Of a stretch of DNA of 64,000 nt, positions 1 through 64,000 are shown piece by piece. Made by a program: the position numbers and the translations under genes. How positions within the stretch are numbered: the first letter of the stretch is position 1; each line of letters begins with the position of its first letter. The stretch is from the NCBI GenBank assembly GCA_043770135.1, contig JAYVIN010000020.1:33929-97928 (forward strand), in the 5' to 3' direction. Under the pieces are notes generated by a model. The model ran no database searches. It had not been told where the DNA came from and saw only the letters and a program-made list of their open reading frames with translations. The stretch comes from Flavobacterium sp. GTDB lineage: Bacteria > Bacteroidota > Bacteroidia > Flavobacteriales > Flavobacteriaceae.

Positions 1-2075
1 TACAAGAAATTGATTTTGAGGGAAATACAAAAATAGCTGACAAGTCCTTGCGAAAAGTGATGAAAAACACCAAGCAAAAAAATCCGATCAGAGTATTAAA
101 AGCTTCCAAGTATATTAAGGATAAATTTAAAAGCGATTTAGAATCAGTAGTCGCATCTTATAAAGAGAAAGGGTATAGAGATGCTAGAATCGTTTCGGAT
201 TCTGTTTTTTACAACAAAGAAACCAATAAACTATCCGTAAAAGTAAATGTTGAAGAAGGCAATAAATATTATTTTGGAAACATCAAGTTTTTAGGAAATA
301 CGGTTTATTCGGATCAGGGTTTAAATAGTATGGTCGGGATTAATAAAGGAGATGTTTATAACGGGGTGCTTCTTGAAAAAAGAATCGCCGATAAAACAAA
401 ACCAGATGGCGATGACATTACAAATTTATACCAAAATAACGGGTATTTGTTTTCGACCATAAACCCAGTTGAAGTAAGAACGGCTAACGACACTATTGAT
501 TTTGAAATACGAATTACCGAAGGTCCTATTGCTTATTTTAATAAGATTACCGTAACCGGAAATGACAAAACCAATGATCACGTAATTTACAGAGAGCTAA
601 AAACAAAACCCGGAGAAAAATACAACAAAGAACTGCTCATTAGAACCATTCGTGAGATTGGGCAATTGGGTTATTTTGACCCAGAGGCAATCGAACCAAA
701 ATTCAAGAATGTAGATGCATCTGCTGGTACAGTTGATATTGAATATCCTTTGACAGAGAAAGGAGCAAGCCAAATTGAATTGCAAGGAGGTTATGGCGGT
801 GGCGGATTTATAGGAACTTTAGGATTGTCGTTTAATAACTTTTCGGTAAAAAACCTTTTCAAAAAAGAAGCTTATAAACCCTTGCCTATGGGCGATGGTC
901 AAAAAGTTTCACTTCGTTTACAAGCCAGTATATTTTTTAAAACCTACAGTTTGTCTTTTTCTGAGCCTTGGTTTGGAGGGAAAAAACCAGTTCAATTTAG
1001 TACCTCCTTATCGTATAGTAAACAGTTTTTGGGTTCTTCATCCTTTCAAGATGTCGATAAAAGTAGAAGTTTTAATCTACTTACTTTGTCTATTGGTATC
1101 GCTAAACGACTTACTGTTCCTGATGATTTCTTCGTATTATCACAATCACTAAGTTTTCAACATTATGATTTAAATAATTATAATACGGGTTTATTTACTT
1201 TTGGAGATGGAATTTCCAGAAACATGGCTTATACTATTGGATTAACTAGAAATAGTAAAGGGGTTAATCCAATATTTCCTACTTATGGTTCAGAGTTTAG
1301 CGTTTCGGGTAAATTTACCTTGCCTTATTCTTTGTTCAACGGGATTGACTATGCTAATTTAGGAAATTTAGAGGAGAACAAACGGAGGGCTACTGCTGAT
1401 GCAACTTTACCAGATAGCAACGGAGTAATTATTAAAGTTGGTAATTATATTGATGTAAACGGAAATAAAGTAGATAATTATCAAGAAGCAGCAGCCGATG
1501 ATTCAAAAGTAGATCAAAAGAAATTCAATTGGTTAGAATATTATAAAATAAAATTCAAAGCCGATTGGTATACCAAAATTTATGGTAAATTCGTATTGCG
1601 AACATTAACCGAATTTGGTTTCTTAGGGGCATACAATCAAGATAGAGGATTGGTTCCTTTTGAAAGATTCTATTTGGGTGGTGATGGGATGCAAAACTTT
1701 TCGATGGATGGTAGAGAAACCATACAGCTAAGGGGGTATCCTAACAATGCACTAACACCAATAGATAAACTAAGTGGGGATCAATTAGGAGCTACAGTAT
1801 ATAACAAGTTTTCGATGGAAATGAGATACCCAATTACCTTAAAAGCGGCAGCCTCTATTTATGCACTTGCATTCTTAGAAGCTGGTTCGGCTTATGAAGG
1901 TTTCAGAGGCTATAATCCATTTCAATTGAAGCGTTCGGCGGGATTAGGTATTCGAATATTTATGCCTGCATTTGGATTATTAGGAATCGATTTTGCAAAA
2001 GGATTCGATGCCTTGCCAGGATTTACACAACCCAATGGTTGGGAAACCCATTTTATTATAGGACAACAATTTTAA
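1..2075 (+). CDS. bamA: Outer membrane protein assembly factor BamA, 5'-truncated by the window edge
   Basis: Frame 3 is open from base 3 (QEIDFEGNTKIADKSLRKVMK, POTRA-like), so the ATG at 48 is internal. POTRA repeats are followed by an Omp85 barrel ending GWETHFIIGQQF. Two OmpH/Skp genes follow, the conserved layout. Confidence 0.9.
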   Translation, partial: QEIDFEGNTKIADKSLRKVMKNTKQKNPIRVLKASKYIKDKFKSDLESVVASYKEKGYRDARIVSDSVFYNKETNKLSVKVNVEEGNKYYFGNIKFLGNTVYSDQGLNSMVGINKGDVYNGVLLEKRIADKTKPDGDDITNLYQNNGYLFSTINPVEVRTANDTIDFEIRITEGPIAYFNKITVTGNDKTNDHVIYRELKTKPGEKYNKELLIRTIREIGQLGYFDPEAIEPKFKNVDASAGTVDIEYPLTEKGASQIELQGGYGGGGFIGTLGLSFNNFSVKNLFKKEAYKPLPMGDGQKVSLRLQASIFFKTYSLSFSEPWFGGKKPVQFSTSLSYSKQFLGSSSFQDVDKSRSFNLLTLSIGIAKRLTVPDDFFVLSQSLSFQHYDLNNYNTGLFTFGDGISRNMAYTIGLTRNSKGVNPIFPTYGSEFSVSGKFTLPYSLFNGIDYANLGNLEENKRRATADATLPDSNGVIIKVGNYIDVNGNKVDNYQEAAADDSKVDQKKFNWLEYYKIKFKADWYTKIYGKFVLRTLTEFGFLGAYNQDRGLVPFERFYLGGDGMQNFSMDGRETIQLRGYPNNALTPIDKLSGDQLGATVYNKFSMEMRYPITLKAAASIYALAFLEAGSAYEGFRGYNPFQLKRSAGLGIRIFMPAFGLLGIDFAKGFDALPGFTQPNGWETHFIIGQQF

Positions 2076-2115
2076 AACATATTTAAACGTTACATTCTTT
2101 AAAAAAAACACAGTT

Positions 2116-3585
2116 ATGGGAAAGCAGTTTTTAATTCTATTTTTAGTATTGATTATAAGCGGTTCAATTCAAGCACAAACCAAAGGGACTAAAATAGGTT
2201 ACATTGATATGGAATACATATTACAAAATGTTCCTGATTATACCGAAGCGCAAAGCCAATTGGAGCAAAAAGCGCAAGAATGGAAACAACAGGTTGAAGT
2301 TAAGAAAACCGAAATAAACAAGCTGAAAGAAGCACTAAATGCAGAGAAAGCGCTGTTAACAAAGGAACTTATTGCTGAAAGAGAAACTGAAATCAGCTTT
2401 CTTGAAACCGAAAACTTAGATTATCAACAAAAAAGATTTGGTCCTCAAGGTGATTTAATTTTGCAAAAATCAGTTTTGACAAAACCAATTCAAGATCAGG
2501 TTTTTACAGTGATTCAGGATATTGCAGAAGCCAAAAAATATGATTTTATTTTTGATAAAACTTCCGATTTGACTATGCTTTTTGCCGCTAAACGATTTGA
2601 TATCAGCGATCAGGTTTTACGGGTGTTAAACCGTTCTGAAAAAAGAGAACAAATGTCTAAAAAGGAAATCGCAGCCGAAGAAGCTAGAGATGCCAAAGAA
2701 GACGCTGTTAACGAAAATCCAGCGCTAGCAGAAAGAAAAAAATTACTAGACGATAAAAAATCAGCTAGAGATAAGGCATTAGAAGATAGAAAGCTTTTGC
2801 AAGAGCAACGAAAAAAAGACATAGAAGACAGAAAGAAACAACTTATTCTTGACAAGGAAGCCAAAAGAACTGGCAATAGTACAACTGCTAATAAAACCAC
2901 ATCAAGTGATGGTGTTTCAGCAGCAGAAGCTTCCAGAACATCTGCAGCAGCAGATGCAAAACAAAAAAAAGCAGATGAAACTGCAAGAATTCTTGAAGAG
3001 CGCAAGAAAACTATAGAAGATCGTAAAAATGCTGTAGAAGAAAAAAGAAAACAAATACTTGAAGAACGAGAAGCTAAGAAAAGTGGTTCTACTAAAGTAG
3101 AAACTAAAGCAACAGAAATAGAAACAAAACCGACTCAAGTTGCAACAGAAAAAAAAGCTGAGGTTTCAAAAGTAAATACTGCTGCCATAGCCAAACAAAA
3201 ACAAGCGGACGATAAAGCAAGAATTCTTGAAGAACGTAAAAAAGCGATTGAAGATCAAAAAAAGGCAATTGAAGAAAAAAGAAAACAAATTTTAGAAGAA
3301 AGAGAGTCTAAAAAAATTGGCACGGTTTCTGAAAAGAAAATTAAAGAAGAGGTAAAACAAGAAATAAAAGAAGAAGTAAAAGTTACAACAGCGGCTGTTG
3401 ACTCAACAAAAGTAGTCGTGACAGAAAAATTAACGCCACAAGAGCTTAAACAAAAACAATTAGATGCTAGAAACAAAGTAATGCAAGACCGCAAAAAACT
3501 AATTGAAGAAAACAGAAAAGCTTTGGAAGAAAAAAAGAAAAAAATTCTTGAAGATAGAGAAACTGCAAAAAAAGGAACAAAATAA
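2116..3585 (+). CDS. OmpH/Skp-family periplasmic chaperone with a long Lys/Glu-rich repetitive C-terminal extension
   Basis: Signal peptide MGKQFLILFLVLIISGSIQAQ. The N-terminal ~170 aa are OmpH-like (IGYIDMEYILQNVPDY, coiled coil, FDKTSDLTMLFAAKRFDISDQV). Residues ~190-489 are K/E/R-rich repeats. Confidence 0.8.
   Translation: MGKQFLILFLVLIISGSIQAQTKGTKIGYIDMEYILQNVPDYTEAQSQLEQKAQEWKQQVEVKKTEINKLKEALNAEKALLTKELIAERETEISFLETENLDYQQKRFGPQGDLILQKSVLTKPIQDQVFTVIQDIAEAKKYDFIFDKTSDLTMLFAAKRFDISDQVLRVLNRSEKREQMSKKEIAAEEARDAKEDAVNENPALAERKKLLDDKKSARDKALEDRKLLQEQRKKDIEDRKKQLILDKEAKRTGNSTTANKTTSSDGVSAAEASRTSAAADAKQKKADETARILEERKKTIEDRKNAVEEKRKQILEEREAKKSGSTKVETKATEIETKPTQVATEKKAEVSKVNTAAIAKQKQADDKARILEERKKAIEDQKKAIEEKRKQILEERESKKIGTVSEKKIKEEVKQEIKEEVKVTTAAVDSTKVVVTEKLTPQELKQKQLDARNKVMQDRKKLIEENRKALEEKKKKILEDRETAKKGTK
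2956..3324 (+). repeat. In-frame tandem repeat, 234-bp (78-aa) period, inside the OmpH-like gene
   Basis: Core 135-bp units at 2956-3090 and 3190-3324 encode near-identical KQKKADETARILEERKKTIEDRKNAVEEKRKQILEEREAKKSGS / KQKQADDKARILEERKKAIEDQKKAIEEKRKQILEERESKKIGT. Degenerate copies flank them at about 2740-2880 and 3448-3582. Confidence 0.85.
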
Positions 3586-3631
3586 AAAAGAGATTACAAA
3601 CAACAATTAATTATTAAATATTTTAAAAACG

Positions 3632-4132
3632 ATGAAACAAATCAAAACTTTACTTATTGCTACACTATTCATTTTAGGAGCAAGTCAAACTAGTAACGCA
3701 CAAGCAAAAACGGCACATGTTGACGTGACAGATATTATGTCAAAAATGCCTGCAATGTTAGATGCACAAAAACAGCTTGAGAAAATTAGCGCAACTTATG
3801 ATGCAGATTACAAAAAAATGGCAGAAGAGTTTAAAGCAAAATTAGCAAAATATGATGCTGAAGCTGCAACTGTTTCTGAGGCTATGAATGGTGAGCGTCA
3901 GAAAGAAGTAACTGATATGCAAAAAAGAATTCAAGAATTTGGACAAAACGCTCAAAAAGAAGTACAACAAAAACAAGAAGATATTACTAAACCAATCTAC
4001 GAAAAAGTAAGAGCTTCTATCCAAAAAGTGGGTAAAGCAAAAGGTTTTCAATATGTTTTAGATGGATCTACGCTTTTACTAGCTGATGGTCCAAACATCA
4101 CAGATGATGTTAAAAAAGATTTAGGATTTTAA
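3632..4132 (+). CDS. OmpH/Skp-family periplasmic chaperone (166 aa)
   Basis: Signal peptide, coiled-coil middle and GFQYVLDGSTLLLADGPNITDDV tail typical of OmpH. It is the second skp-like gene after bamA. Confidence 0.85.
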   Translation: MKQIKTLLIATLFILGASQTSNAQAKTAHVDVTDIMSKMPAMLDAQKQLEKISATYDADYKKMAEEFKAKLAKYDAEAATVSEAMNGERQKEVTDMQKRIQEFGQNAQKEVQQKQEDITKPIYEKVRASIQKVGKAKGFQYVLDGSTLLLADGPNITDDVKKDLGF

Positions 4133-4157
4133 TTCTATATTTTTATTATTATTTTAG

Positions 4158-4192
4158 AAACTGCTCTTCCATTAATGGATAAGCAGTTTTTT
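4158..4192 (+). terminator. Rho-independent terminator after the bamA-ompH-ompH unit
   Basis: Imperfect hairpin AACTGCTCTTCCATT / AATGGATAAGCAGTT followed by a T-run (4187-4192). Confidence 0.6.
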
Positions 4193-4236
4193 ATTTTAAA
4201 ACAAATTTATAGTATATTTATTCCAAAGATATTTTA

Positions 4237-5013
4237 ATGCATAACAATCAACCTATAGGAATTTTTGACTCAGGTATTGGCGGAACTTCCATTTGGGCGG
4301 CTATTCATCATTTACTGCCGCATGAAAAAACGATTTATCTTGCAGACAGTAAAAATGCTCCTTACGGTCAAAAGTCAAAGGATGAAATCATCGCGCTATG
4401 CATCAAAAACACAGAGCTATTATTAAAAATGGATTGTAAATTAATCGTTGTGGCTTGTAATACTGCGACTACGAATGCCATTCAAGAATTAAGGGCAAAA
4501 TTCAATATCCCGTTTATCGGTATAGAACCTGCTATTAAACCTGCTGCGACAAACTCCAGAACTCAAACAATAGGAATTTTAGCCACACAAGGAACACTAA
4601 ACAGTGAACTGTTTAATAAAACTGCCGAAAAATTTCATGAAACAAAAATCATCGAACAAGTTGGGCATGGTTTGGTAGAATTAATCGAAAATGGTGACAT
4701 TAACTCCCCGCAAATGACAAAACTACTTCGTTCCTATTTACAACCCATGATTGATGTAGATATTGATTATTTGGTATTAGGTTGCAGTCATTATCCTTAT
4801 TTAATTCCTCAAATAAAAAAAATACTTCCAGACAACATTCAAATCATTGATTCTGGGGAAGCTGTAGCTCGACAAACACTAAATGTTTTAGGAGAAAAAA
4901 TGGGTTTTTCGGAAGGAAAAGCAGCTGAGCCTATTTTTTATACGAATGCCAAATCAAAAGTACTTTCCGAAATTTTAGAAAATAAATATTTCGTGATTGA
5001 AAAAGACTTCTAA
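4237..5013 (+). CDS. murI: Glutamate racemase
   Basis: GIFDSGIGG N-terminus and the two catalytic Cys motifs VVACNTAT and LGCSHYP. Confidence 0.92.
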   Translation: MHNNQPIGIFDSGIGGTSIWAAIHHLLPHEKTIYLADSKNAPYGQKSKDEIIALCIKNTELLLKMDCKLIVVACNTATTNAIQELRAKFNIPFIGIEPAIKPAATNSRTQTIGILATQGTLNSELFNKTAEKFHETKIIEQVGHGLVELIENGDINSPQMTKLLRSYLQPMIDVDIDYLVLGCSHYPYLIPQIKKILPDNIQIIDSGEAVARQTLNVLGEKMGFSEGKAAEPIFYTNAKSKVLSEILENKYFVIEKDF

Positions 5014-5018
5014 ATCAA

Positions 5019-5537
5019 TTAGTCCTCTTTTTTATACCAACTGGAATACATTACATAATTATTAGAAATGCGTTCTATCTCTCCAGCAAAATCAGATTGG
5101 TCAATATCTTTTACTTTTTTTGCTGGAACTCCTGCATAAATAGAACCTGATTTTACGATAGTATTTTGAGTAACTACAGCTCCTGCAGCAATAATTGAAT
5201 TGCTTTCAATAACACAATTGTCCATCACAATAGCTCCCATTCCTATCAAAACATTATCGTGGATAGTACAGCCATGCACAATAGCATTATGACCAATAGA
5301 AACATTATTGCCAATAAAAGTTGGATGTTTTTGATAGGTGCAATGAATGATAGCACCATCTTGAATATTGACTTTGTTTCCAATAGTTATAAAATGTACA
5401 TCTCCTCTGATAATAGCATTAAACCAAATACTGCAATAATCGCCAAAAGTAACATCGCCAATAACAGTAGCATTTTCGGCTACAAAACAATCGTTAGGGA
5501 TATTGGGAGTTTTTCCGTTTACAGTAAGTATGGGCAT
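5019..5537 (-). CDS. Gamma-carbonic-anhydrase-family / left-handed beta-helix (hexapeptide repeat) protein
   Basis: 172 aa with repeated hexapeptide [LIV]G pattern (IGDVTFGD, IGNKVNIQDG, IGNNVSIGHNA, IGMGAIV) and His residues as in the YrdA/PaaY family. Confidence 0.85.
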   Translation of the reverse strand: MPILTVNGKTPNIPNDCFVAENATVIGDVTFGDYCSIWFNAIIRGDVHFITIGNKVNIQDGAIIHCTYQKHPTFIGNNVSIGHNAIVHGCTIHDNVLIGMGAIVMDNCVIESNSIIAAGAVVTQNTIVKSGSIYAGVPAKKVKDIDQSDFAGEIERISNNYVMYSSWYKKED

Positions 5538-5553
5538 TTTAAATAACCTAAAA

Positions 5554-6552
5554 TTAATTTATCGCTGGACAATTACATTCGTATTTTTCTCGTTCACAAA
5601 ACAAATTAATCCCTAAAGTGATCTGGTGATAGCCTCCAGTGTCAAATTTTATATCTCCCGAAATTTGAGAGTAGGTGTAAGCAAACATATATTTGTCGTA
5701 GTTGATTCCTATAATTGGAGTAATGTATTGTAATTTTTGAGACAAAACAGCATTTCCGGATAAGTATTCAGCTCCATCTAAGCTTCTACGATAGGATAAC
5801 CCACCCCATAATTTTCCGAAATCGAAATTTTTGTAGGCTTTCATATTGATGTCAATCAATTTTTCGTTTGTTTTCTCTACTAGTTGAAACAAAATAGAAG
5901 GTTCCCACAAAATTCTATATTTATCTCCAAAATTATAACCTGCACTCAATAAGTATTTTCTCAAATTATCACTTTCAATTTCAGTATATATTCCCCTACT
6001 TGTTTCTAAAGCATTCTTGACTGTAGCATGCATATAAAAATCCAAATAATTATAAGAGGCACCAACATCCACATTAAAATAGGAGTCTTTTTGAACAATA
6101 GTTCCATCAACTATAGGATCCCAAATACCAGAATTTAAAAACTCAGTTTCGTCTAATTGACTCTGAATCAATCCTAAACTCATTCCAAATGACAGCTGAT
6201 TCAAATCGATGGCGTCACGAGAAAACATAATATGGTGCGCGTAGGTAAATTTTGCTCCTGTTTGAGAATGATAGCCGTTTCTATCACTAAATAATATAAT
6301 CCCAGCACCAGACTTTTCGCCAATCCTTCCGTTGAAACTAACGGTTTGAAGTGAGGGAGCATCGCTTTGGTCAAACCATTGCTTTCTTGAAGTTAATCTC
6401 ACTTTTGCGCAATTGGCAGCACCTGCCATTGATGGATGTAACAAATAATAGTTGTCTGATAAATAATCGGAATAAACTGCAATTCCTTGTTGTGAAAAAG
6501 AAAACTGACTCATCAAAAAAAGCACTAAAAAAAAATTGATTTTATTAAGCAT
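5554..6552 (-). CDS. PorP/SprF-family type IX secretion system outer-membrane protein
   Basis: Signal peptide then QQGIAVYSDYLSDNYYLLHPSMAGAAN, matching the PorP/SprF N-terminal signature. About 330 aa with an alternating beta-barrel pattern. Confidence 0.75.
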   Translation of the reverse strand: MLNKINFFLVLFLMSQFSFSQQGIAVYSDYLSDNYYLLHPSMAGAANCAKVRLTSRKQWFDQSDAPSLQTVSFNGRIGEKSGAGIILFSDRNGYHSQTGAKFTYAHHIMFSRDAIDLNQLSFGMSLGLIQSQLDETEFLNSGIWDPIVDGTIVQKDSYFNVDVGASYNYLDFYMHATVKNALETSRGIYTEIESDNLRKYLLSAGYNFGDKYRILWEPSILFQLVEKTNEKLIDINMKAYKNFDFGKLWGGLSYRRSLDGAEYLSGNAVLSQKLQYITPIIGINYDKYMFAYTYSQISGDIKFDTGGYHQITLGINLFCEREKYECNCPAIN

Positions 6553-6679
6553 TCGAAAGAGTATTAGTTAAAATTTGTTTCAATCAATTTAGTAACGAGA
6601 AAAAATAGTATTTATTTAATTCTTTGTTAAATCTCAGAATTAAAAATCAAATATAGTTATTAGTAGAAAATAACTTCGC

Positions 6680-6687
6680 TAAATTTG
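6680..6687 (+). promoter_or_regulatory. Candidate Bacteroidota -7 box (TAAATTTG) for the NifU-like gene
   Basis: Matches TAnnTTTG 19 nt upstream of the ATG at 6706. Confidence 0.4.
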
Positions 6688-6705
6688 TAAAAAAATAAAG
6701 AACTC

Positions 6706-7632
6706 ATGTCAAAAATAACAATAAAAGAAACTCAAAATCCGAGTATACTAAAATTTGAATTCGAAGATTTCATTACCAAAAATGACCCGAGCCTTGGCGA
6801 ACTGGCGAATCAAAGTTTTGAGTTCAAAAACATCGACGAAGCAACCAATTCTCCTTTGGCACAAAAACTATTTTATTTGCCTTTTGTAAAAACAGTCTAT
6901 ATATCAGGAAATTTTATTGCCATCGAAAAATTTAGTATCGTAGAATGGGACGATGTAAAGGATGCTGTTGCTGAACAAATTGAAACTTTTGTTTCAAATG
7001 GAGGAATAATCATAACTGAATCTGAAAACAAGCCCAAAAAACAACCCATAACGGTTTATGGCGAAACAACACCAAATCCAGCGGCTCTGAAATTTGTGGT
7101 TAATAAAATGCTTACGAAAACTGCCGTTGAATTTAAAAATATTGACCAAACGACTGCTTCGCCATTGGCACAAGAATTATTTAAATTTCCTTATGTAAAA
7201 GAAGTTTTTATTGATGAAAATTACATATCGGTAACGAAATATGAAATCAATGATTGGCAAGATATCACCTTAGAAATAAGAACCTTTATCAAACAATTTA
7301 TCGAAAATGGCGGAACTGTTCTTGACGAAAACTTGATTGCTGCCAGCGTTGAACAAGAGGCTTTAAAAACGGAAAACTTTGATAAGCTTGACCTCACTTC
7401 GCAACAAATTATCAACATACTTGAAGAATTTGTAAAACCAGCGGTTCAGGCTGATGGTGGGAATATCGCGTTCGAATCTTATGACGAATCAACAAAAATA
7501 GCAAAAGTAATTCTTCAAGGTGCCTGTAGCGGTTGTCCATCATCAACTTTTACTTTGAAAAGTGGTATCGAAAACATGCTGAAAAGTATGTTGAACGATG
7601 AGCAAATTACAGTCGAGGCGGTAAACGCATAA
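6706..7632 (+). CDS. NifU/Nfu-family Fe-S cluster protein with a duplicated Nfu_N-like domain
   Basis: Two homologous N-terminal repeats (FEFKNIDEATNSPLAQKLFYLPFVKTVYISGNFIAIEK / VEFKNIDQTTASPLAQELFKFPYVKEVFIDENYISVTK). C-terminal NifU domain carries GACSGCPSS. Confidence 0.8.
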   Translation: MSKITIKETQNPSILKFEFEDFITKNDPSLGELANQSFEFKNIDEATNSPLAQKLFYLPFVKTVYISGNFIAIEKFSIVEWDDVKDAVAEQIETFVSNGGIIITESENKPKKQPITVYGETTPNPAALKFVVNKMLTKTAVEFKNIDQTTASPLAQELFKFPYVKEVFIDENYISVTKYEINDWQDITLEIRTFIKQFIENGGTVLDENLIAASVEQEALKTENFDKLDLTSQQIINILEEFVKPAVQADGGNIAFESYDESTKIAKVILQGACSGCPSSTFTLKSGIENMLKSMLNDEQITVEAVNA

Positions 7633-7646
7633 TTCGCTTTCAAAAA

Positions 7647-9662
7647 ATGAACCTACTTTCACAAGAAACTAGTCCGTACTTATTACAACACGGCAATAAT
7701 CCGGTGCATTGGAAAGCTTGGAACCCAGTTTCATTGGCGGAAGCCAAAGCCAAAAACAAACTTATGGTTATCAGTATAGGCTATTCTGCTTGTCACTGGT
7801 GTCATGTCATGGAGCACGAAAGTTTTGAAGACCAACAAGTCGCCAATGTCATGAATGCGAATTTCATTAACATCAAAGTCGATCGTGAAGAACGACCTGA
7901 TGTAGATGCTGTTTACATGAAAGCGATTCAAATCATGAGTGGGCGAGGGGGTTGGCCTCTAAATGTTGTAACATTACCAGACGGAAGACCGGTTTGGGGT
8001 GGCACTTATTTTAGAAAGCAGGAATGGATTCAAACCCTGAGTCAATTGCAAGAAATATTTATATCCTCTCCCGAAAAAATGATTGACTATGCCGAGAAAT
8101 TACATCAAGGCATTCAATCCATTGGAATTGTCAAGAATGAGTCCGAAGAAACTATTGTAAACCCAAATAAAATTGCAGATTTAATAGTAAAATGGAAAGA
8201 GTATTTCGATTGGGATTTTGGCGGAATGGCAAGTTCTCCCAAGTTTATGATGCCCAATAATTATCATTTTTTGATGCGCTATGGTTATCAAAAAAAAGAT
8301 ACAAAATTGCTCGATTTCGTGAATCTCACGTTAACAAAAATGGCGATAGGAGGAATTTTCGATACTGTTGATGGCGGATTTTCACGTTATTCAGTTGATA
8401 ATAAATGGCATGTTCCCCATTTTGAAAAAATGCTTTATGACAACGGACAATTAGTTTCACTATATAGCGATGGGTACAAATTAACCCAAAATGCCTTGTA
8501 TAAAGAAATTGTCGAAAAAACACTTTCGTTTGTCGAAAGAGAATTAATGAATTCCGAGGGTGGATTTTATTGCGCATTGGACGCCGATAGTTTAAATACT
8601 GAAAATCATCTTGAAGAAGGGGCTTTTTATATTTGGAAAATTCCCGAATTAAAGACAATTATTGGAGACGAGTTCGATTTGTTTAGTCAAGTATTCAACA
8701 TTAATCCCTTCGGATTATGGGAACATTGTAATTATGTTTTGATACAAAGTTTTTCCTTGGAAGAAATAGCAAAAGACAATAACATCTTACTTTCTGAACT
8801 CGAAAACAAAAAGAAAAACTGGGAAAAATTACTGTATCTAGAAAGAGAAAAGCGCCATAAACCAAGGCTAGACGATAAATGCCTTACGTCTTGGAATGCT
8901 ATCATGCTCAAAGGCTTTGTTGATGCTTACGCCGCTTTTGGAAATAAAAAACATTTAGATTTAGCTTTGCAAAACGCTAATTTTATCATCGAGAAATTGT
9001 GGTCAAGCAATGGAAATTTATGGCATAATTACAAGAATAAGAAAGCCAACATCAACGGATATTTAGAAGATTATTGTTTTGTAATAGCTGCGTTTATTAG
9101 TTTATACGAAGTCACTTTTGAAGAAAAATGGCTGTTTGATGCAAAAAAACTCGCCGATTATAGCCTGGAGCATTTTTATGATGACAACTCTGGTTTTTTT
9201 GCTTTCACTTCAAATTTAGATGACGCATTGATTACTACCCATTTTGAAACCGAAGACAATGTAATTCCCGCTTCTAATTCGGTTATGGGTAAAAATCTAT
9301 TTCAGTTGGGAATCTATTTTGAAAATTCAGATTACGAGAAAATAGCACAACGAATGATGCAAAATATTTTGCCAACGATCACCAATCCTTCGGGGTATTC
9401 TAATTGGCTGGATTTAGCATTAAATTATTCGGAAGACAACAAGGAACTGGCTATTTGTGGCGATTTGGCTTTAGAGTATGGTACTAAAATTACCAATTTG
9501 TACCTTCCCAATGTGGTTTTAGCAGGTGCAAAAGCCTCATCAAATATACCTTTTTTAAAAAATCGATATGATTCTAATCAGAACCTATTTTATCTGTGTC
9601 AAAATCAAACTTGCTTAGCACCAAGCTCGAAATTTGAAGAGATTATTTCGAAATTGAGTTAA
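7647..9662 (+). CDS. Thioredoxin-domain protein of the DUF255/YyaL family (thioredoxin fold plus six-hairpin domain)
   Basis: N-terminal SPYLLQHGNNPVHW, YSACHWCHVMEHESF and GGWPLNV motifs typical of this family. 671 aa. Confidence 0.85.
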   Translation: MNLLSQETSPYLLQHGNNPVHWKAWNPVSLAEAKAKNKLMVISIGYSACHWCHVMEHESFEDQQVANVMNANFINIKVDREERPDVDAVYMKAIQIMSGRGGWPLNVVTLPDGRPVWGGTYFRKQEWIQTLSQLQEIFISSPEKMIDYAEKLHQGIQSIGIVKNESEETIVNPNKIADLIVKWKEYFDWDFGGMASSPKFMMPNNYHFLMRYGYQKKDTKLLDFVNLTLTKMAIGGIFDTVDGGFSRYSVDNKWHVPHFEKMLYDNGQLVSLYSDGYKLTQNALYKEIVEKTLSFVERELMNSEGGFYCALDADSLNTENHLEEGAFYIWKIPELKTIIGDEFDLFSQVFNINPFGLWEHCNYVLIQSFSLEEIAKDNNILLSELENKKKNWEKLLYLEREKRHKPRLDDKCLTSWNAIMLKGFVDAYAAFGNKKHLDLALQNANFIIEKLWSSNGNLWHNYKNKKANINGYLEDYCFVIAAFISLYEVTFEEKWLFDAKKLADYSLEHFYDDNSGFFAFTSNLDDALITTHFETEDNVIPASNSVMGKNLFQLGIYFENSDYEKIAQRMMQNILPTITNPSGYSNWLDLALNYSEDNKELAICGDLALEYGTKITNLYLPNVVLAGAKASSNIPFLKNRYDSNQNLFYLCQNQTCLAPSSKFEEIISKLS

Positions 9663-9679
9663 AAAATTTAATCAACAAT

Positions 9680-10471
9680 ATGACATTCATTCCAGAAAAC
9701 TTTAGCAATTATACCCATACTTTTATTCAAGTATTGATTGATTATTCTCCAAAACTAATTTCAGCATTCCTGATTTTGTTTGTTGGACTTTACGCCATAA
9801 GAATAATTAATAGACTCCTGAGAAGAATCATGGTCAAACGAGAATTAGACCCTACATTAACTAAGTTTCTTGCCGATATTTTACTTTGGGCTTTACGAGT
9901 TTTGCTGTTTGTGACTTTCATCTCCAAGCTAGGAATAGAAACTTCCTCTTTCGTTGCAATTCTTGGTGCTATGGGACTTGCTGTGGGTTTGTCGCTTCAG
10001 GGTTCATTGTCTAATTTTGCAGGAGGAATGTTGATTATTATGTTCAAACCCTTCAAAGTAGGGGATGTAATCGAAGCGCAAGGAATAATAGGAACGGTAA
10101 GTGAAATCCAAATTTTTGTAACCAAAGTAATCAACGCCAACAATCAAACGATATTTGTGCCCAATGGCACTTTATCAAATGGTACCATTATTAATTACTC
10201 CGTTGGTGGAATACGAAGAATCGATTTGACTTTTTCTATTTCGTATGACACGGATATTAAAAAAGCCAAAGAAATTATTACCACAATTTTAAAAAATAAT
10301 CCCAAAGTGCTACAAACTCCCGAAGCTGAAGTTTCTGTAAAGAATTTAACCGATAGTGCAATACAGTTAGCCGTAAGGCCATGGGTGAAAAATGCCGATT
10401 TTGTATCTGTTAGCGCAGACACCTTAGAAAGTTGTTTTCTGGCTTTTAAAGCCGCTGGAATCAACTTTTAG
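9680..10471 (+). CDS. Small-conductance mechanosensitive channel (MscS family)
   Basis: Three N-terminal TM helices, pore-helix region GAMGLAVGLSLQGSLSNFAGGMLI and FKVGD beta-domain. Confidence 0.85.
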   Translation: MTFIPENFSNYTHTFIQVLIDYSPKLISAFLILFVGLYAIRIINRLLRRIMVKRELDPTLTKFLADILLWALRVLLFVTFISKLGIETSSFVAILGAMGLAVGLSLQGSLSNFAGGMLIIMFKPFKVGDVIEAQGIIGTVSEIQIFVTKVINANNQTIFVPNGTLSNGTIINYSVGGIRRIDLTFSISYDTDIKKAKEIITTILKNNPKVLQTPEAEVSVKNLTDSAIQLAVRPWVKNADFVSVSADTLESCFLAFKAAGINF

Positions 10472-10560
10472 TCTTAATTAAATAGGCTTCGAAATAAGAG
10501 TTGCGTTTATTGAATTATAAATAAAAATTTTATGTTCTAGAGTCACCCCTCGTGTCCGCC

Positions 10561-10599
10561 AAAAAAATAACCCGAAAATGGATTCCATTTTCGGGTTAT
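10561..10599 (-). terminator. Rho-independent terminator ending the dcw cluster (after ftsZ)
   Basis: Palindrome of about 14-16 bp ATAACCCGAAAATGGA / TCCATTTTCGGGTTAT at 10567-10599. On the minus strand it is followed by a T7 run (the A-run 10561-10567 on plus). It lies 21 nt past the ftsZ stop. Confidence 0.8.
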
Positions 10600-10619
10600 A
10601 AATAAGTTATCAGAATTCA

Positions 10620-12557
10620 TTAATCCACGTTGTCGTGTAAGTATGAATTATTAAATCGGATTTGTTCATCATTATTACTATCCACACCAACAGACAATCT
10701 TGAATTTGGATTATTTATTTGAGTACTAGAAATATCGATACCGTTCCTTTTATAAGCAGGTTCTTTTTCTAATTCATCAACTCTAGAAGCATTGTTATGA
10801 AATTTATAGTTAAATTCCTTGAGTTTCTTTCTTCTTTCGTCAGCTCTAAATTTTAGAGTTTCTTCGATTGTCATTTCTAGTGGTGAGATTGAATCAAAAC
10901 TGGAAGAATTTGAGTCAATGGGCTCCATTTTTTTCATGGTAATATTCAATTCCTCAGGAATAACTTCTGCTACGGCAGCTAGTATTGGTTTTGATATAGC
11001 AGGTGTATTTTCTTCTTCAGTAAATTCTTCAAGAGAATGTCTTATAATTCCTTTGTCTGTCAATTCAGTCACAGGAATAAATTGAACAGCTTCATTTACA
11101 TTGATCTCCCGAGTTTCATTTGTTAATTCAAACAGATTTTTATTTTCTGGAACTTTAACTGGCTCAGGAGTTTTAGTTGTATTGAAAAGAGGTAAATCAA
11201 AAGAAAAAGAAGCTTGTTCGTGTTTTTCAAAAACTTTAGGCTCCACCACTTTCATTTCTTTAATTTCAGTAGAAACTATATAATCTAAATCATTAATTGG
11301 AGACACTATTTCAAAAGTAACATCTAAATTTTTGATAAATTCAGACATTACAATTAACTCTTCCTTGTTTATTGATACTACTTCAGGAGTCGAAACTTCG
11401 TCTTCTATTAATTCAAAAACTACTTTTTCGGCTGTTGTAGTAGTCACTGGAGTTTCATTATTCCAATTGAATGCAGGAACTATTTTTTGGGTTAAGTCAT
11501 GCACACTTTTTTGTTCGTCTTCGAGGGTGTGAATTATCTTTTTAGGTTCTGTATTTACAATTTCATTTTGTTGTTCTACATCAAATCCTGTAGCAATAAT
11601 TGTTACCGAAATGGCATCACCAAGAGATTCATCTTCTCCAACTCCCATGATGATATTGGCATTATGACCTGCTTCGGATTGTATATAATCGTTAATTTCT
11701 CCTATTTCGTCAATCGTGATTTCGTCAGAGCCAGAAACGATGAGCAACAATACGTTTTTAGCACCTGTGATTTTGTTATCATTCAACAACGGAGAATCCA
11801 AAGCTGAAACTATGCCGTCTTTTGCTCTAGTCTCTCCAGAAGCAACCGACGAACCCATAATGGCAGTTCCGCTATTGGCTAATACTGTTTTGGCATCTTT
11901 TAAATCTATATTTTGAGTATAATGGTGTGTGATTACCTCGGCAATACCTCTTGAAGCGGTAGCTAAAACTTCGTCCGCTTTCGAGAAACCAGCTTTAAAC
12001 CCTAGATTACCGTAAACTTCTCTTAATTTATTGTTATTGATAACAATCAACGAATCGACTTGTTTGCGTAATTTATCAATTCCAATAAGGGCTTGTTCCT
12101 GACGTACTTTTCCTTCGAATAAAAAAGGTAATGTTACAATTCCTACCGTAAGAATATCTCTCTCTTTAGCCAATTGAGCAATAACTGGCGCGGCACCTGT
12201 ACCAGTTCCTCCACCCATACCTGCGGTGATAAATACCATTTTAGTGTTGCTATCCAACATTTTTTCGATATCGGCAATGCTTTCAATGGCAGACTGTTGT
12301 CCGACCTCTGGATTAGCACCTGCTCCAAGTCCTTCGGTTAGGTGAACGCCTAACTGGATTTTGTTGGGCACGGAACTGTTTTCTAATGCTTGTGAATCGG
12401 TGTTACAAACGATAAAATCTACCCCTTTTATCCCTTGTTTAAACATGTGGTTTATGGCATTGCTTCCGCCTCCACCTACACCAATAACTTTTATTACATT
12501 TGATTGGTTTTTTGGTAAATCAAACGAAATACTTCCAAATTCTGAGTTGCTCATCAT
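10620..12557 (-). CDS. ftsZ: Cell division protein FtsZ (long Bacteroidota-type C-terminal linker)
   Basis: GVGGGGSNA and GGGTGTGAAP tubulin signatures. A linker of about 300 aa ends in the conserved NNSYLHDNVD tail. Confidence 0.97.
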   Translation of the reverse strand: MMSNSEFGSISFDLPKNQSNVIKVIGVGGGGSNAINHMFKQGIKGVDFIVCNTDSQALENSSVPNKIQLGVHLTEGLGAGANPEVGQQSAIESIADIEKMLDSNTKMVFITAGMGGGTGTGAAPVIAQLAKERDILTVGIVTLPFLFEGKVRQEQALIGIDKLRKQVDSLIVINNNKLREVYGNLGFKAGFSKADEVLATASRGIAEVITHHYTQNIDLKDAKTVLANSGTAIMGSSVASGETRAKDGIVSALDSPLLNDNKITGAKNVLLLIVSGSDEITIDEIGEINDYIQSEAGHNANIIMGVGEDESLGDAISVTIIATGFDVEQQNEIVNTEPKKIIHTLEDEQKSVHDLTQKIVPAFNWNNETPVTTTTAEKVVFELIEDEVSTPEVVSINKEELIVMSEFIKNLDVTFEIVSPINDLDYIVSTEIKEMKVVEPKVFEKHEQASFSFDLPLFNTTKTPEPVKVPENKNLFELTNETREINVNEAVQFIPVTELTDKGIIRHSLEEFTEEENTPAISKPILAAVAEVIPEELNITMKKMEPIDSNSSSFDSISPLEMTIEETLKFRADERRKKLKEFNYKFHNNASRVDELEKEPAYKRNGIDISSTQINNPNSRLSVGVDSNNDEQIRFNNSYLHDNVD

Positions 12558-12606
12558 CTTATTGGGTTTTTATAATTAATTAATTGCTATTTTTTTTTAA
12601 TATTTT

Positions 12607-13986
12607 TTATTCTGCGTTATCCAGAAAATCTTTGATTTTATCTAAATAACCTCCAAAAAAAGAACTTCTAATTTTTGTTTCAGTGGAACTTTCTTTCTGT
12701 AAAACTGTTTCTTCTTCTATTTCGTTTATAGATTCTTCAACGATTGAATTTTGAAAGGCGGGTGGTTTAGCGATTGAATTTTGAAACTCAATTGTATCTG
12801 CTTTTACAGCGCTTTGCGTTCGGTTTTCGATGCTATTCATCACTAATCCAACGGCTGTAGCATACAATGGACTTGATATTTCTTCGTCTGAGTTTCCTGC
12901 TAAATGTTCGTTAGGGTAGCCAATTCGAGTGTCCATACCTGTGATATACTCTACTAATTGTTTGATGTGATTCAATTGGGCACCACCACCTGTAAGAACA
13001 ATTCCTGCTATTAATTTTTTGCGTGGATCTTCGTGTCCATAATCCTTAATTTCAGTAAATACTTGCTCAATAATTTCAACTACTCGAGCATGAATTATCT
13101 TAGACAAGTTTTTCAACGAAATTTCTTTTGGTTCTCTTCCTCTTAAACCTGGGATAGAAACAATTTCGTTGTCTTTATTTTCTCCTGGCCAAGCTGATCC
13201 AAATTTAACTTTCAATAACTCAGCTTGTTTTTCTATTATAGAACAACCTTCTTTGATGTCGTCTGTAATTACGTTTCCTCCAAAAGGAATTACCGCAGTA
13301 TGACGAATAATACCATCTTTGAAAATAGCCAAATCAGTAGTTCCGCCTCCAATATCTATCAGTGCAACACCTGCTTCTTTTTCTTCTTGACTCAATACGG
13401 AATCAGCAGAGGCTAAGGGTTCTAAGGTTAATCCCGAAAGTTCGATGCCTGTGCTTTGAACGCATCTTCCTAAATTTCTTATCGAAGCGGCCTGACCGAC
13501 CACCACATGAAAACTAGATTCTAACCTTCCTCCGTACATCCCGATGGGTTCCTTGATTTCAGTTTGTCCATCAATTTTGAATTCCTGTGGCAATACATGG
13601 ATTATTTCTTCTCCAGGCAACATGGCCAATTTATTGACTTGGTCTATCAAAAGCTGTATGTCATTTCCTCCTATAACTTCTTCGGCATTCGCTCTAATGA
13701 TGTAATCGCTATGTTGAATACTACGAATGTGTTGACCCGCAATGCCCACTACTACATTTTTAATTTTGTACCCTGATTTGGTTTCTGCTTCCAATACTGC
13801 TTGTTGGATGGATTGTATGGTTTGAGTAATGTTGTTTACAACACCTCTTGCTACGCCTAGACTTTTAGATTTTCCAACACCTAAAATTTCTAGTTTTCCA
13901 TATTCATTTTTCTTGCCTATCATAGCAACAATCTTCGTTGTTCCTATGTCTAATCCTACTGCAATATTTTCTTTTTCCATTATCAA
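12607..13986 (-). CDS. ftsA: Cell division protein FtsA
   Basis: Actin-fold motifs GLDIGTTK, DIGGGTTD and LTGGGAQL, plus a C-terminal amphipathic helix FFGGYLDKIKDFL. The start abuts the ftsQ stop. Confidence 0.95.
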   Translation of the reverse strand: MIMEKENIAVGLDIGTTKIVAMIGKKNEYGKLEILGVGKSKSLGVARGVVNNITQTIQSIQQAVLEAETKSGYKIKNVVVGIAGQHIRSIQHSDYIIRANAEEVIGGNDIQLLIDQVNKLAMLPGEEIIHVLPQEFKIDGQTEIKEPIGMYGGRLESSFHVVVGQAASIRNLGRCVQSTGIELSGLTLEPLASADSVLSQEEKEAGVALIDIGGGTTDLAIFKDGIIRHTAVIPFGGNVITDDIKEGCSIIEKQAELLKVKFGSAWPGENKDNEIVSIPGLRGREPKEISLKNLSKIIHARVVEIIEQVFTEIKDYGHEDPRKKLIAGIVLTGGGAQLNHIKQLVEYITGMDTRIGYPNEHLAGNSDEEISSPLYATAVGLVMNSIENRTQSAVKADTIEFQNSIAKPPAFQNSIVEESINEIEEETVLQKESSTETKIRSSFFGGYLDKIKDFLDNAE

Positions 13987-14709
13987 TTATTTAGTACACA
14001 CTACTTGTTGAGTAAATCGGAGGTCTATTGTTTTATATTTATTTAACGAACTATCTAAAACCGCTTTTTGAAAAACTGCTTTATAATTATTGAATTTTGA
14101 TTTGATTTTAATTGGTCTTCCGAAATCAATTTGATAATTATAATTTCTGTTAAACAGTAATAAGCTTCCGTTAGGCATAATTTGAACACCAATGATGTTT
14201 TTTTTCAAAAACACATCGTCGTGGATTACGCGAAATAATTCGGCTAAATCTTTGTTGTTTTTTTTATTTATATTCCCTGAAACAAGCGGAACTCTAGCTG
14301 TAAAATTAGTTGACAATGGCATGGTATTTCCCTTATAATCAATATAAAAAGAATCATCGCCATCAAAAACTCTAGCTACAGGAGTTTTTTGTTTCACTAC
14401 TGCTTTTAGAACCCCATCAATACTTACAAACACATCCGATTTTTCAATCATTTCTTGTGTGTTCAAAGCCTTTTCTAACTTATTCAAATCTAATTTATCT
14501 TTATCGATACTTTGCGCATCCTTTTTATTTTCTATTAACAATTTATTAACCGTTTCCTGATCAACAAAAGGAGCGCTGTTTCCTACAAAAACTACTATTG
14601 CTTTCTTGAGTTTTCTATTGTTATTTCGATTTGAAGTAAACGAAAACAAGAAAACTACAAGAGCAAACATGAGTATTAACTTTATATTGGTCCAATTAAA
14701 GAGTTTCAT
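13987..14709 (-). CDS. ftsQ: Cell division protein FtsQ-like
   Basis: 240 aa with a single N-terminal TM helix then a POTRA-like domain. Located between murC and ftsA and overlaps the murC end by 14 nt. Confidence 0.75.
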   Translation of the reverse strand: MKLFNWTNIKLILMFALVVFLFSFTSNRNNNRKLKKAIVVFVGNSAPFVDQETVNKLLIENKKDAQSIDKDKLDLNKLEKALNTQEMIEKSDVFVSIDGVLKAVVKQKTPVARVFDGDDSFYIDYKGNTMPLSTNFTARVPLVSGNINKKNNKDLAELFRVIHDDVFLKKNIIGVQIMPNGSLLLFNRNYNYQIDFGRPIKIKSKFNNYKAVFQKAVLDSSLNKYKTIDLRFTQQVVCTK

Positions 14710-16045
14710 CCAAGGCTTTTTTAATTAAGGGTACTAATTCTCCAATATCTCCAGCTCCAATGGTAATAATGACTGTTGCTTCACTTTTTAGAATAGATGA
14801 AATTAACATTTCTTTTGGAAGTAATTTTTTATTACCATTCTTTACTTTATTTAATAACCATTGAGAGTTAACTCCTTCCATGGGCAATTCGCGAGCAGGA
14901 TAAATATCTAATAATATTAGTTCGTCAAAAAGAGCAAGACTTTTGGCAAAATCATCTGCAAAATCTTTGGTTCGGCTAAACAAATGTGGCTGAAAAATTG
15001 CTAGTACTTTTTTATCAGGATATAATTCTTTAACCGCTTGATGAACCGCATTAATTTCAGTTGGATGATGCGCATAATCATCGATGTAAACTAGCTTTTC
15101 GGTTTTAATTTGGTATGAAAATCTACGTTTTATCCCTTTAAATGAATACAAGGCACTGGCAATGTCTTCGTTTGGGAGACCGAAAGTTTTAGCCATTGCC
15201 AATGCCATTAAAGCATTCATCAAATTATGTTTACCGGGTAAACTAAATTTTATATTTGTAATAGTTTCAGAGGGTGTTTTTACATCAAAAACATATTCAC
15301 TACCTATAATTTTAATATTACACGCATTGAAAATTGCAGTATCATTTACTGCACAACTAACTCCCTGAAGGGGTAATTCTTTAGTTATAAAAAGTTGACT
15401 TTTGTCGGTTACTTTATTGGCAAATTCAACAAAAGACGCCTCGATAGAAGCACTGTCTCCGTAAATATCCAAATGGTCTGCATCCATTGAAGTAACACAG
15501 GCAATATTGGGATGCAAATGCAAGAAAGATCGATCAAACTCATCCGCTTCGACCACCGTTACTGTTTTTCCGTTTCCTATCAAATTGGAATTGTAATTCT
15601 CTACTATTCCGCCAACAAATGCAGTAACATCTACGCCACATTGGTATAATATATGACCTAAAATACCCGATGTAGTTGTTTTGCCATGGGTACCGGCTAC
15701 GGCAAAACAAAAAGTATCTTTTGTGATTATACCTAAAACTTCGGCTCTCTTTTTTACTTCATAATTATTTTCTAAAAAATAATTCCATTGTAGATGCTGT
15801 TTTGGAACTGCTGGAGTAATGATTACTAGAGTATCTTTGGGCAAATAACTTAACGGAATTAAATTAATTCTATCGTCAAAATGGATAGCAATTCCAAGTT
15901 CTTGTAATTCTTTGGTTAATTCGGTTGCTGTTTTGTCATAACCAGACACATTTTTACCAATAGACTTAAAATAGCGAGCTAGAGCACTCATTCCAATTCC
16001 TCCGATACCTATAAAATAGACGTTATGTATTTGAGATAGATTCAT
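14696..16045 (-). CDS. murC: UDP-N-acetylmuramate--L-alanine ligase
   Basis: GIGGIGMSALA Rossmann N-terminus and GTHGKTTT P-loop, with the Mur ligase middle and C domains. Confidence 0.95.
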   Translation of the reverse strand: MNLSQIHNVYFIGIGGIGMSALARYFKSIGKNVSGYDKTATELTKELQELGIAIHFDDRINLIPLSYLPKDTLVIITPAVPKQHLQWNYFLENNYEVKKRAEVLGIITKDTFCFAVAGTHGKTTTSGILGHILYQCGVDVTAFVGGIVENYNSNLIGNGKTVTVVEADEFDRSFLHLHPNIACVTSMDADHLDIYGDSASIEASFVEFANKVTDKSQLFITKELPLQGVSCAVNDTAIFNACNIKIIGSEYVFDVKTPSETITNIKFSLPGKHNLMNALMALAMAKTFGLPNEDIASALYSFKGIKRRFSYQIKTEKLVYIDDYAHHPTEINAVHQAVKELYPDKKVLAIFQPHLFSRTKDFADDFAKSLALFDELILLDIYPARELPMEGVNSQWLLNKVKNGNKKLLPKEMLISSILKSEATVIITIGAGDIGELVPLIKKALDETL

Positions 16046-16053
16046 TTTTATTT

Positions 16054-16090
16054 CCTCACCCCCAACCCCTCTCCTAAGGAGAGGGGAGCC
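16054..16090 (-). repeat. GC-rich hairpin plus G-tract mini-element, copy a (murG-murC spacer)
   Basis: The plus strand reads CCTCACCCCCAACCC-CTCTCC-TAA-GGAGAG-GGGAGCC. A 9-10 bp GC hairpin at 16066-16086 adjoins a C-tract. Strongly GC-rich against an AT-rich background. Confidence 0.8.
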
Positions 16091-16137
16091 GAAACTGGAA
16101 AAGGGTATTTTTAAATTAGTACTATTTATTTTTACTG

Positions 16138-16169
16138 CTTTACAATCCCGAAATTTCGGGATTGTAAAG
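16138..16169. repeat. Perfect 32-bp palindrome in the murG-murC spacer
   Basis: CTTTACAATCCCGAAA|TTTCGGGATTGTAAAG with 16+16 nt and no mismatch. It starts 4 nt after the murG stop. Confidence 0.9.
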
Positions 16170-16172
16170 GGT

Positions 16173-17351
16173 TTATATCAATTTCACGATTTCGTCAACA
16201 ATTTTTTTTGTAGCGTTTGGCAAAGCCAATTGCTTTATATTTTCACTTAGTTGATTTTGTTTGCCTTGATCTTTGAGCAAGGCTTCAAAAACTAGACTGA
16301 ATTGGGAGTCTAATTCAGATTCTTTTAGCATTAATGCTCCTTTTTTATCTACTATTGATTTTGCATTTTTAGTTTGATGATCTTCGGCAACATTAGGTGA
16401 TGGAATAAAAATAACAGGTTTACCCACGATACATAATTCTGAAACGGAGGAAGCTCCAGCTCTCGAAATCACAATATCAGCCGCGGCATATACCAAATCC
16501 ATTCTATCAATAAATGCCAAGACTTGGACATTTTTAATTCTATTTCCGTTGCTAGTTCCCCCTTCGGGGGCTAGGGGGCTATTATATTTCTTGTAATCTT
16601 CAAAATATAATTTTCCGCATTGCCAGATAATCTGTATACCTAAAGAAACCATATTTTCCAATTCTTTTTCTATAAGTTGATTTACTCTTCTGGCGCCAAG
16701 ACTTCCACCAAGAACCAATACTGTTTTTTTATTGGCGTCTAAATTAAAGTAGCGAATTGCTTCTGCTCTTTTGCCATCAATATCAATCAAATCTTGACGT
16801 ACAGGATTGCCTGTCAAAATCATTTTCTCTTTCGGAAAGAATCGTTCCAAATTTTCGTAGGCTACACAAATGGTGTTTGCTTTTTTACTTAATAATTTAT
16901 TAGTTATTCCAGGGAAGGAGTTTTGTTCCTGAATTACCGTTGGGATACTTAGCATATTTGCCATTTGTAACAAAGGTCCAGAGGCAAAACCTCCAGTTCC
17001 AATGACTACATCTGGCTTAAACTGTTTGATAATTTTTCTGGATTTCCATAAACTGCAGATTAATTTTATTGGAAACAATGCGTTTTGTAAAGTCAATTTA
17101 CGTTGCAAACCCGCAATCCACAACCCTTTTATTTCATATCCTGCTTGCGGTACTTTTTGCATTTCCATTTTGTCTTTGGCACCTACAAAAAGAAATTTTG
17201 CATCAGGAAAACGAGACTTTAATTCATTGGCAATAGCAACTGCGGGATAAATATGTCCTCCAGTTCCGCCACCACTTAATATGAAAGCCCAACCCTGACC
17301 CTTCCCAAACGGAAGGGAGCTAGGATTGTTTATTTGTTTTGTTTTATCCAT
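16173..17351 (-). CDS. murG: Undecaprenyldiphospho-muramoylpentapeptide beta-N-acetylglucosaminyltransferase
   Basis: [14 protein letters not shown] Gly-loop, GT28 N and C domains, and DHQTKNA near the C-terminus. It carries two GC-rich in-frame segments (see repeats at 16551 and 17287). Confidence 0.93.
16551..16580 (+). repeat. GC-rich mini-element, copy b, in frame inside murG
   Basis: GCTAGTT-CCCCC-TTC-GGGGG-CTAGGGGGCT. It is translated on the minus strand as PLAPEGGTS within [23 protein letters not shown]. Confidence 0.75.
17287..17323 (-). repeat. GC-rich mini-element, copy c, encoding the murG N-terminal extension
   Basis: GCCCAACCCTGA-CCCTTCC-CAAAC-GGAAGGG-AGCTAG with the hairpin at 17299-17317. 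It encodes [12 protein letters not shown] immediately before the ILSGGGTGG motif. Confidence 0.75.
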
Positions 17352-17373
17352 TTCTAATTTATTTTCATTTTTT

Positions 17374-18729
17374 TTAATTAGAAATTTTCATTCCTTTAAT
17401 AGCTGTCATCGGATTATCCGCTTTGTCTTCGATGGAGTAATTTTTATTGTTTTCTTCTATTTTTTCTTGAAAAGCCTTCCCTTCGGGAGGGTTGGGTTGG
17501 CTATCTTCCTCTTCCAACTGTTTATCAATTAGTTTTTGGAGCGCCGAATCTCTTCGAGCCTTATCCTTAACTTCCTCGGCTATTTCTTCTTCTTTTTTGG
17601 TCACATTTATAATAATTCCCAAGGCAATACAAGTCATCCATATCGAACTTCCACCACTACTTATAAGTGGAAGTGTTTGCCCAGTTACAGGCAACAATTC
17701 TACTGCCACCGCCATATTGACCATAGCTTGAAATATCATCGGAAATCCTAGTCCCACAATTAATAATTTTCCAAATAGAGTAGTGGCTTTATGTGCAGCT
17801 ACTATAAATCTGAAAAACAATAATAGATATAGAAATAACACGCCAAAACCACCAATTAGCCCCCATTCTTCAACAATAATAGCGTAGATAAAATCGGAGG
17901 AAGATTGTGGCAAAAAGTTTTTTTGAATGCTCTTTCCAGGACCTAATCCATATATTCCGCCAGAAGCAATGGCAATTTTTGCTTTTTCGATTTGGTAATC
18001 GTCCTCACCAGGTTTGTTAGTTGTAAAATTCTCAACTCTACTAGACCAAGTGTCAACTCTACTAAAAAAATGAGAATCAGGAAAAGCTTTAGCCAATAAC
18101 ACAAATAAAACTAATGCAGCTATTCCCGAACCTACAATAAAACCAATGTATTTCAATGGATAATTACCCACGAATGTCAACATTAAAACCATCGAAAATA
18201 TTAAGGCTGCGGTAGAAAAATTGGCGGGTAAAATAAATAGTAATGTGCCAAAAACGGGTGCCCAAAGTTGCAAAAGAGATTCTTGAAAAGTATGCTCAAT
18301 TTCTCTTTTTTTGGACAAGTACCGTGCCACATAAAGCATTAAAACTATTGATGCCAATGTCGAAGTTTGAAATGTAATTCCAATAAAAGGGACCTGAATC
18401 CATCTGCTTGCATTTGCTCCCGCAATGACTGTTCCTTTTACCAAAGTATATCCTAATAATATCCAAACTATCGGCAATGCTATTTTAGAAATTCCTTTAT
18501 AATAATGATAAGGTACTTTGTGAACCCAATAAATAATAACAAATCCAATAAAAACATGAGCTAAATGCTTTAGTAAATATCCAATTGTATTCCCAGTTCC
18601 GTGATTGGAATAGGCTAAATTACTACTTGCACTAAAAACAGGCATAAACGAAAACAAGGCTAATAAAGCCACGAATGACCATATTACTTTATCCCCTTTT
18701 AGACTGTTTATTAGTTCTTTCATTTTCAA
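17374..18729 (-). CDS. ftsW: Peptidoglycan glycosyltransferase FtsW (SEDS family)
   Basis: About 10 TM segments and the [10 protein letters not shown] motif. Located between murD and murG. A charged C-terminal tail of about 70 aa contains GC-rich element copy d. Confidence 0.9.
17474..17501 (+). repeat. GC-rich mini-element, copy d, in frame in the ftsW C-terminal tail
   Basis: GCCTTCCC-TTC-GGGAGG-GTTGGGTTGGC. It is translated on the minus strand as [12 protein letters not shown] and is inverted relative to copy c, 150 bp away. Confidence 0.7.
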
Positions 18730-18751
18730 AATTTTGTTTAAAGTTTTTATT

Positions 18752-18789
18752 GTTTAAAGTTTAAAGTTGCTCAACCTTAAACCTTAAAC
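18752..18789 (-). other. Intercistronic 18-bp stem-loop between murD and ftsW
   Basis: Arms are 18752-18769 and 18772-18789. On the plus strand two positions are A.C mismatches. On the minus (mRNA-sense) strand they become G.U pairs, giving an uninterrupted 18-bp stem. Confidence 0.7.
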
Positions 18790-18793
18790 TTTT

Positions 18794-20131
18794 TTATAAA
18801 CTCCTAACGGCTTGTTTAAATTGATTCCCTCTGTCTTCGTAGTTTTCGAATAAATCAAAACTTGCACAGGCCGGGGATAATAAAACAGTATCGCCTTTTT
18901 CGGTTAATCGTTGTGCCATTTTTACAGCGTCTTCCATAGTAGAAACTTCTACCATAATATCGACCACATTTCCAAACATATCGATTATCTTTTTGTTGTC
19001 CACGCCAAGGCAAATGATTGCTTTTACTTTTTCACGAACCATAGCCATCAATTCACTGTAATCATTTCCTTTGTCAACACCGCCAACAATCCACACTGTT
19101 GGAGTAAGCACGCTGTCTAAAGCAAAATAGGTTGCGTTTACATTTGTTGCTTTTGAATCATTTATGTATTGTACATTCTGAATTTTCAATACTTTTTCTA
19201 AACGATGTTCAACTCCTTGAAAACTAGACAAACTTTCTCTAATGGTTGCATTTCGTATTTTCATCAATTTAGCTACCGAAGTGGCTGCCATAGCATTTTT
19301 CATATTATGCTTTCCTTCAAGAGCAATATATTCGGTTTCCATTGTGAATTCTTCTTCGTTGATCATGTTTATTTCCATTTTTTTGTCTTTTATTTGGGCT
19401 CCTATTTTGATATTTTTTGTCAAGGAGAAGGGTATTAATTGTGCTTTTGTTTTGTTGTTTTTTAACCAGTTCGAGATGGCTTCATCATCGGCATCATATA
19501 TCAAAAAGTCCTCTTCGTTTTGGTTCATTGTGATTCTAAATTTAGAGGCAATGTAATTTTCGTATTTGTAATCGTATCGGTCTAAATGATCTGGACTTAT
19601 ATTGGTAATTATTGCAATGTGTGGTTTGTAATTTATGATTCCGTCTAACTGAAAACTGCTTAATTCCAAAACATAACTATCAAATTTTTCTTCGGCAACT
19701 TGCCAAGCATAGCTTTTTCCTATATTGCCTCCCAATCCTACATTCAATCCTGCTGATTTCAGCAAATGATACGTTAACATAGTGGTTGTGGTCTTGCCGT
19801 TGCTTCCTGTAATTCCAATATTTAATGCCTTTGTAAACGAAGCAGCAAACTCAATTTCTGAAATTACCGTAATTCCTTTTTCAATCAATTTTTTTACAAT
19901 TGGAGATTTATCAGGAATTCCTGGGCTTTTCATTACCATATCGGCATTCAAAATCAAATTTTCGGTATGTTTTTCCTCTTCCCAATCAATGCCGTTTGTA
20001 ATAAGAACTTGTTTGTAATTTTCTTTTATTTTTCCAAAATCAGACACAAAAACAGCATAGCCTTTTTTTTTGCCTAAAATGGCAGTTCCAACTCCACTTT
20101 CGCCTCCACCAAGGATTACTAATCTTTTCAT
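18794..20131 (-). CDS. murD: UDP-N-acetylmuramoylalanine--D-glutamate ligase
   Basis: ILGGGESG N-terminus and GITGSNGKTTT P-loop, with Mur ligase domains. Confidence 0.95.
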   Translation of the reverse strand: MKRLVILGGGESGVGTAILGKKKGYAVFVSDFGKIKENYKQVLITNGIDWEEEKHTENLILNADMVMKSPGIPDKSPIVKKLIEKGITVISEIEFAASFTKALNIGITGSNGKTTTTMLTYHLLKSAGLNVGLGGNIGKSYAWQVAEEKFDSYVLELSSFQLDGIINYKPHIAIITNISPDHLDRYDYKYENYIASKFRITMNQNEEDFLIYDADDEAISNWLKNNKTKAQLIPFSLTKNIKIGAQIKDKKMEINMINEEEFTMETEYIALEGKHNMKNAMAATSVAKLMKIRNATIRESLSSFQGVEHRLEKVLKIQNVQYINDSKATNVNATYFALDSVLTPTVWIVGGVDKGNDYSELMAMVREKVKAIICLGVDNKKIIDMFGNVVDIMVEVSTMEDAVKMAQRLTEKGDTVLLSPACASFDLFENYEDRGNQFKQAVRSL

Positions 20132-20158
20132 TTTTAATTCGTAATTTTTAATTGTTAG

Positions 20159-21385
20159 TTATCTTAGTTTCAAAGTAACAATTGATAATATGGCTAACAT
20201 GATGGCAACAATCCAAAATCGGGTTACAATTTTACTTTCGTGATAGCCTTTCTTTTGATAATGATGGTGTAATGGCGCCATTAGAAATATTCTTCGCCCT
20301 TCTCCAAAACGTTTTTTGGTATACTTGAAATAGGAAACTTGTAAGACTACTGACAGATTTTCGACCAAAAATATGCCGCATAATAAAGGGATAAGCATTT
20401 CTTTTCGTACAGCAATTGCAAGAACTGCAATGATTCCGCCAATTGTTAAACTTCCGGTGTCGCCCATAAAAACCGATGCTGGATAGGAATTATACCAAAG
20501 AAATCCAATTAATGCTCCAACAAAAGCCGCTATAAAAACAGTCATTTCGCCTGAATTGGGGATATACATAATGTTCAAGTAATTCGAAAAAATGATATTT
20601 CCTGAAACGAAGGTGAAAATCCCTAAAGCTAAAACGGATACCGCAGAGGTTCCAGCTGCTAAGCCATCGATTCCATCTGTTAAATTTGCTCCATTTGAAA
20701 CCGCAGTAATGATAAAAATAACCATTGGAATAAATATTAACCAAGCCCAATTTTGATAGCCTTCGCCAGTCCAAGCCAATACTTCGGCATAATCAAATTC
20801 GTTATTTTTAAAAAAAGGAATCGTAGTTGCAGTAGATTTTTCATAAATTGGAGTAACACTATTTGCAATTTCCTTATTGTTTTGATTATCCGTTAATGGT
20901 ATATCTTTTCGAATATTGACACCCGGATGAAAATACAAGACTGTCCCTACAATTAAGCCTAAACCTACTTGTCCGAAAACTTTAAAAATCCCTTTTAAAC
21001 CTTCTTTGTCTTTTTTGAATATTTTGATATAATCATCAATAAATCCAATTGTACCCATCCATAATGTTGTGACAATTAAAAGGATGATGTAAATATTTTG
21101 TAGTTTGGCAAAAAGTATAACAGGAATCAAAGTGGCAAAAATGATAATCAACCCTCCCATCGTTGGAGTACCTGCCTTCTCTTTTTGACCTTCTAAACCT
21201 AGTTCGCGAACCGTTTCTCCAATTTGTTGCTTTTTCAGAAAACCAATAATTCTTTTACCATAAATAGTGGACAAAAGTAAAGAGAGCATTAATGCCAATG
21301 CTGATCTAAAAGTAATGTATTGAAATACTCCTGTGCCCGGAATATTCAATGTTTTGTCTAAATATTCAAATAAATAGTATAGCAT
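20159..21385 (-). CDS. mraY: Phospho-N-acetylmuramoyl-pentapeptide transferase
   Basis: Polytopic membrane protein with [23 protein letters not shown] and APLHHHY motifs. Confidence 0.95.
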
Positions 21386-21405
21386 ATTTTGGTTGTATTT
21401 TTTGG

Positions 21406-22872
21406 TTATTTATTTAATTGTTTTAAAAAATTGGTTACAATTTCCATATCATCGAAGTCGTGGCGAACACCTTGAATTTCTTGATAGGTTTCGTGCCCTT
21501 TTCCTGCTATTAGAATAATATCATTAGTTTGAGCCAATTGACAAGCGGTTTTGATAGCTTGTTTTCTATCTAATATTGATACTGATTTTTTATAATTTTG
21601 AGCAGAAATTCCTTGTTCCATTTCCTGAATAATTATTTCAGGGTTTTCATTTCTTGGATTATCCGAAGTTAAGATTACAACATCACTCAATTCGGTTGCT
21701 GTATTCGCCATAATAGGTCTTTTGGCTTTATCTCTATTGCCACCACATCCTATTACCGTAATCAGTTGTTCGTTTTTAGTTCGAATATCATTTATGGTTT
21801 TCAATACGTTTTCTAGTGCATCTGGCGTGTGAGCATAATCTACAATAGCTGTAATATTTGTATCAGAAACTATAAATTGAAAACGTCCTGAAACGCTTTC
21901 TAGATTCGACAACAATCGTAATACTTCCAAGCTTTCTAAACCCAATTCTATCGCAGTTCCATAGATGGCTAATAAATTATAGGCATTGAAAGTGCCTATG
22001 AGTTTTACCCAAACTTCATTTCCATTGATTTTTAACAGTAAACCTGACAATTGATTTTCTAAAATTTGAGCTTTGTAATCGGAATATGATTTTAGCGCAT
22101 ACGTTAATTTTTTGGCTGATGTGTTTTGCAACATCACGAGTCCGTTTTTATCATCAATATTCGATAATGCAAAGGCATCTTTAGATAAATTATCGAAAAA
22201 CGATTTTTTTACATCTCGATATTCTGCAAAAGTGGCGTGATAATCTAAATGGTCATGAGATAAATTAGTAAAAACACCTCCAACAAAATGCAATCCTTCG
22301 GTTCGTTTTTGATGAATTCCGTGTGAACTCACTTCCATGAAACAATATTCAACTTCGGCATGAAGCATTTCAGCTAAATAGTGATTAATAGTTAAGGAGT
22401 CTGGAGTGGTGTGAGTGGCTTTGAATTCGGTTGTATCCACCATAATTTTAACCGTAGACAATAAGCCTACTTTATACCCCGCTTTATTAAATAATTGATA
22501 TAGTAATGAAGCAATAGTTGTTTTGCCGTTGGTTCCAGTTATCCCTATTAATTTTAATTTTTTTGATGGGTTTTCATAATAATTGGCAGCCATATATGCC
22601 AATGCTTTGTTGGTGTCTTTTACTTGAATGTAAGTAACCTCCTTAGCAAGATTTTCAGGTAAAACATCGCAAACAATTGCTATAGCGCCTAAACTTATAG
22701 CTTTATCAATATATTCATGTCCATCAGAAATTGTACCGCGAATAGCTACAAAAACATCCGTATTAGTGATGTTTCTAGAATCGAAATGAATTTTATTTAT
22801 AGCAATATCCGTCGAGCCCTTTACGGCTTCAATGGCTACTTTGTATACTATTTCTTTTAAAATCAAACTCAT
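21406..22872 (-). CDS. murE: UDP-N-acetylmuramoyl-L-alanyl-D-glutamate--2,6-diaminopimelate ligase
   Basis: [11 protein letters not shown]-loop and TSDNPRNE (DNPR) motif, with Mur ligase domains. Confidence 0.95.
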
Positions 22873-22915
22873 ATTTTCTGTTTTTATACCTTATTTTTGG
22901 CTGGATTGGGATAGA

Positions 22916-24919
22916 TTATGACAATTCTAATGTTATAATTTTGCTTTTTGATAAAGCTTCACCTGGTTGCAGGGATTGTTTTCGAACTTTACCAACTCCT
23001 ATTATTTTTACTTTCACTCCAAGATTTTCCATTAAGGCAATGGCATCCATTCCGGACATTCCTTTGAGATTAGGAATGGATACATTTTGTTTTTGTGATT
23101 TTGCAAAATAAGTTTCGTAATCACTTTCTTGTTTTGGTATTTTTCTGTTTACGTTTTTGATTTCATTTGTCGATGGCGCATCGGTAAAAATCTTTTGAGC
23201 AATTCTTTTAAAAACTGGGCCTGCCACATCGGCGCCATAATAATTGTTATTGGCGGTGCTGGGTTTGTGAACAACTACAATACAGGAATATTTTGGTTTT
23301 TCTGCTGGAAAATAACCAACAAAAGAGGATGCATAATATTTTTCAGAACCTCCATTTTTCGAATAATTTACTTGAGCCGTGCCTGTTTTGCCAGCCATTG
23401 AAAAATCTTTTGAATACAATTTAGAGGCTGTTCCTTTTTTTACAACATTCTGAAGAACCGCTTTCAATTTTGAAATTGTTTCTTGCGAGCATATTTTTTG
23501 ATTCATTACCTCGGTGTTGTACTTTTTTATAGACTTGTTCCATTCCTTAATTTCAGAAACAAATTGTGGTTTTACCATCACACCATCATTGGCTACCGAG
23601 TTATAAAAAGTTAGGGTTTGCAAAGGCGTAATCGAAACTCCATATCCAAAAGCCATCCAAGGCAAGGATAAATTCGACCAGTTTTTGTCATTGGGTTGCG
23701 GAACAAAAGGTTTTCCTTCGCCTTTAATCGGAAGACCTAAGCATTTATTCAGTCCAAAGCTATTGACACGATTTACAAATTCGGTGGGATTGCTTTTATA
23801 ATTTTTATAAACTGCTTGAACCATTACGGTATTAGACGATACTTCAAAACCTCGTGCCAATGAAATTTTGCCATAGCCGCCTTCGTGTGAATCCCGAACT
23901 GATTTCCCTGAATATTTAATAACTCCACCATGGGAATCAAAAACTGTACTGGTATCTGCTTTTTTATCTTCAAGCAAAGCCATCAAATCAACTAATTTAT
24001 AGGTAGATCCAGGTTCATGTGATTCAGCAACTGCATAATTTGTAGTTTCATAATACGAACCATCACCAGCTTTGCCTAGGTTAGAAATGGCTTTTATTTG
24101 ACCCGTTTTGGTTTCCATAACTACCACACATCCATGATCTGCTTGATAATCTTTAAGTTGTTTTAATAAGGCATGATGAGCGATATCTTGTATAAAAACA
24201 TCAATTGTCGAAATCACATCATACCCATCTTGAGGATCGACCTCGTTACTGTCACGAATAGGTTTCCATTGTCCTTTTGCAATTTTTTGTTTAAGTACTT
24301 TGCCGTCTTTACCGTTTAGGTATTTTCGATATGCCCATTCAATTCCTTTTCCGTCTAGAGTTCCATTTGGGTTTTTTCTTTCGTAGCCAATGGTACGCTC
24401 TGCAATTTTTCCTATTGGATGTTCTCTTACAGTTTCTTGTTGAACGATGATTCCCCCTTTGTAGGCTCCCAATTTAAACAATGGAAAGCCTTTAATTTTT
24501 GCAAATTCAGTATAACTTAAATTTCGTGCAACTAAAAAATATCTATTTCCATTGGCTCTAGCTTTTCTAAATTCATTCAAATATGAACCTTTTGGTTTAT
24601 TTAAAAGAAGCGAAAGGGAATCGGATAATGATTTTATATTTTTCTCGAACACTTCCGATTTTGGAGCGACTGCATCGAACCTAATTTCATAATTTGGAAT
24701 TGATGTTGCTAGTAAACTACCATCTGCGGAATAAATATTGCCTTTATTGGCAGGGATTATAAAGTTTCTTACTGTTCTTTCTTTGGCTAATTTTCGATAA
24801 TAATCCCCTTCAACCCATTGAATGTTTGTCAATTTAACAGCAATTGTTATTGCCATCAAAAGGATTGCAAAAGCAACTAGATAAATTCTATAGGATATAT
24901 TTTTATCTTCTACTGCCAT
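22916..24919 (-). CDS. ftsI: Division-specific class B penicillin-binding protein (PBP3-like transpeptidase) with a C-terminal PASTA-like domain
   Basis: N-terminal TM helix. Transpeptidase motifs STYK (SxxK), SSN (SxN) and KTGT (KTG). PASTA-like tail IPNLKGMSGMDAIALMENLGVKV. Confidence 0.9.
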   Translation of the reverse strand: MAVEDKNISYRIYLVAFAILLMAITIAVKLTNIQWVEGDYYRKLAKERTVRNFIIPANKGNIYSADGSLLATSIPNYEIRFDAVAPKSEVFEKNIKSLSDSLSLLLNKPKGSYLNEFRKARANGNRYFLVARNLSYTEFAKIKGFPLFKLGAYKGGIIVQQETVREHPIGKIAERTIGYERKNPNGTLDGKGIEWAYRKYLNGKDGKVLKQKIAKGQWKPIRDSNEVDPQDGYDVISTIDVFIQDIAHHALLKQLKDYQADHGCVVVMETKTGQIKAISNLGKAGDGSYYETTNYAVAESHEPGSTYKLVDLMALLEDKKADTSTVFDSHGGVIKYSGKSVRDSHEGGYGKISLARGFEVSSNTVMVQAVYKNYKSNPTEFVNRVNSFGLNKCLGLPIKGEGKPFVPQPNDKNWSNLSLPWMAFGYGVSITPLQTLTFYNSVANDGVMVKPQFVSEIKEWNKSIKKYNTEVMNQKICSQETISKLKAVLQNVVKKGTASKLYSKDFSMAGKTGTAQVNYSKNGGSEKYYASSFVGYFPAEKPKYSCIVVVHKPSTANNNYYGADVAGPVFKRIAQKIFTDAPSTNEIKNVNRKIPKQESDYETYFAKSQKQNVSIPNLKGMSGMDAIALMENLGVKVKIIGVGKVRKQSLQPGEALSKSKIITLELS

Positions 24920-25257
24920 AATTTTTGAAAAAAACTTTTTTCTACTTGTTTTTTGACTTTTATTTTTGTTGGAGGAACTGTTGATGAAAAGATTTGTTTT
25001 GCTTTCATTTTTTCAGCAACTGTAGATTCCATTTTCAACTTCATTAACTCCGAACGTCTATCTACAAATTCCGAACGCAACTCTTTTACTTCATTCGTCA
25101 TTTCAATAATCGTAAACACTTTTTTTTCAAAATTTTGAGTATTTGCAATCATGATTATGGCTAAAACAATCAGAAAAACAATGAATCGCCAGTTTTTTAT
25201 TGAATCATCTTCAATAAGAAATCGTGCTTTTAATATGTCGTAAACACCGTTTTTCAT
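24910..25257 (-). CDS. FtsL-like small bitopic division protein
   Basis: 115 aa with one TM helix (WRFIVFLIVLAIIMI) then a coiled coil. It sits between rsmH and ftsI, with 4-nt and 10-nt overlaps to its neighbours. Confidence 0.65.
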   Translation of the reverse strand: MKNGVYDILKARFLIEDDSIKNWRFIVFLIVLAIIMIANTQNFEKKVFTIIEMTNEVKELRSEFVDRRSELMKLKMESTVAEKMKAKQIFSSTVPPTKIKVKKQVEKSFFQKLWQ

Positions 25258-26162
25258 TTTTTCTCGGCAATTCTTAATTTAGCACTTCTCGCTCTATTAT
25301 TGCTTTTAATTTCATCAGAATCTGGAACAATTAGTTTTTCTACGGACTTAAAAGGAACCGAAAAATTGCCAAAAAAATCGCGCTCAGGCTCTCCTTCAAA
25401 CAGGCCATTTTTCATAAATCGTTTTACCAATCTATCTTCAAGAGAGTGATAAGAAATAACACTTAGTCTTCCTTTTGGATTCAAAATTTCTAGAGATTGT
25501 TCTAAAAATTCTTTCAAAACATCCATTTCTTGATTTACTTCAATTCGAATGGCTTGATAAATCTGGGCTAGAATTTTATTCCTCACTTTTTCGGGTAAAT
25601 ATTTAGCCAAAATCGTTTTCAGTTCATCTGTAGTTTTGATAGCTTGGTCTTCTCTAGCTTCGATAATTGTTCTTGCTAAAGCTGGAGCGTTTTTTAACTC
25701 TCCATAATCAAAAAAAACTCTTCTTAGGTTGGCATCATCATATTCATTAACCACTTTGTAAGCGTTCAAATCATTCTTTTTACTCATTCGCATATCCAAT
25801 TCGGCATCAAAACGGGTTGAAAAACCTCTTTCTGGAACATCAAATTGATGGGAGGATACGCCCAAATCGGCTAAAATTCCATCCACACTTTTTACCCCAT
25901 AAAACCGTAAGAATCTTTTAATAAACCTGAAATTTTCATTGATGAGAACAAATCTTTCGTCCTGCAAAGCATTTGCCAAAGCATCTTCATCTTGGTCAAA
26001 GGCAAACAGCCTTCCTTTTGGACCTAACCGATTCAAAATTTCAGTCGAATGTCCGCCGCCGCCAAAGGTCACATCAACATAAATGCCGTCTGGATTAATG
26101 TTTAACCCATCGATGGATGGGTGAAGTAAAACTGGATTATGATATTCCATTATCGCCTTCAT
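25254..26162 (-). CDS. rsmH: 16S rRNA (cytosine1402-N4)-methyltransferase
   Basis: YHNPVLL, DVTFGGGGHS, and ISYHSLEDR motifs. An alternative start MEYHNPV at 26150 would shorten the overlap with mraZ. Confidence 0.93.
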   Translation of the reverse strand: MKAIMEYHNPVLLHPSIDGLNINPDGIYVDVTFGGGGHSTEILNRLGPKGRLFAFDQDEDALANALQDERFVLINENFRFIKRFLRFYGVKSVDGILADLGVSSHQFDVPERGFSTRFDAELDMRMSKKNDLNAYKVVNEYDDANLRRVFFDYGELKNAPALARTIIEAREDQAIKTTDELKTILAKYLPEKVRNKILAQIYQAIRIEVNQEMDVLKEFLEQSLEILNPKGRLSVISYHSLEDRLVKRFMKNGLFEGEPERDFFGNFSVPFKSVEKLIVPDSDEIKSNNRARSAKLRIAEKK

Positions 26163-26610
26163 TTATGTTTCCCATTACATCTTCGGCTAAATCAGCAAAA
26201 TCTACATCTTCACCTCGGATTGATTTTTCGTATAAATCTTTATCCCAAATCTCAACAATATTTACAGCCGATGAAAACACCACATCTTTTGAAATACTGG
26301 CAAAAACTACTAAGTCTTTAGGAACTAGTAATCTTCCTAAAGCATCGATTTCGACCATTTTTACTCCAGCAGTAAACCGACGAATAAAGTCATTGTTTTT
26401 CTTAACAAAACGATTGAGTTTGTTGATTTTTCCCATCATTAAATTCCATTCTTGCATTGGATACAATTCCAAACAAGGTTGAAAAACAGAACGCTTCAAA
26501 ACAAAACCGTTTTGAAGTGAAGAAGCCAATTGCTTTTTCAAAGGCGAAGGCAACAAAACCCTTCCTTTAGCATCGACTTTACATTCATATGTTCCTACAA
26601 TGGTATTCAA
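26137..26610 (-). CDS. mraZ: Division/cell wall cluster transcriptional regulator MraZ
   Basis: Two SpoVT/AbrB-like halves with DAKGRVLLP and DALGRLLVP. It is the first gene of the dcw cluster. Confidence 0.95.
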   Translation of the reverse strand: MNTIVGTYECKVDAKGRVLLPSPLKKQLASSLQNGFVLKRSVFQPCLELYPMQEWNLMMGKINKLNRFVKKNNDFIRRFTAGVKMVEIDALGRLLVPKDLVVFASISKDVVFSSAVNIVEIWDKDLYEKSIRGEDVDFADLAEDVMGNINEGDNGIS

Positions 26611-26635
26611 AAGAAAAAATTTAAATGATGTTGAG

Positions 26636-26643
26636 CAAAAATA
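26636..26643 (-). promoter_or_regulatory. Candidate -7 box (TATTTTTG on the minus strand) of the dcw/mraZ promoter
   Basis: Matches TAnnTTTG 26 nt upstream of the mraZ ATG. The GTGG repeats lie just upstream of it. Confidence 0.4.
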
Positions 26644-26650
26644 TAAAAAT

Positions 26651-26700
26651 ATTTACCACAATTTACCACAAAACACCACTTTGTTGATAAGTTTTACCAC
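26651..26700 (-). promoter_or_regulatory. Putative MraZ operator: 10-bp-phased GTGG direct repeats
   Basis: The minus strand reads GTGGTAAAAC (26700-26691), then AGTGGTGTTT, TGTGGTAAAT, TGTGGTAAAT (26680-26651). The GTGG cores are at exactly 10-bp spacing, 41-90 nt upstream of mraZ. Confidence 0.65.
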
Positions 26701-27028
26701 TTCTTGAATGAAACCCTTAGTTTTTGGACAATCAGAGTATTAAGCTATTCAAAACTTGTTCAAATTCAAGAAAATTGGAGAGTTAAATTGAAACTGAAAA
26801 AAAAACTAGTTTTTGAATTGAACAAATTAAAATGAGTTGCTTTTTTGAGAAGATTTCTAGTGAAGTAGTATCTTTTTAAAGATTAAAAGTTTTGAATTTA
26901 TATAAAGCGAACCCAATAATACTATTTCACTTAGTATACAACTGATCTTAATTTTATGCTGTTTTGGCACAGCTGTAAATTAAATTCTAAAAATTGTTTT
27001 CAAAAATTCATTTATTCCTATTAAAACA

Positions 27029-27036
27029 TATCTTTG
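27029..27036 (+). promoter_or_regulatory. Candidate -7 box (TATCTTTG) for the alpha/beta hydrolase gene
   Basis: TAnnTTTG match 28 nt upstream of the ATG at 27064. It overlaps the TTG at 27034, arguing against that start. Confidence 0.4.
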
Positions 27037-27063
27037 TCCCAATTGAAAATTTGGAAAAAACGT

Positions 27064-27837
27064 ATGGAAAAACACTTTAAGAAAGAAGGCAGATATAGCT
27101 ACTACGAAGCAGGCGAAGGCACTCCAATTGTTGTTTTACATGGATTAATGGGAGGATTGAGCAATTTTGACGGCGTCGCCTCTTACTTTTCTGAAAAGGG
27201 ATACAAAATTATAATACCTAATTTACCTATTTATACCCAAAGCATTTTAAAAACTAATGTAAAGAGTTTTGCCAAATACGTTAAAGATTTTATCACTTTC
27301 AAAGGGTTTGACCGAGTTATTTTACTAGGAAATTCATTAGGCGGACATATCGCTTTGTATCATACTAAAATGTATCCCGAAAAAGTAGCGGGTCTAGTAA
27401 TTACTGGAAGTTCAGGATTATACGAAAGTGCTATGGGAGATAGTTATCCAAAAAGAGGGGACTATGAATACATCAAGAAAAAAGCTGAAGCTGTTTTTTA
27501 TGACCCAAAAATTGCTACTAAAGAATTGGTAGATGAGGTTTACGAATCAGTAAACGACAGAATAAAATTGATAAAAACCCTTACCATTGCCAAAAGTGCT
27601 ATTCGTCATAATATGGCAAAAGATTTGCCGAAAATGCATGTTCAAACCTGTATTATTTGGGGAAAAAATGACAGTGTAACCCCGCCTAATGTTGCCGAAG
27701 AGTTTAACGAATTATTGCCCAATGCAACGCTTTATTGGATTGACAAATGTGGTCACGCCGCGATGATGGAGCATCCAGATGAATTTAATCGTTTGCTGGA
27801 AGATTGGTTAACGCATACTCACTTGAAAGCGCATTAG
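27064..27837 (+). CDS. Alpha/beta-fold hydrolase
   Basis: HGLMGG oxyanion region, nucleophile elbow GNSLGG and C-terminal DKCGHAAMMEHP His motif. The start is taken as ATG 27064 (MEKHFKKEG) rather than the tracked TTG at 27034. Confidence 0.8.
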   Translation: MEKHFKKEGRYSYYEAGEGTPIVVLHGLMGGLSNFDGVASYFSEKGYKIIIPNLPIYTQSILKTNVKSFAKYVKDFITFKGFDRVILLGNSLGGHIALYHTKMYPEKVAGLVITGSSGLYESAMGDSYPKRGDYEYIKKKAEAVFYDPKIATKELVDEVYESVNDRIKLIKTLTIAKSAIRHNMAKDLPKMHVQTCIIWGKNDSVTPPNVAEEFNELLPNATLYWIDKCGHAAMMEHPDEFNRLLEDWLTHTHLKAH

Positions 27838-27875
27838 TCAATCAATTTAATTTTAATTGATTAAAAATTAATGAC

Positions 27876-28178
27876 ATGGAAAAACAAATTGAAAACAAAT
27901 TACCTCAAATAAAAAGCCTATTCTCCAAATATGGAGCAAAAAAGGTGTTTTTGTTCGGTAGTGCTGCTACAAATAAATTTCATGAAAATAGCGATGTTGA
28001 TTTTTTATACACTTTTTCCGAAGAGTTGGATTATGAAACTTATGCAGACAATTATTTTAATCTTTTATATGAATTAGAGGATTTGTTAAAAAAACAAGTA
28101 GATTTAGTTGCCGAAAAAACAGTACGAAATCCGTATCTAATAGAAAGTATAAATGAAAGTAAAATTCAATTGTTATGA
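27876..28178 (+). CDS. mntA: MNT-type nucleotidyltransferase antitoxin (MntA-like)
   Basis: 100 aa with the minimal nucleotidyltransferase motif LFGSAATN...SDVDFLY. ATGA 4-nt overlap with the downstream DUF86 gene. Confidence 0.8.
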   Translation: MEKQIENKLPQIKSLFSKYGAKKVFLFGSAATNKFHENSDVDFLYTFSEELDYETYADNYFNLLYELEDLLKKQVDLVAEKTVRNPYLIESINESKIQLL

Positions 28179-28516
28179 CAACTCGGGAGGAAAAGAAACT
28201 ACTTGTTGATATTATTGAATCCATAAATTCAATTGATGAACATCTTGAAGGAAGAAGAATTCTTGAAGAATATTTGTCAAACAAAACCAAAAGAAGAGCC
28301 GTTGAAAGAGAAATAGAAATTATAGGCGAAGCTATGTCTAAGTTATTAAAAATCAATCCTAACATTTCCATTTCTTATTCTAGAATAATCGTTGATTTAA
28401 GAAACAAAGTAATTCATGCTTACGATACTGTTGATGATATTTTGATTTGGAAAATAATCAATAAAGACCTCCCTAAGTTATTCATTGAGGCAAAAACACT
28501 TTTAGATGAAAATTAA
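28175..28516 (+). CDS. hepT: HepT-like (DUF86/HEPN) RNase toxin
   Basis: 113 aa with the HEPN Rx4HxY motif as RNKVIHAY. Paired with the MNT gene. Confidence 0.8.
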   Translation: MTTREEKKLLVDIIESINSIDEHLEGRRILEEYLSNKTKRRAVEREIEIIGEAMSKLLKINPNISISYSRIIVDLRNKVIHAYDTVDDILIWKIINKDLPKLFIEAKTLLDEN

Positions 28517-29123
28517 CACAGCCGAATTTATAATTAGTAATTCTGAAGTAGACAAATGTCCTAAAGACTTTTTGCCAGAGTATGCTTTTATTGGCAGGTC
28601 TAACGTTGGGAAGTCTTCATTAATTAACATGTTGACCAATCATAAAAACTTAGCAAAAACCTCAGGGAGACCCGGAAAAACTCAATTAATCAATCATTTT
28701 TTGATTAATAATAATTGGTTTTTAGTTGATTTACCTGGTTATGGTTATGCTAAGGTTTCCAAAAAAACAAAGTCGGTTTTTCAACAATTTATTACGGATT
28801 ATTTTGAAACAAGAGAACAACTTGTCTGCGCTTTTGTTCTAATCGATATTCGTCACGAAGCTCAGGCAATTGATATAGAATTTATGTCCTATATGGGCGA
28901 AAGCGAAATTCCGTTTTGTATCATTTTTACCAAAGCCGACAAGATTAGCAAAACCAAAATTGACTCACATATTGCCGCTTACAAAAAACAAATGTATGCC
29001 AATAATTGGGCCGAAATGCCTCCCTATTTTGTAACTTCTGCCACAGAATCTACCGGAAAGGAAATTGTGTTAGACTATATTGAGGAAGTGAACCAAGCCG
29101 TTTTTAAGAATAACGGGTTTTAA
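28506..29123 (+). CDS. engB: Ribosome biogenesis GTP-binding protein EngB/YihA/YsxC
   Basis: G1 GRSNVGKSSLIN, G3 DLPGYG and G4 TKADK. The start overlaps the hepT end by 11 nt. Confidence 0.93.
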   Translation: MKINTAEFIISNSEVDKCPKDFLPEYAFIGRSNVGKSSLINMLTNHKNLAKTSGRPGKTQLINHFLINNNWFLVDLPGYGYAKVSKKTKSVFQQFITDYFETREQLVCAFVLIDIRHEAQAIDIEFMSYMGESEIPFCIIFTKADKISKTKIDSHIAAYKKQMYANNWAEMPPYFVTSATESTGKEIVLDYIEEVNQAVFKNNGF

Positions 29124-29175
29124 ATTCATTACTAAAACACTCTAGAAGGGTTTGCTATAAACCAATAATTCCAGT

Positions 29176-30684
29176 CTACATATCCTTCAACTGTTCCAAA
29201 TAATCTCTTTCGTTCGACAATCTAGGAATTTTATGTTGACCTCCTAGTTTGTCTTTTGCTTTTAACCAATCATAAAACAAATTGGGTCTTGCAATATTGA
29301 TTATCAAAGGATTTAAGGTCATGTTGTTGTAGCGTTTGGCTTCGTAATCCGAGTTTAAAGATTGCAAAGTTTCATCTAATACTTTTTGGAAAAGCGCCAT
29401 GTCGGCTGGGTTTTTCTTAAACTCAATCATCCATTCGTGAGCTCCTTTTTCCTTTTCTACCATAAAAATGGGAGCAACGGTATAATCTACAATTTCCGTG
29501 TTGGTAATTTGACAGGCTTTGACAATAGCTTGATCAGTATTTTCGACCATCAGCTCTTCGCCAAAAACATTGATGTGGTGTTTCGTTCTCCCAGTTACCC
29601 GAATGCGATACGGATTCAAGGAAGTAAAACGAACAGTATCACCAATCTTATAACGCCATAAACCTGAATTAGTCGTGATAATAATGGCATAATTTTTAAA
29701 AAGTTCTACATCTGCTAATCGAATCGTTTTTTGATGTGGTGTGTCAAAAGTGTCCATTGGAATAAATTCGTAGAAAATACCATAATCCAGCATCAGTAAT
29801 AAATCACTGGAATAATTCAAATCCTGAATAGCAAAAAATCCTTCGGAGGCATTGTAAATTTCGTAGTATTTGAAATCTTTTTTAGGCAGTATTTTTTGAT
29901 ACTGTTCACGATACGGCTCAAAACTCACTCCGCCATGGAAATAAACTTCAAGATTGGGCCACAATTCTAGTAAATTTCCTTTGCCTGTTTCTTCTAATAA
30001 TTTATTTATTAAAACCAATAACCACGAAGGAACTCCTGCAAAACTAGTTACATTTTCGTTTTTTACTTCATGGATTATCGCGGGAATTTTTGTTTCCCAA
30101 TCGCTCATCAAAGAAATTTTATGGCTTGGCGTACTGCTATATTCCGCCCACATGGGCATGTTTTCAATTAAAATGGCTGACAAGTCACCAAAAAAAGTAT
30201 CGTTATCTTCATAAATTTTGGAGCTTCCTCCAAGGCGAAGACTTTTGCCCACAAACATTTCAGAGTTTTCATTGTTGTTCAAATATATACACAACAAATC
30301 CTTGCCCGCTTTGTAATGGCAATCTTCTAATGCTTCTGGACTTACAGGGATAAACTTACTTTTAGCGTTAGTTGTTCCGCTAGATTTGGCAAACCATTTA
30401 ATGGGCGTTTCCCAAAACACATTTTGCTCTCCTTGTCTAGTGCGTTCGATCAAAGGTTGTAATTCTTCGTAAGTCGAAACTGGTACTCTTTCGGCAAAAG
30501 TAGCATAGGAATTTATGGAATCAAAATCGTATTGTTGACCTATAATCGTATTTCCTGCCGCTCGAATCAAATTCATGAGCAATTCTTCTTGAACTTCGTT
30601 GGGATATTTCAAAAAAAGTTCAATTTGATGAATTCTTTGTTTTAGTACCCAAGAGGCAAATGAATTGATTACGGTTATTGGCAT
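29176..30684 (-). CDS. GH3 (auxin-responsive promoter) superfamily acyl-adenylate-forming protein
   Basis: 502 aa with FAKSSGTT near the N-terminal third and YNASEGF, a layout typical of bacterial GH3-family proteins. Confidence 0.8.
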   Translation of the reverse strand: MPITVINSFASWVLKQRIHQIELFLKYPNEVQEELLMNLIRAAGNTIIGQQYDFDSINSYATFAERVPVSTYEELQPLIERTRQGEQNVFWETPIKWFAKSSGTTNAKSKFIPVSPEALEDCHYKAGKDLLCIYLNNNENSEMFVGKSLRLGGSSKIYEDNDTFFGDLSAILIENMPMWAEYSSTPSHKISLMSDWETKIPAIIHEVKNENVTSFAGVPSWLLVLINKLLEETGKGNLLELWPNLEVYFHGGVSFEPYREQYQKILPKKDFKYYEIYNASEGFFAIQDLNYSSDLLLMLDYGIFYEFIPMDTFDTPHQKTIRLADVELFKNYAIIITTNSGLWRYKIGDTVRFTSLNPYRIRVTGRTKHHINVFGEELMVENTDQAIVKACQITNTEIVDYTVAPIFMVEKEKGAHEWMIEFKKNPADMALFQKVLDETLQSLNSDYEAKRYNNMTLNPLIINIARPNLFYDWLKAKDKLGGQHKIPRLSNERDYLEQLKDM

Positions 30685-30713
30685 AGATAGTAATGATTTT
30701 TGAGTGCTGATTT

Positions 30714-30721
30714 TAGATTTG
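30714..30721 (+). promoter_or_regulatory. Candidate -7 box (TAGATTTG) for the DUF2797 gene
   Basis: TAnnTTTG match 119 nt upstream of the ATG at 30840. It would give a leader containing the 30782-30805 hairpin and the heptamer repeats. Confidence 0.3.
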
Positions 30722-30767
30722 TAAAAAGAATAACAAATGTTAACTTTACAACTTTATCAAAAATAGT

Positions 30768-30775
30768 ATTTTTTT
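30768..30775 (-). promoter_or_regulatory. Candidate -7 box (TATTTTTG on the minus strand) for the GH3 gene
   Basis: TAnnTTTG match 84 nt upstream of the ATG at 30684. Confidence 0.3.
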
Positions 30776-30812
30776 TTAAGGAATTGAAAATTTCTAATTT
30801 CAATTTTTTTAT

Positions 30813-30840
30813 TCTAAAATCTAAAATCTAAAATCTAAAA
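30813..30840 (+). repeat. Heptanucleotide microsatellite (TCTAAAA)x4 abutting a start codon
   Basis: Four perfect tandem 7-mers at 30813-30840. The last A is the A of the DUF2797 ATG. Confidence 0.9.
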
Positions 30841-31634
30841 TGATATACGAAGGCACGCTTTCTAAAATGCAAACCGAATTTGCAAACCCAATTCAATATT
30901 ATTTGGTTTTTGAGACTAGTTTTTTGAATATGAATCAATTACTGGACAAACAACTAGAAATTAATTTTTTGGGTTACCAATGTTTGAATTGTGGCAAAAA
31001 GAAAAAAATTTTTCGACAAGGATTTTGTTACGATTGTTTTTATTCGAGTCCAGCCGTGGGCGATTGGATTATGAAACCCGAATTAAGCATGGCTCATTTG
31101 GGGATTCAAGATAGAGATTTGGCCTATGAAGAAAAAGTACAATTGCAACCCCATATTGTTTATTTGGCTTTGTCAAGCGAAGTAAAAGTAGGCGTAACTC
31201 GAAAAACACAAGTGCCTACTCGTTGGATTGACCAAGGCGCAACCCAAGCGATTTCAATCGTAGAAGTGCCCAATCGCTATCTAGCAGGAATTACCGAAGT
31301 TGCCCTGAAAAATCATTATGCCGACAAAACTAATTGGCGCAAAATGCTTCAGAATACTATAGAACCAGTCGATTTAATCGCCGAAAGATTGAAGGTAGAA
31401 AATCTAATCCCCACCGAAGTCCGAGATTTTTTTTATTCTCAGAAGATTGATTTGTACGAAATGCACTTTCCTGTTTTGGAATATCCGACTAAAGTAAATA
31501 GCCTAAGCTTGGATAAAATACCCAATTTTCGAGGAAAACTAAGAGGAATAAAAGGGCAGTATTTAATCTTTGAAGATGGCACCGTTTTTAATGTCAGAAG
31601 TTTTGAAGGGTATGTGGTGCGAATAGAAATATAA
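30840..31634 (+). CDS. DUF2797-like protein with an N-terminal four-Cys zinc-ribbon
   Basis: 264 aa with YQCLNCGKKKKIFRQGFCYDCF (CxxC...CxxC). Divergent from the GH3 gene. Confidence 0.7.
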   Translation: MIYEGTLSKMQTEFANPIQYYLVFETSFLNMNQLLDKQLEINFLGYQCLNCGKKKKIFRQGFCYDCFYSSPAVGDWIMKPELSMAHLGIQDRDLAYEEKVQLQPHIVYLALSSEVKVGVTRKTQVPTRWIDQGATQAISIVEVPNRYLAGITEVALKNHYADKTNWRKMLQNTIEPVDLIAERLKVENLIPTEVRDFFYSQKIDLYEMHFPVLEYPTKVNSLSLDKIPNFRGKLRGIKGQYLIFEDGTVFNVRSFEGYVVRIEI

Positions 31635-31640
31635 AATATG

Positions 31641-34238
31641 CTAAGGCGTTTTTGGTTCTTCTGCTTTTTTTCTTTTCCCAAACAAACCGTTCAATAATGC
31701 TCCCGCTTTTGCCTTAACATCTTCTTTTACATTTGTTTTTGTCGTATCGCCTTTGGGTTTAACAGCATTATTAATGATATTGTTAAAACTTTCTTTGCCT
31801 TTGGCTACGGCTTTTTCCTTTTGCTGTTTGACTAATTGATTGGTCAAATTCGTAACTGCCGTTTTCATATCGGTTGTGATTTTCGGTTGGCTAAAATTAC
31901 CTGTCATTAAGGCATTTATGGGGATGTTTTCAAGTTTTGCAGCGTCGGCAGGAGATAATTTCGAAAATAATGCATTCGCTTCGGTTCCTAAATATTTGGC
32001 TGGAACATCGAATTTCAAGTTATAATTCATGTTTTGGTCAAAACCGTGGCTTCCGCCAATAGTGGCTTTGATATCTTTGTATTTTATGTCAAAAGGTTTA
32101 ACATTTACCTTTCCGTCTTTGAAAGTTATAGCTGCTTTTAGATCATTTAAATTTATTTTGCTCATATCAATAAACTTTACATTCGAACTCAAAGCCGTCA
32201 ATAAAGTAGAGTTTTTTGCATTGACAGTAGTCGAAAGCAGTTGTCCCAACAAATCACCCGAAAGTGATTTTAAATCAGGTGTGAGTTCAATAGCATCCAA
32301 ATTTCCATTGAGTTTGATGGTCGAATTGAGCTTTCCGTTGATGATTCCAGCTATTGGAGCTATTTTTTTGAGCATGTCTAATTGGGTAAAGGATTCAGCA
32401 ATATTTACCTGATTGAGACCTAAATTCATATCGAATGTTGGCGTTTTTCCTTTGGTCGAAACCGCTCCATTTACGGCAATTGTACCTCCAAAAATTGATG
32501 TTTTAACATTTTCTAAAGTTACTTTCTCCTCCTTAATTATTAGTTTTCCTGAAACGTCTTTTAAAGTCAGATTATCGTACAAAACAGTTTTTGCTTTAGC
32601 GGTAAGCGAACAATTCAAGAAAGCAGGAATCTTCATTGCATCGGCTTTTTTTGTTGTTGCTGTAGTTGTTTTTTCGCCAGTGGTCATAAAATCACTAACT
32701 GCCAATAGATTGGAATTCATATTGAAATTGCCTTTCAATTCTTGGTTTTTGAATATAAAACCGTAAAAATTTTCTAAAATCCCAGTAACACTGATGTCGC
32801 TTTTTCCTGTGGTGGCAACAAATTGTTTTAGATTGACTTGACTTGGATTGAACTGAATCAAAGCCGTTTTTATAGTCATTGTTTTGCCATTTTCGTCTGC
32901 ATAGTTGAAGCCCGACAGACTCATTGTTCCCGCATTTTTGATGTTTTGGTATTGGCTTTTTTCTACCGATTGCATATCAAATTTGGTGGTTACATCGGCA
33001 TTAAGAATCCCAGACAATGGTTTGTCTAATTTTATAGGATAGGCTTTTGACAGATTCCCTAAATTGATGGTTCCTTTCAAAGCGGCATCCACTATCGCGT
33101 TTTGGGTTATATTTCGGATATTGGCTTTAGCATTAAAAACATCCTGATCGATGGCAAAAGACAATTTGTCCAAATTAACATAAGTATCATTCAAAACTCC
33201 GGTTTCGTTGATGATTTTTGTGTCGATTACAATATTACGAACTGATTTTGGGAGACTGGGATATTGAAACGAAGCGTTGTTAGAGGCGATTTCAATATTG
33301 AATTTTGGCACCGTTGTATCCGAATACAATCCTTTGGCAAAACCAAGAACTGTAAAATCGCCAGTTGTTTTCACACCTTCTAAACTCGATGCGTAACTAG
33401 CTGGAATAAGACCCAGAAAGTTTTTGAACGAGGAAGTAGGCGTTTTAAATTTCAAATCATATTCTTGACCCGCATCGATTAGCTGAATAAAACCATCAAA
33501 TTCTAATGGTAATTGGTTGATTAATGCCTTGTTTTCCTTGAAAGTATATTTGCTTTTTCCTAAATCAATTCCTAAAATAGCGTCTAAGGTCAGAGATACA
33601 TTTTTCATATAATTGACCTTGTCCATATCCAGCGATATTTTGGCAGTCGATTGGGTGTTTAAATCTAGCTTTTGAGCAGCAAAATCGCCAGTCCCTTCGT
33701 GATTTAAACTGTCGATTGTCATTTTTATTTTCGAACTTTCGTCGAAATAGCGAAACCTGAAATTTTCTATTTTATACTGCTGTATTTTCAAAGCCATAGG
33801 CTTGCTTTTACCATCTTCTTCTGGTTTTTTATCTTTCAGAGCGATGTCAAAATTCCCGATGCCGTCTTTGTTAAAAATGATATTTATCAAACCATTTTTA
33901 GTCGAAATCCCTTCTATATTTATAGCTTCCTCTTTTCCCTTAAACAATTCCTTAATAGACATTTTCAAATTCAATTCGCCTAATGAAACTAGTGTATCGC
34001 CCTCAAACGGAGCTTTGTTGATAATGACTAATTTCTCGATGCTAACATTTGCATTCGGAAAATTTTTAAACAAACTCAAATCAGCGTCTGCAAAACTTAC
34101 TTTGGCATCGACACCGTCGTTGATGGTTTTAGTAATTTTGGCTTTGATTTGGTCTTTGAAAAAAAAGGGAATAGCAAATAAAGCAACTATAACGAGGAGA
34201 ATTGTAATTCCGATGATTTTTAAAGTTTTTCTAAGCAT
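31641..34238 (-). CDS. AsmA-family outer-membrane biogenesis protein
   Basis: N-terminal TM anchor (MLRKTLKIIGITILLVIVALFAIPFFF) then about 840 aa of repetitive beta-rich sequence and a Lys-rich tail. The start is taken at the internal ATG 34238, which avoids overlap with sppA. Confidence 0.7.
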   Translation of the reverse strand: MLRKTLKIIGITILLVIVALFAIPFFFKDQIKAKITKTINDGVDAKVSFADADLSLFKNFPNANVSIEKLVIINKAPFEGDTLVSLGELNLKMSIKELFKGKEEAINIEGISTKNGLINIIFNKDGIGNFDIALKDKKPEEDGKSKPMALKIQQYKIENFRFRYFDESSKIKMTIDSLNHEGTGDFAAQKLDLNTQSTAKISLDMDKVNYMKNVSLTLDAILGIDLGKSKYTFKENKALINQLPLEFDGFIQLIDAGQEYDLKFKTPTSSFKNFLGLIPASYASSLEGVKTTGDFTVLGFAKGLYSDTTVPKFNIEIASNNASFQYPSLPKSVRNIVIDTKIINETGVLNDTYVNLDKLSFAIDQDVFNAKANIRNITQNAIVDAALKGTINLGNLSKAYPIKLDKPLSGILNADVTTKFDMQSVEKSQYQNIKNAGTMSLSGFNYADENGKTMTIKTALIQFNPSQVNLKQFVATTGKSDISVTGILENFYGFIFKNQELKGNFNMNSNLLAVSDFMTTGEKTTTATTKKADAMKIPAFLNCSLTAKAKTVLYDNLTLKDVSGKLIIKEEKVTLENVKTSIFGGTIAVNGAVSTKGKTPTFDMNLGLNQVNIAESFTQLDMLKKIAPIAGIINGKLNSTIKLNGNLDAIELTPDLKSLSGDLLGQLLSTTVNAKNSTLLTALSSNVKFIDMSKINLNDLKAAITFKDGKVNVKPFDIKYKDIKATIGGSHGFDQNMNYNLKFDVPAKYLGTEANALFSKLSPADAAKLENIPINALMTGNFSQPKITTDMKTAVTNLTNQLVKQQKEKAVAKGKESFNNIINNAVKPKGDTTKTNVKEDVKAKAGALLNGLFGKRKKAEEPKTP

Positions 34239-34248
34239 GACTCGATTT

Positions 34249-36009
34249 TTACTGAATGCTAATCTCAAATGGTAGTATTGTCTGAACTCCTTTTTGAGAT
34301 TGTATTCTTTTTAGTTTGCTAAATAGGGTGTAGGTTTCCTCTCCAAATTCTTCTTTTATAAACGATTCTTTCGACTTTGCAAAAGGCAGATTTTCTAAAA
34401 TATCATCGAAGCTTTTTTCGAATTCAGGATAGTTTTGGGTTTTGTACGTGTTTATTTTTGCTAATGCCGCTGCTTCTTTAGTGGCTGCTTCTAGTCCGCC
34501 AATTTTGTCTACAAGACCAATTTTTAGCGCCTCAGCACCCGACCATACTCGACCTTGAGCAACAGCATCAACTTGGGTGAAAGTCATTTTTCGACCCTGA
34601 GCAACATGTGATACAAAGGTTTTGTACACCTGTTCGACACTCTCCAATGTAACAGCTTTATATTTTTCGTCCAAAGGTAAAAAGGGGCTGTATTCCGAAG
34701 CGTTTTCGTGGGTTTTTACTTGTTCTGTGTGCAAGCCAATTTTTGTAGCCAGCTGGCTGAAGTTAGGCACTACCCCAAAAACCCCAATAGAACCTGTAAT
34801 CGTATTGTTTTCGGCAAAAATTTTGTTAGCATTACAAGCAATATAATAGCCGCCAGAAGCGGCATAATTCCCCATAGAAACTACTACGGGTTTTACTTTT
34901 TTGGTCAGTTCAATTTCTCTCCAAATTAAATCAGATGTTAGTGCGCTTCCGCCAGGACTATTGATTCTTAATACAATAGCTTTTATATCTTTGTCTTTTC
35001 TGGCTTCAACCAAGGAGCGTCGCATGGCGCCTTCGCCAATAACTTCTACATCTCCTTCGCCGCTCCTAATTTCGCCTTGGGCATAAATAATGGCAATTTT
35101 GTCTTTGGTGTCCAGTATTTCGGCAGTTGTAATCGTTTTTCGGGTATAATCAAGGATGCTTACTTTGTCGTAGTCTTTGTCTTGACTTACTTTTAAGGTT
35201 TTCTTTATGGCATCGTGATACACGTCTTCATAAGCGATAACATCAATTAATTTTTCTTTTAGTGCCATTTCTGGAGTTCTAGCCAGAAGTCTATTAGCAA
35301 TTTCATTTAGTTTTGCAACCGAAACGTTCCTGCTTTTAGAAATATCGCTAGTAACTGAAGTCCAAACGGAATTCAATAAAGCTGAAATTTGTTCTCTATT
35401 GGCATCGCTCATTTTGTTTTCTAGGAAGGGTTCAACCGCACTTTTGTATTTTCCATGGCGAATGACCTCCATTTTAACTCCGGTTTTTTCTTGAAAATCT
35501 TTAAAAAACATGATTTCGGCAGCAAGACCTTTAAAATCCAAATCGCCTACAGGATTTATATAAATGGTATTGGCGACAGAATTTAAATAATATTCTTTTT
35601 GCGAATACGAATTGGCATAAGCCATAATAAACTTACCCGATTTTTTGAAGCTTTCTAGTGCGTCTCGCAAGGCTTTTCTTTGCGCCATTCCCAATTCTGA
35701 ATTCGAATTTAATATAGAAATTCCTTGAATATCGTCGTCGGTTTTTGCGGTTTCAATAGCATGAATAATATCTACAAGTCCTACTTTTTCGCCATCTTCG
35801 AGTAAACTTACAAAGGGATCTTTGTATTTTCCTGCATAATCGTTTTTGATATCTTCTAAATTTAATTCGATAACCGAATTGGTTTTTACTTGCACTACTT
35901 CAGAATCACCTCCGAAAATTGCTGCAATGAAAACAATTCCAAATAAGAATAACATAATAAAGACAAACAAACCCACAATGGTAGCCAAAACATTTCCTAA
36001 AAATTTCAT
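34249..36009 (-). CDS. sppA: Signal peptide peptidase SppA, 67K type
   Basis: N-terminal TM helix and two S49/ClpP-fold halves (INSPGGSALTSD, GNYAASGGYY). Confidence 0.85.
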   Translation of the reverse strand: MKFLGNVLATIVGLFVFIMLFLFGIVFIAAIFGGDSEVVQVKTNSVIELNLEDIKNDYAGKYKDPFVSLLEDGEKVGLVDIIHAIETAKTDDDIQGISILNSNSELGMAQRKALRDALESFKKSGKFIMAYANSYSQKEYYLNSVANTIYINPVGDLDFKGLAAEIMFFKDFQEKTGVKMEVIRHGKYKSAVEPFLENKMSDANREQISALLNSVWTSVTSDISKSRNVSVAKLNEIANRLLARTPEMALKEKLIDVIAYEDVYHDAIKKTLKVSQDKDYDKVSILDYTRKTITTAEILDTKDKIAIIYAQGEIRSGEGDVEVIGEGAMRRSLVEARKDKDIKAIVLRINSPGGSALTSDLIWREIELTKKVKPVVVSMGNYAASGGYYIACNANKIFAENNTITGSIGVFGVVPNFSQLATKIGLHTEQVKTHENASEYSPFLPLDEKYKAVTLESVEQVYKTFVSHVAQGRKMTFTQVDAVAQGRVWSGAEALKIGLVDKIGGLEAATKEAAALAKINTYKTQNYPEFEKSFDDILENLPFAKSKESFIKEEFGEETYTLFSKLKRIQSQKGVQTILPFEISIQ

Positions 36010-36143
36010 AATTACTTTTTTTTATAAGTAGTCAAACGGCTTTGAATGTTACAAATTTAAGTTTAAAATTTCATATTTAGTTTTTAAATCAGCCTATAAA
36101 TAGTATTCTAATTCTAAAATTGTTTTGTTTATTTGTGGTTGAT

Positions 36144-37280
36144 ATGAAAACACAGCATCAGGTCGTTTTGGCTATAGGTAGTAATCAAGGAAATCGTTCT
36201 GAGAACGTTACTTTTTGCTTGAAAAAGATACACGAGCAAGTGGGTACAATAGTCAAAGTTTCGAAATTGTACGAATCTCCGTCTTGGGGTTTTGAGAGTG
36301 ATGCCTTCTATAATTGTGCTATTTTGATTCATACCTTTTCGTCTGCTCATCAAGTTTTAGAGCAGGTTTTGAGTATCGAAACTCAAATGGGACGTTTTCG
36401 GGGAGATACGCCTGGCTATCAATCTCGAATTATTGACATTGACTTGATTACTTTTGATTCGGAAATTATCCATTCGGAAAATCTTCAAATTCCACATCCG
36501 TTACTGCAAATCAGAAAGTTTGTTTTGTTGCCAATGTTGGATTTAAATTTAGATTGGATTCATCCTGTTTTACATAAAAATACGAGTGAATTACTAGAAA
36601 AAACAACAGATCAAAGTGATTGTATTCTAGTGAAAGAGCTACAAAATCCATTAGATGTAATTCCTTTGCAACACTTGAATTATATTGCTTTTGAAGGAAA
36701 TATTGGTGCTGGAAAAACTACTTTGACAACAAAAATCGCTCAAGATTTTAATGCCAAAACTATTTTGGAACGCTTTGCCGAAAATCCGTTTTTGCCTAAA
36801 TTCTATGAAGATCAATTTCGATATGCTTTTCCGCTCGAAATGGCTTTTCTTGCTGACAGATACAAGCAGCTTTCCAATGATATGGAGCAGTTTGATTTTC
36901 TAAAAGAATTTGTAGTTGCCGATTATCATATTTTTAAATCCTTGATTTTTGCCAAAATCACTCTTACTGAAGAGGAATATCAACTGTATCGAACGCTGTT
37001 TGATATTGTTTATAAACAAATGCCAAAACCCAAATTGTACGTTTATTTATATCAAAACACCGAACGATTATTGGTTAATATCAAAGAGCGAGGTAGGAAT
37101 TATGAGCAGAAAATAACGGCTGAATATTTAGATAAAATAAATGCGGGTTATCTGGATTATATTGATTCACAAACCGAATTGAATGTTTTGATTATCGATG
37201 TTTCGAATCGTGATTTTGTAAAAAATCAAGAAGATTATCTTTACATTTTGGACGAAATCAGAAATAAGATTAGCCAATAA
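36144..37280 (+). CDS. folK: Fusion protein: HPPK (2-amino-4-hydroxy-6-hydroxymethyldihydropteridine diphosphokinase) plus deoxynucleoside kinase
   Basis: The N-terminal half has LAIGSNQGN, YESPSWGF, IDIDLI and PHPLLQIRKFVLLPM (HPPK). The C-terminal half has FEGNIGAGKTTL P-loop, the ERF/ENPFL and dNK lid region. Start taken at ATG 36144. Confidence 0.8.
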   Translation: MKTQHQVVLAIGSNQGNRSENVTFCLKKIHEQVGTIVKVSKLYESPSWGFESDAFYNCAILIHTFSSAHQVLEQVLSIETQMGRFRGDTPGYQSRIIDIDLITFDSEIIHSENLQIPHPLLQIRKFVLLPMLDLNLDWIHPVLHKNTSELLEKTTDQSDCILVKELQNPLDVIPLQHLNYIAFEGNIGAGKTTLTTKIAQDFNAKTILERFAENPFLPKFYEDQFRYAFPLEMAFLADRYKQLSNDMEQFDFLKEFVVADYHIFKSLIFAKITLTEEEYQLYRTLFDIVYKQMPKPKLYVYLYQNTERLLVNIKERGRNYEQKITAEYLDKINAGYLDYIDSQTELNVLIIDVSNRDFVKNQEDYLYILDEIRNKISQ

Positions 37281-37296
37281 AGCCAAACTTCTTTTG

Positions 37297-37329
37297 CTTC
37301 CTTTCCTTTGGATTGGGTTGGGGTGAGGA
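37297..37329 (+). repeat. GC-rich mini-element, copy e (abuts the adhesin stop codon)
   Basis: CTTCCTTTCCTTTGGATTGGGTTGGGGTGAGGA. Its G-tract GGGTTGGGGTGAGG is the reverse complement of the copy-a C-tract. Confidence 0.75.
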
Positions 37330-40257
37330 TTATCTTTTTAGAGTAAAATGACCTTTTATTTCAGGTTGTGTTGGGTCTAATTTTAAAACATACCAATAAT
37401 CATCTGCGGGTAAGTCTAGGGAATTGAATTTGCCGTTCCATCCAATAATTCCAGCATTCATTTGTTTCAAAAGTTTTCCGTAACGGTCAAAGATTTTAAC
37501 ATTCGAACCGGAATACTCTTTCATTTCAGGAATCAGCCAAGTGTCATTAATTCCGTCATTATTTGGCGTAAAATATTTAGCAATACTAAAAATGGTAAAG
37601 GGCAAACTATCTAAATGACAAGAATTATTATCTCTAACATAGGCTGTTTTTGTACCAGTAGAGATATAATTGAATTCATTCGATTTTTGAAATAAAACTC
37701 CATCAATTGAAAATTCGTAATATTCTTGAGGGTCGGTAAGTTTTATACTTATTGAATTTCCATTTATATCAATAGTACTAATTATAGGTGCTGGACGTTC
37801 GATAACGTTAAAAGTTTTTTTGGAACCACAAGAAGTAGCAATAGGTGAGCTAATATTCACAACATAATTTCCAATCGTAGAAACGGGAATGCTTTGAGTT
37901 ATTTCCCCGCCCGGAGACCATAAATAATCTAGCCCCGAAATAGGAGCTTCGATTGTTACAGTTTTAGTTGGACAAAGAACAACCGTTTCATCATTAGGAT
38001 CTATTTTGGTTATTTTTGCTACTACTGCAGTTCTTAAACTTGTACAATTTGCATCTGTCGCATCAACATAAAAAGGAGTGGTAATTGAAATACTTGGAGT
38101 TGTTATCATATTGCCAGTGCCTACTTGAGTTCCGCCTTTATCACTATCATACCAATTTAAAGTTCCTGAAGAGGCAACTGCTTCTAGCGAAACTGTTCCA
38201 GTATCACATCGAGTAGCAGGAGTTGTTGAAGTTATTGTTGGAACTGTTAAAACAGTAGCCGTAATTGGAGTTCGAGGAGTTGTCACACAACTGGATTCAG
38301 TAGCATCTACATAAAAAGGGGTGTCCGTGGTTATATCTGGAGTGGTGTAGGAAGTTCCTGTCCCTAATGAAGTTCCGCCAGTGAGTGAGTTATACCACTT
38401 TATAGTACTAGTTGCTGAGGCTGTTGCATTTAAGATCGCCTTTCCGCTTCCGCAAATGGGTGTTGGCGTTAGCGAGGAAGTAATACTTGGAGAAATAACC
38501 TTAGCAACCACTTCTATTCTTGGATTTAAAGGACAAGCTCCATTTGATGGATCTGTGAAATAGGAAGTTGTTGAAGAGATACTGGGAGAATAGGTATTTG
38601 CTATGGTTAGTAAAGTCCCGCCAGTTAGTGCAGTATACCATCTTATATTACCAGTAAAATTTTTGGGTTTAAGTGTAAGATTACCCGTAAAACAACGAGA
38701 AGCAGGTTCAAACTCAATTTTTGTGGGAATAGTAATGCTAGTACTGGCAGCAATTTGAAGTATAGGATCTACAGGCATTCCGCCATATTCTACGATATAG
38801 CCTCTAGATTGATTGGCTCCTGTTGGATCACCGTTGAGTCTCAGGTCATTCCAAGACCCTGTGATTCCGACTCCAGGAGCGGTGATATGAGCATAATCTT
38901 CTTCGCGACCCATAAATTGGTTTGGTTCGTTAGTATTCCAAAAAGCAAAATTGGGGCTAGATCCATTTACAAGTCCGTTCCAAAAAACAATTCCTGAACC
39001 TCCATTAGCAAGTCCTTCAGGACCAGTAACCCATTTCCAAACCCCTTCTGTTTGCGCATCGCTACCACCAATCCAACCAGTATCAGTTGATTGCGCACCA
39101 GTCAGTTGAGCTTCGTCAGCCGCTAAAATGGTAGCCAAATACCCTTTTAATCCGTAGTAGTTTCTGCCTTCTGCGGCTAATTTTGCATCCGTCCAACTGA
39201 TCCCAGGACTCGAAACATATTCATAATAATGCTGGGTGGAGGGAAGATAATTGGCTTGACCAATAGTAATCGAAAAGGTTCTTGTTCCTGATGGTGCTGT
39301 TTCAGAATTGGAAAAAATGACATCTTTTAAGGCAGCTTCAAAATCGGTGTATAAAATTTTTAAGCCTGTAGGACTGGATAATTTTAGTTTTCCTGTATCA
39401 GGATCCCAACTGCGGAATATATTTTTACTTTGATGAAAAGTAGGATTCGCAAGTGATAACAAATCACTTCCAGAAACATAACCCGAAGAAATTTGCACAT
39501 ACATTTCCTCTGTGGCAGGTTCCGAAGGGTCATAAGTAATAGTTATATTTTCTTTGGGAGCTGGTGGAGGAATTATATTCAGCGATGATTTCACACAATA
39601 AATCTGGTTTCCTGATGCGGTAATTTTTGGGGGAGTTGCAGCTACTTTATTGCAATTATCAGAATAACTGGCTGTGGCGTCTTTTTTGTTTGACCAATTA
39701 GTGTCAGAATACGATTTGTTATCTACTTGTATGCATTTTAGGTTTGGGTTGTTTGTTAAATAAACAGTTGTGAGGTTTATGTTATTGCCATTTTTTAGAT
39801 TAGCAGTAGTCAAGTTATTGTTTTCACAAAGCAAAATTTGTAATTTAATGTTTTTGGAAATATCAATGTCTTTTAATTTATTGTTGTAAATCGAAATTTT
39901 AATTAAAGAAATATTCTTAGAAAAATCTACACTTTTTAATTGACATCCAACAGCTCCAAATTCAGTCAAAGCAGTATTTCTAGTAATATCTAAAGAAGTA
40001 AAAAAATTACCACCACATGAGAGATATGTCAAGCTTATAAAATCTTCTATTCCTGTTAAGTCTTTAATATTTAAATCATGAACACTTAATACACTTATAT
40101 TACTAATATTAGATGTAAGTACTTTTCCATCAATAGCACCACTATCAATCCCTTTGTCAATCAATGCTTTCTCAAAATTCACATCTGGAATTAAGGTGTC
40201 CTGAGCCAGTCCAATACAATTAGAGAGTAGTAAAACAAGAAAAAACAACTTTTTCAT
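37330..40257 (-). CDS. T9SS-secreted multidomain adhesin: LRR, C-type-lectin-like, Ig-like repeats and type B (gliding-motility) C-terminal sorting domain
   Basis: Signal peptide. LRR units (LTxLxCxxNxLxxLDxSKN). CTLD-like segment WTDAKLAAEG...GYLATILAADE...WIGGSDAQTEGVWKWVTGPEG...NEPN...EDYAHI...WNDL. Three WYxxxTGGTxLGTG...FYVDAT repeats. C-terminal YFTPNNDGINDTW motif. Confidence 0.8.
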   Translation of the reverse strand: MKKLFFLVLLLSNCIGLAQDTLIPDVNFEKALIDKGIDSGAIDGKVLTSNISNISVLSVHDLNIKDLTGIEDFISLTYLSCGGNFFTSLDITRNTALTEFGAVGCQLKSVDFSKNISLIKISIYNNKLKDIDISKNIKLQILLCENNNLTTANLKNGNNINLTTVYLTNNPNLKCIQVDNKSYSDTNWSNKKDATASYSDNCNKVAATPPKITASGNQIYCVKSSLNIIPPPAPKENITITYDPSEPATEEMYVQISSGYVSGSDLLSLANPTFHQSKNIFRSWDPDTGKLKLSSPTGLKILYTDFEAALKDVIFSNSETAPSGTRTFSITIGQANYLPSTQHYYEYVSSPGISWTDAKLAAEGRNYYGLKGYLATILAADEAQLTGAQSTDTGWIGGSDAQTEGVWKWVTGPEGLANGGSGIVFWNGLVNGSSPNFAFWNTNEPNQFMGREEDYAHITAPGVGITGSWNDLRLNGDPTGANQSRGYIVEYGGMPVDPILQIAASTSITIPTKIEFEPASRCFTGNLTLKPKNFTGNIRWYTALTGGTLLTIANTYSPSISSTTSYFTDPSNGACPLNPRIEVVAKVISPSITSSLTPTPICGSGKAILNATASATSTIKWYNSLTGGTSLGTGTSYTTPDITTDTPFYVDATESSCVTTPRTPITATVLTVPTITSTTPATRCDTGTVSLEAVASSGTLNWYDSDKGGTQVGTGNMITTPSISITTPFYVDATDANCTSLRTAVVAKITKIDPNDETVVLCPTKTVTIEAPISGLDYLWSPGGEITQSIPVSTIGNYVVNISSPIATSCGSKKTFNVIERPAPIISTIDINGNSISIKLTDPQEYYEFSIDGVLFQKSNEFNYISTGTKTAYVRDNNSCHLDSLPFTIFSIAKYFTPNNDGINDTWLIPEMKEYSGSNVKIFDRYGKLLKQMNAGIIGWNGKFNSLDLPADDYWYVLKLDPTQPEIKGHFTLKR

Positions 40258-40327
40258 GACCAGTTTAGTTTCTTAAAAGATTACGTAAAATTAGTGAAGC
40301 ATTTGAGTATAAAGAAGTGTTAATGAG

Positions 40328-40900
40328 TTATTTTGTGCCAAACTCCCTTCCCATTGGGGAGGGCTGGGGAGGGGCTGTCATTTTTTTAAACAAATCCCAA
40401 ACTACAATTCCAGCACTGACAGCAATATTCAAGGAATGTTTAGTCCCCAATTGCGGAATTTCGATACAACCATCACAAATGGCAATGGCTTCTTGCGAAA
40501 CACCATACACTTCATTTCCAAAAACTAGTGCATATTTTGTGTCTTTTTCAACTTCAAAATCTTGAAGGAAAACCGCGCTTTCTACTTGTTCTATCGCAAG
40601 AACTAATGTGCCTTCGTTTTTTAGATTCTCAATAACTTCTAGCACATTGTCATGGTGTTCCCATGTCACGGTTTCAGTTGCGCCAAGAGCTGTTTTGTGA
40701 ATTTCTTTATTGGGAGGTGTGGCTGTAATGCCACACAAATATATTTTTTCGACTAAAAAAGCATCGGCTGTTCTAAAAACAGAGCCAATATTGTGTAAAC
40801 TCCTGATGTCGTCCAATATTAATATTAAAGGTGTCTTTTCGGATTTTTTAAAGTCAGTAATAGATTTTCTATCGAGTTCGCTATTTTCTAATTTTCGCAT
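40328..40900 (-). CDS. TrmH/SpoU-family RNA 2'-O-methyltransferase
   Basis: SpoU motifs LHNIGSVFRTADA, ALVFGNEVYGVS and IPQLGTKHSLNIAVSAGIV. The last ~17 codons (TAPPQPSPMGREFGTK) are encoded by GC-rich element copy f. Confidence 0.85.
   Translation of the reverse strand: MRKLENSELDRKSITDFKKSEKTPLILILDDIRSLHNIGSVFRTADAFLVEKIYLCGITATPPNKEIHKTALGATETVTWEHHDNVLEVIENLKNEGTLVLAIEQVESAVFLQDFEVEKDTKYALVFGNEVYGVSQEAIAICDGCIEIPQLGTKHSLNIAVSAGIVVWDLFKKMTAPPQPSPMGREFGTK
40343..40375 (+). repeat. GC-rich mini-element, copy f (3' end of the TrmH-like ORF, 86 bp upstream of the adhesin start)
   Basis: CTCCCTTCCCATTGGGGAGGGCTGGGGAGGGGC. By hand count, 23 of 33 positions match copy e in an ungapped alignment, in the same orientation. 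Confidence 0.75.
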
Positions 40901-40940
40901 ATTTAGTTCCGTTTATTGGTCTCAAAAAGAGTTTAAAACT

Positions 40941-41105
40941 ATGCACTTTTAGTGCATCTCCCTTTCAGGTTCTAAAAATTTAAACACGAATTTCACAAAT
41001 TCTCACGAATTAATTTGTGAAAATTAGTAAAATTCGTGTTGAACTTATTGTACCTGGCAGACTTTCAGTCTACAAAACCAAACTGTGGACTTTCAGTCCA
41101 TAGTG
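40941..41105. repeat. Composite intergenic repeat, locus A (ACTTTCAGT-core hairpins plus CACGAATT/CACAAATT inverted-repeat module)
   Basis: Hairpins ATGCACT-TTT-AGTGCAT (40941-40957), AGACT-TTC-AGTCT (41063-41075) and GGACT-TTC-AGTCC (41090-41102). The module AAACACGAATTTCACAAATT...AATTTGTGAAAATT...AAATTCGTGTT lies between them. Homologous to 56975-57090. Confidence 0.8.
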
Positions 41106-41113
41106 GTTTATTT

Positions 41114-41145
41114 ACAAAAAAGGCTTCCTAATACTAGGAAGCCTT
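41114..41145 (-). terminator. Rho-independent terminator of the DUF1573 gene
   Basis: 10-bp stem AGGCTTCCTA / TAGGAAGCCT (41121-41144) with a 4-nt loop, followed on the minus strand by a T-run (A-run 41115-41120 on plus). Confidence 0.75.
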
Positions 41146-41167
41146 ACTTAATTTGTATGAAAAAAAT

Positions 41168-41671
41168 TTAGCTTTTTGTAGTTGGAGTAGCTGGTTCAGC
41201 TGGTTTTTTATTTGGATCAGGTAAAACTGTACCTTTAATGGTAAGTGTTTTAGTTGCTTGACCTTCGGCATTCGAAGTTACTGTTACTGTTTTTGTAAAA
41301 GCACCTTCTCTATTGGTGTCATATTTTACACCAATACTACCTTTTGCACCTGGAGCGATAGGCTCTTTTGGAGTGGTAGGAACAGTACAACCACAAGAAC
41401 CTTGTGTGTTTGTAATAATTAATGGTTTGTTACCATTGTTAGTAAACGTAAACTTACGGTTTCCATCAGCATTGTGTTCGATAGTACCATAATCGATTGT
41501 TTCGTTTTCGAAAACCATTCCAGCACCAATTACTTTTGAAGCAGCAGCTGGTTTTGTAGCTTTAACGGCTGTAGTTGTTTTTTTTACGGTTTTTTTGATC
41601 TTTGCTGTTTCTTGAGCGTCAGTAAAAGATATAGCTAAAAAAGCTACTGATAGCAAAAGTATTTTTTTCAT
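41168..41671 (-). CDS. DUF1573-domain secreted protein
   Basis: Signal peptide and a ~100-aa beta domain with the GSCGCT motif characteristic of DUF1573. Confidence 0.7.
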   Translation of the reverse strand: MKKILLLSVAFLAISFTDAQETAKIKKTVKKTTTAVKATKPAAASKVIGAGMVFENETIDYGTIEHNADGNRKFTFTNNGNKPLIITNTQGSCGCTVPTTPKEPIAPGAKGSIGVKYDTNREGAFTKTVTVTSNAEGQATKTLTIKGTVLPDPNKKPAEPATPTTKS

Positions 41672-41827
41672 TTTTGTATTTATTTAAAATTAATAATTAA
41701 TAGCAAATTTATATAAAAAATTGAATGTGCCTCTTAATTTTTCCTTAAAAATATTTTAAATTTTTGATTAACGTATTTTCATTTTAAAATATTTAAATTC
41801 GCTTTCTATAAAACTAAACATCAAATA

Positions 41828-44434
41828 GTGTCTTCAAAAGAAAAATTGGTCAAGGAAACCCCGTTAATGAAGCAATACAACGAAATCAAGAGGAAGTATC
41901 CTGATGCTTGTTTGTTGTTTCGGGTAGGCGATTTTTATGAAACTTTTGGCGATGATGCTGTTCGTGCATCCAAAATTTTGGGGATAACATTGACCAAAAG
42001 AGGCGCAGGTTCCGAAACTGAAACGGCGCTGGCGGGGTTTCCGCATCATTCAATCAATACGTATTTGCCAAAACTAGTAAAAGCTGGACTTCGAGTGGCG
42101 ATTTGTGACCAGCTCGAAGATCCAAAAATGACTAAAACCATCGTGAAACGTGGAGTTACAGAGCTTGTAACTCCGGGTGTTTCGATGAATGATGAGGTTT
42201 TGCAGTCGAAGACTAACAATTTTTTGGCAGCTATTTATTTTGCCAATAAATCAATAGGAGTTTCATTTTTAGATGTTTCTACGGGCGAATTTCTAACCTC
42301 ACAAGGGAATGCCGAATATATTGATAAATTGTTGCAAAACTTCAATCCAAGCGAGGTTTTGATTCCAAAAAACAACAAAAATGATTTCCGAGAAACTTTC
42401 GGAGAAGATTACCATAGTTTTTATCTCGAAGATTGGATTTACAAAGAAGATTACGCTTTCGAGACCTTGACCAAGCATTTTGAAACCGTCTCGCTCAAAG
42501 GTTTTGGAATCGAAGAGTTGAAAGAGGGAATTATTGCTTCGGGAGCGATTTTGTATTATCTGTCCGAAACCCAGCATAATAAAGTCCAACACATTACTTC
42601 CATTCAGCGCATTGCCGAAGATGCTTATGTTTGGATGGATCGTTTTACGATTCGGAATCTCGAATTGTACCACAGTTACAATCCCAATGCGGTTACACTT
42701 CTCGATGTTATTGATAAAACGCTTTCGCCAATGGGAGGACGATTATTGAAACGTTGGTTGGCTTTGCCGTTGAAAGATGCCAATAAAATTCGAAGCCGTC
42801 ATCAAGTAGTTTCCTATTTGAAAGAAAATCAAAATGTGCTGAAAAACATTCAAAAGCAAATCAAGCAAATTTCGGATTTAGAACGATTGATTTCGAAAAT
42901 TGCTGCCGCTAAAGTTTCTCCGCGTGAAGTCGTTTATCTCAAAGAATCCTTAGATGCCATTATTCCAATAAAAACTTTGGCTTTAGAAAGTCCACAAGAA
43001 GCCGTCAAAGTTATTGGCGACAGCCTGCACAGTTGCGATTTATTGCGCGAAAAAATTAAAACGGTTTTAAATCAAGATGCCCCTGTGGCTGTTGCCAAAG
43101 GAAATGCAATTGCCAAAGGAATCAACGCCGAATTGGACGAATTGCGAGCCATTTCGACCTCTGGAAAAGAATTCTTGGAAGGAATCGAAAAACGAGAATC
43201 GCAGGCAACTGGAATATCTTCTTTGAAAATTTCCTTTAATAATGTTTTTGGGTATTATATCGAAGTGCGAAATATGCACAAAGATAAAGTGCCTCCCGAA
43301 TGGATTCGAAAGCAAACTTTGGTCAACGCAGAACGCTACATCACCGAAGAATTAAAAGAATATGAAACCAAAATTTTGGGTGCCGAAGAAAAAATTCATA
43401 AAATAGAAGCCGAGTTGTTCGAACAATTGGTGGCTTGGATTGCGACCTATATCAAGCCCGTTCAAATGAATGCGAATTTGGTAGCGCAATTGGATTGTTT
43501 GTGTTCGTTTACGCAATTGGCAATCGAAAACAAATATGTTTGCCCAGAGCTTGACGAAACTTTCGAACTCGAAATTAAAAACGGAAGGCATCCTGTAATC
43601 GAAAAGCAATTGGCAGTTGGAACGCCTTATATTGCCAATGATGTTTTTCTAGACCGAGAAACCCAACAATTGATAATGATTACTGGGCCAAATATGTCCG
43701 GTAAATCGGCTATTTTGCGCCAAACCGCTTTGATTGTCCTGTTGGCTCAAATGGGAAGTTTTGTCCCTGCGGACGGTGTGCGAATGGGAGTGGTAGACAA
43801 AATATTTACTAGAGTTGGAGCAAGTGATAATATTTCGATGGGCGAGTCCACTTTTATGGTCGAAATGAACGAAACAGCTTCTATCTTGAATAATATTTCG
43901 GACAGGAGTTTGGTGTTATTAGACGAAATAGGTCGAGGAACCAGTACCTATGACGGGATTTCCATCGCTTGGGCAATTGCGGAATTTCTTCATGAACATC
44001 CAGCAAAACCCAAAACCTTATTTGCCACACATTATCATGAGTTGAACGAAATGAGTGAATCTTTGCCTAGAATACAGAATTATAATGTATCAGTAAAGGA
44101 ACTGAAAGATACTGTGCTTTTTATTCGAAAGTTAGTAAAAGGCGGAAGTGCACATAGTTTTGGAATACACGTGGCGAAAATGGCCGGAATGCCTCAAATT
44201 GTTATTTTGAAAGCGCAGAAATTACTCAAAAAACTAGAAAAAAATCATTCTAGCGATGCTTTGGTAGGCATAAAAGCCGAGAAGGATGATATGCAAATGA
44301 GTTTTTTTAATCTCGATGATCCTTTGTTAGAGGAAATTAAAGACGAAATTTTAAGTCTTGACATCAATACCATTACTCCAATGGAAGCGCTGATGAAGTT
44401 GAATGAGTTAAAAAAAATGATTACGAAGAAGTGA
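41828..44434 (+). CDS. mutS: DNA mismatch repair protein MutS
   Basis: TPLMKQY N-terminus, Walker A GPNMSGKS and DEIGRGTSTYDG. GTG start (no in-frame ATG upstream). Confidence 0.97.
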   Translation: MSSKEKLVKETPLMKQYNEIKRKYPDACLLFRVGDFYETFGDDAVRASKILGITLTKRGAGSETETALAGFPHHSINTYLPKLVKAGLRVAICDQLEDPKMTKTIVKRGVTELVTPGVSMNDEVLQSKTNNFLAAIYFANKSIGVSFLDVSTGEFLTSQGNAEYIDKLLQNFNPSEVLIPKNNKNDFRETFGEDYHSFYLEDWIYKEDYAFETLTKHFETVSLKGFGIEELKEGIIASGAILYYLSETQHNKVQHITSIQRIAEDAYVWMDRFTIRNLELYHSYNPNAVTLLDVIDKTLSPMGGRLLKRWLALPLKDANKIRSRHQVVSYLKENQNVLKNIQKQIKQISDLERLISKIAAAKVSPREVVYLKESLDAIIPIKTLALESPQEAVKVIGDSLHSCDLLREKIKTVLNQDAPVAVAKGNAIAKGINAELDELRAISTSGKEFLEGIEKRESQATGISSLKISFNNVFGYYIEVRNMHKDKVPPEWIRKQTLVNAERYITEELKEYETKILGAEEKIHKIEAELFEQLVAWIATYIKPVQMNANLVAQLDCLCSFTQLAIENKYVCPELDETFELEIKNGRHPVIEKQLAVGTPYIANDVFLDRETQQLIMITGPNMSGKSAILRQTALIVLLAQMGSFVPADGVRMGVVDKIFTRVGASDNISMGESTFMVEMNETASILNNISDRSLVLLDEIGRGTSTYDGISIAWAIAEFLHEHPAKPKTLFATHYHELNEMSESLPRIQNYNVSVKELKDTVLFIRKLVKGGSAHSFGIHVAKMAGMPQIVILKAQKLLKKLEKNHSSDALVGIKAEKDDMQMSFFNLDDPLLEEIKDEILSLDINTITPMEALMKLNELKKMITKK

Positions 44435-44483
44435 TTTATATAAAAATGAATTCAATTACCGAGTCACCTTTAATCGCAATACT

Positions 44484-47221
44484 ATGAGCAAATCAGAAAA
44501 AAAAACAACACCATTTTTAAAAGCATTAATTGTTGTATGCCTTTTAGTTAATACTTATTTCGCAGCCTGTTATTCCCAAAATTCGTCGGATGTTTCTATT
44601 TATGAAACCAAATTAGACCAAGAAAAAAATCCTATTGGCGTTGACAATGAAAGTCCCGAGTTTTCCTGGAAATTGAAATCAGATAAAAGGAACCGATATC
44701 AGAAAGCCTATCAAATTGTAGTTTGGTCAAAAAAGACAAAAGACACGTGTTGGAATAGTGGAAAAGTAATTTCAAACAGTACTATCCTGCGAAAATATCT
44801 AGGAAAACCTTTAGAATCTGTTACAGCTTATAAATGGAGAATACGGATTTGGGACAACAATGGAAAAATAAGTTCTTGGTCAACCGAAAATGATTTTTCG
44901 ACCGGTTTATTAGCGGAAAAAGATTGGAAAGCAGACTGGATAAGTACTCCTGATTCTATTTACGCTCCCGTTTTTACAAAAAAATTCAGGATTGATAAAA
45001 TCCCCGATTTAGCAAATGTTTTTGTGAATTGTCAGGGATATTTTGAGCTTTATATAAACGGAAATAAAGTTGGAAACGATGTTCTTTCACCAGCAGTTAG
45101 TAACTTTAAAACTGAAAATTACTATCTCGCTTATGATGTCAAGGATTTTCTAAGGATTGGAGAAAACACTATAGGTTTATGGACAGGACGTGGCTGGTAT
45201 TCCGCAGGATTGCCCGGAGTTATCCATCAATCACCTGTTTTTCGTCTTCAAGCTCATTTATTATCAAAGCAAATTGATCTAATAATAGTTTCAGATACTA
45301 CTTGGACAACATCCAACAGCAATATTAGTCAGATTGGGAACATGAGATGGAATAATTTGGGTGGAGAACTAGTCGACAATCGAATTTCTATGAATGATTG
45401 GGCAACCGATAAGAACAATAATAACAGAAAAAATGCCATTCGTATTGCAAAACCAACCGCTACTACAAAATCGCAAATTTGTAGACCAAACTTTATTTCT
45501 GAAAGTATCGCGGTTAAGAATATTTCGCAAATAGACAAAGATGTTTGGCTGATTGATTTTGGTAAAAATTTTACCGGTTGGATGAAGATGGACATTGAAA
45601 ATCAGAAACTTGGCGATACAATTGACTTTATTTATTCCGATTTCTGTAACAAAAAGCCTGAAAAAAAATCTAAATACAAATGGGATTTTGGGAATGAATA
45701 CATAAATCAAAGAGATGGCTACATCTCGTCGTCTTCAAAAAAGGGTGTGTTTTGTCCGAAATTTAACGTGCACGCTTTTCGTTATGTGATTATTCAGGGG
45801 TAAACCACAAACCTAAACTTAGCGATATTACAGGGTATATGATAGAATCTAATCTTGATGAAGTTGGCAGCTTTACCTCTTCTGACAAGGATTTGAATGC
45901 TATTTATGAGCTAAACCATTACACCTTTCGATGTTTGGATATTGGTGGATACTTTGTGGATTGTCCACATCGAGAGCGTTTGGGTTACGGAGACGGTCAA
46001 GTGGCAATCGAAACGGGAATATATAATTTCGAATTGGGGAATTTTTATAAAAAATGGGCTCAAAATTGGATTTCTGAACAAACTCCAAATGGAAAAATTC
46101 CAAATACAGCTCCTTCTCCCTACGGAGCAGGCGGAGGACCAGGCTGGGGTGGTACTGGAGTTGTTCTACCTTGGAAAATATATAAATATTATGGCGACAC
46201 CACGTTTTTGAGTTCGTCTTATGATGCGATGGTGGGCTATGTCGATTTTTTGGAAACAAAAAGTAAAGATGGAATTCTAATGCATTACGGCGATGAAACT
46301 TGGGGGTTTATTGGCGATTGGGTACCTCCGGGCAAGGGAATGGATTCGAAAGATAAAGTGGGAAAAACTGAAAAAGAAGTATTTAACAATTGTTACAAGC
46401 TTTACTTATACGAAATTTTAGCAGAATCTGCCGGTGTATTGGGAAAAACCAATGATAGTGAAAAGTACAAAAACCTATCTGAAACTTTGAAAAATAAAAT
46501 CCACGAACGCTATTATAACAACGAAAAAGGAATTTATGCAAACGGCGAACAATCGTATCTCGTATTTCCATTGTTAATGGACGTACCTGCAAAAGCCGAA
46601 AGAGACCGTGTTTTGACAAATCTTGTGAACGATATAAAAATCACCAATGATGGGCATCTCAATACAGGTATGCTCGGAACCTATTTTATGCTTCAATATC
46701 TTGTTGAAATAGGCCGCTCTGATCTTGTTTATTTAATGATGAAACAAAAGACTTATCCTGGTTGGGGTTATATGATTGCGCAAGGAGCAAATACCAGTTG
46801 GGAACAATGGAACGGCTACTGGTCTAATATTCATTCTTGTTTTACATCTGGCGGAGGTTGGTTTTTTACTGGAGTAGCTGGTATCCGTCAAATGGAAAAA
46901 TCGGTGGCTTTTGAACATTTACTTATAGCTCCTCAATTAACAGATCTTATTAAAGAACAAAACACTAAATTCAATTCTCCCTATGGGAAAGTGGCTGTAT
47001 CGTGGACACACAAAGGGAATGACACTTTGCAAATGGAAATTGAAATTCCGACTAACTCAAAAGCGGATATTATTTTGCCGGTTTCTGAGAATCAAGTGGT
47101 ATCTGAATCTGGCAAGAATATCAATACTAATTCAGATATAAAGATAATTTCAAAAGAGGCGAATCAATTGCGTTTATTTGCCCCATCAGGAAAGTATGTT
47201 TTTGAAATTAGAAATAAATAA
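44484..47221 (+). pseudogene. GH78 alpha-L-rhamnosidase interrupted by a 1-nt frameshift at a G4 run
   Basis: ORF 44484-45803 has a signal peptide and rhamnosidase N-domains (PEFSWKL...QKAYQIVV; GYFELYINGNKVGNDVLSPAVSNF). ORF 45839-47221 has the six-hairpin catalytic domain (DCPHRERLGYGDG). The reading frame continues in frame 2 from 45797 (GVNHKPKLSDITGYMIES). Confidence 0.7.
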
Positions 47222-47222
47222 A

Positions 47223-47271
47223 GTTTTTAAAGTCATAAAAGAAGAATTTATTCTTTTATGACTTTAAAAAC
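47223..47271. terminator. Bidirectional terminator-like palindrome between the convergent GH78 and sulfatase genes
   Basis: Perfect 21-nt arms GTTTTTAAAGTCATAAAAGAA (47223-47243) and TTCTTTTATGACTTTAAAAAC (47251-47271) with a 7-nt loop. The right arm overlaps the last sulfatase codons. Confidence 0.65.
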
Positions 47272-48837
47272 TTTATTTTGATGGGCAATTTTCACAAAAT
47301 AAATTCCATTTGATAGATAAGAAAAATCATTGTTTGAAATGTTTTTCCCTTCAAATATCTTATTTCCTGAGCTAGAATATAATTCAAAACTATCCTCATT
47401 TACATTTGTACTCAAAATAATTTTTGATTGAAAAGGATTTTCAACAACATAAATTTCATCATTATTTTTCAGAAATGAATCAGTTGCTAATGTAGAACAG
47501 CTTATTCCCGTTCCGACCAAAGTTACCATTTGTGAACACAAATAATTATAATTCGAACTATCTGTTTCCGTCATTATGCCAGTCAATAAATTGGTTGTTT
47601 CGCTAGGATTTGTTGTCAAATTGAAAAATCTTTCGTTTCCGTTTGCAAATTTTATCAATTTATAAGTATCGTTTCTTATTGCCTTACCATCATTTGTGGA
47701 AGGTGTTACTTTAAAAAGTTCGGTAAATGCCCAGGGTCTGGCCGTTGTTTGTGTATTCAAAATTATCGGTAACAAACTTTTACTGTCAACTGTTGTAGTC
47801 GGAATTTGAGTTTGCCAATTGGTATTCCCAAACAATTCTAAAATAGTAGCAAATAAATCGGTCGTATTTACAACTGCGTTGCTCCCTCGGTTTGGACTGA
47901 CTACATCTGGACCGGAAATAATAAATGGAACATTCACACCGCCTTGATAAATTGTTCCTTTGGAAGGAGAAGTTTGCGCAACAGAATTTTCATTGCCGTT
48001 ATCTCCAATAAAAACAATATCGGTATTATCCCATTTTCCAGAACTAACCAAATAGTCAAAAAAGCGACCAATTTCGGTATCCATTGCTTCGGTCATTGCT
48101 TGAAAATAGGCTTTGGGATTAGCAGCGACATCAACAGAAGTTCCTGACAAGGTATTGTTTGTCAACAAATTTGTTGGGGGTAAGTGATAGGGTGTGTGCG
48201 GAGCATTGAAAGCCATTTGTAAGTAAAATGGTTTCGTAGGATTTGTTGATGCAAGATTTGAAAGATAAGCGATTGAATTATTCACAACTTCTGTGGTGGC
48301 ATAATTAGTGGAAGTCGAACTTACGCCATTAGTTATTTTTGTCCAATTGCTATACCCTGTTATTGCGGCGCCTAATCCACCGGATAAATTACCCTCGTAG
48401 TGGTCAAAACCCAAGGTGTTTGGATAGCTATATCCAACGGGTCCAGAGGCGGTTACGTGCCATTTTCCGATACAGGCTTTTGCAATTCCGTTTGGAGAAA
48501 AGATATTCAAGACTTTTGGAATCGTATTTTCTGTTAAACTTAATTGAGGATTTGTGCCTCCTACCACATCGCCCACACCAGTTCTGAAACTGTAACGACC
48601 TGTCAATATCCCAGCGCGGGTAGGTGAACAAAGCGGATTTGACCACGCATTATTAAACACAATTCCTCGGGGCAAAAGTCGTTTTACATTAGTTAAGTTT
48701 ACAGTTAGCGGAGAATGATCTGGATAAATATCGCAATATTCTTTGCCTAAATCATCTGCAATTATCAAAACTACGTTCCGTTGAGCACTGAGCTGAAAAC
48801 AAACTATAGCAAAAAGAAGAGTTGTTGTTTTTTTCAT
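47248..48837 (-). CDS. Sulfatase (formylglycine-dependent) with a T9SS type A C-terminal sorting domain
   Basis: Signal peptide, the CSPTRAGILTGRY sulfatase signature and DDLG metal site. C-terminal ~80 aa end in GIYFVKIAHQNKVFKVIKE. Confidence 0.85.
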   Translation of the reverse strand: MKKTTTLLFAIVCFQLSAQRNVVLIIADDLGKEYCDIYPDHSPLTVNLTNVKRLLPRGIVFNNAWSNPLCSPTRAGILTGRYSFRTGVGDVVGGTNPQLSLTENTIPKVLNIFSPNGIAKACIGKWHVTASGPVGYSYPNTLGFDHYEGNLSGGLGAAITGYSNWTKITNGVSSTSTNYATTEVVNNSIAYLSNLASTNPTKPFYLQMAFNAPHTPYHLPPTNLLTNNTLSGTSVDVAANPKAYFQAMTEAMDTEIGRFFDYLVSSGKWDNTDIVFIGDNGNENSVAQTSPSKGTIYQGGVNVPFIISGPDVVSPNRGSNAVVNTTDLFATILELFGNTNWQTQIPTTTVDSKSLLPIILNTQTTARPWAFTELFKVTPSTNDGKAIRNDTYKLIKFANGNERFFNLTTNPSETTNLLTGIMTETDSSNYNYLCSQMVTLVGTGISCSTLATDSFLKNNDEIYVVENPFQSKIILSTNVNEDSFELYSSSGNKIFEGKNISNNDFSYLSNGIYFVKIAHQNKVFKVIKE

Positions 48838-48854
48838 TTTTTATATTATTCCAT

Positions 48855-50216
48855 TTATTTTTTAAGTACAACTTTGTAGCTTTTGCTTTGTCCACGATCT
48901 GAAATTTTTACAAAATACACACCATTATAAACGGTGTCTGTTTCGATAATTGACAAAGTACTTCCTTGCAAAATTTTTGAGGTTTTTACAATTTGTCCTA
49001 GCTCATTAATCAATTCGACTTTTCTATCATTTTTAGCCATTTCGGTTTGGATAGCTATAAAATCTTGTGTTGGATTTGGATAAATAACCACTTTAGCATT
49101 CTCTAAATCAAAAGAGTCATTAGATAAATAAGTAGTTGTTCCGGTTGGAACTGTTGTAACTGCTGTAACTACTTTATTGCCATAAAATGTAGGTCCAACA
49201 ACATACGGATAAGCAGAATTATGATTGGCATCTACAGTAGTAAAGTAACAATAGATTCCATTTGGGTATAAAGATGCCGGATACTCTGGCGTATTGCAAA
49301 CTCTACCATTATGAACATCTAAAAAAGCAGCGTCGCCAGTATGCGAAACATATTCATAATCTTCTCTGAAATAGCCATTAAAGAAAGTTTGAGTGCCAAC
49401 AACTTGCCCAACAGCGGGTCCATTAATTCTCGTAGTTTGGTTTTTCAATTGAAAACTCGATTTCATTCTTGTAATTGCACCTGTTCCGTTGGTATTAGCG
49501 TACCCATAAGCACCATAAATAGGAAAATCATCGTAAGCATATCCTAACAAAGGGGAGTGTTGTGAAGTATTGATAACATACAAGCCGTCAGAAGGGTAAG
49601 TGTCGCAAACGTTTGACAAAACGGTCAAATCTAATTTAAAAGCACTCGGATTTTGGTGATGGTGGTAATTTCCCATAGCCGGATGTGCTTTGGCACAATC
49701 AAAACCAGCTCTCTCGGCTGGAATTGCATCTCGATTCCAAGCTTGTGTTGTTCCCATTCCGCCCGGACAGGTTGGGTTTCCTGGTCCACCACAAAGAGCA
49801 CCTGTTGTATTATTCCACGCTACGCCGTCTCGATAATCGTATAATGCCACGCCGTTAATAAAAACCCCAATATTCCCTCCCGTTGTTGCTGTAGGCGTTC
49901 CTGTATTTTGAGTTGGATTTAGTGTGACCTTGAAAATCTTGTTTTGAGCGGTCGCTATCGATGGATTTCCGTCTTGAAAAGGACCCGTAATGTATGCTGG
50001 AATTCCAGTTGCTGCGATATAAACATCTGTGGTATTATATTTTACGGATTGTACATTGGCCTGAACCGCATCAACAATGGGGGTTGAATTTCCGGTCACA
50101 TAATGACGACCCGTTATTCCGGTTGTGTTTTGTAGCCAAGCTGTAATGGCTGGATTGGTTTGAGCATTTGATATAAATGCTACAAATAAACTAAAGAATA
50201 CAATTGATTTTTTCAT
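48855..50216 (-). CDS. YHYH-domain protein with a T9SS type A C-terminal sorting domain
   Basis: Signal peptide, a His-rich core (AHPAMGNYHHHQNP; DDFPIYGAYGY) resembling the YHYH family, and a C-terminal GVYFVKISDRGQSKSYKVVLKK sorting domain. Confidence 0.6.
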   Translation of the reverse strand: MKKSIVFFSLFVAFISNAQTNPAITAWLQNTTGITGRHYVTGNSTPIVDAVQANVQSVKYNTTDVYIAATGIPAYITGPFQDGNPSIATAQNKIFKVTLNPTQNTGTPTATTGGNIGVFINGVALYDYRDGVAWNNTTGALCGGPGNPTCPGGMGTTQAWNRDAIPAERAGFDCAKAHPAMGNYHHHQNPSAFKLDLTVLSNVCDTYPSDGLYVINTSQHSPLLGYAYDDFPIYGAYGYANTNGTGAITRMKSSFQLKNQTTRINGPAVGQVVGTQTFFNGYFREDYEYVSHTGDAAFLDVHNGRVCNTPEYPASLYPNGIYCYFTTVDANHNSAYPYVVGPTFYGNKVVTAVTTVPTGTTTYLSNDSFDLENAKVVIYPNPTQDFIAIQTEMAKNDRKVELINELGQIVKTSKILQGSTLSIIETDTVYNGVYFVKISDRGQSKSYKVVLKK

Positions 50217-50276
50217 TTGAATGTGGTTTTAGGTTATTTTTTAGACGAAATCCTTTCTTTATTCGTGCGAAAAAAA

Positions 50277-51305
50277 TTAATTATTTTCTTTCGGATACGA
50301 AAATCTTGGATTAAATAGAAATTCAGTGTCGGTTAAAGTCTTTAAAAAAGCAACAATCTCTGTTCTTTCATTATCAGAAAGACGCATTGGCTTTTGCAAT
50401 TGCTTGGATAAAGTTTTGCTTTTTTGAATTCCTGAATTGTAATGTTTGACAACTGCTGTCAAGGTTTTGAATCGTCCATCGTGCATATACGGAAAGGTAA
50501 ATTCTATATTTCGCAAGCTAGGTACTTTAAATTTTAAGGAATCGTTCGGGTTTTGAGTAATTTTCATTCGTCCAAAATCATTCAATGTCGTATCTACAGC
50601 CAAACCATTATTTTCAAATTTAGTACTGGTAAGTAAAGGCTCGATGTGGCAAGAAGCGCAATTTGCCTTAAACAAATTATATCCCTTTTGTTCTATTTCG
50701 GTAAACTTTAGTTCTTTTCGCATTACTTTATCGTATTTCGAATTAGCTGTTGTTAGCATTAGAACAAATTGCGAAATTGCTTTTAACAATAGTTGTCCTG
50801 TGATTTTTTGGGTTCCAAATGTTTTTTCAAATAAGGCTTGGTATTTTGCGTTTTTTTGAAGTTTAGAAACCACATTTTCTAAAGTTTCATTCATTTCAAC
50901 TTCGCTGGTTATTGGCGCGATCGCCTGAACATCAAGATGATTCACCCCTCCGTCCCACATAAACGTCTTGTTCCAAGCCAAGTTTTGTAGGGTCAATGTG
51001 TTTCGAGTGCCAATTTTACCTTCGATTCCGTGGCTCAAATCGTGGTCAACGTGTGTAAAACCGGTTTGTTGCAAATGACAACTCGCGCACGAAATGGTGT
51101 TGTCTTTGGATAAAATGGGATCATAAAATAACTGTCGCCCCAATTGAAAACCTTCTTCAGTTAATGGATTTTTCTTGAAATCGTAGGTTGGTTTTGGAAA
51201 ACCTCTTGGAATATCGAAATAAAGTGGAGTTGTTTCTATCCAATAAAAACCTATTGAAATTACGATTCCTAAAAACAAAAAAAGATATTTGAATTGGTCT
51301 TTCAT
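50277..51305 (-). CDS. Di-haem cytochrome c peroxidase family enzyme (MauG/MbnH-like)
   Basis: Two CxxCH haem motifs (SCASCHLQ and NCASCHIE), PSLRNI and PYMHDG motifs. ATGA overlap with the upstream MbnP-like gene. Confidence 0.8.
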   Translation of the reverse strand: MKDQFKYLFLFLGIVISIGFYWIETTPLYFDIPRGFPKPTYDFKKNPLTEEGFQLGRQLFYDPILSKDNTISCASCHLQQTGFTHVDHDLSHGIEGKIGTRNTLTLQNLAWNKTFMWDGGVNHLDVQAIAPITSEVEMNETLENVVSKLQKNAKYQALFEKTFGTQKITGQLLLKAISQFVLMLTTANSKYDKVMRKELKFTEIEQKGYNLFKANCASCHIEPLLTSTKFENNGLAVDTTLNDFGRMKITQNPNDSLKFKVPSLRNIEFTFPYMHDGRFKTLTAVVKHYNSGIQKSKTLSKQLQKPMRLSDNERTEIVAFLKTLTDTEFLFNPRFSYPKENN

Positions 51306-52006
51306 TCTAATCGAAACATATTTTTAGAAAAGGCTGCCATTTGCATGCCTTCTACTCCGGGAATCATTATGGTGTGTTTTTGTTTTAAATCAATATTTTC
51401 AAATAAATTCGCCAAATCAACAGCTAAATTCAAGTTGTCATTTCGATTTACGTTTTCATTATAATTTAATTCAATGGCTCGCATGGCGTAATTTGGTTTT
51501 TGATAACCACCAATATGAAACTGAAACCCATTTTTTCGGGTTTTGCAACTTGTACTTCTGCCTTCAATTTTCATGTTGATGTACCCACTTTGCCATGCCC
51601 AATACATGCCGTTTTGTAAATCTAAATCTTCGGATAATGCTCCTGAAACACTCGATAAACTATCAATTCCGATGTTAAATTGTATTTTAGATATATTTTT
51701 ATTGGTTTTTTTGCCAATTGGAATTTGCAAGGATTCCAGTTTTTCAATATCAATTAAATGATGTTTTTTTTGAAGGGAAAAAGTTGTTTTGTCATTATAT
51801 TGAATTTCGATTTCAGAAAGGTAAAACTTAAATACGTTGATTTGTAAAGTGTCGTTTCTTGAAATATAACTTTTATTTAATTCTAAAATTTGGTCTTTAA
51901 ATTTCAAATTAATTTTTAAATACACAGAATCCTTTTGAGCTTGTGCCAACGAACTCTGGAAAAATAACATTCCAATTAAAAAACTAAAAATGATAGATTT
52001 AGTCAT
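51302..52006 (-). CDS. MbnP-like protein (partner of the di-haem enzyme)
   Basis: Signal peptide from MTKSIIFSFLIGMLFFQSSLAQA. Motifs FKFYLSEIEI, GMYWAWQSGYINMKIEGR and FQFHIGG resemble the MbnP family. Start taken at 52006; the tracked 52072 start would overlap the upstream gene by 74 nt. Confidence 0.6.
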   Translation of the reverse strand: MTKSIIFSFLIGMLFFQSSLAQAQKDSVYLKINLKFKDQILELNKSYISRNDTLQINVFKFYLSEIEIQYNDKTTFSLQKKHHLIDIEKLESLQIPIGKKTNKNISKIQFNIGIDSLSSVSGALSEDLDLQNGMYWAWQSGYINMKIEGRSTSCKTRKNGFQFHIGGYQKPNYAMRAIELNYNENVNRNDNLNLAVDLANLFENIDLKQKHTIMIPGVEGMQMAAFSKNMFRLE

Positions 52007-52454
52007 TTCTAGGCCTTTGTTTTTTTGAAAATATTTGAGACAGTTCTGTAGTAAGAATATTAAAATCAGCAATCTGCTCGTCTTTACAAATACTTTTAAT
52101 GTCTAAATAATGATTAAAGTGTACGTTTTCTATTTGGTTTTGTTGCTTTGAAATCAAATGAATCAAACTGTCTTTTTTTGCTTCGTTGATTGTATTGGTA
52201 TTCAACAACTGATACAATTCGTTTTTAGTACTGTTTATTGCATCATTCAAAGTTCTAATTTCATGTCGATGGTCATCAATTTTAGTTTCGTAAAGAGCTA
52301 TTTGTTGCTTGTCAAAATGTAGTTTTTCGATAATTATTTCTTCTGGCATTCTCTTTTCGAAACCTTTATTTGAAAAGATAAAAAAACAGACCAAGCCGAT
52401 ATTCAACAATACTAGACTTACTATCAAAAAAGTTAAGAGCTTAATTTTGTTCAT
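51999..52454 (-). CDS. Membrane-anchored helical periplasmic protein, Spy/CpxP-like (periplasmic metal-sensor type)
   Basis: 151 aa with an N-terminal TM anchor, then helical repeats with an LHFDKQQ...HRHE...HFNHY pattern. Positioned after the sigma and small-TM-protein genes. Confidence 0.45.
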   Translation of the reverse strand: MNKIKLLTFLIVSLVLLNIGLVCFFIFSNKGFEKRMPEEIIIEKLHFDKQQIALYETKIDDHRHEIRTLNDAINSTKNELYQLLNTNTINEAKKDSLIHLISKQQNQIENVHFNHYLDIKSICKDEQIADFNILTTELSQIFSKKQRPRND

Positions 52455-52458
52455 TTTG

Positions 52459-52728
52459 CTAATTATAAAGTTGGTTATTGTTTATAATAGAATTCGCTAA
52501 TAATTCTGAATCAGAGATTTTTTTATTGGAATTCGAAATCACAAAAGCAACATTCAAAGATACTAGAAGTGCGATTGAAGCTGCTGCAACCCAAATCCAT
52601 TTCGTTGCTATCGTGTTTTTATTATTTATTGATCTTTGAATTCTTGAAAATAACAAATCATTCGGTTCCACTTTTGTAATTCCGTTGGTGCTACTCAAAA
52701 TCTCGAAAATAAAATTCTCTTGGTTCAT
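52459..52728 (-). CDS. Small single-pass membrane protein, candidate anti-sigma factor
   Basis: 89 aa with a central TM helix (WIWVAAASIALLVSLNVAFVI). It lies 20 nt after the ECF sigma gene and has no zinc-binding HxxxCxxC motif. Confidence 0.4.
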   Translation of the reverse strand: MNQENFIFEILSSTNGITKVEPNDLLFSRIQRSINNKNTIATKWIWVAAASIALLVSLNVAFVISNSNKKISDSELLANSIINNNQLYN

Positions 52729-52748
52729 AATTAGTTAGACGTTTTAAA

Positions 52749-53294
52749 TTATTTTTTCTTGTGATATTCTTGAAATTTATTTGAAAGTTTTTCTCTTAAA
52801 GTTGATTTTGCTCTAAATACAAGCGATTCTACTGCTGAAATACTGACTTGCATAATTTCCGCAATTTCAGGATTACTCAAGCCATCGATTTTCGAAAGTA
52901 TAAAAGCCGTTTTCTGATTTTCATTCAATTCATTGATAACCTTAAACAAAACGGCTGCGTTTTCTTTATTTTCTAATATAATACCTGGATGTTCAAAATT
53001 GGATGTATTTAAAATTTCGAATTCATTTCGAGACTTTTTTCCAAAAACAAAAAAACGTTTTTGACTATTTTTATGTTTGATAAAATCCAAGCATTTATTG
53101 ATTGTAATGCGATAAATCCAAGTTTTGAGAGTCGATTTTTCTTTAAATTTTGATATGGATTCGTGTAACTGGACAAATACATCTTGTGTAATTTCTTCGG
53201 CATCTTCTATGTTTTGCAAATAATGGAGTGCAACGTTATAAACTAAGGCGTTGTAGTTTTTGTACAAGGTTATAAAGTTTTGCGAGCTAATCAT
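52749..53294 (-). CDS. ECF-type RNA polymerase sigma-70 factor
   Basis: Region 2 (DAEEITQDVFVQL...TWIYRITINKCLDF) and region 4 (LNENQKTAFILSKIDGLSNPEIAEIMQVSISAVESLVFRAK). Confidence 0.9.
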   Translation of the reverse strand: MISSQNFITLYKNYNALVYNVALHYLQNIEDAEEITQDVFVQLHESISKFKEKSTLKTWIYRITINKCLDFIKHKNSQKRFFVFGKKSRNEFEILNTSNFEHPGIILENKENAAVLFKVINELNENQKTAFILSKIDGLSNPEIAEIMQVSISAVESLVFRAKSTLREKLSNKFQEYHKKK

Positions 53295-53464
53295 CTAAGA
53301 AATATAATAGCGTAAGAATACGAAAAATCTAAAATGGTTTACTGTTTTAACTGAATATTTTAAAATGTATTTTTGAATTTTAATCCAAATCTTTAGAAAT
53401 CATAATCTTATATAATTTATCGATTTTTTTTAAACAAAACCCTTGTGTCGTTAAATTAATATCT

Positions 53465-53472
53465 TACATTTG
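53465..53472 (+). promoter_or_regulatory. Candidate -7 box (TACATTTG) of the tRNA promoter
   Basis: TAnnTTTG match 46 nt upstream of tRNA-Gly, with a TTG at 53443-53445 in roughly -33 position. Confidence 0.45.
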
Positions 53473-53517
53473 CACTCGCAATACAAAATAGTATTGGCAT
53501 GCCTAAAATATTGAATT

Positions 53518-53590
53518 GCGAAAATAGCTCAGTTGGTAGAGCGCGACCTTGCCAAGGTCGAGGTCGCGGGTTCGAGCCCCGTTTTTCGCT
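53518..53590 (+). tRNA. tRNA-Gly (anticodon GCC)
   Basis: Hand-folded cloverleaf. Acceptor GCGAAAA/TTTTCGC, D-arm GCTC-AGTTGGTA-GAGC, anticodon arm CGACC-TTGCCAA-GGTCG and T-arm GCGGG-TTCGAGC-CCCGT. No encoded CCA. Confidence 0.95.
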
Positions 53591-53656
53591 CAAAACCATA
53601 CTGCTTAGTAGGCTTTAAATTGATTTTCAATTAAGTTTAAAAACGAAAAGCAAAAT

Positions 53657-53742
53657 GCTCGGATGGTGAAATTGGTAGACACGCTGGACTTAAAATCCAG
53701 TGAACAGCAATGTTCGTGCGGGTTCAAGTCCCGCTCTGAGTA
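53657..53742 (+). tRNA. tRNA-Leu (anticodon TAA), class II with a long variable arm
   Basis: Acceptor GCTCGGA/TCTGAGT (two G.U pairs), anticodon arm CTGGA-CTTAAAA-TCCAG, variable arm GAAC-AGCAAT-GTTC and T-arm GCGGG-TTCAAGT-CCCGC. Confidence 0.93.
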
Positions 53743-53750
53743 CTCTTGAA

Positions 53751-53790
53751 AACCGTAAAGATTTAATTGTTAATTCTTTGCGGTTTTTTT
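53751..53790 (+). terminator. Rho-independent terminator after the tRNA pair
   Basis: Stem ACCGTAAAG / CTTTGCGGT (one G.U pair) followed by T7. Confidence 0.7.
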
Positions 53791-53872
53791 ATGTCTTGTT
53801 TCTAAAATGAATCACTCTTAGAATGAATCCTAATAATTATAAAAATATAAATTTTCAGGATAGATCAAAAAA

Positions 53873-53895
53873 AAAGCTACGCAATGCGTAGCTTT
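53873..53895. terminator. Bidirectional terminator hairpin
   Basis: AAAGCTACGC-AAT-GCGTAGCTTT flanked by an A-run (5') and a T-run (3'). It lies 24 nt downstream of the 61-aa lipoprotein gene on the minus strand. Confidence 0.7.
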
Positions 53896-53918
53896 GTTTT
53901 TTCTGTAATTTTTAAAAA

Positions 53919-54104
53919 TTACTCAGCAGCAGGTGCAGCAACAGCAGTTGTGTCAGTAGTTGTAGTATCAACAACTACAGCAGTAGTATCAACAATTACA
54001 GCAGTAGTGTCAACAGCTACTTCTTCAGCAGGAGCTTCAGCTTTTTTACAAGATACAACAGTCAAAACGGCAACAACAGCTAAACTTAAAAGTACTTTTT
54101 TCAT
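53919..54104 (-). CDS. Small (61 aa) lipoprotein with VDTTAV repeats
   Basis: Signal peptide plus lipobox MKKVLLSLAVVAVLTVVSC. The mature part is Ala/Thr/Val/Asp-rich with VDTTAVIVDTTAVVVDTTTTDTTAV. It has its own -7 box and terminator. Confidence 0.55.
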   Translation of the reverse strand: MKKVLLSLAVVAVLTVVSCKKAEAPAEEVAVDTTAVIVDTTAVVVDTTTTDTTAVAAPAAE

Positions 54105-54140
54105 CTTATTAATTATAAAAGGTTAATTATTAATTCGTGG

Positions 54141-54148
54141 CAAAGATA
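54141..54148 (-). promoter_or_regulatory. Candidate -7 box (TATCTTTG on the minus strand) for the 61-aa lipoprotein gene
   Basis: TAnnTTTG match 37 nt upstream of the ATG at 54104. Confidence 0.4.
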
Positions 54149-54300
54149 TAAATTTTTTAATAGTTAAAATATTTTTTTACTTTTTTTTTAAATAAAATCA
54201 CTCTTTTTTATTGATGTTTTGTTTGAAAATGCGACTATAACGTTATAATATTAATATATCTTCAACAGAATTAGTCAAAGTTCTGCTAAAAATTGAATTA

Positions 54301-55542
54301 TTACGTTAAATTCTTTGAAATATGATTTACAATAATTGCCGTCGCTCCCTGATTCATTTGGACAAAAGTGCTACAAATATGCCCTTTTTCATTTCGGATA
54401 GCATCATTTGAAATTAAATTGGAGAAAGCGTCTTTAAGTTCATTAAGATTAGAAACGGAAACACAGCCATCAAGGTTTATTAATGCTATAGCTTCGGCAA
54501 AGTGAGAAAAGTTTGAACCTATTACGATTGGTATGCCAAAAGTAGCGGGTTCTAATAGGTTATGAACACCTGGATTACCAAAACCGCCTCCAACATAAGC
54601 AATTTCGGCATAACTATAAATTTTAGTCAAAATCCCTATGGTGTCGATAATGAAAACATCGTAATCAGCTAAATTTTTTATTTCCTTTTCCGAAAATAAA
54701 ACTACTTTTTTAGTAATAGAATTTTTCAATTCATCAATTTGAGAGTCTTTGATAGTATGCGGTGCAATGATAAACTTTACTTTTTCGGTGGTTTTATTGA
54801 TGTAATCAACCAGTAAACACTCATCTTTAGGCCATGAACTTCCTACCACAATCGTTAAAGTATTGTTTTTAAAGTTTTCAATAAAATCTAATGAGTTGTC
54901 TTTTTCTAAAATAGATGCCACTCTATCAAAACGCGTATCGCCAGAAATGGCTACATTGGTTTTATGGAGTTTCAATAATAGCGTTTTTGATCTTTCATTT
55001 TGAACAAAAAAATGGGTGAAAGCATCCAATGCTTTTCTGTAGAATCCGCCATACCATTTAAAAAACATCTGGTTTTCTCTAAATATCCCAGAAATTAGAT
55101 AAGTAGGGGTCTTGCGTTTTTTTAGTGCGTTCAAGTAATTGGGCCAAAATTCATATTTAATAAAAAATGCCATTTCTGGCTGAACCAATTTCAAAAACCG
55201 AGAAACATTTTTTGTAGTATCTGAAGGTAAATAGATAGTGATGTCGGCCATCAAATTGTTTTTTCTGACTTCATAGCCCGAGGGTGAGAAAAAACTAATA
55301 AGGATTTTGTGGTCTGTGAATTTTTCTTTTATTTTTTCAATTACGGGTAATCCTTGTTCATATTCGCCTAGTGAAGCAGCATGAAACCAAATAACTTTAT
55401 CATTTGGTTTTATTTTATCTTGCAAAATTTCAAATACAGTTTTTCTTCCTTCAACAAAAAGCTTGATTTTTGGACTGAATACGGCGAAGATTTTCAATAA
55501 AAAATCCGCAATCTGAACTATTAGATTATATAAAAAAAACAT
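54301..55542 (-). CDS. waaA: 3-deoxy-D-manno-octulosonic acid (Kdo) transferase
   Basis: N-terminal membrane anchor and WFHAASLGEYEQGLPVIE (the conserved S-x-GE motif) in a GT30-like two-domain layout. Confidence 0.85.
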   Translation of the reverse strand: MFFLYNLIVQIADFLLKIFAVFSPKIKLFVEGRKTVFEILQDKIKPNDKVIWFHAASLGEYEQGLPVIEKIKEKFTDHKILISFFSPSGYEVRKNNLMADITIYLPSDTTKNVSRFLKLVQPEMAFFIKYEFWPNYLNALKKRKTPTYLISGIFRENQMFFKWYGGFYRKALDAFTHFFVQNERSKTLLLKLHKTNVAISGDTRFDRVASILEKDNSLDFIENFKNNTLTIVVGSSWPKDECLLVDYINKTTEKVKFIIAPHTIKDSQIDELKNSITKKVVLFSEKEIKNLADYDVFIIDTIGILTKIYSYAEIAYVGGGFGNPGVHNLLEPATFGIPIVIGSNFSHFAEAIALINLDGCVSVSNLNELKDAFSNLISNDAIRNEKGHICSTFVQMNQGATAIIVNHISKNLT

Positions 55543-55611
55543 ATCGAAATTTTTCTGAGGCTAAAATACGTTTTCTTTTAAATATCTATAAAATCATTCT
55601 GCTAAAATCCT

Positions 55612-55619
55612 TATTTTTG
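55612..55619 (+). promoter_or_regulatory. Candidate -7 box (TATTTTTG) for the aminotransferase gene
   Basis: TAnnTTTG match 67 nt upstream of the ATG at 55686. The leader contains CTTTGTG direct repeats. Confidence 0.35.
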
Positions 55620-55685
55620 CCTTGAACGTAAAACTTTGTGTGCTTTGTGATTTGCTTAGTGTGCCTTGTGGTTAAATAAAGTTAA

Positions 55686-56816
55686 ATGAAAAAAATTCAA
55701 ATGGTTGACTTAAAAGGTCAATACGAAAAAATAAAAGACACTGTAAATACTTCAATTCAAGAAGTTTTAGATACCAACGCCTATATAAACGGACCTTTAG
55801 TTCATCAATTTCAAAAAAATCTTGAAGAATACCTTGGGGCTAAACACGTAATTCCATGTGCCAACGGAACCGATGCTTTGCAAATTGCTATGATGGGTTT
55901 AGATCTGAAGCCTGGAGATGAAGTTATTACTGCCGATTTTACTTTTGCAGCCACTGTCGAAGTTATTGCATTGTTACAACTCACACCTGTTTTAGTAGAC
56001 GTGGATTTGGTCAATATGAATATTTCGATTGAGGCGATAAAAAAAGCAATTACACCAAAAACAAAAGCCATTGTACCTGTTCATTTATTTGGGCGTGCTG
56101 CTAATATGGAAGCGATTATGGCTATCGCAAAGGAACATGATTTATACGTGATTGAAGATAATGCACAGGCTATAGGTGCCAATTGTAGGTTTTCTGATGG
56201 GACTAAAAAGAAAGCTGGAACAATTGGTCATGTAGGTTCTACTTCTTTTTTTCCGTCTAAAAATTTAGGTTGTTATGGAGATGGTGGTGCTATTTTTACC
56301 AATGATGATGCATTAGCCCATAAAATTAGAGGAATAGTTAACCACGGAATGTATGAGCGATATCATCATGATGTAGTGGGAGTAAATTCAAGATTAGACA
56401 GTATTCAAGCGGCAGTTTTGAATGCAAAATTACCGTTCTTAGACCAATACAATTCGGCTCGTCAAAATGCAGCCAGAAAATATTCATTGGCTTTTGAAGG
56501 GCACAAAAATATTATTGCGCCAAGTATTTGTGACATTTGTGATTGCCACATTTTTCATCAATACACACTTAGAATTATTGATGCCGATAGAAACGGACTA
56601 ATGCAACATTTGCTTGATAAAGGAATTCCTTGTGCTATTTATTACCCAATTCCGCTTCATTTACAAAAAGCCTATTTGGACCCTCGTTACAAAGAAGAAG
56701 ATTTTCCAGTGACTAATCTGTTAGTGAAAGAGGTAATTTCTTTGCCAATGCACACTGAATTAGATGACGATCAAATCCAGTTTATTACAGATTCTGTTTT
56801 AGAATTCTTAAATTAA
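55686..56816 (+). CDS. DegT/DnrJ/EryC1/StrS-family PLP-dependent sugar aminotransferase
   Basis: Motifs CANGTDALQIA, IEDNAQAIGA and SFFPSKNLGCYGDGG (PLP-Lys region). Confidence 0.9.
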   Translation: MKKIQMVDLKGQYEKIKDTVNTSIQEVLDTNAYINGPLVHQFQKNLEEYLGAKHVIPCANGTDALQIAMMGLDLKPGDEVITADFTFAATVEVIALLQLTPVLVDVDLVNMNISIEAIKKAITPKTKAIVPVHLFGRAANMEAIMAIAKEHDLYVIEDNAQAIGANCRFSDGTKKKAGTIGHVGSTSFFPSKNLGCYGDGGAIFTNDDALAHKIRGIVNHGMYERYHHDVVGVNSRLDSIQAAVLNAKLPFLDQYNSARQNAARKYSLAFEGHKNIIAPSICDICDCHIFHQYTLRIIDADRNGLMQHLLDKGIPCAIYYPIPLHLQKAYLDPRYKEEDFPVTNLLVKEVISLPMHTELDDDQIQFITDSVLEFLN

Positions 56817-56850
56817 GAATGATTACAGAAAACCTTTAATATACTAAATA

Positions 56851-56889
56851 AAATGCCCCTAAAAAATTAATTATTTTTTAGGGGCATTT
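56851..56889. terminator. Bidirectional rho-independent terminator
   Basis: 17-bp perfect stem AAATGCCCCTAAAAAAT / ATTTTTTAGGGGCATTT with a 5-nt loop and T/A runs on both sides. Confidence 0.8.
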
Positions 56890-56974
56890 TTAATTTATAA
56901 AGTTTAAGTCCTTTATTATTATATAGCGATTAAATTTCTGCTTGCTGGTAGTCTAAAATATATTTCAAAGAAAA

Positions 56975-57090
56975 TGACTTTCGGTTCTTAAAAAGAAAAC
57001 ACGAATTACACAAATTTAAACCAATCATTTGGTGAAAATTTGTGTTTAATATCGGTTTTCAGAAAGCAGACTTTCAGTCTACAAAACAAA
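56975..57090. repeat. Composite intergenic repeat, locus B (homolog of 40941-41105)
   Basis: Shares ACTTTCGGTTCTTAAAAA, AAACACGAATTACACAAATT, TGAAAATTTGTG and GCAGACTTTCAGTCTACAAAAC with locus A. Internal 17-bp imperfect hairpin ACACAAATTTAAACCAA/TTGGTGAAAATTTGTGT. Confidence 0.8.
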
Positions 57091-57118
57091 ATCGATGAAC
57101 TTCAAAGTTCAAAGCAGT

Positions 57119-57379
57119 TTATTTTTTTATAGATTCTTTTAGTTTTTTTGCTGTTTCTTCCATTTTTGTAGCACCACTTAACTTTAAGCTATCTACTCTT
57201 GATAAAGTTTTAGATTTTACACTATCCAATTTCGCTTCGGCTTTGACTTTAGCCGAATCAATTGCTGCTGTCAGCTCTAGCTTAACAGCCTCTTTTGCAT
57301 TATCTAAGTGTTCTTGTGTTGTTTCTTTACAAGAAATTAAAATTACAGCTAGTGTTATTGTGAAGATTATTTTTTTCAT
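57119..57379 (-). CDS. Small helical lipoprotein (86 aa)
   Basis: Lipobox MKKIIFTITLAVILISC followed by a Lys/Glu/Ala-rich helical sequence. It lies 10 nt downstream of fabD. Confidence 0.6.
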   Translation of the reverse strand: MKKIIFTITLAVILISCKETTQEHLDNAKEAVKLELTAAIDSAKVKAEAKLDSVKSKTLSRVDSLKLSGATKMEETAKKLKESIKK

Positions 57380-57389
57380 AGTATTTTTT

Positions 57390-58262
57390 TTAAAAGTTAG
57401 TAGTTACGGCTTCTCTATCAATTTTACCAATCAATCCTGACAACACTTTTCCTGGACCCACTTCGGTAAATAAAGTGGCGCCATCGGCAATCATTTGTTG
57501 TACGGATTGTGTCCATTTTACAGGAGCTGTCAATTGGATAATTAAGTTTTTCTTTATTTCGGTGGCGTCAGAGACTGCACTAGCGGTTACATTTTGGTAT
57601 ACCGGACAAATAGGAGTAGAGAAAGTTGTTGCTTCAATGGCTGCGGCGAGTTCTTCTCTTGCTGGCTCCATCATCGGGGAGTGGAAAGCGCCTCCAACAG
57701 GTAAAAGCAAAGCTCTTTTTGCACCGGCTTCTTTCATTGCTTCACAGGCTTTTTCAACCGCCGAAGTCTCTCCTGAAATCACTAATTGACCGGGACAATT
57801 ATAATTGGCAGCTACCACAACACCGTCAATTGAAGCGCAAACTTCTTCAACGATGTTGTCTGCAAGTCCTAAAACGGCAGCCATTGTTGATGGTTTTATT
57901 TCACAAGCTTTTTGCATCGCTAATGCTCGTTGCGATACTAATTTTAATCCGTCTTCAAACGACAAAACACCATTGGCAACTAAAGCCGAAAATTCACCTA
58001 ACGAATGTCCCGCCACCATTTCTGGCTTAAAATCTTCTAGAGTTTTGGCTAAAATTACCGAATGTAAAAAAACCGCTGGTTGGGTCACTTTGGTTTCTTT
58101 CAATTCTTCGGCGGCGCCCTCAAACATAATATCTGTAATTCGAAAACCTAATATTTCATTGGCTTTTTCGAAAAGTGATTTTGCCAATTCGGAGTTTTCA
58201 TATAAGTCTTTGCCCATTCCTGTAAATTGCGCTCCTTGCCCTGGAAATACGTATGCTTTCAT
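57390..58262 (-). CDS. fabD: Malonyl-CoA:ACP transacylase
   Basis: FPGQGAQ N-terminus, active-site GHSLGE and GAFHS motif. Confidence 0.95.
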   Translation of the reverse strand: MKAYVFPGQGAQFTGMGKDLYENSELAKSLFEKANEILGFRITDIMFEGAAEELKETKVTQPAVFLHSVILAKTLEDFKPEMVAGHSLGEFSALVANGVLSFEDGLKLVSQRALAMQKACEIKPSTMAAVLGLADNIVEEVCASIDGVVVAANYNCPGQLVISGETSAVEKACEAMKEAGAKRALLLPVGGAFHSPMMEPAREELAAAIEATTFSTPICPVYQNVTASAVSDATEIKKNLIIQLTAPVKWTQSVQQMIADGATLFTEVGPGKVLSGLIGKIDREAVTTNF

Positions 58263-58322
58263 TTATTTGATTTAAAGTTTAAAATAATTGGTTTTTGTTG
58301 AAAAGCAAAAATAGTATTTTAA

Positions 58323-58850
58323 TTATAAATCGACTGAATTTACGATTTCTAGTAATTGACTTTTTAAATCGACATCGATAATTCCTTTCTCAGAATCAAA
58401 ATTAGCCCCGAAACTAGGTAATGAAAAACTCCCTTTCATAACTCCGCCTTGAAAAGGAAAACGACTTTTGGCAATTTCTAAGACGGTTGCGCCGCCTCTT
58501 GGTCCGGGAGAAGTTGATAATAATAACATTGGTTTTTCTTGAAACGTTTTGCTATTAATTCTAGAACTCCAATCAAAAATATTCTTGAAAGCAGCAGAAT
58601 AAGCTCCATTATGTTCGGCAAATGAAATGATGATTAAGTCTGAATTTCCAATTTTAGCATAAAAATCCTGAGCTAGTTGCGGAATTCCAGTCGTTGATTC
58701 TTTATCAACCGAGAAAATTGGCATTTCGTAATCGTTTAAATCCAAAATTTCAATTTGGGAATTTTCGAATTGATTGGCCACATAAGTAGCTAATTGTTTG
58801 TTGATGGAAGTCTTGCTTGACGAAGCTCCAAAAGCGAGTATTTTTTTCAT
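58323..58850 (-). CDS. NAD(P)H-dependent FMN reductase-family oxidoreductase
   Basis: Flavodoxin-like fold with the MKKILAFGASSSKTSINKQLA phosphate-binding loop. 175 aa. Confidence 0.8.
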   Translation of the reverse strand: MKKILAFGASSSKTSINKQLATYVANQFENSQIEILDLNDYEMPIFSVDKESTTGIPQLAQDFYAKIGNSDLIIISFAEHNGAYSAAFKNIFDWSSRINSKTFQEKPMLLLSTSPGPRGGATVLEIAKSRFPFQGGVMKGSFSLPSFGANFDSEKGIIDVDLKSQLLEIVNSVDL

Positions 58851-58864
58851 TATTTAAAATAGAA

Positions 58865-59578
58865 TTAGTTCATAGGAATTTCCATTATCAAAAATTTAGA
58901 ATCGGTAGTGGCTTTGATTTCAATTTCATTGGTTTCCCAAATCCCAATTGCATCTCTTTTTTCGAGTGTTGTACCACTTACTTCAATTTCACCATCAATA
59001 TTGATGATGTAAAATCCGTTTCCTTCTTTTTTTAGAGCAATATTTTTAGAAAAGTCTTTGTCAAAATCACTCAGATAAAACCAAGCATCTTGATGAATCC
59101 AAACGCCAGCATCATCTGCATTTGGAGAAAGAATTTGAGCAAAATTGTTTTTTTGTTCAACAGCATCCAAAGTAATTTGTTGGTAGCGAGGTTCCACATT
59201 TTTTGTTCTTGGGAACAACCAAATCTGGAATAATTTGGTTTGTTGGTCGGCATTCGGGTTGAATTCGCTATGTCTAATTCCAGTTCCAGCACTCATCACC
59301 TGTACGTCGCCAGTTTTTATGGTTTCGGCATTGCCCATACTGTCTTTGTGCGCCAAATCGCCCTCAAGAGGAATGGTAATGATTTCCATATTGTCGTGTC
59401 CGTGTTCACCAAAACCCATTCCAGCGGCAATGGTATCGTCATTTAAAACTCTTAAAGTTCCGAATTGTACTCGGTCAGGATTGTACCAACTGCCAAAACT
59501 AAAACTATGATAAGCGTTTAACCATCCGTGATCTGCATGACCTCTTGAATCGGCTTTATGTAATATTGAATTTTTCAT
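58865..59578 (-). CDS. Pirin-family (bicupin) protein
   Basis: N-terminal RGHADHGWL...SFSFG and cupin metal motif GFGEHGHDNMEIITIPLEG. Confidence 0.88.
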   Translation of the reverse strand: MKNSILHKADSRGHADHGWLNAYHSFSFGSWYNPDRVQFGTLRVLNDDTIAAGMGFGEHGHDNMEIITIPLEGDLAHKDSMGNAETIKTGDVQVMSAGTGIRHSEFNPNADQQTKLFQIWLFPRTKNVEPRYQQITLDAVEQKNNFAQILSPNADDAGVWIHQDAWFYLSDFDKDFSKNIALKKEGNGFYIINIDGEIEVSGTTLEKRDAIGIWETNEIEIKATTDSKFLIMEIPMN

Positions 59579-59607
59579 CTTAAATAAATTTAATAATTAA
59601 TATGATA

Positions 59608-59615
59608 CAAATTTA
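59608..59615 (-). promoter_or_regulatory. Candidate -7 box (TAAATTTG on the minus strand) for the pirin gene
   Basis: TAnnTTTG match 30 nt upstream of the ATG at 59578. Confidence 0.4.
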
Positions 59616-59727
59616 TGTACAATGAAAATAAAAGTAACTTAATGTAGATTAAGAAAATAGTGTTCAGTGTTCAGAAAATTAGTATTCAGTTATATAGTGC
59701 TCTAAAAAAAATCTAACTGACCACTGA

Positions 59728-60303
59728 TTACTTCCTCAAAAGTTTACTTTTCATCTTACTAAAAAACTCTGGCGTAACCCCTATATAAGAAGCCAACTGT
59801 TTTTGAGCAACTTTTTGAATTAAATCGGGGTATTTTTTGCACATTTTTTCAAAGCGTTCTTCAGCGGCTAAACTCAAATTGTCCATCAATCTTTCTTGGT
59901 AAGCTACCAAAGAATTTTCGGCTAAAATCCTGAAGAAACGTTCCAATTTTGGTATTTCTTGGTAGAGTATTTCTTGGTTTTCTTTGGATAAAATTACAAC
60001 TTCGGCATCTTCTAAAACCTCAATAAATAAATTACCTGGTTTTTGAGAGAGCAAGCTGTACATATCGCCAATCCACCAACCGCTGCAGGCAAAACTCAAA
60101 ACATGTTCTACAATATTGTCATTGATATTGAAACTTCTAAGTACTCCCGAATTAACAAAATAAGAGTTTTTACACACTTGACCCGAGTGGAGTAAAATAG
60201 TTTTTGATTTAAAGGTTTGGGTTGTTGTTTTAGACAAAAAAAGGACTTGTTCCTCAGGAGAAAGTTGTATGTGTTTTGCTAGATTGTCTAAAAGTAACGA
60301 CAT
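59728..60303 (-). CDS. Crp/Fnr-family transcriptional regulator
   Basis: N-terminal cNMP-binding beta-barrel and C-terminal HTH (QKQLASYIGVTPEFFSKMK). Confidence 0.85.
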   Translation of the reverse strand: MSLLLDNLAKHIQLSPEEQVLFLSKTTTQTFKSKTILLHSGQVCKNSYFVNSGVLRSFNINDNIVEHVLSFACSGWWIGDMYSLLSQKPGNLFIEVLEDAEVVILSKENQEILYQEIPKLERFFRILAENSLVAYQERLMDNLSLAAEERFEKMCKKYPDLIQKVAQKQLASYIGVTPEFFSKMKSKLLRK

Positions 60304-60313
60304 GATTTTTGGG

Positions 60314-60652
60314 TTATTTTTCTTCGGGCAATAATCTAAAAGCAGTTACTTTGAAACGATTTTTTATAATTTTTCCTGTTACTTCTGCGTTTCTAATGGC
60401 ATTGCAAAAACCATCCTCTTTGTGTGCATCGCCATGAGAATCGATAGCTGTACCATCAACAAAATAGCATTTTCCGTCAATGCGAACAGCTAAGTCACAA
60501 CCTTTTTTTTTGGTCATTCCAAATTGGCATTGACCACAAGACACTTCCACTATTTGAGGTTTAGTTTGCTTTTTTTTGTCTTGAGCGTGCACAAAACTTA
60601 ATGAAAAAATGAATAGTAAAGATAAGAGTGTTTTTATTTTTATATTTTTCAT
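60314..60652 (-). CDS. Small secreted Cys-rich protein of unknown function
   Basis: Signal peptide and five Cys residues (SCGQCQFG, GCDL, GKCY, GFCN) plus an HGDAH motif. 10 nt upstream of the Crp gene and 20 nt downstream of the U32 gene. Confidence 0.65.
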   Translation of the reverse strand: MKNIKIKTLLSLLFIFSLSFVHAQDKKKQTKPQIVEVSCGQCQFGMTKKKGCDLAVRIDGKCYFVDGTAIDSHGDAHKEDGFCNAIRNAEVTGKIIKNRFKVTAFRLLPEEK

Positions 60653-60672
60653 GCGTTACTGTTTTTTGTGTT

Positions 60673-62550
60673 TTAATGAAAGTGATCCTCTTCGATTTCA
60701 AATTCGGCATCTTTTTCCCAAATTTCCATTTCACAAGGTTTACAATTGAATTTGAGTTTGTATTCTAATTCCCCTTGTTTTAATACTAAAGGTTCTTTGA
60801 GTTTGGTTTCCATCGTGTCTTTGTGGTATTTTGGGCATTTTTCCAGTTCGTATTTAATGCAATATTTGGTGGTCATTACCCGCGATTTTCCTGGATCCCA
60901 TTGCAATTCGAATGCCTTTTCTATTTCGGTTACACCATGACGCTCATAAAATTTACGGGCTAGTTTATTCGAAACATTGTACATGAAATCTAATTTTTCT
61001 TCTGGATAAGGATGCGAGGTTTTGACCATTTGATGTTCTTCACGATAGTAATTTTCGAGACGAATTTCGGATAATTTTTCGTAAACTGTTCTTCGCATTT
61101 CGTTGATTTTAGAAATAGGAATAAACCAATTTTCCGAAAAATTAATTCTTATTTCAGTATTGGTATAAGGAGTAAATCCAGTTTTAGCCAGATTTATTTT
61201 GAAATTATCTTCGATAGATTCATTGTTTTTTGTCCTTTCTTTTGGATGAACCAAATGGATTGTACTTGCATTTCCATCTTCATCGGTGGCAGTAAGTACA
61301 AAACCGTTTTCGTTTTCGGTTAGTAACAAAGTAGTACTTATTTTTCGCACGGCGCTATCTTCTCTTTCTACAATTTTGATAAAAGCTGTATCGTTATTTC
61401 GATAGATAAAGGTATCGGGTTTTATTTCTTTGAGAACATTAGGATACGCCAAACCATTTTCGGCTTTGTTAACATATATTCCGTCGGCTTCGTTATTTTC
61501 GTTTATAAAGCAAAGTCCGTCACCATTATTTAGTAGTTCGCCATTTTCAATTTGGTAAGCATTTCCAATGGTTTTGATGAGTTTTCCAATAAATTGCCCT
61601 TTCGATTTTGGACTTTCCCAAGAGCCAATAGCTTGGTGTCTTTCGTTGACAAAATAATCGGTATATCCTCGATTGAAACTTTTGTTCAAAGCCGAATCGA
61701 AAGTGAAAGTACAGCTTCCAGAAGAGGCTTTGGTGTATTTGTCTTTTCCATTTCCTTCAAGAAATGCGTCAAGTTTTTGTCTTAAATAAGAAACATTGTT
61801 TTTTACATAGACAATATCTTTCAATCGACCTTCGATTTTAAAGGAACAAACTCCAGCTTCAATTAGATTTGGAATTTCATCCGAAACATCAAAATCTTTG
61901 ATCGAAAGCAAGTGGCTGTTTTTGATTAAAGTTTCGCCGTGACCGTCGATGAGGTTATAGGGTAAACGGCAGTTTTGAGCACAAGAACCTCGATTGGCAG
62001 AGCGTTCGCCATTGGCAACACTCATATAACAATTGCCGCTAAAAGAAACGCAAAGTGCTCCAGTCACAAAAAATTCCAATTCGACATCGCTTGCAGTACT
62101 GATTTCTTTAATCTGGTGTAGGTTTAATTCCCGAGCCAAAACCACTCGTTTCATTCCCGCATCTTTCAGAAATTTGATTTTATCCGCATCCCGATTATTA
62201 GCTTGGGTGCTGGCGTGCAAAACTATAGGAGGTAAGTCCATTTCCATAATCGCCATATCTTGTACAATTAGGGCATCGACACCAATGTTGTACAATTCCC
62301 AAATCATTTTACGACAGGTTTCGAGCTCGTTGTCGTACAAAATAGTATTGATTACCACAAAAACTTGAGCGTAAAATAAGTGCGCATATTTTACCAAAGC
62401 AGCTACATCTTCAATAGAATTCGTGGCGTTGGATCGTGCGCCAAATTGTGGTGCGCCAATATAAACTGCATCGGCACCACTATTGATGGCTGCCATTCCG
62501 TGAATTAAATCTTTAGCGGGAGCGAGTATTTCTATTTTCTTTTTTATCAC
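60673..62550 (-). CDS. U32-family protein, long form (RlhA/YdcP-like)
   Basis: The U32 signature region (E-x-F-x-x-G-[SA]-[LIVM]-C-x4-G-x-C) appears as LEFFVTGALCVSFSGNCYMS. At 625 aa it has a long C-terminal extension ending in a Cys cluster (CIKYELEKCP, CKPCEME). Confidence 0.8.
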   Translation of the reverse strand: MIKKKIEILAPAKDLIHGMAAINSGADAVYIGAPQFGARSNATNSIEDVAALVKYAHLFYAQVFVVINTILYDNELETCRKMIWELYNIGVDALIVQDMAIMEMDLPPIVLHASTQANNRDADKIKFLKDAGMKRVVLARELNLHQIKEISTASDVELEFFVTGALCVSFSGNCYMSVANGERSANRGSCAQNCRLPYNLIDGHGETLIKNSHLLSIKDFDVSDEIPNLIEAGVCSFKIEGRLKDIVYVKNNVSYLRQKLDAFLEGNGKDKYTKASSGSCTFTFDSALNKSFNRGYTDYFVNERHQAIGSWESPKSKGQFIGKLIKTIGNAYQIENGELLNNGDGLCFINENNEADGIYVNKAENGLAYPNVLKEIKPDTFIYRNNDTAFIKIVEREDSAVRKISTTLLLTENENGFVLTATDEDGNASTIHLVHPKERTKNNESIEDNFKINLAKTGFTPYTNTEIRINFSENWFIPISKINEMRRTVYEKLSEIRLENYYREEHQMVKTSHPYPEEKLDFMYNVSNKLARKFYERHGVTEIEKAFELQWDPGKSRVMTTKYCIKYELEKCPKYHKDTMETKLKEPLVLKQGELEYKLKFNCKPCEMEIWEKDAEFEIEEDHFH

Positions 62551-62853
62551 TTGATGGTCTAAATTAGTATAACTGTATGAGTTTATGCTTTTTTAAGAAT
62601 TGCCTACAAAGTTCCTATAAATAATCAAAGAATTCTAATTCAGGTTTGTTTTTTTTAAAGTTTATTGTTTTTTTGGATTTTCAACTCAGGATTATTTTTT
62701 TTAAATACTAAACGATTATGTATTTCGTTATGAGTTTATTAGATGCTGTTTTTAGGTTTATAAAAATAATATTTTTTTGAATTATTTTTTTTTCACTTTT
62801 AAACCTTTTGTTTTTTTTAGAATCAAATACTTGAACCTTTAAATTTATATATT

Positions 62854-63726
62854 ATGAAAACCAAATTTTTATTAGTTGCGTCCTTAGTTTTATTTGCTTT
62901 TTTTATGAGTTGTTCTTCAGACGAGACAACCGAAACCGAAGCTGTTTCAAAAATAATTACAACGGATGATGCCATTATCAATTCAGAAATTGATGCTTCT
63001 GTGGATGATGTTTCCCTAATTGTTGAAGACCAGTTTTCTGTGCAACAAAGTAGTTTAACCCGAACTGCTGAACCTCCAAAGAGTATCTTACCGCTTTGTG
63101 CTACAGTTACTACTGTTGCCGGTACCGATTCTTATACCAAAACAATCGATTTTGGAACAGTTGGTTGTACTATGCCAAATGGAAATATGTTGAAAGGAAA
63201 AATTATTATTATTTTTTCTAAAAATGCTACTACACCTTCAAGATCTATTTCTTACACCTTAGAAGGGTTTTATCATAATGACAAATTGATTGAAGGAAAT
63301 AAAACCATTACTCACGAAAAGAAAAGTACGGATTTATTAGAGACTGTTCATCCTGTAACTACTCATTTAATTGATGTTACAGTTACTTTTGCAGACGGAA
63401 AAATTTACACAAGAAAAGGTACTCATGTTCGTGAAATGACCGAAGGATTTGCTACTTTGGGTAATTGGGAAGATAATGTTTTTATGGCAACTGGAAACCA
63501 TATCACAAATTTTCCAAATGGTTCTATATTTACTACAACCATTCAAACGCCACTGGTTTTTAAATCGATTTGCAGAAAACCTTTTCCAGTACAAGGAGTG
63601 GTTGAAATTAATAAAAACGGTGGAATAGCTACATTAGATTATGGAAATGGTGAGTGTGATAATTTAGCTACTATGACCACAGGAGGAGTGACCAAAGAAA
63701 TAGAATTGAAGAGAAATAATAAATAA
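62854..63726 (+). CDS. Lipoprotein of unknown function
   Basis: Lipobox MKTKFLLVASLVLFAFFMSC. 290 aa and beta-rich. A terminator follows. Confidence 0.7.
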   Translation: MKTKFLLVASLVLFAFFMSCSSDETTETEAVSKIITTDDAIINSEIDASVDDVSLIVEDQFSVQQSSLTRTAEPPKSILPLCATVTTVAGTDSYTKTIDFGTVGCTMPNGNMLKGKIIIIFSKNATTPSRSISYTLEGFYHNDKLIEGNKTITHEKKSTDLLETVHPVTTHLIDVTVTFADGKIYTRKGTHVREMTEGFATLGNWEDNVFMATGNHITNFPNGSIFTTTIQTPLVFKSICRKPFPVQGVVEINKNGGIATLDYGNGECDNLATMTTGGVTKEIELKRNNK

Positions 63727-63743
63727 TGAATAGAAGTGTTTTT

Positions 63744-63777
63744 ACAAAAAAACGTCCCAAATCGGGACGTTTTTTTA
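63744..63777. terminator. Bidirectional terminator between the lipoprotein gene and rlmN
   Basis: Stem ACGTCCC/GGGACGT (63752-63770) extended by a flanking A-run and T-run. It overlaps the rlmN stop codon. Confidence 0.75.
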
Positions 63778-64000
63778 TGCTTCTTTATTGGCTAATTGCC
63801 CACAAGCAGCATCAATATCTTTTCCACGACTTCGACGTACTTTAACTACAATTCCTGTAGCTTCTAGTGCTTTGATGTAGGTATTTATAGATTCTTCGGA
63901 CGCTTGTTGAAACTCTCCATCATCGATAGGATTGTATTCTATCAAATTGACTTTGCAAGGCACATATTTACAAAACTTTACTAAAGCATCAATTGAGGCT
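63775..64000 (-). CDS. rlmN: 23S rRNA/tRNA (adenine-C2)-methyltransferase RlmN, C-terminal part (5' end beyond the window)
   Basis: The ORF is open to the window end. KVNLIEYNPI...VRRSRGKDIDAACGQL is the conserved radical-SAM RlmN C-terminus, including the catalytic Cys. Confidence 0.88.
   Translation of the reverse strand, partial: ASIDALVKFCKYVPCKVNLIEYNPIDDGEFQQASEESINTYIKALEATGIVVKVRRSRGKDIDAACGQLANKEA

Follow-up and report, generated by a model that had tools for sequence, protein, structure and literature searches.

In the window, the 64,000-nucleotide stretch of Flavobacterium DNA analysed here, short GC-rich patches lie within and between the dcw genes murC (14696..16045, minus strand; 449 aa, without an insert in the window), murG (16173..17351, minus strand; 392 aa, against 361-363 aa in most orthologs) and ftsW (17374..18729, minus strand; 451 aa), all identified by Pfam. 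Their presence raises the question of what these patches are, how they came to occupy such conserved genes, and whether the operon makes any use of them.

GC-rich patches and their three-arm layout

All six sequences listed in a preliminary description of the window are present where it had placed them, and three of them lie in frame in the murG interior, the murG N-terminus and the ftsW tail, as it had described. A further copy, copy 6, which it had overlooked, is likewise in frame in the C-terminal tail of a SpoU-family RNA methyltransferase (SpoU methylase; 40328..40900, minus strand; Pfam; 190 aa against 176-181 aa in orthologs). Five of the patches are clear, with sizes of 21-33 nt. A strict scan, defined by a perfect C/T-arm hairpin followed by two G-runs, returned five motifs in the window, where 300 dinucleotide shuffles led us to expect 0.26 and never gave more than 4. 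A relaxed three-arm scan, which required stems of 6 or more and tolerated up to 2 defects, returned copies 1, 3, 4 and 6 with their opposite-strand shadows against 0.3 in shuffles. Bare pairs of G-runs showed no enrichment in the window (15 observed against 17 expected), a result that favors regarding the patches as chance GC-rich stretches of an AT-rich genome, and copy 5 on its own could be such a stretch. Against this stand the shuffle controls, the exact recurrence of a 21-mer and the mirror arm, for which the upstream control gave 0; a chance origin is already refuted for copies 1-4 and 6, and its overall probability is negligible.

On one strand, the motifs run through a C/T arm, a short loop, a complementary G/A arm, a linker of 2-3 nt and a G/T(A) mirror arm. 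Judged by sequence, the arrangement is precisely that of a class II purine-motif intrastrand DNA triplex, built of G.G-C, T.A-T and A.A-T triads; BoxC, PIT and TMECO belong to this class. The order of pyrimidine, purine and reverse-Hoogsteen arms on a single strand is found in copies 1, 2, 3, 4 and 6 and not in copy 5, and the antiparallel third arm (G under G, T or A under A) agrees at 9/9 positions in copy 1, 5/5 in copy 2, 7/7 in copy 3, 8/8 in copy 6 and 6/7 in copy 4. Loops in the window copies measure 3-5 nt and 2-3 nt. Copies 1, 3 and 6 fall within the ITxF limits (6-15 triads, at most one mismatch, loops of 1-6 nt), which exclude copy 2 with its 5 triads and copy 4 with its two defects; the minimal 5-triad form had fallen below the thresholds of earlier searches. 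Across many stem sequences, every one of the 46 motifs whose stems reach 6 or more (43 of them outside the window) keeps the mirror third arm. Among pyrimidine-arm hairpins whose purine arm is asymmetric, 27 of 90 are followed by a perfect 3' mirror arm, against 0 of 90 in the upstream control. Where mirror and direct repeats can be distinguished, the former outnumber the latter by 20 to 1. The "hairpin plus G-tract" of the preliminary description therefore captured two real parts of the motif and missed that the G-tract is not arbitrary, because it mirrors the purine arm. Its proposed consensus, GCTYCCYYTYCC-loop-GGRRRGGG-YTGGGG, does not stand as a sequence consensus; the conserved feature is three-arm complementarity. 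ViennaRNA folding of the window copies predicts the hairpin alone; as single strands, the copies might in principle fold into a triple helix, and the triplex of an E. coli member has been seen in vitro, not in vivo (PMC4666352). If the assignment holds, a sequence oddity acquires a defined structural class, and that class is extended to Bacteroidota.

Copy 1 (16054..16086, minus strand; 9/9 triads) is composed of a Y arm CCCCTCTCC (16086-16078), the loop TTA, an R arm GGAGAGGGG (16074-16066), the linker TTG and a third arm GGGGTGAGG (16062-16054). It lies in sense orientation 9 nt upstream of the murC ATG, with a DNA hairpin of -9.9 kcal/mol (z -2.8). Copy 2 (16558..16578, plus strand; CCCCC-TTC-GGGGG-CTA-GGGGG), the minimal 5-triad or "A-type" motif, is antisense to murG, reads SPLAPEGG, and forms a unit of ~28 nt with its conserved flanks ARTT...CTT. 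Copy 3 (17289..17317, minus strand; CCCTTCC-GTTTG-GGAAGGG-TCA-GGGTTGG; DNA hairpin -7.8 kcal/mol) is in sense orientation at about murG codons 12-21, immediately ahead of a loop. The decayed copy 4 (17475..17500, plus strand; CCTTCCC-TTC-GGGAGGG-TT-GGGTTGG) is antisense in the ftsW tail and matches a 27-nt insertion, and its ortholog in L002 is a perfect 7/7 motif (CCCTCCC-TTC-GGGAGGG-TT-GGGTGGG). Copy 6 (40345..40374, plus strand; CCCTTCCC-ATT-GGGGAGGG-CTG-GGGAGGGG), with 7/8 Watson-Crick pairs and one T.G, is antisense in the SpoU methylase tail (APPQPSPMGREFG), where it takes the place of the orthologous ending ...NWPK*. Copies 3 and 6 and the L002 ortholog of copy 4 also fit a G-quadruplex motif (G3+N1-7) as read from the sequence. 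Copy 5 (37297..37329, plus strand; …TTGGGTTGGGGTGAGG), between convergent genes, is a degenerate G-rich remnant whose third-arm-like end is similar to copy 1. No proper hairpin could be recovered from it (DNA fold -1.1 kcal/mol, z +0.57), and its membership in the family is uncertain; the six-copy family first proposed thus retains five clear members and one copy too decayed to confirm. A palindrome at 16139-16170, tested as part of the family, has no copies elsewhere.

Distribution and insertion into conserved genes

Exact matches to the copy 2 21-mer turn up, with unrelated flanks, in at least 119 genome stretches that represent many Bacteroidota genera, which bears out the small repeat family suspected from the window alone. 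The conserved A-type unit is ARTT-21mer-CTT, and the exact 21-mer is also present in 67 viral contigs, where the A-type motif sits within CTAACCA-type heptamer repeats. Of a set of 233 motifs, 117 are intergenic and 74 fall inside long open frames, with 35 more at the heads of genes and 7 at their tails. About one third of copies lie in frame within genes (e.g., murC, metH, leuS, aspS), the internal ones almost always in PPSGVRG or SPLTPEGG frames, and Pfam confirmed LeuRS, MetH, AspRS, MurC and a TonB-dependent receptor as products of host genes. Gene-tail motifs are antisense in 13 of 14 cases and gene-head motifs sense in 33 of 41, a rule that the window copies obey. If this picture is true, in-frame passengers are common in essential proteins (MurG, FtsW, MurC, MetH, LeuRS, AspRS), to which the inserts give short Pro/Gly-rich loops, and gene calling is confused by them; on contig L211 metH is fragmented, and a number of DUF559 inserts carry the label MetH.

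Ortholog comparison identified the two murG patches and those in the ftsW tail, the SpoU tail and the murG-murC spacer as lineage-specific insertions, as the preliminary description had suspected for the coding ones. Most Flavobacterium lack them, and most MurG proteins of the genus have neither patch. Two outcomes that the preliminary description had named as refuting its idea, the same residues encoded genus-wide by AT-rich codons and a motif unique to its site, were both looked for and neither was found. In DNA alignments, the insertions are cleanly bounded and measure 42 nt, 54-65 nt and 27 nt. The 42-nt insertion in the murG interior (16539..16580, minus strand) adds 14 codons in frame relative to L002 and L003 and includes 18 extra nt on the Y-arm side of the motif, the inner one, where additional bases would be predicted if the motif were an end of some larger unit; among 85 sequences compared, it was seen only in the window, L001, L005 and L006. 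The insertion at the murG 5' end (17286..17351, minus strand; about 54-65 nt) holds the present ATG and copy 3, and the ancestral ATG region, which lies upstream (ATGAAAATAAATTAG), now reads into a stop. In the same 85 sequences, this insertion is shared by the window and L002 alone; L082 has a variant with a different stem, and the two murG inserts assort independently in close relatives. The murG-murC spacer (16046..16172, minus strand; 127 nt) is equally lineage-specific: in L003 there is none and murG and murC share a 4-nt overlap, and the 131-nt spacer of L001 is AT-rich and unrelated. Certain sites have been occupied recurrently, by different motif variants in separate lineages, namely the murG N-terminus (L082), murC (L006 and L050, each with an in-frame A-type motif) and the SpoU tail (P0335). 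Mutated copies are present in L001 and L006, as is the window's own copy 4. No clear target-site duplication was found at the filled/empty sites of murG, ftsW and murC; 10 nt of AT-rich sequence that may be repeated at the interior site of murG are unconvincing as a duplication.

In the AF2 model of MurG, residues 257-274, at the interior insertion, form coil, with a pLDDT below 50 at 261-271, and residues 1-18 at the N-terminus also have a pLDDT below 50. The patches occupy disordered termini or loops and have degenerated in relatives; from models and sequence, they therefore look tolerated rather than exapted. The earlier phrase "tolerated, or exapted" is thereby narrowed to its first half, the inserts in low-confidence coil and the decay leaving exaptation without support. 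Exaptation would make the copies selected structured elements of the dcw operon, acting in mRNA or DNA as processing or stabilising hairpins, modulators of translation at the murC and murG starts, G-quadruplex switches or replication pause sites. Consistent with such roles, copy 1 stops just short of the murC ATG, copy 3 lies within the first 20 murG codons, an A-type motif with an upstream hairpin stands right before the start codon in 11 other loci, four copies are grouped in one operon, the hairpins are stable, and some copies match G-quadruplex patterns. However, all copies are missing from most Flavobacterium dcw clusters, near relatives differ in their presence, copies decay, and coding copies occur in both orientations, so that either strand is carried by mRNA. 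Rfam covariance models gave nothing at or near the gathering score at the motifs in the window region and the composite leader loci. The hairpins are followed by no T-run in the sense direction, and the window copies do not form intrinsic terminators (hairpin plus T-run in the direction of transcription); the terminator scan flags copy 2 only, on the strand antisense to murG and via an alternative pairing, and promoter and terminator scans together leave a terminator role unsupported. E. coli members, for their part, showed neither promoter nor terminator activity (PMC4666352). We consider selection for such roles unlikely, and the repeats probably serve no host function in the dcw operon.

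Association with DUF559 nuclease genes

In 10 of 10 independent loci examined, which represent one subfamily picked by homology to one insert, motifs lie near an ORF for a DUF559 (Vsr-like) nuclease (PF04480/PF18741), and in nine of the ten they stand on both sides of it, inverted, with the Hoogsteen arms outward. The 5.6 kb around DUF559 ORFs contains 11 perfect motifs and 16 kb of other sequence contains 4; orientation around these ORFs is concordant in 11/11 cases. The same site can be occupied repeatedly, as seen for the metH linker in L141, L149 and L211, together with JGI matches labelled "MetH", and for the argG/argC junction (argG|argC) in both L212 and L215. Inspection of the unit ends in L208, L212 and L215 revealed no convincing target-site duplication, and no empty/filled pair was found for a complete DUF559 unit. 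Of roughly 190 A-type copies in the genome loci examined, just 3 adjoin a DUF559 gene, and most copies are therefore solo. The window itself holds no DUF559 gene, so that mobilisation of its copies by DUF559 is something we infer.

Pairs of window copies (3 with 4, or 1 with 2) were also considered as the two ends of one unit, an idea that was rejected since what separates them is orthologous host DNA. A link to a 23S_rRNA_IVP gene, present in L001, was likewise dropped: the window has no homolog, and the flanks of that gene are AT-rich repeats, not triplex motifs. The chance of finding 4/6 copies within 1.5 kb of the 64-kb window is, as a rough estimate, ~1e-3, and the DUF559-unit model offers no explanation for this clustering in the dcw cluster.

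Two other origins need to be weighed. The motifs could be non-mobile, arising de novo at fragile sites through template switching or error-prone hairpin repair and resembling one another by convergence. This would fit the lack of a transposase near the E. coli members (PMC4666352), the lack of a target-site duplication at the sites examined, the unusually diverged sequence next to the motifs and the repeated occupation of the same sites. However, an identical 28-nt unit in more than 130 unrelated contexts, spanning Bacteroidota orders and viral contigs, cannot be convergent, mirror repeats are not a product of ordinary polymerase copying, and inverted motif pairs surround DUF559 genes, all of which render de novo origin decidedly unlikely. 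The motifs might instead be REPs or REPINs moved by RAYT, an IS200/IS605-like Y1 transposase, or MITEs moved by a DDE transposase, in keeping with the label "REP/MITE-like" originally given to them. Their size of 20-40 nt, their GC hairpin and their inverted doublets with short spacers (L154, L167, L185) do recall REPINs (PMC3116915), and the repeats flank an associated gene, as they do with RAYT. Yet the flanked gene is DUF559 and not a Y1 transposase in all ten loci, one third of the copies are in frame within genes whereas REPs are extragenic, and the conserved mirror third arm is foreign to REPs. The single unit also lacks internal terminal inverted repeats, its ends ARTT and CTT not being inverted repeats of each other, and lacks a target-site duplication, so that the label does not hold and this origin is very improbable.

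The explanation that we regard as probable is that triplex-type repeats found across Bacteroidota were inserted into the dcw and SpoU genes, where they are tolerated, with a DUF559 unit as the candidate agent of their spread. Ortholog comparison shows that they reached this lineage by insertion, both in the murC-murG-ftsW stretch and in the SpoU gene. They persist only at harmless sites (spacers between genes, the ends of proteins and one surface loop), and the coding copies, with stop-free reading frames that yield Pro/Gly/Ser-rich peptides, later decay. The source or mover would be a selfish unit consisting of a DUF559 (Vsr-like PD-(D/E)XK) nuclease gene between two inverted motifs, of which the solo copies in the window may be one-ended remnants or miniature derivatives, and the structured single-stranded end could be recognised by the DUF559 nuclease or by repair machinery. 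A broader reading, which we hold tentatively and rate somewhat short of an even chance, is that an undescribed kind of mobile unit, with DUF559 as its sole gene, has BoxC/PIT-class repeats as its structured terminal inverted repeats. Such a unit would make no target duplication, return to the same positions within conserved genes and at the junctions of operons, be read through in frame by its host gene, as in LeuRS and MetH, and leave solo 21-33-nt ends in murG, ftsW, murC and SpoU. If it holds, the flanking of DUF559 genes provides the first concrete, testable candidate for the machinery behind the spread of intrastrand-triplex repeats; it may also give a function to the uncharacterised "endonuclease domain-containing" proteins, which form a very large family.

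Comparison with known repeat systems

The Rickettsia palindromic elements (RPEs), reportedly described by Ogata et al. in 2000, are selfish palindromic repeats that lie in frame in conserved protein genes, are surface-exposed and spare protein function. The Bacteroidota motifs are like them in being in-frame palindromic repeats inside conserved genes and, if our reading is true, would carry an RPE-like phenomenon into a large free-living phylum. They have no sequence similarity to RPEs, which are 100-150 bp long, AT-rich and confined to Rickettsia, with neither a mirror third arm nor an associated gene. The small dispersed repeats (SDRs) of Nostocales, said to have been described by Elhai et al. 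in 2008, are ~21-27 nt long, mobile-looking and often nested in other repeats, and lie in heptamer repeats. Our motifs share with SDRs their very small size and, for the A-type motif, a place in viral heptamer repeats much like that of SDRs in heptamers, and differ in phylum and in sequence; we know of no report of a three-arm design for SDRs.

BoxC, PIT and TMECO were described as class II purine-motif intrastrand triplex motifs by Holder et al. 2015 (PMC4666352), where earlier descriptions of BoxC/PIT by Bachellier in the 1990s and by Hoyne & Maher in 2000 are cited, and the class is abundant in some phyla, such as cyanobacteria. The Bacteroidota motifs share with them the succession of a pyrimidine arm, a loop of 3-6 nt, a purine arm, a loop of ~3 nt and a reverse-Hoogsteen G-rich arm, as well as the GC richness, the dispersal as single copies or inverted ("palindromic") pairs, the variability between close strains and the fact that no transposase was found nearby. 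The means by which the BoxC/PIT class spreads has been a puzzle since the 1990s. In contrast to the motifs described here, BoxC is intergenic, with a consensus (CCCTCNCCC-N3-6-GGGNGAGGG-N3-GGGNGAGGG) unmatched by any window copy, four of which lie in ORFs, and its stem has 9 nt against 5-9 nt, the commonest type here having 5 triads where the ITxF threshold is 6. TMECO is "always intergenic" in E. coli (PMC4666352), whereas one third of our copies are in frame within genes, and the text of that paper does not mention Bacteroidota, the phylum of the present host. The flanking of DUF559 genes is a feature of the Bacteroidota motifs, unlike BoxC/PIT/TMECO. A literature search covering a minority of subscription journals returned no earlier report of the DUF559 link and no earlier description of the coding insertions.

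REP/REPIN-RAYT systems (PMC3116915) resemble the present one in their short GC hairpins, their inverted doublets and a single small flanked gene thought to move the repeats; they differ in that this gene encodes a Y1 transposase instead of a Vsr-like PD-(D/E)XK DUF559 protein, and in that REPs are extragenic and lack a third arm. For the DUF559 unit, homing endonuclease genes, whether free-standing or carried by introns or inteins, offer a comparison, including the Vsr-like EDxHD family (I-Bth0305I; PMC3239194, PMC2677866), the Vsr-like fold grouping VSR, DUF559 and group I intron endonuclease together (PMC3424549). The unit resembles them in its recurrent occupation of one site in a conserved gene and in making no target-site duplication. 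It differs in that its nuclease activity is putative, its DUF559 gene has no intron or intein and is read through in frame in LeuRS and MetH, and the unit bears structured terminal inverted repeats.

Three-arm patches around the dcw cluster

All six GC-rich sequences listed in the preliminary description were present at the coordinates given there (copies 1 to 6; in our own delimitation the motif regions start at 16054, 16558, 17289, 17475, 37297, and 40345). The G+C content of the window ranges from 30 to 41%. Pfam searches placed murC (14696-16045), murG (16173-17351), ftsW (17374-18729), murD, and a SpoU-type methylase gene (40328-40900) on the minus strand. Our strict scan required a perfect hairpin with a C/T arm and, after it, two G-runs; it matched five window sites, whereas 300 dinucleotide-preserving shuffles gave an expectation of 0.26. 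Bare G-run pairs were not enriched in the window, indicating that the unusual feature is the combination of hairpin and G-run. Five of the six copies were confirmed; copy 5 (37297-37329) had no usable hairpin on folding, and its membership is doubtful. Copy 6 also sits within an ORF, in the SpoU tail, a placement that had been overlooked. Four copies are crowded into a 1.5-kb stretch of the dcw cluster, for which we estimated a chance of about 1e-3, and the motif forms clusters elsewhere too (e.g., L113, L149, and L196 among the related loci).

The element described earlier as a G-tract is, in the window copies and in copies elsewhere, a rule-bound third arm. A pyrimidine arm (Y), a loop, and a purine arm (R) are followed by a linker of 2-3 nt, usually YTG, YTA, TCG, or CAG, and then by an arm (H) that repeats R in mirror order, G facing G and either T or A facing A. 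Copy 1 (CCCCTCTCC-TTA-GGAGAGGGG-TTG-GGGGTGAGG) contains 9/9 triads, copy 2 (CCCCC-TTC-GGGGG-CTA-GGGGG) 5/5, and copy 3 (CCCTTCC-GTTTG-GGAAGGG-TCA-GGGTTGG) 7/7. Copy 6 (CCCTTCCC-ATT-GGGGAGGG-CTG-GGGAGGGG) satisfies 8/8 Hoogsteen positions with one T.G in the stem, and copy 4 (CCTTCCC-TTC-GGGAGGG-TT-GGGTTGG) has two defects, its ortholog in locus L002 being perfect. The mirror rule also applied, across many different stem sequences, to 43 further motifs (stem length 6 or more) in approximately 2.3 Mb of related DNA. Among 90 pyrimidine-arm hairpins whose purine arm is asymmetric, 27 carried a perfect 3' mirror arm and none a 5'-side one, while a direct-repeat match occurred in eight, seven of which have ambiguous near-symmetric arms. 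This covariation of three segments whose sequence varies freely is a signature of structural constraint. The geometry is that of an intramolecular purine-motif triplex, the predicted fold of the strand; the Y and H arms could instead pair as a hairpin, and some copies could form a G-quadruplex.

Insertion into coding sequence

Comparison with relatives shows that the coding patches are insertions. MurG comprises 392 aa in the window versus 361-363 aa in most of the best 120 homologs. DNA alignment of contigs with and without the patches revealed a clean 42-nt insertion within murG (16539-16580). At the 5' end of murG, an insertion of 54-65 nt also provides the start codon now in use, and the ftsW tail has gained 27 nt. 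Because murG and murC overlap in L003, the 127-nt spacer between them, which holds copy 1, is itself an insertion. This spacer also contains a perfect 14-bp palindrome, CTTTACAATCCCGAAATTTCGGGATTGTAAAG (16139-16170; DNA fold -14.7 kcal/mol, z -8.4), which is unrelated to the triplex motifs, terminator-like in appearance on the plus strand only, antisense to the operon, and without a copy among the 283 fetched loci. SpoU orthologs stop at ...NWPK (176-181 aa), whereas the window protein runs on through the motif to 190 aa.

Among MurG homologs, the N-terminal patch is confined to a few close relatives, one of which (P0083) has a different motif-like SSPSLREGAGGWA, and the interior patch occurs in another, overlapping set that includes decayed variants. 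Of 84 related dcw loci, only L001, L005, and L006 carry the interior insert, and only L002 and the more distant L082 the N-terminal one, in L082 with a different stem; the two inserts assort independently. AlphaFold2 modelled MurG with a mean pLDDT of 69.7, residues 1-18 and 261-271 scoring below 50 and residues 257-274 forming coil. The motifs are mutated in L001, L006, and window copy 4. Taken together, insertion, distribution, low-confidence coil, and decay point to tolerated passengers. The proposal of a mobile mini-element tolerated in coding sequence is supported, whereas exaptation found no support, nor did the REP/MITE-like label.

In-frame insertion is a general trait of the family. 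The 233 motifs in the fetched loci comprised 117 intergenic copies, 35 at gene heads, 7 in C-terminal tails, and 74 internal to long open frames, some of these in a handful of very large, putative Cytophagales ORFs, a few of which may not be real genes. Internal copies read almost exclusively as PPSGVRG (sense) or SPLTPEGG (antisense), and Pfam-confirmed hosts included MurC (L006), MetH (L183, L141), LeuRS (L118), AspRS (L135), and a TonB-dependent receptor (L090). A 24-nt unit is inserted in murC of both L006 and L050 and is missing from the nearest relatives of each, and the murG N-terminus and SpoU tail hold different motif variants in different lineages. Insertion thus recurs at the same sites, be they permissive or targeted.

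Several neighboring features were also observed. At the MurG interior site (equivalent to ~16535-16585), other lineages (L041, L050, L051, L054, L055; P0041, P0058, P0063, P0088) carry unrelated inserts after YKKYNS, consisting of TNRQPTTNNQQPTTN-type repeats and DKLITDNSQL, which marks this loop as a general insertion hotspot. The SpoU ortholog P0335 ends in ...KMKAPQPPKGE, resembling a different triplex motif at the C-terminal position of copy 6. In the close relative L001, a 23S_rRNA_IVP gene (PF05635; 305-541) that is absent from the window lies between mraY and murD, bounded by inverted AT-rich TTAAAAAT repeats, and has the appearance of one more small mobile passenger in the dcw cluster.

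Spread of the family and a candidate mover

The sequence matches show that the patches form a repeat family. The copy-2 21-mer CCCCCTTCGGGGGYTAGGGGG occurred exactly in at least 119 stretches of a species-representative genome collection; among the matches listed, almost all were Bacteroidota, including Flavobacterium, Lutibacter, Aequorivita, Leeuwenhoekiella, Cellulophaga, Gillisia, Prevotella, Sphingobacterium, Pedobacter, Cytophagales, Spirosoma, Paludibacter, and others. The flanks of 132 distinct copies were unrelated except for ARTT (5') and CTT (3'), implying a unit of ~28 nt, and this minimal five-triad form (A-type) is often adjoined by other stem variants. Approximately 1.08 Mb of Flavobacterium dcw loci contained almost no motifs apart from the window's near relatives, L050 murC, and L082 murG; colonization is patchy between lineages. 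The 21-mer was also found in 67 viral contigs (IMG/VR, L217-L283; e.g., L246, L219, L228, and L280), with up to four co-oriented A-type motifs each, mostly intergenic within CTAACCA/CTAACAA heptamer repeats. These contigs, which lack a DUF559 gene, could have carried the motif from one host to another.

Other arrangements were noted. Single very long open frames (L113:1-4200 from a Cytophagales MAG, L149, L196, L140, and L143) contain 6-10 motifs, frequently in inverted pairs separated by 40-60 nt (SPLTPEGG ... PPSGxxG), reflecting strong local clustering. Inverted A-type pairs around a short spacer form long hairpins resembling REPIN doublets (L167:40-110, L154:1940-2010, L185:1540-1630), and that of L167 has a T-run after it on either strand, which gives it the look of a bidirectional terminator. 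A composite of TCCTATTKACCCCTAATAGGA-RTT, A-type motif, and CTAAnATG lies directly 5' of the start codons of different genes (L086, e.g., 1690-1750; L093, L103, L110, L134, L150, L152, L153, L178 with two copies, and L182); its first-hairpin loop ACCCCTAA is complementary to the third-arm TTAGGGG, making a pseudoknot-like fold possible. The composite had no Rfam match, and Flavo-1 sRNAs (RF01705) scoring above gathering at L153:4969-5046 and L086:6354-6421 are unrelated to the motifs.

In three cases, the motif forms one end of a 130-170-aa in-frame insertion encoding a DUF559/MTES_1575 domain (Vsr-like PD-(D/E)XK): LeuRS of Cellulophaga baltica and MetH of a Lutibacter and a Cytophagales MAG. 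The domain spans residues 336-438 of LeuRS in the cultured strain DSM 24729 (leuS, L118:2202-5651) and residues 469-575 of the Lutibacter MetH (L141:4282-7488), and no intein or intron features were noticed in the leuS and metH cases. Both genes are essential, and either the host enzymes tolerate a ~150-aa extra domain or something removes it. A homolog search returned 1221 proteins. Most are stand-alone ORFs 122-135 aa long, and JGI annotates several as MetH on account of their position within metH. Seven further independent loci were ilvB|ilvN, porA|porB, metH, a pair of argG|argC junctions from separate organisms and bearing different motifs, and another two. Triplex motifs adjoined the DUF559 ORF in 10/10 loci, a sample drawn from a single subfamily, and flanked it on both sides in 9/10, inverted with third arms outward, as in L208 (left, AGCC-CCCCTCC-TGA-CCTCCCC-CGAG-GGGGAGG-AATA, then the ORF; right, TATT-CCTCCCC-CTCG-GGGGAGG-CCA-GGTGGGG-GGCT). 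Perfect motifs numbered 11 in the 5.6 kb around DUF559 ORFs, all 11 concordant in orientation, versus 4 in the remaining 16 kb; no target-site duplication was visible at the unit ends. The window copies would then be one-ended remnants of DUF559 units, a scheme that fits the extra murG bases on the inner (Y-arm) side and the family-wide orientation, antisense in 13/14 gene tails and sense in 33/41 gene heads. The window contains no DUF559 gene, and the majority of motif copies are solo. DUF559, a putative nuclease, is a candidate mover. Our literature searches found no published description of the association, and the partnership is a lead worth following up.

Relation to known intrastrand triplex motifs

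The same design was already known in the 1990s as BoxC of E. coli. Hoyne and Maher (2000) spoke of "potential intrastrand triplex" (PIT) elements, and Holder et al. (2015; PMC4666352) of TMECO, or class II intrastrand triplex motifs, giving the consensus CCCTCNCCC-N3-6-GGGNGAGGG-N3-GGGNGAGGG. According to the latter study, single-stranded TMECO forms a triplex by CD and NMR, none having been detected in vivo, and shows neither promoter nor terminator activity; local variability is raised around it, and such motifs are numerous in Cyanobacteria. RNA does not form purine-motif triplexes (PMC4666352), so the structure, if real, is one of single-stranded DNA. In E. coli, TMECO is "always intergenic", no transposase, integrase, or other mobility gene was ever found nearby, and the main text mentions neither Bacteroidetes nor coding insertions (PMC4666352). 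The window copies share the structural class of BoxC but do not match its sequence, and they belong to that class rather than to the enterobacterial family. Within the known class, this variant is new in its phylum, in its minimal form, in how often it inserts in frame into coding sequence, and in having a candidate nuclease as partner.
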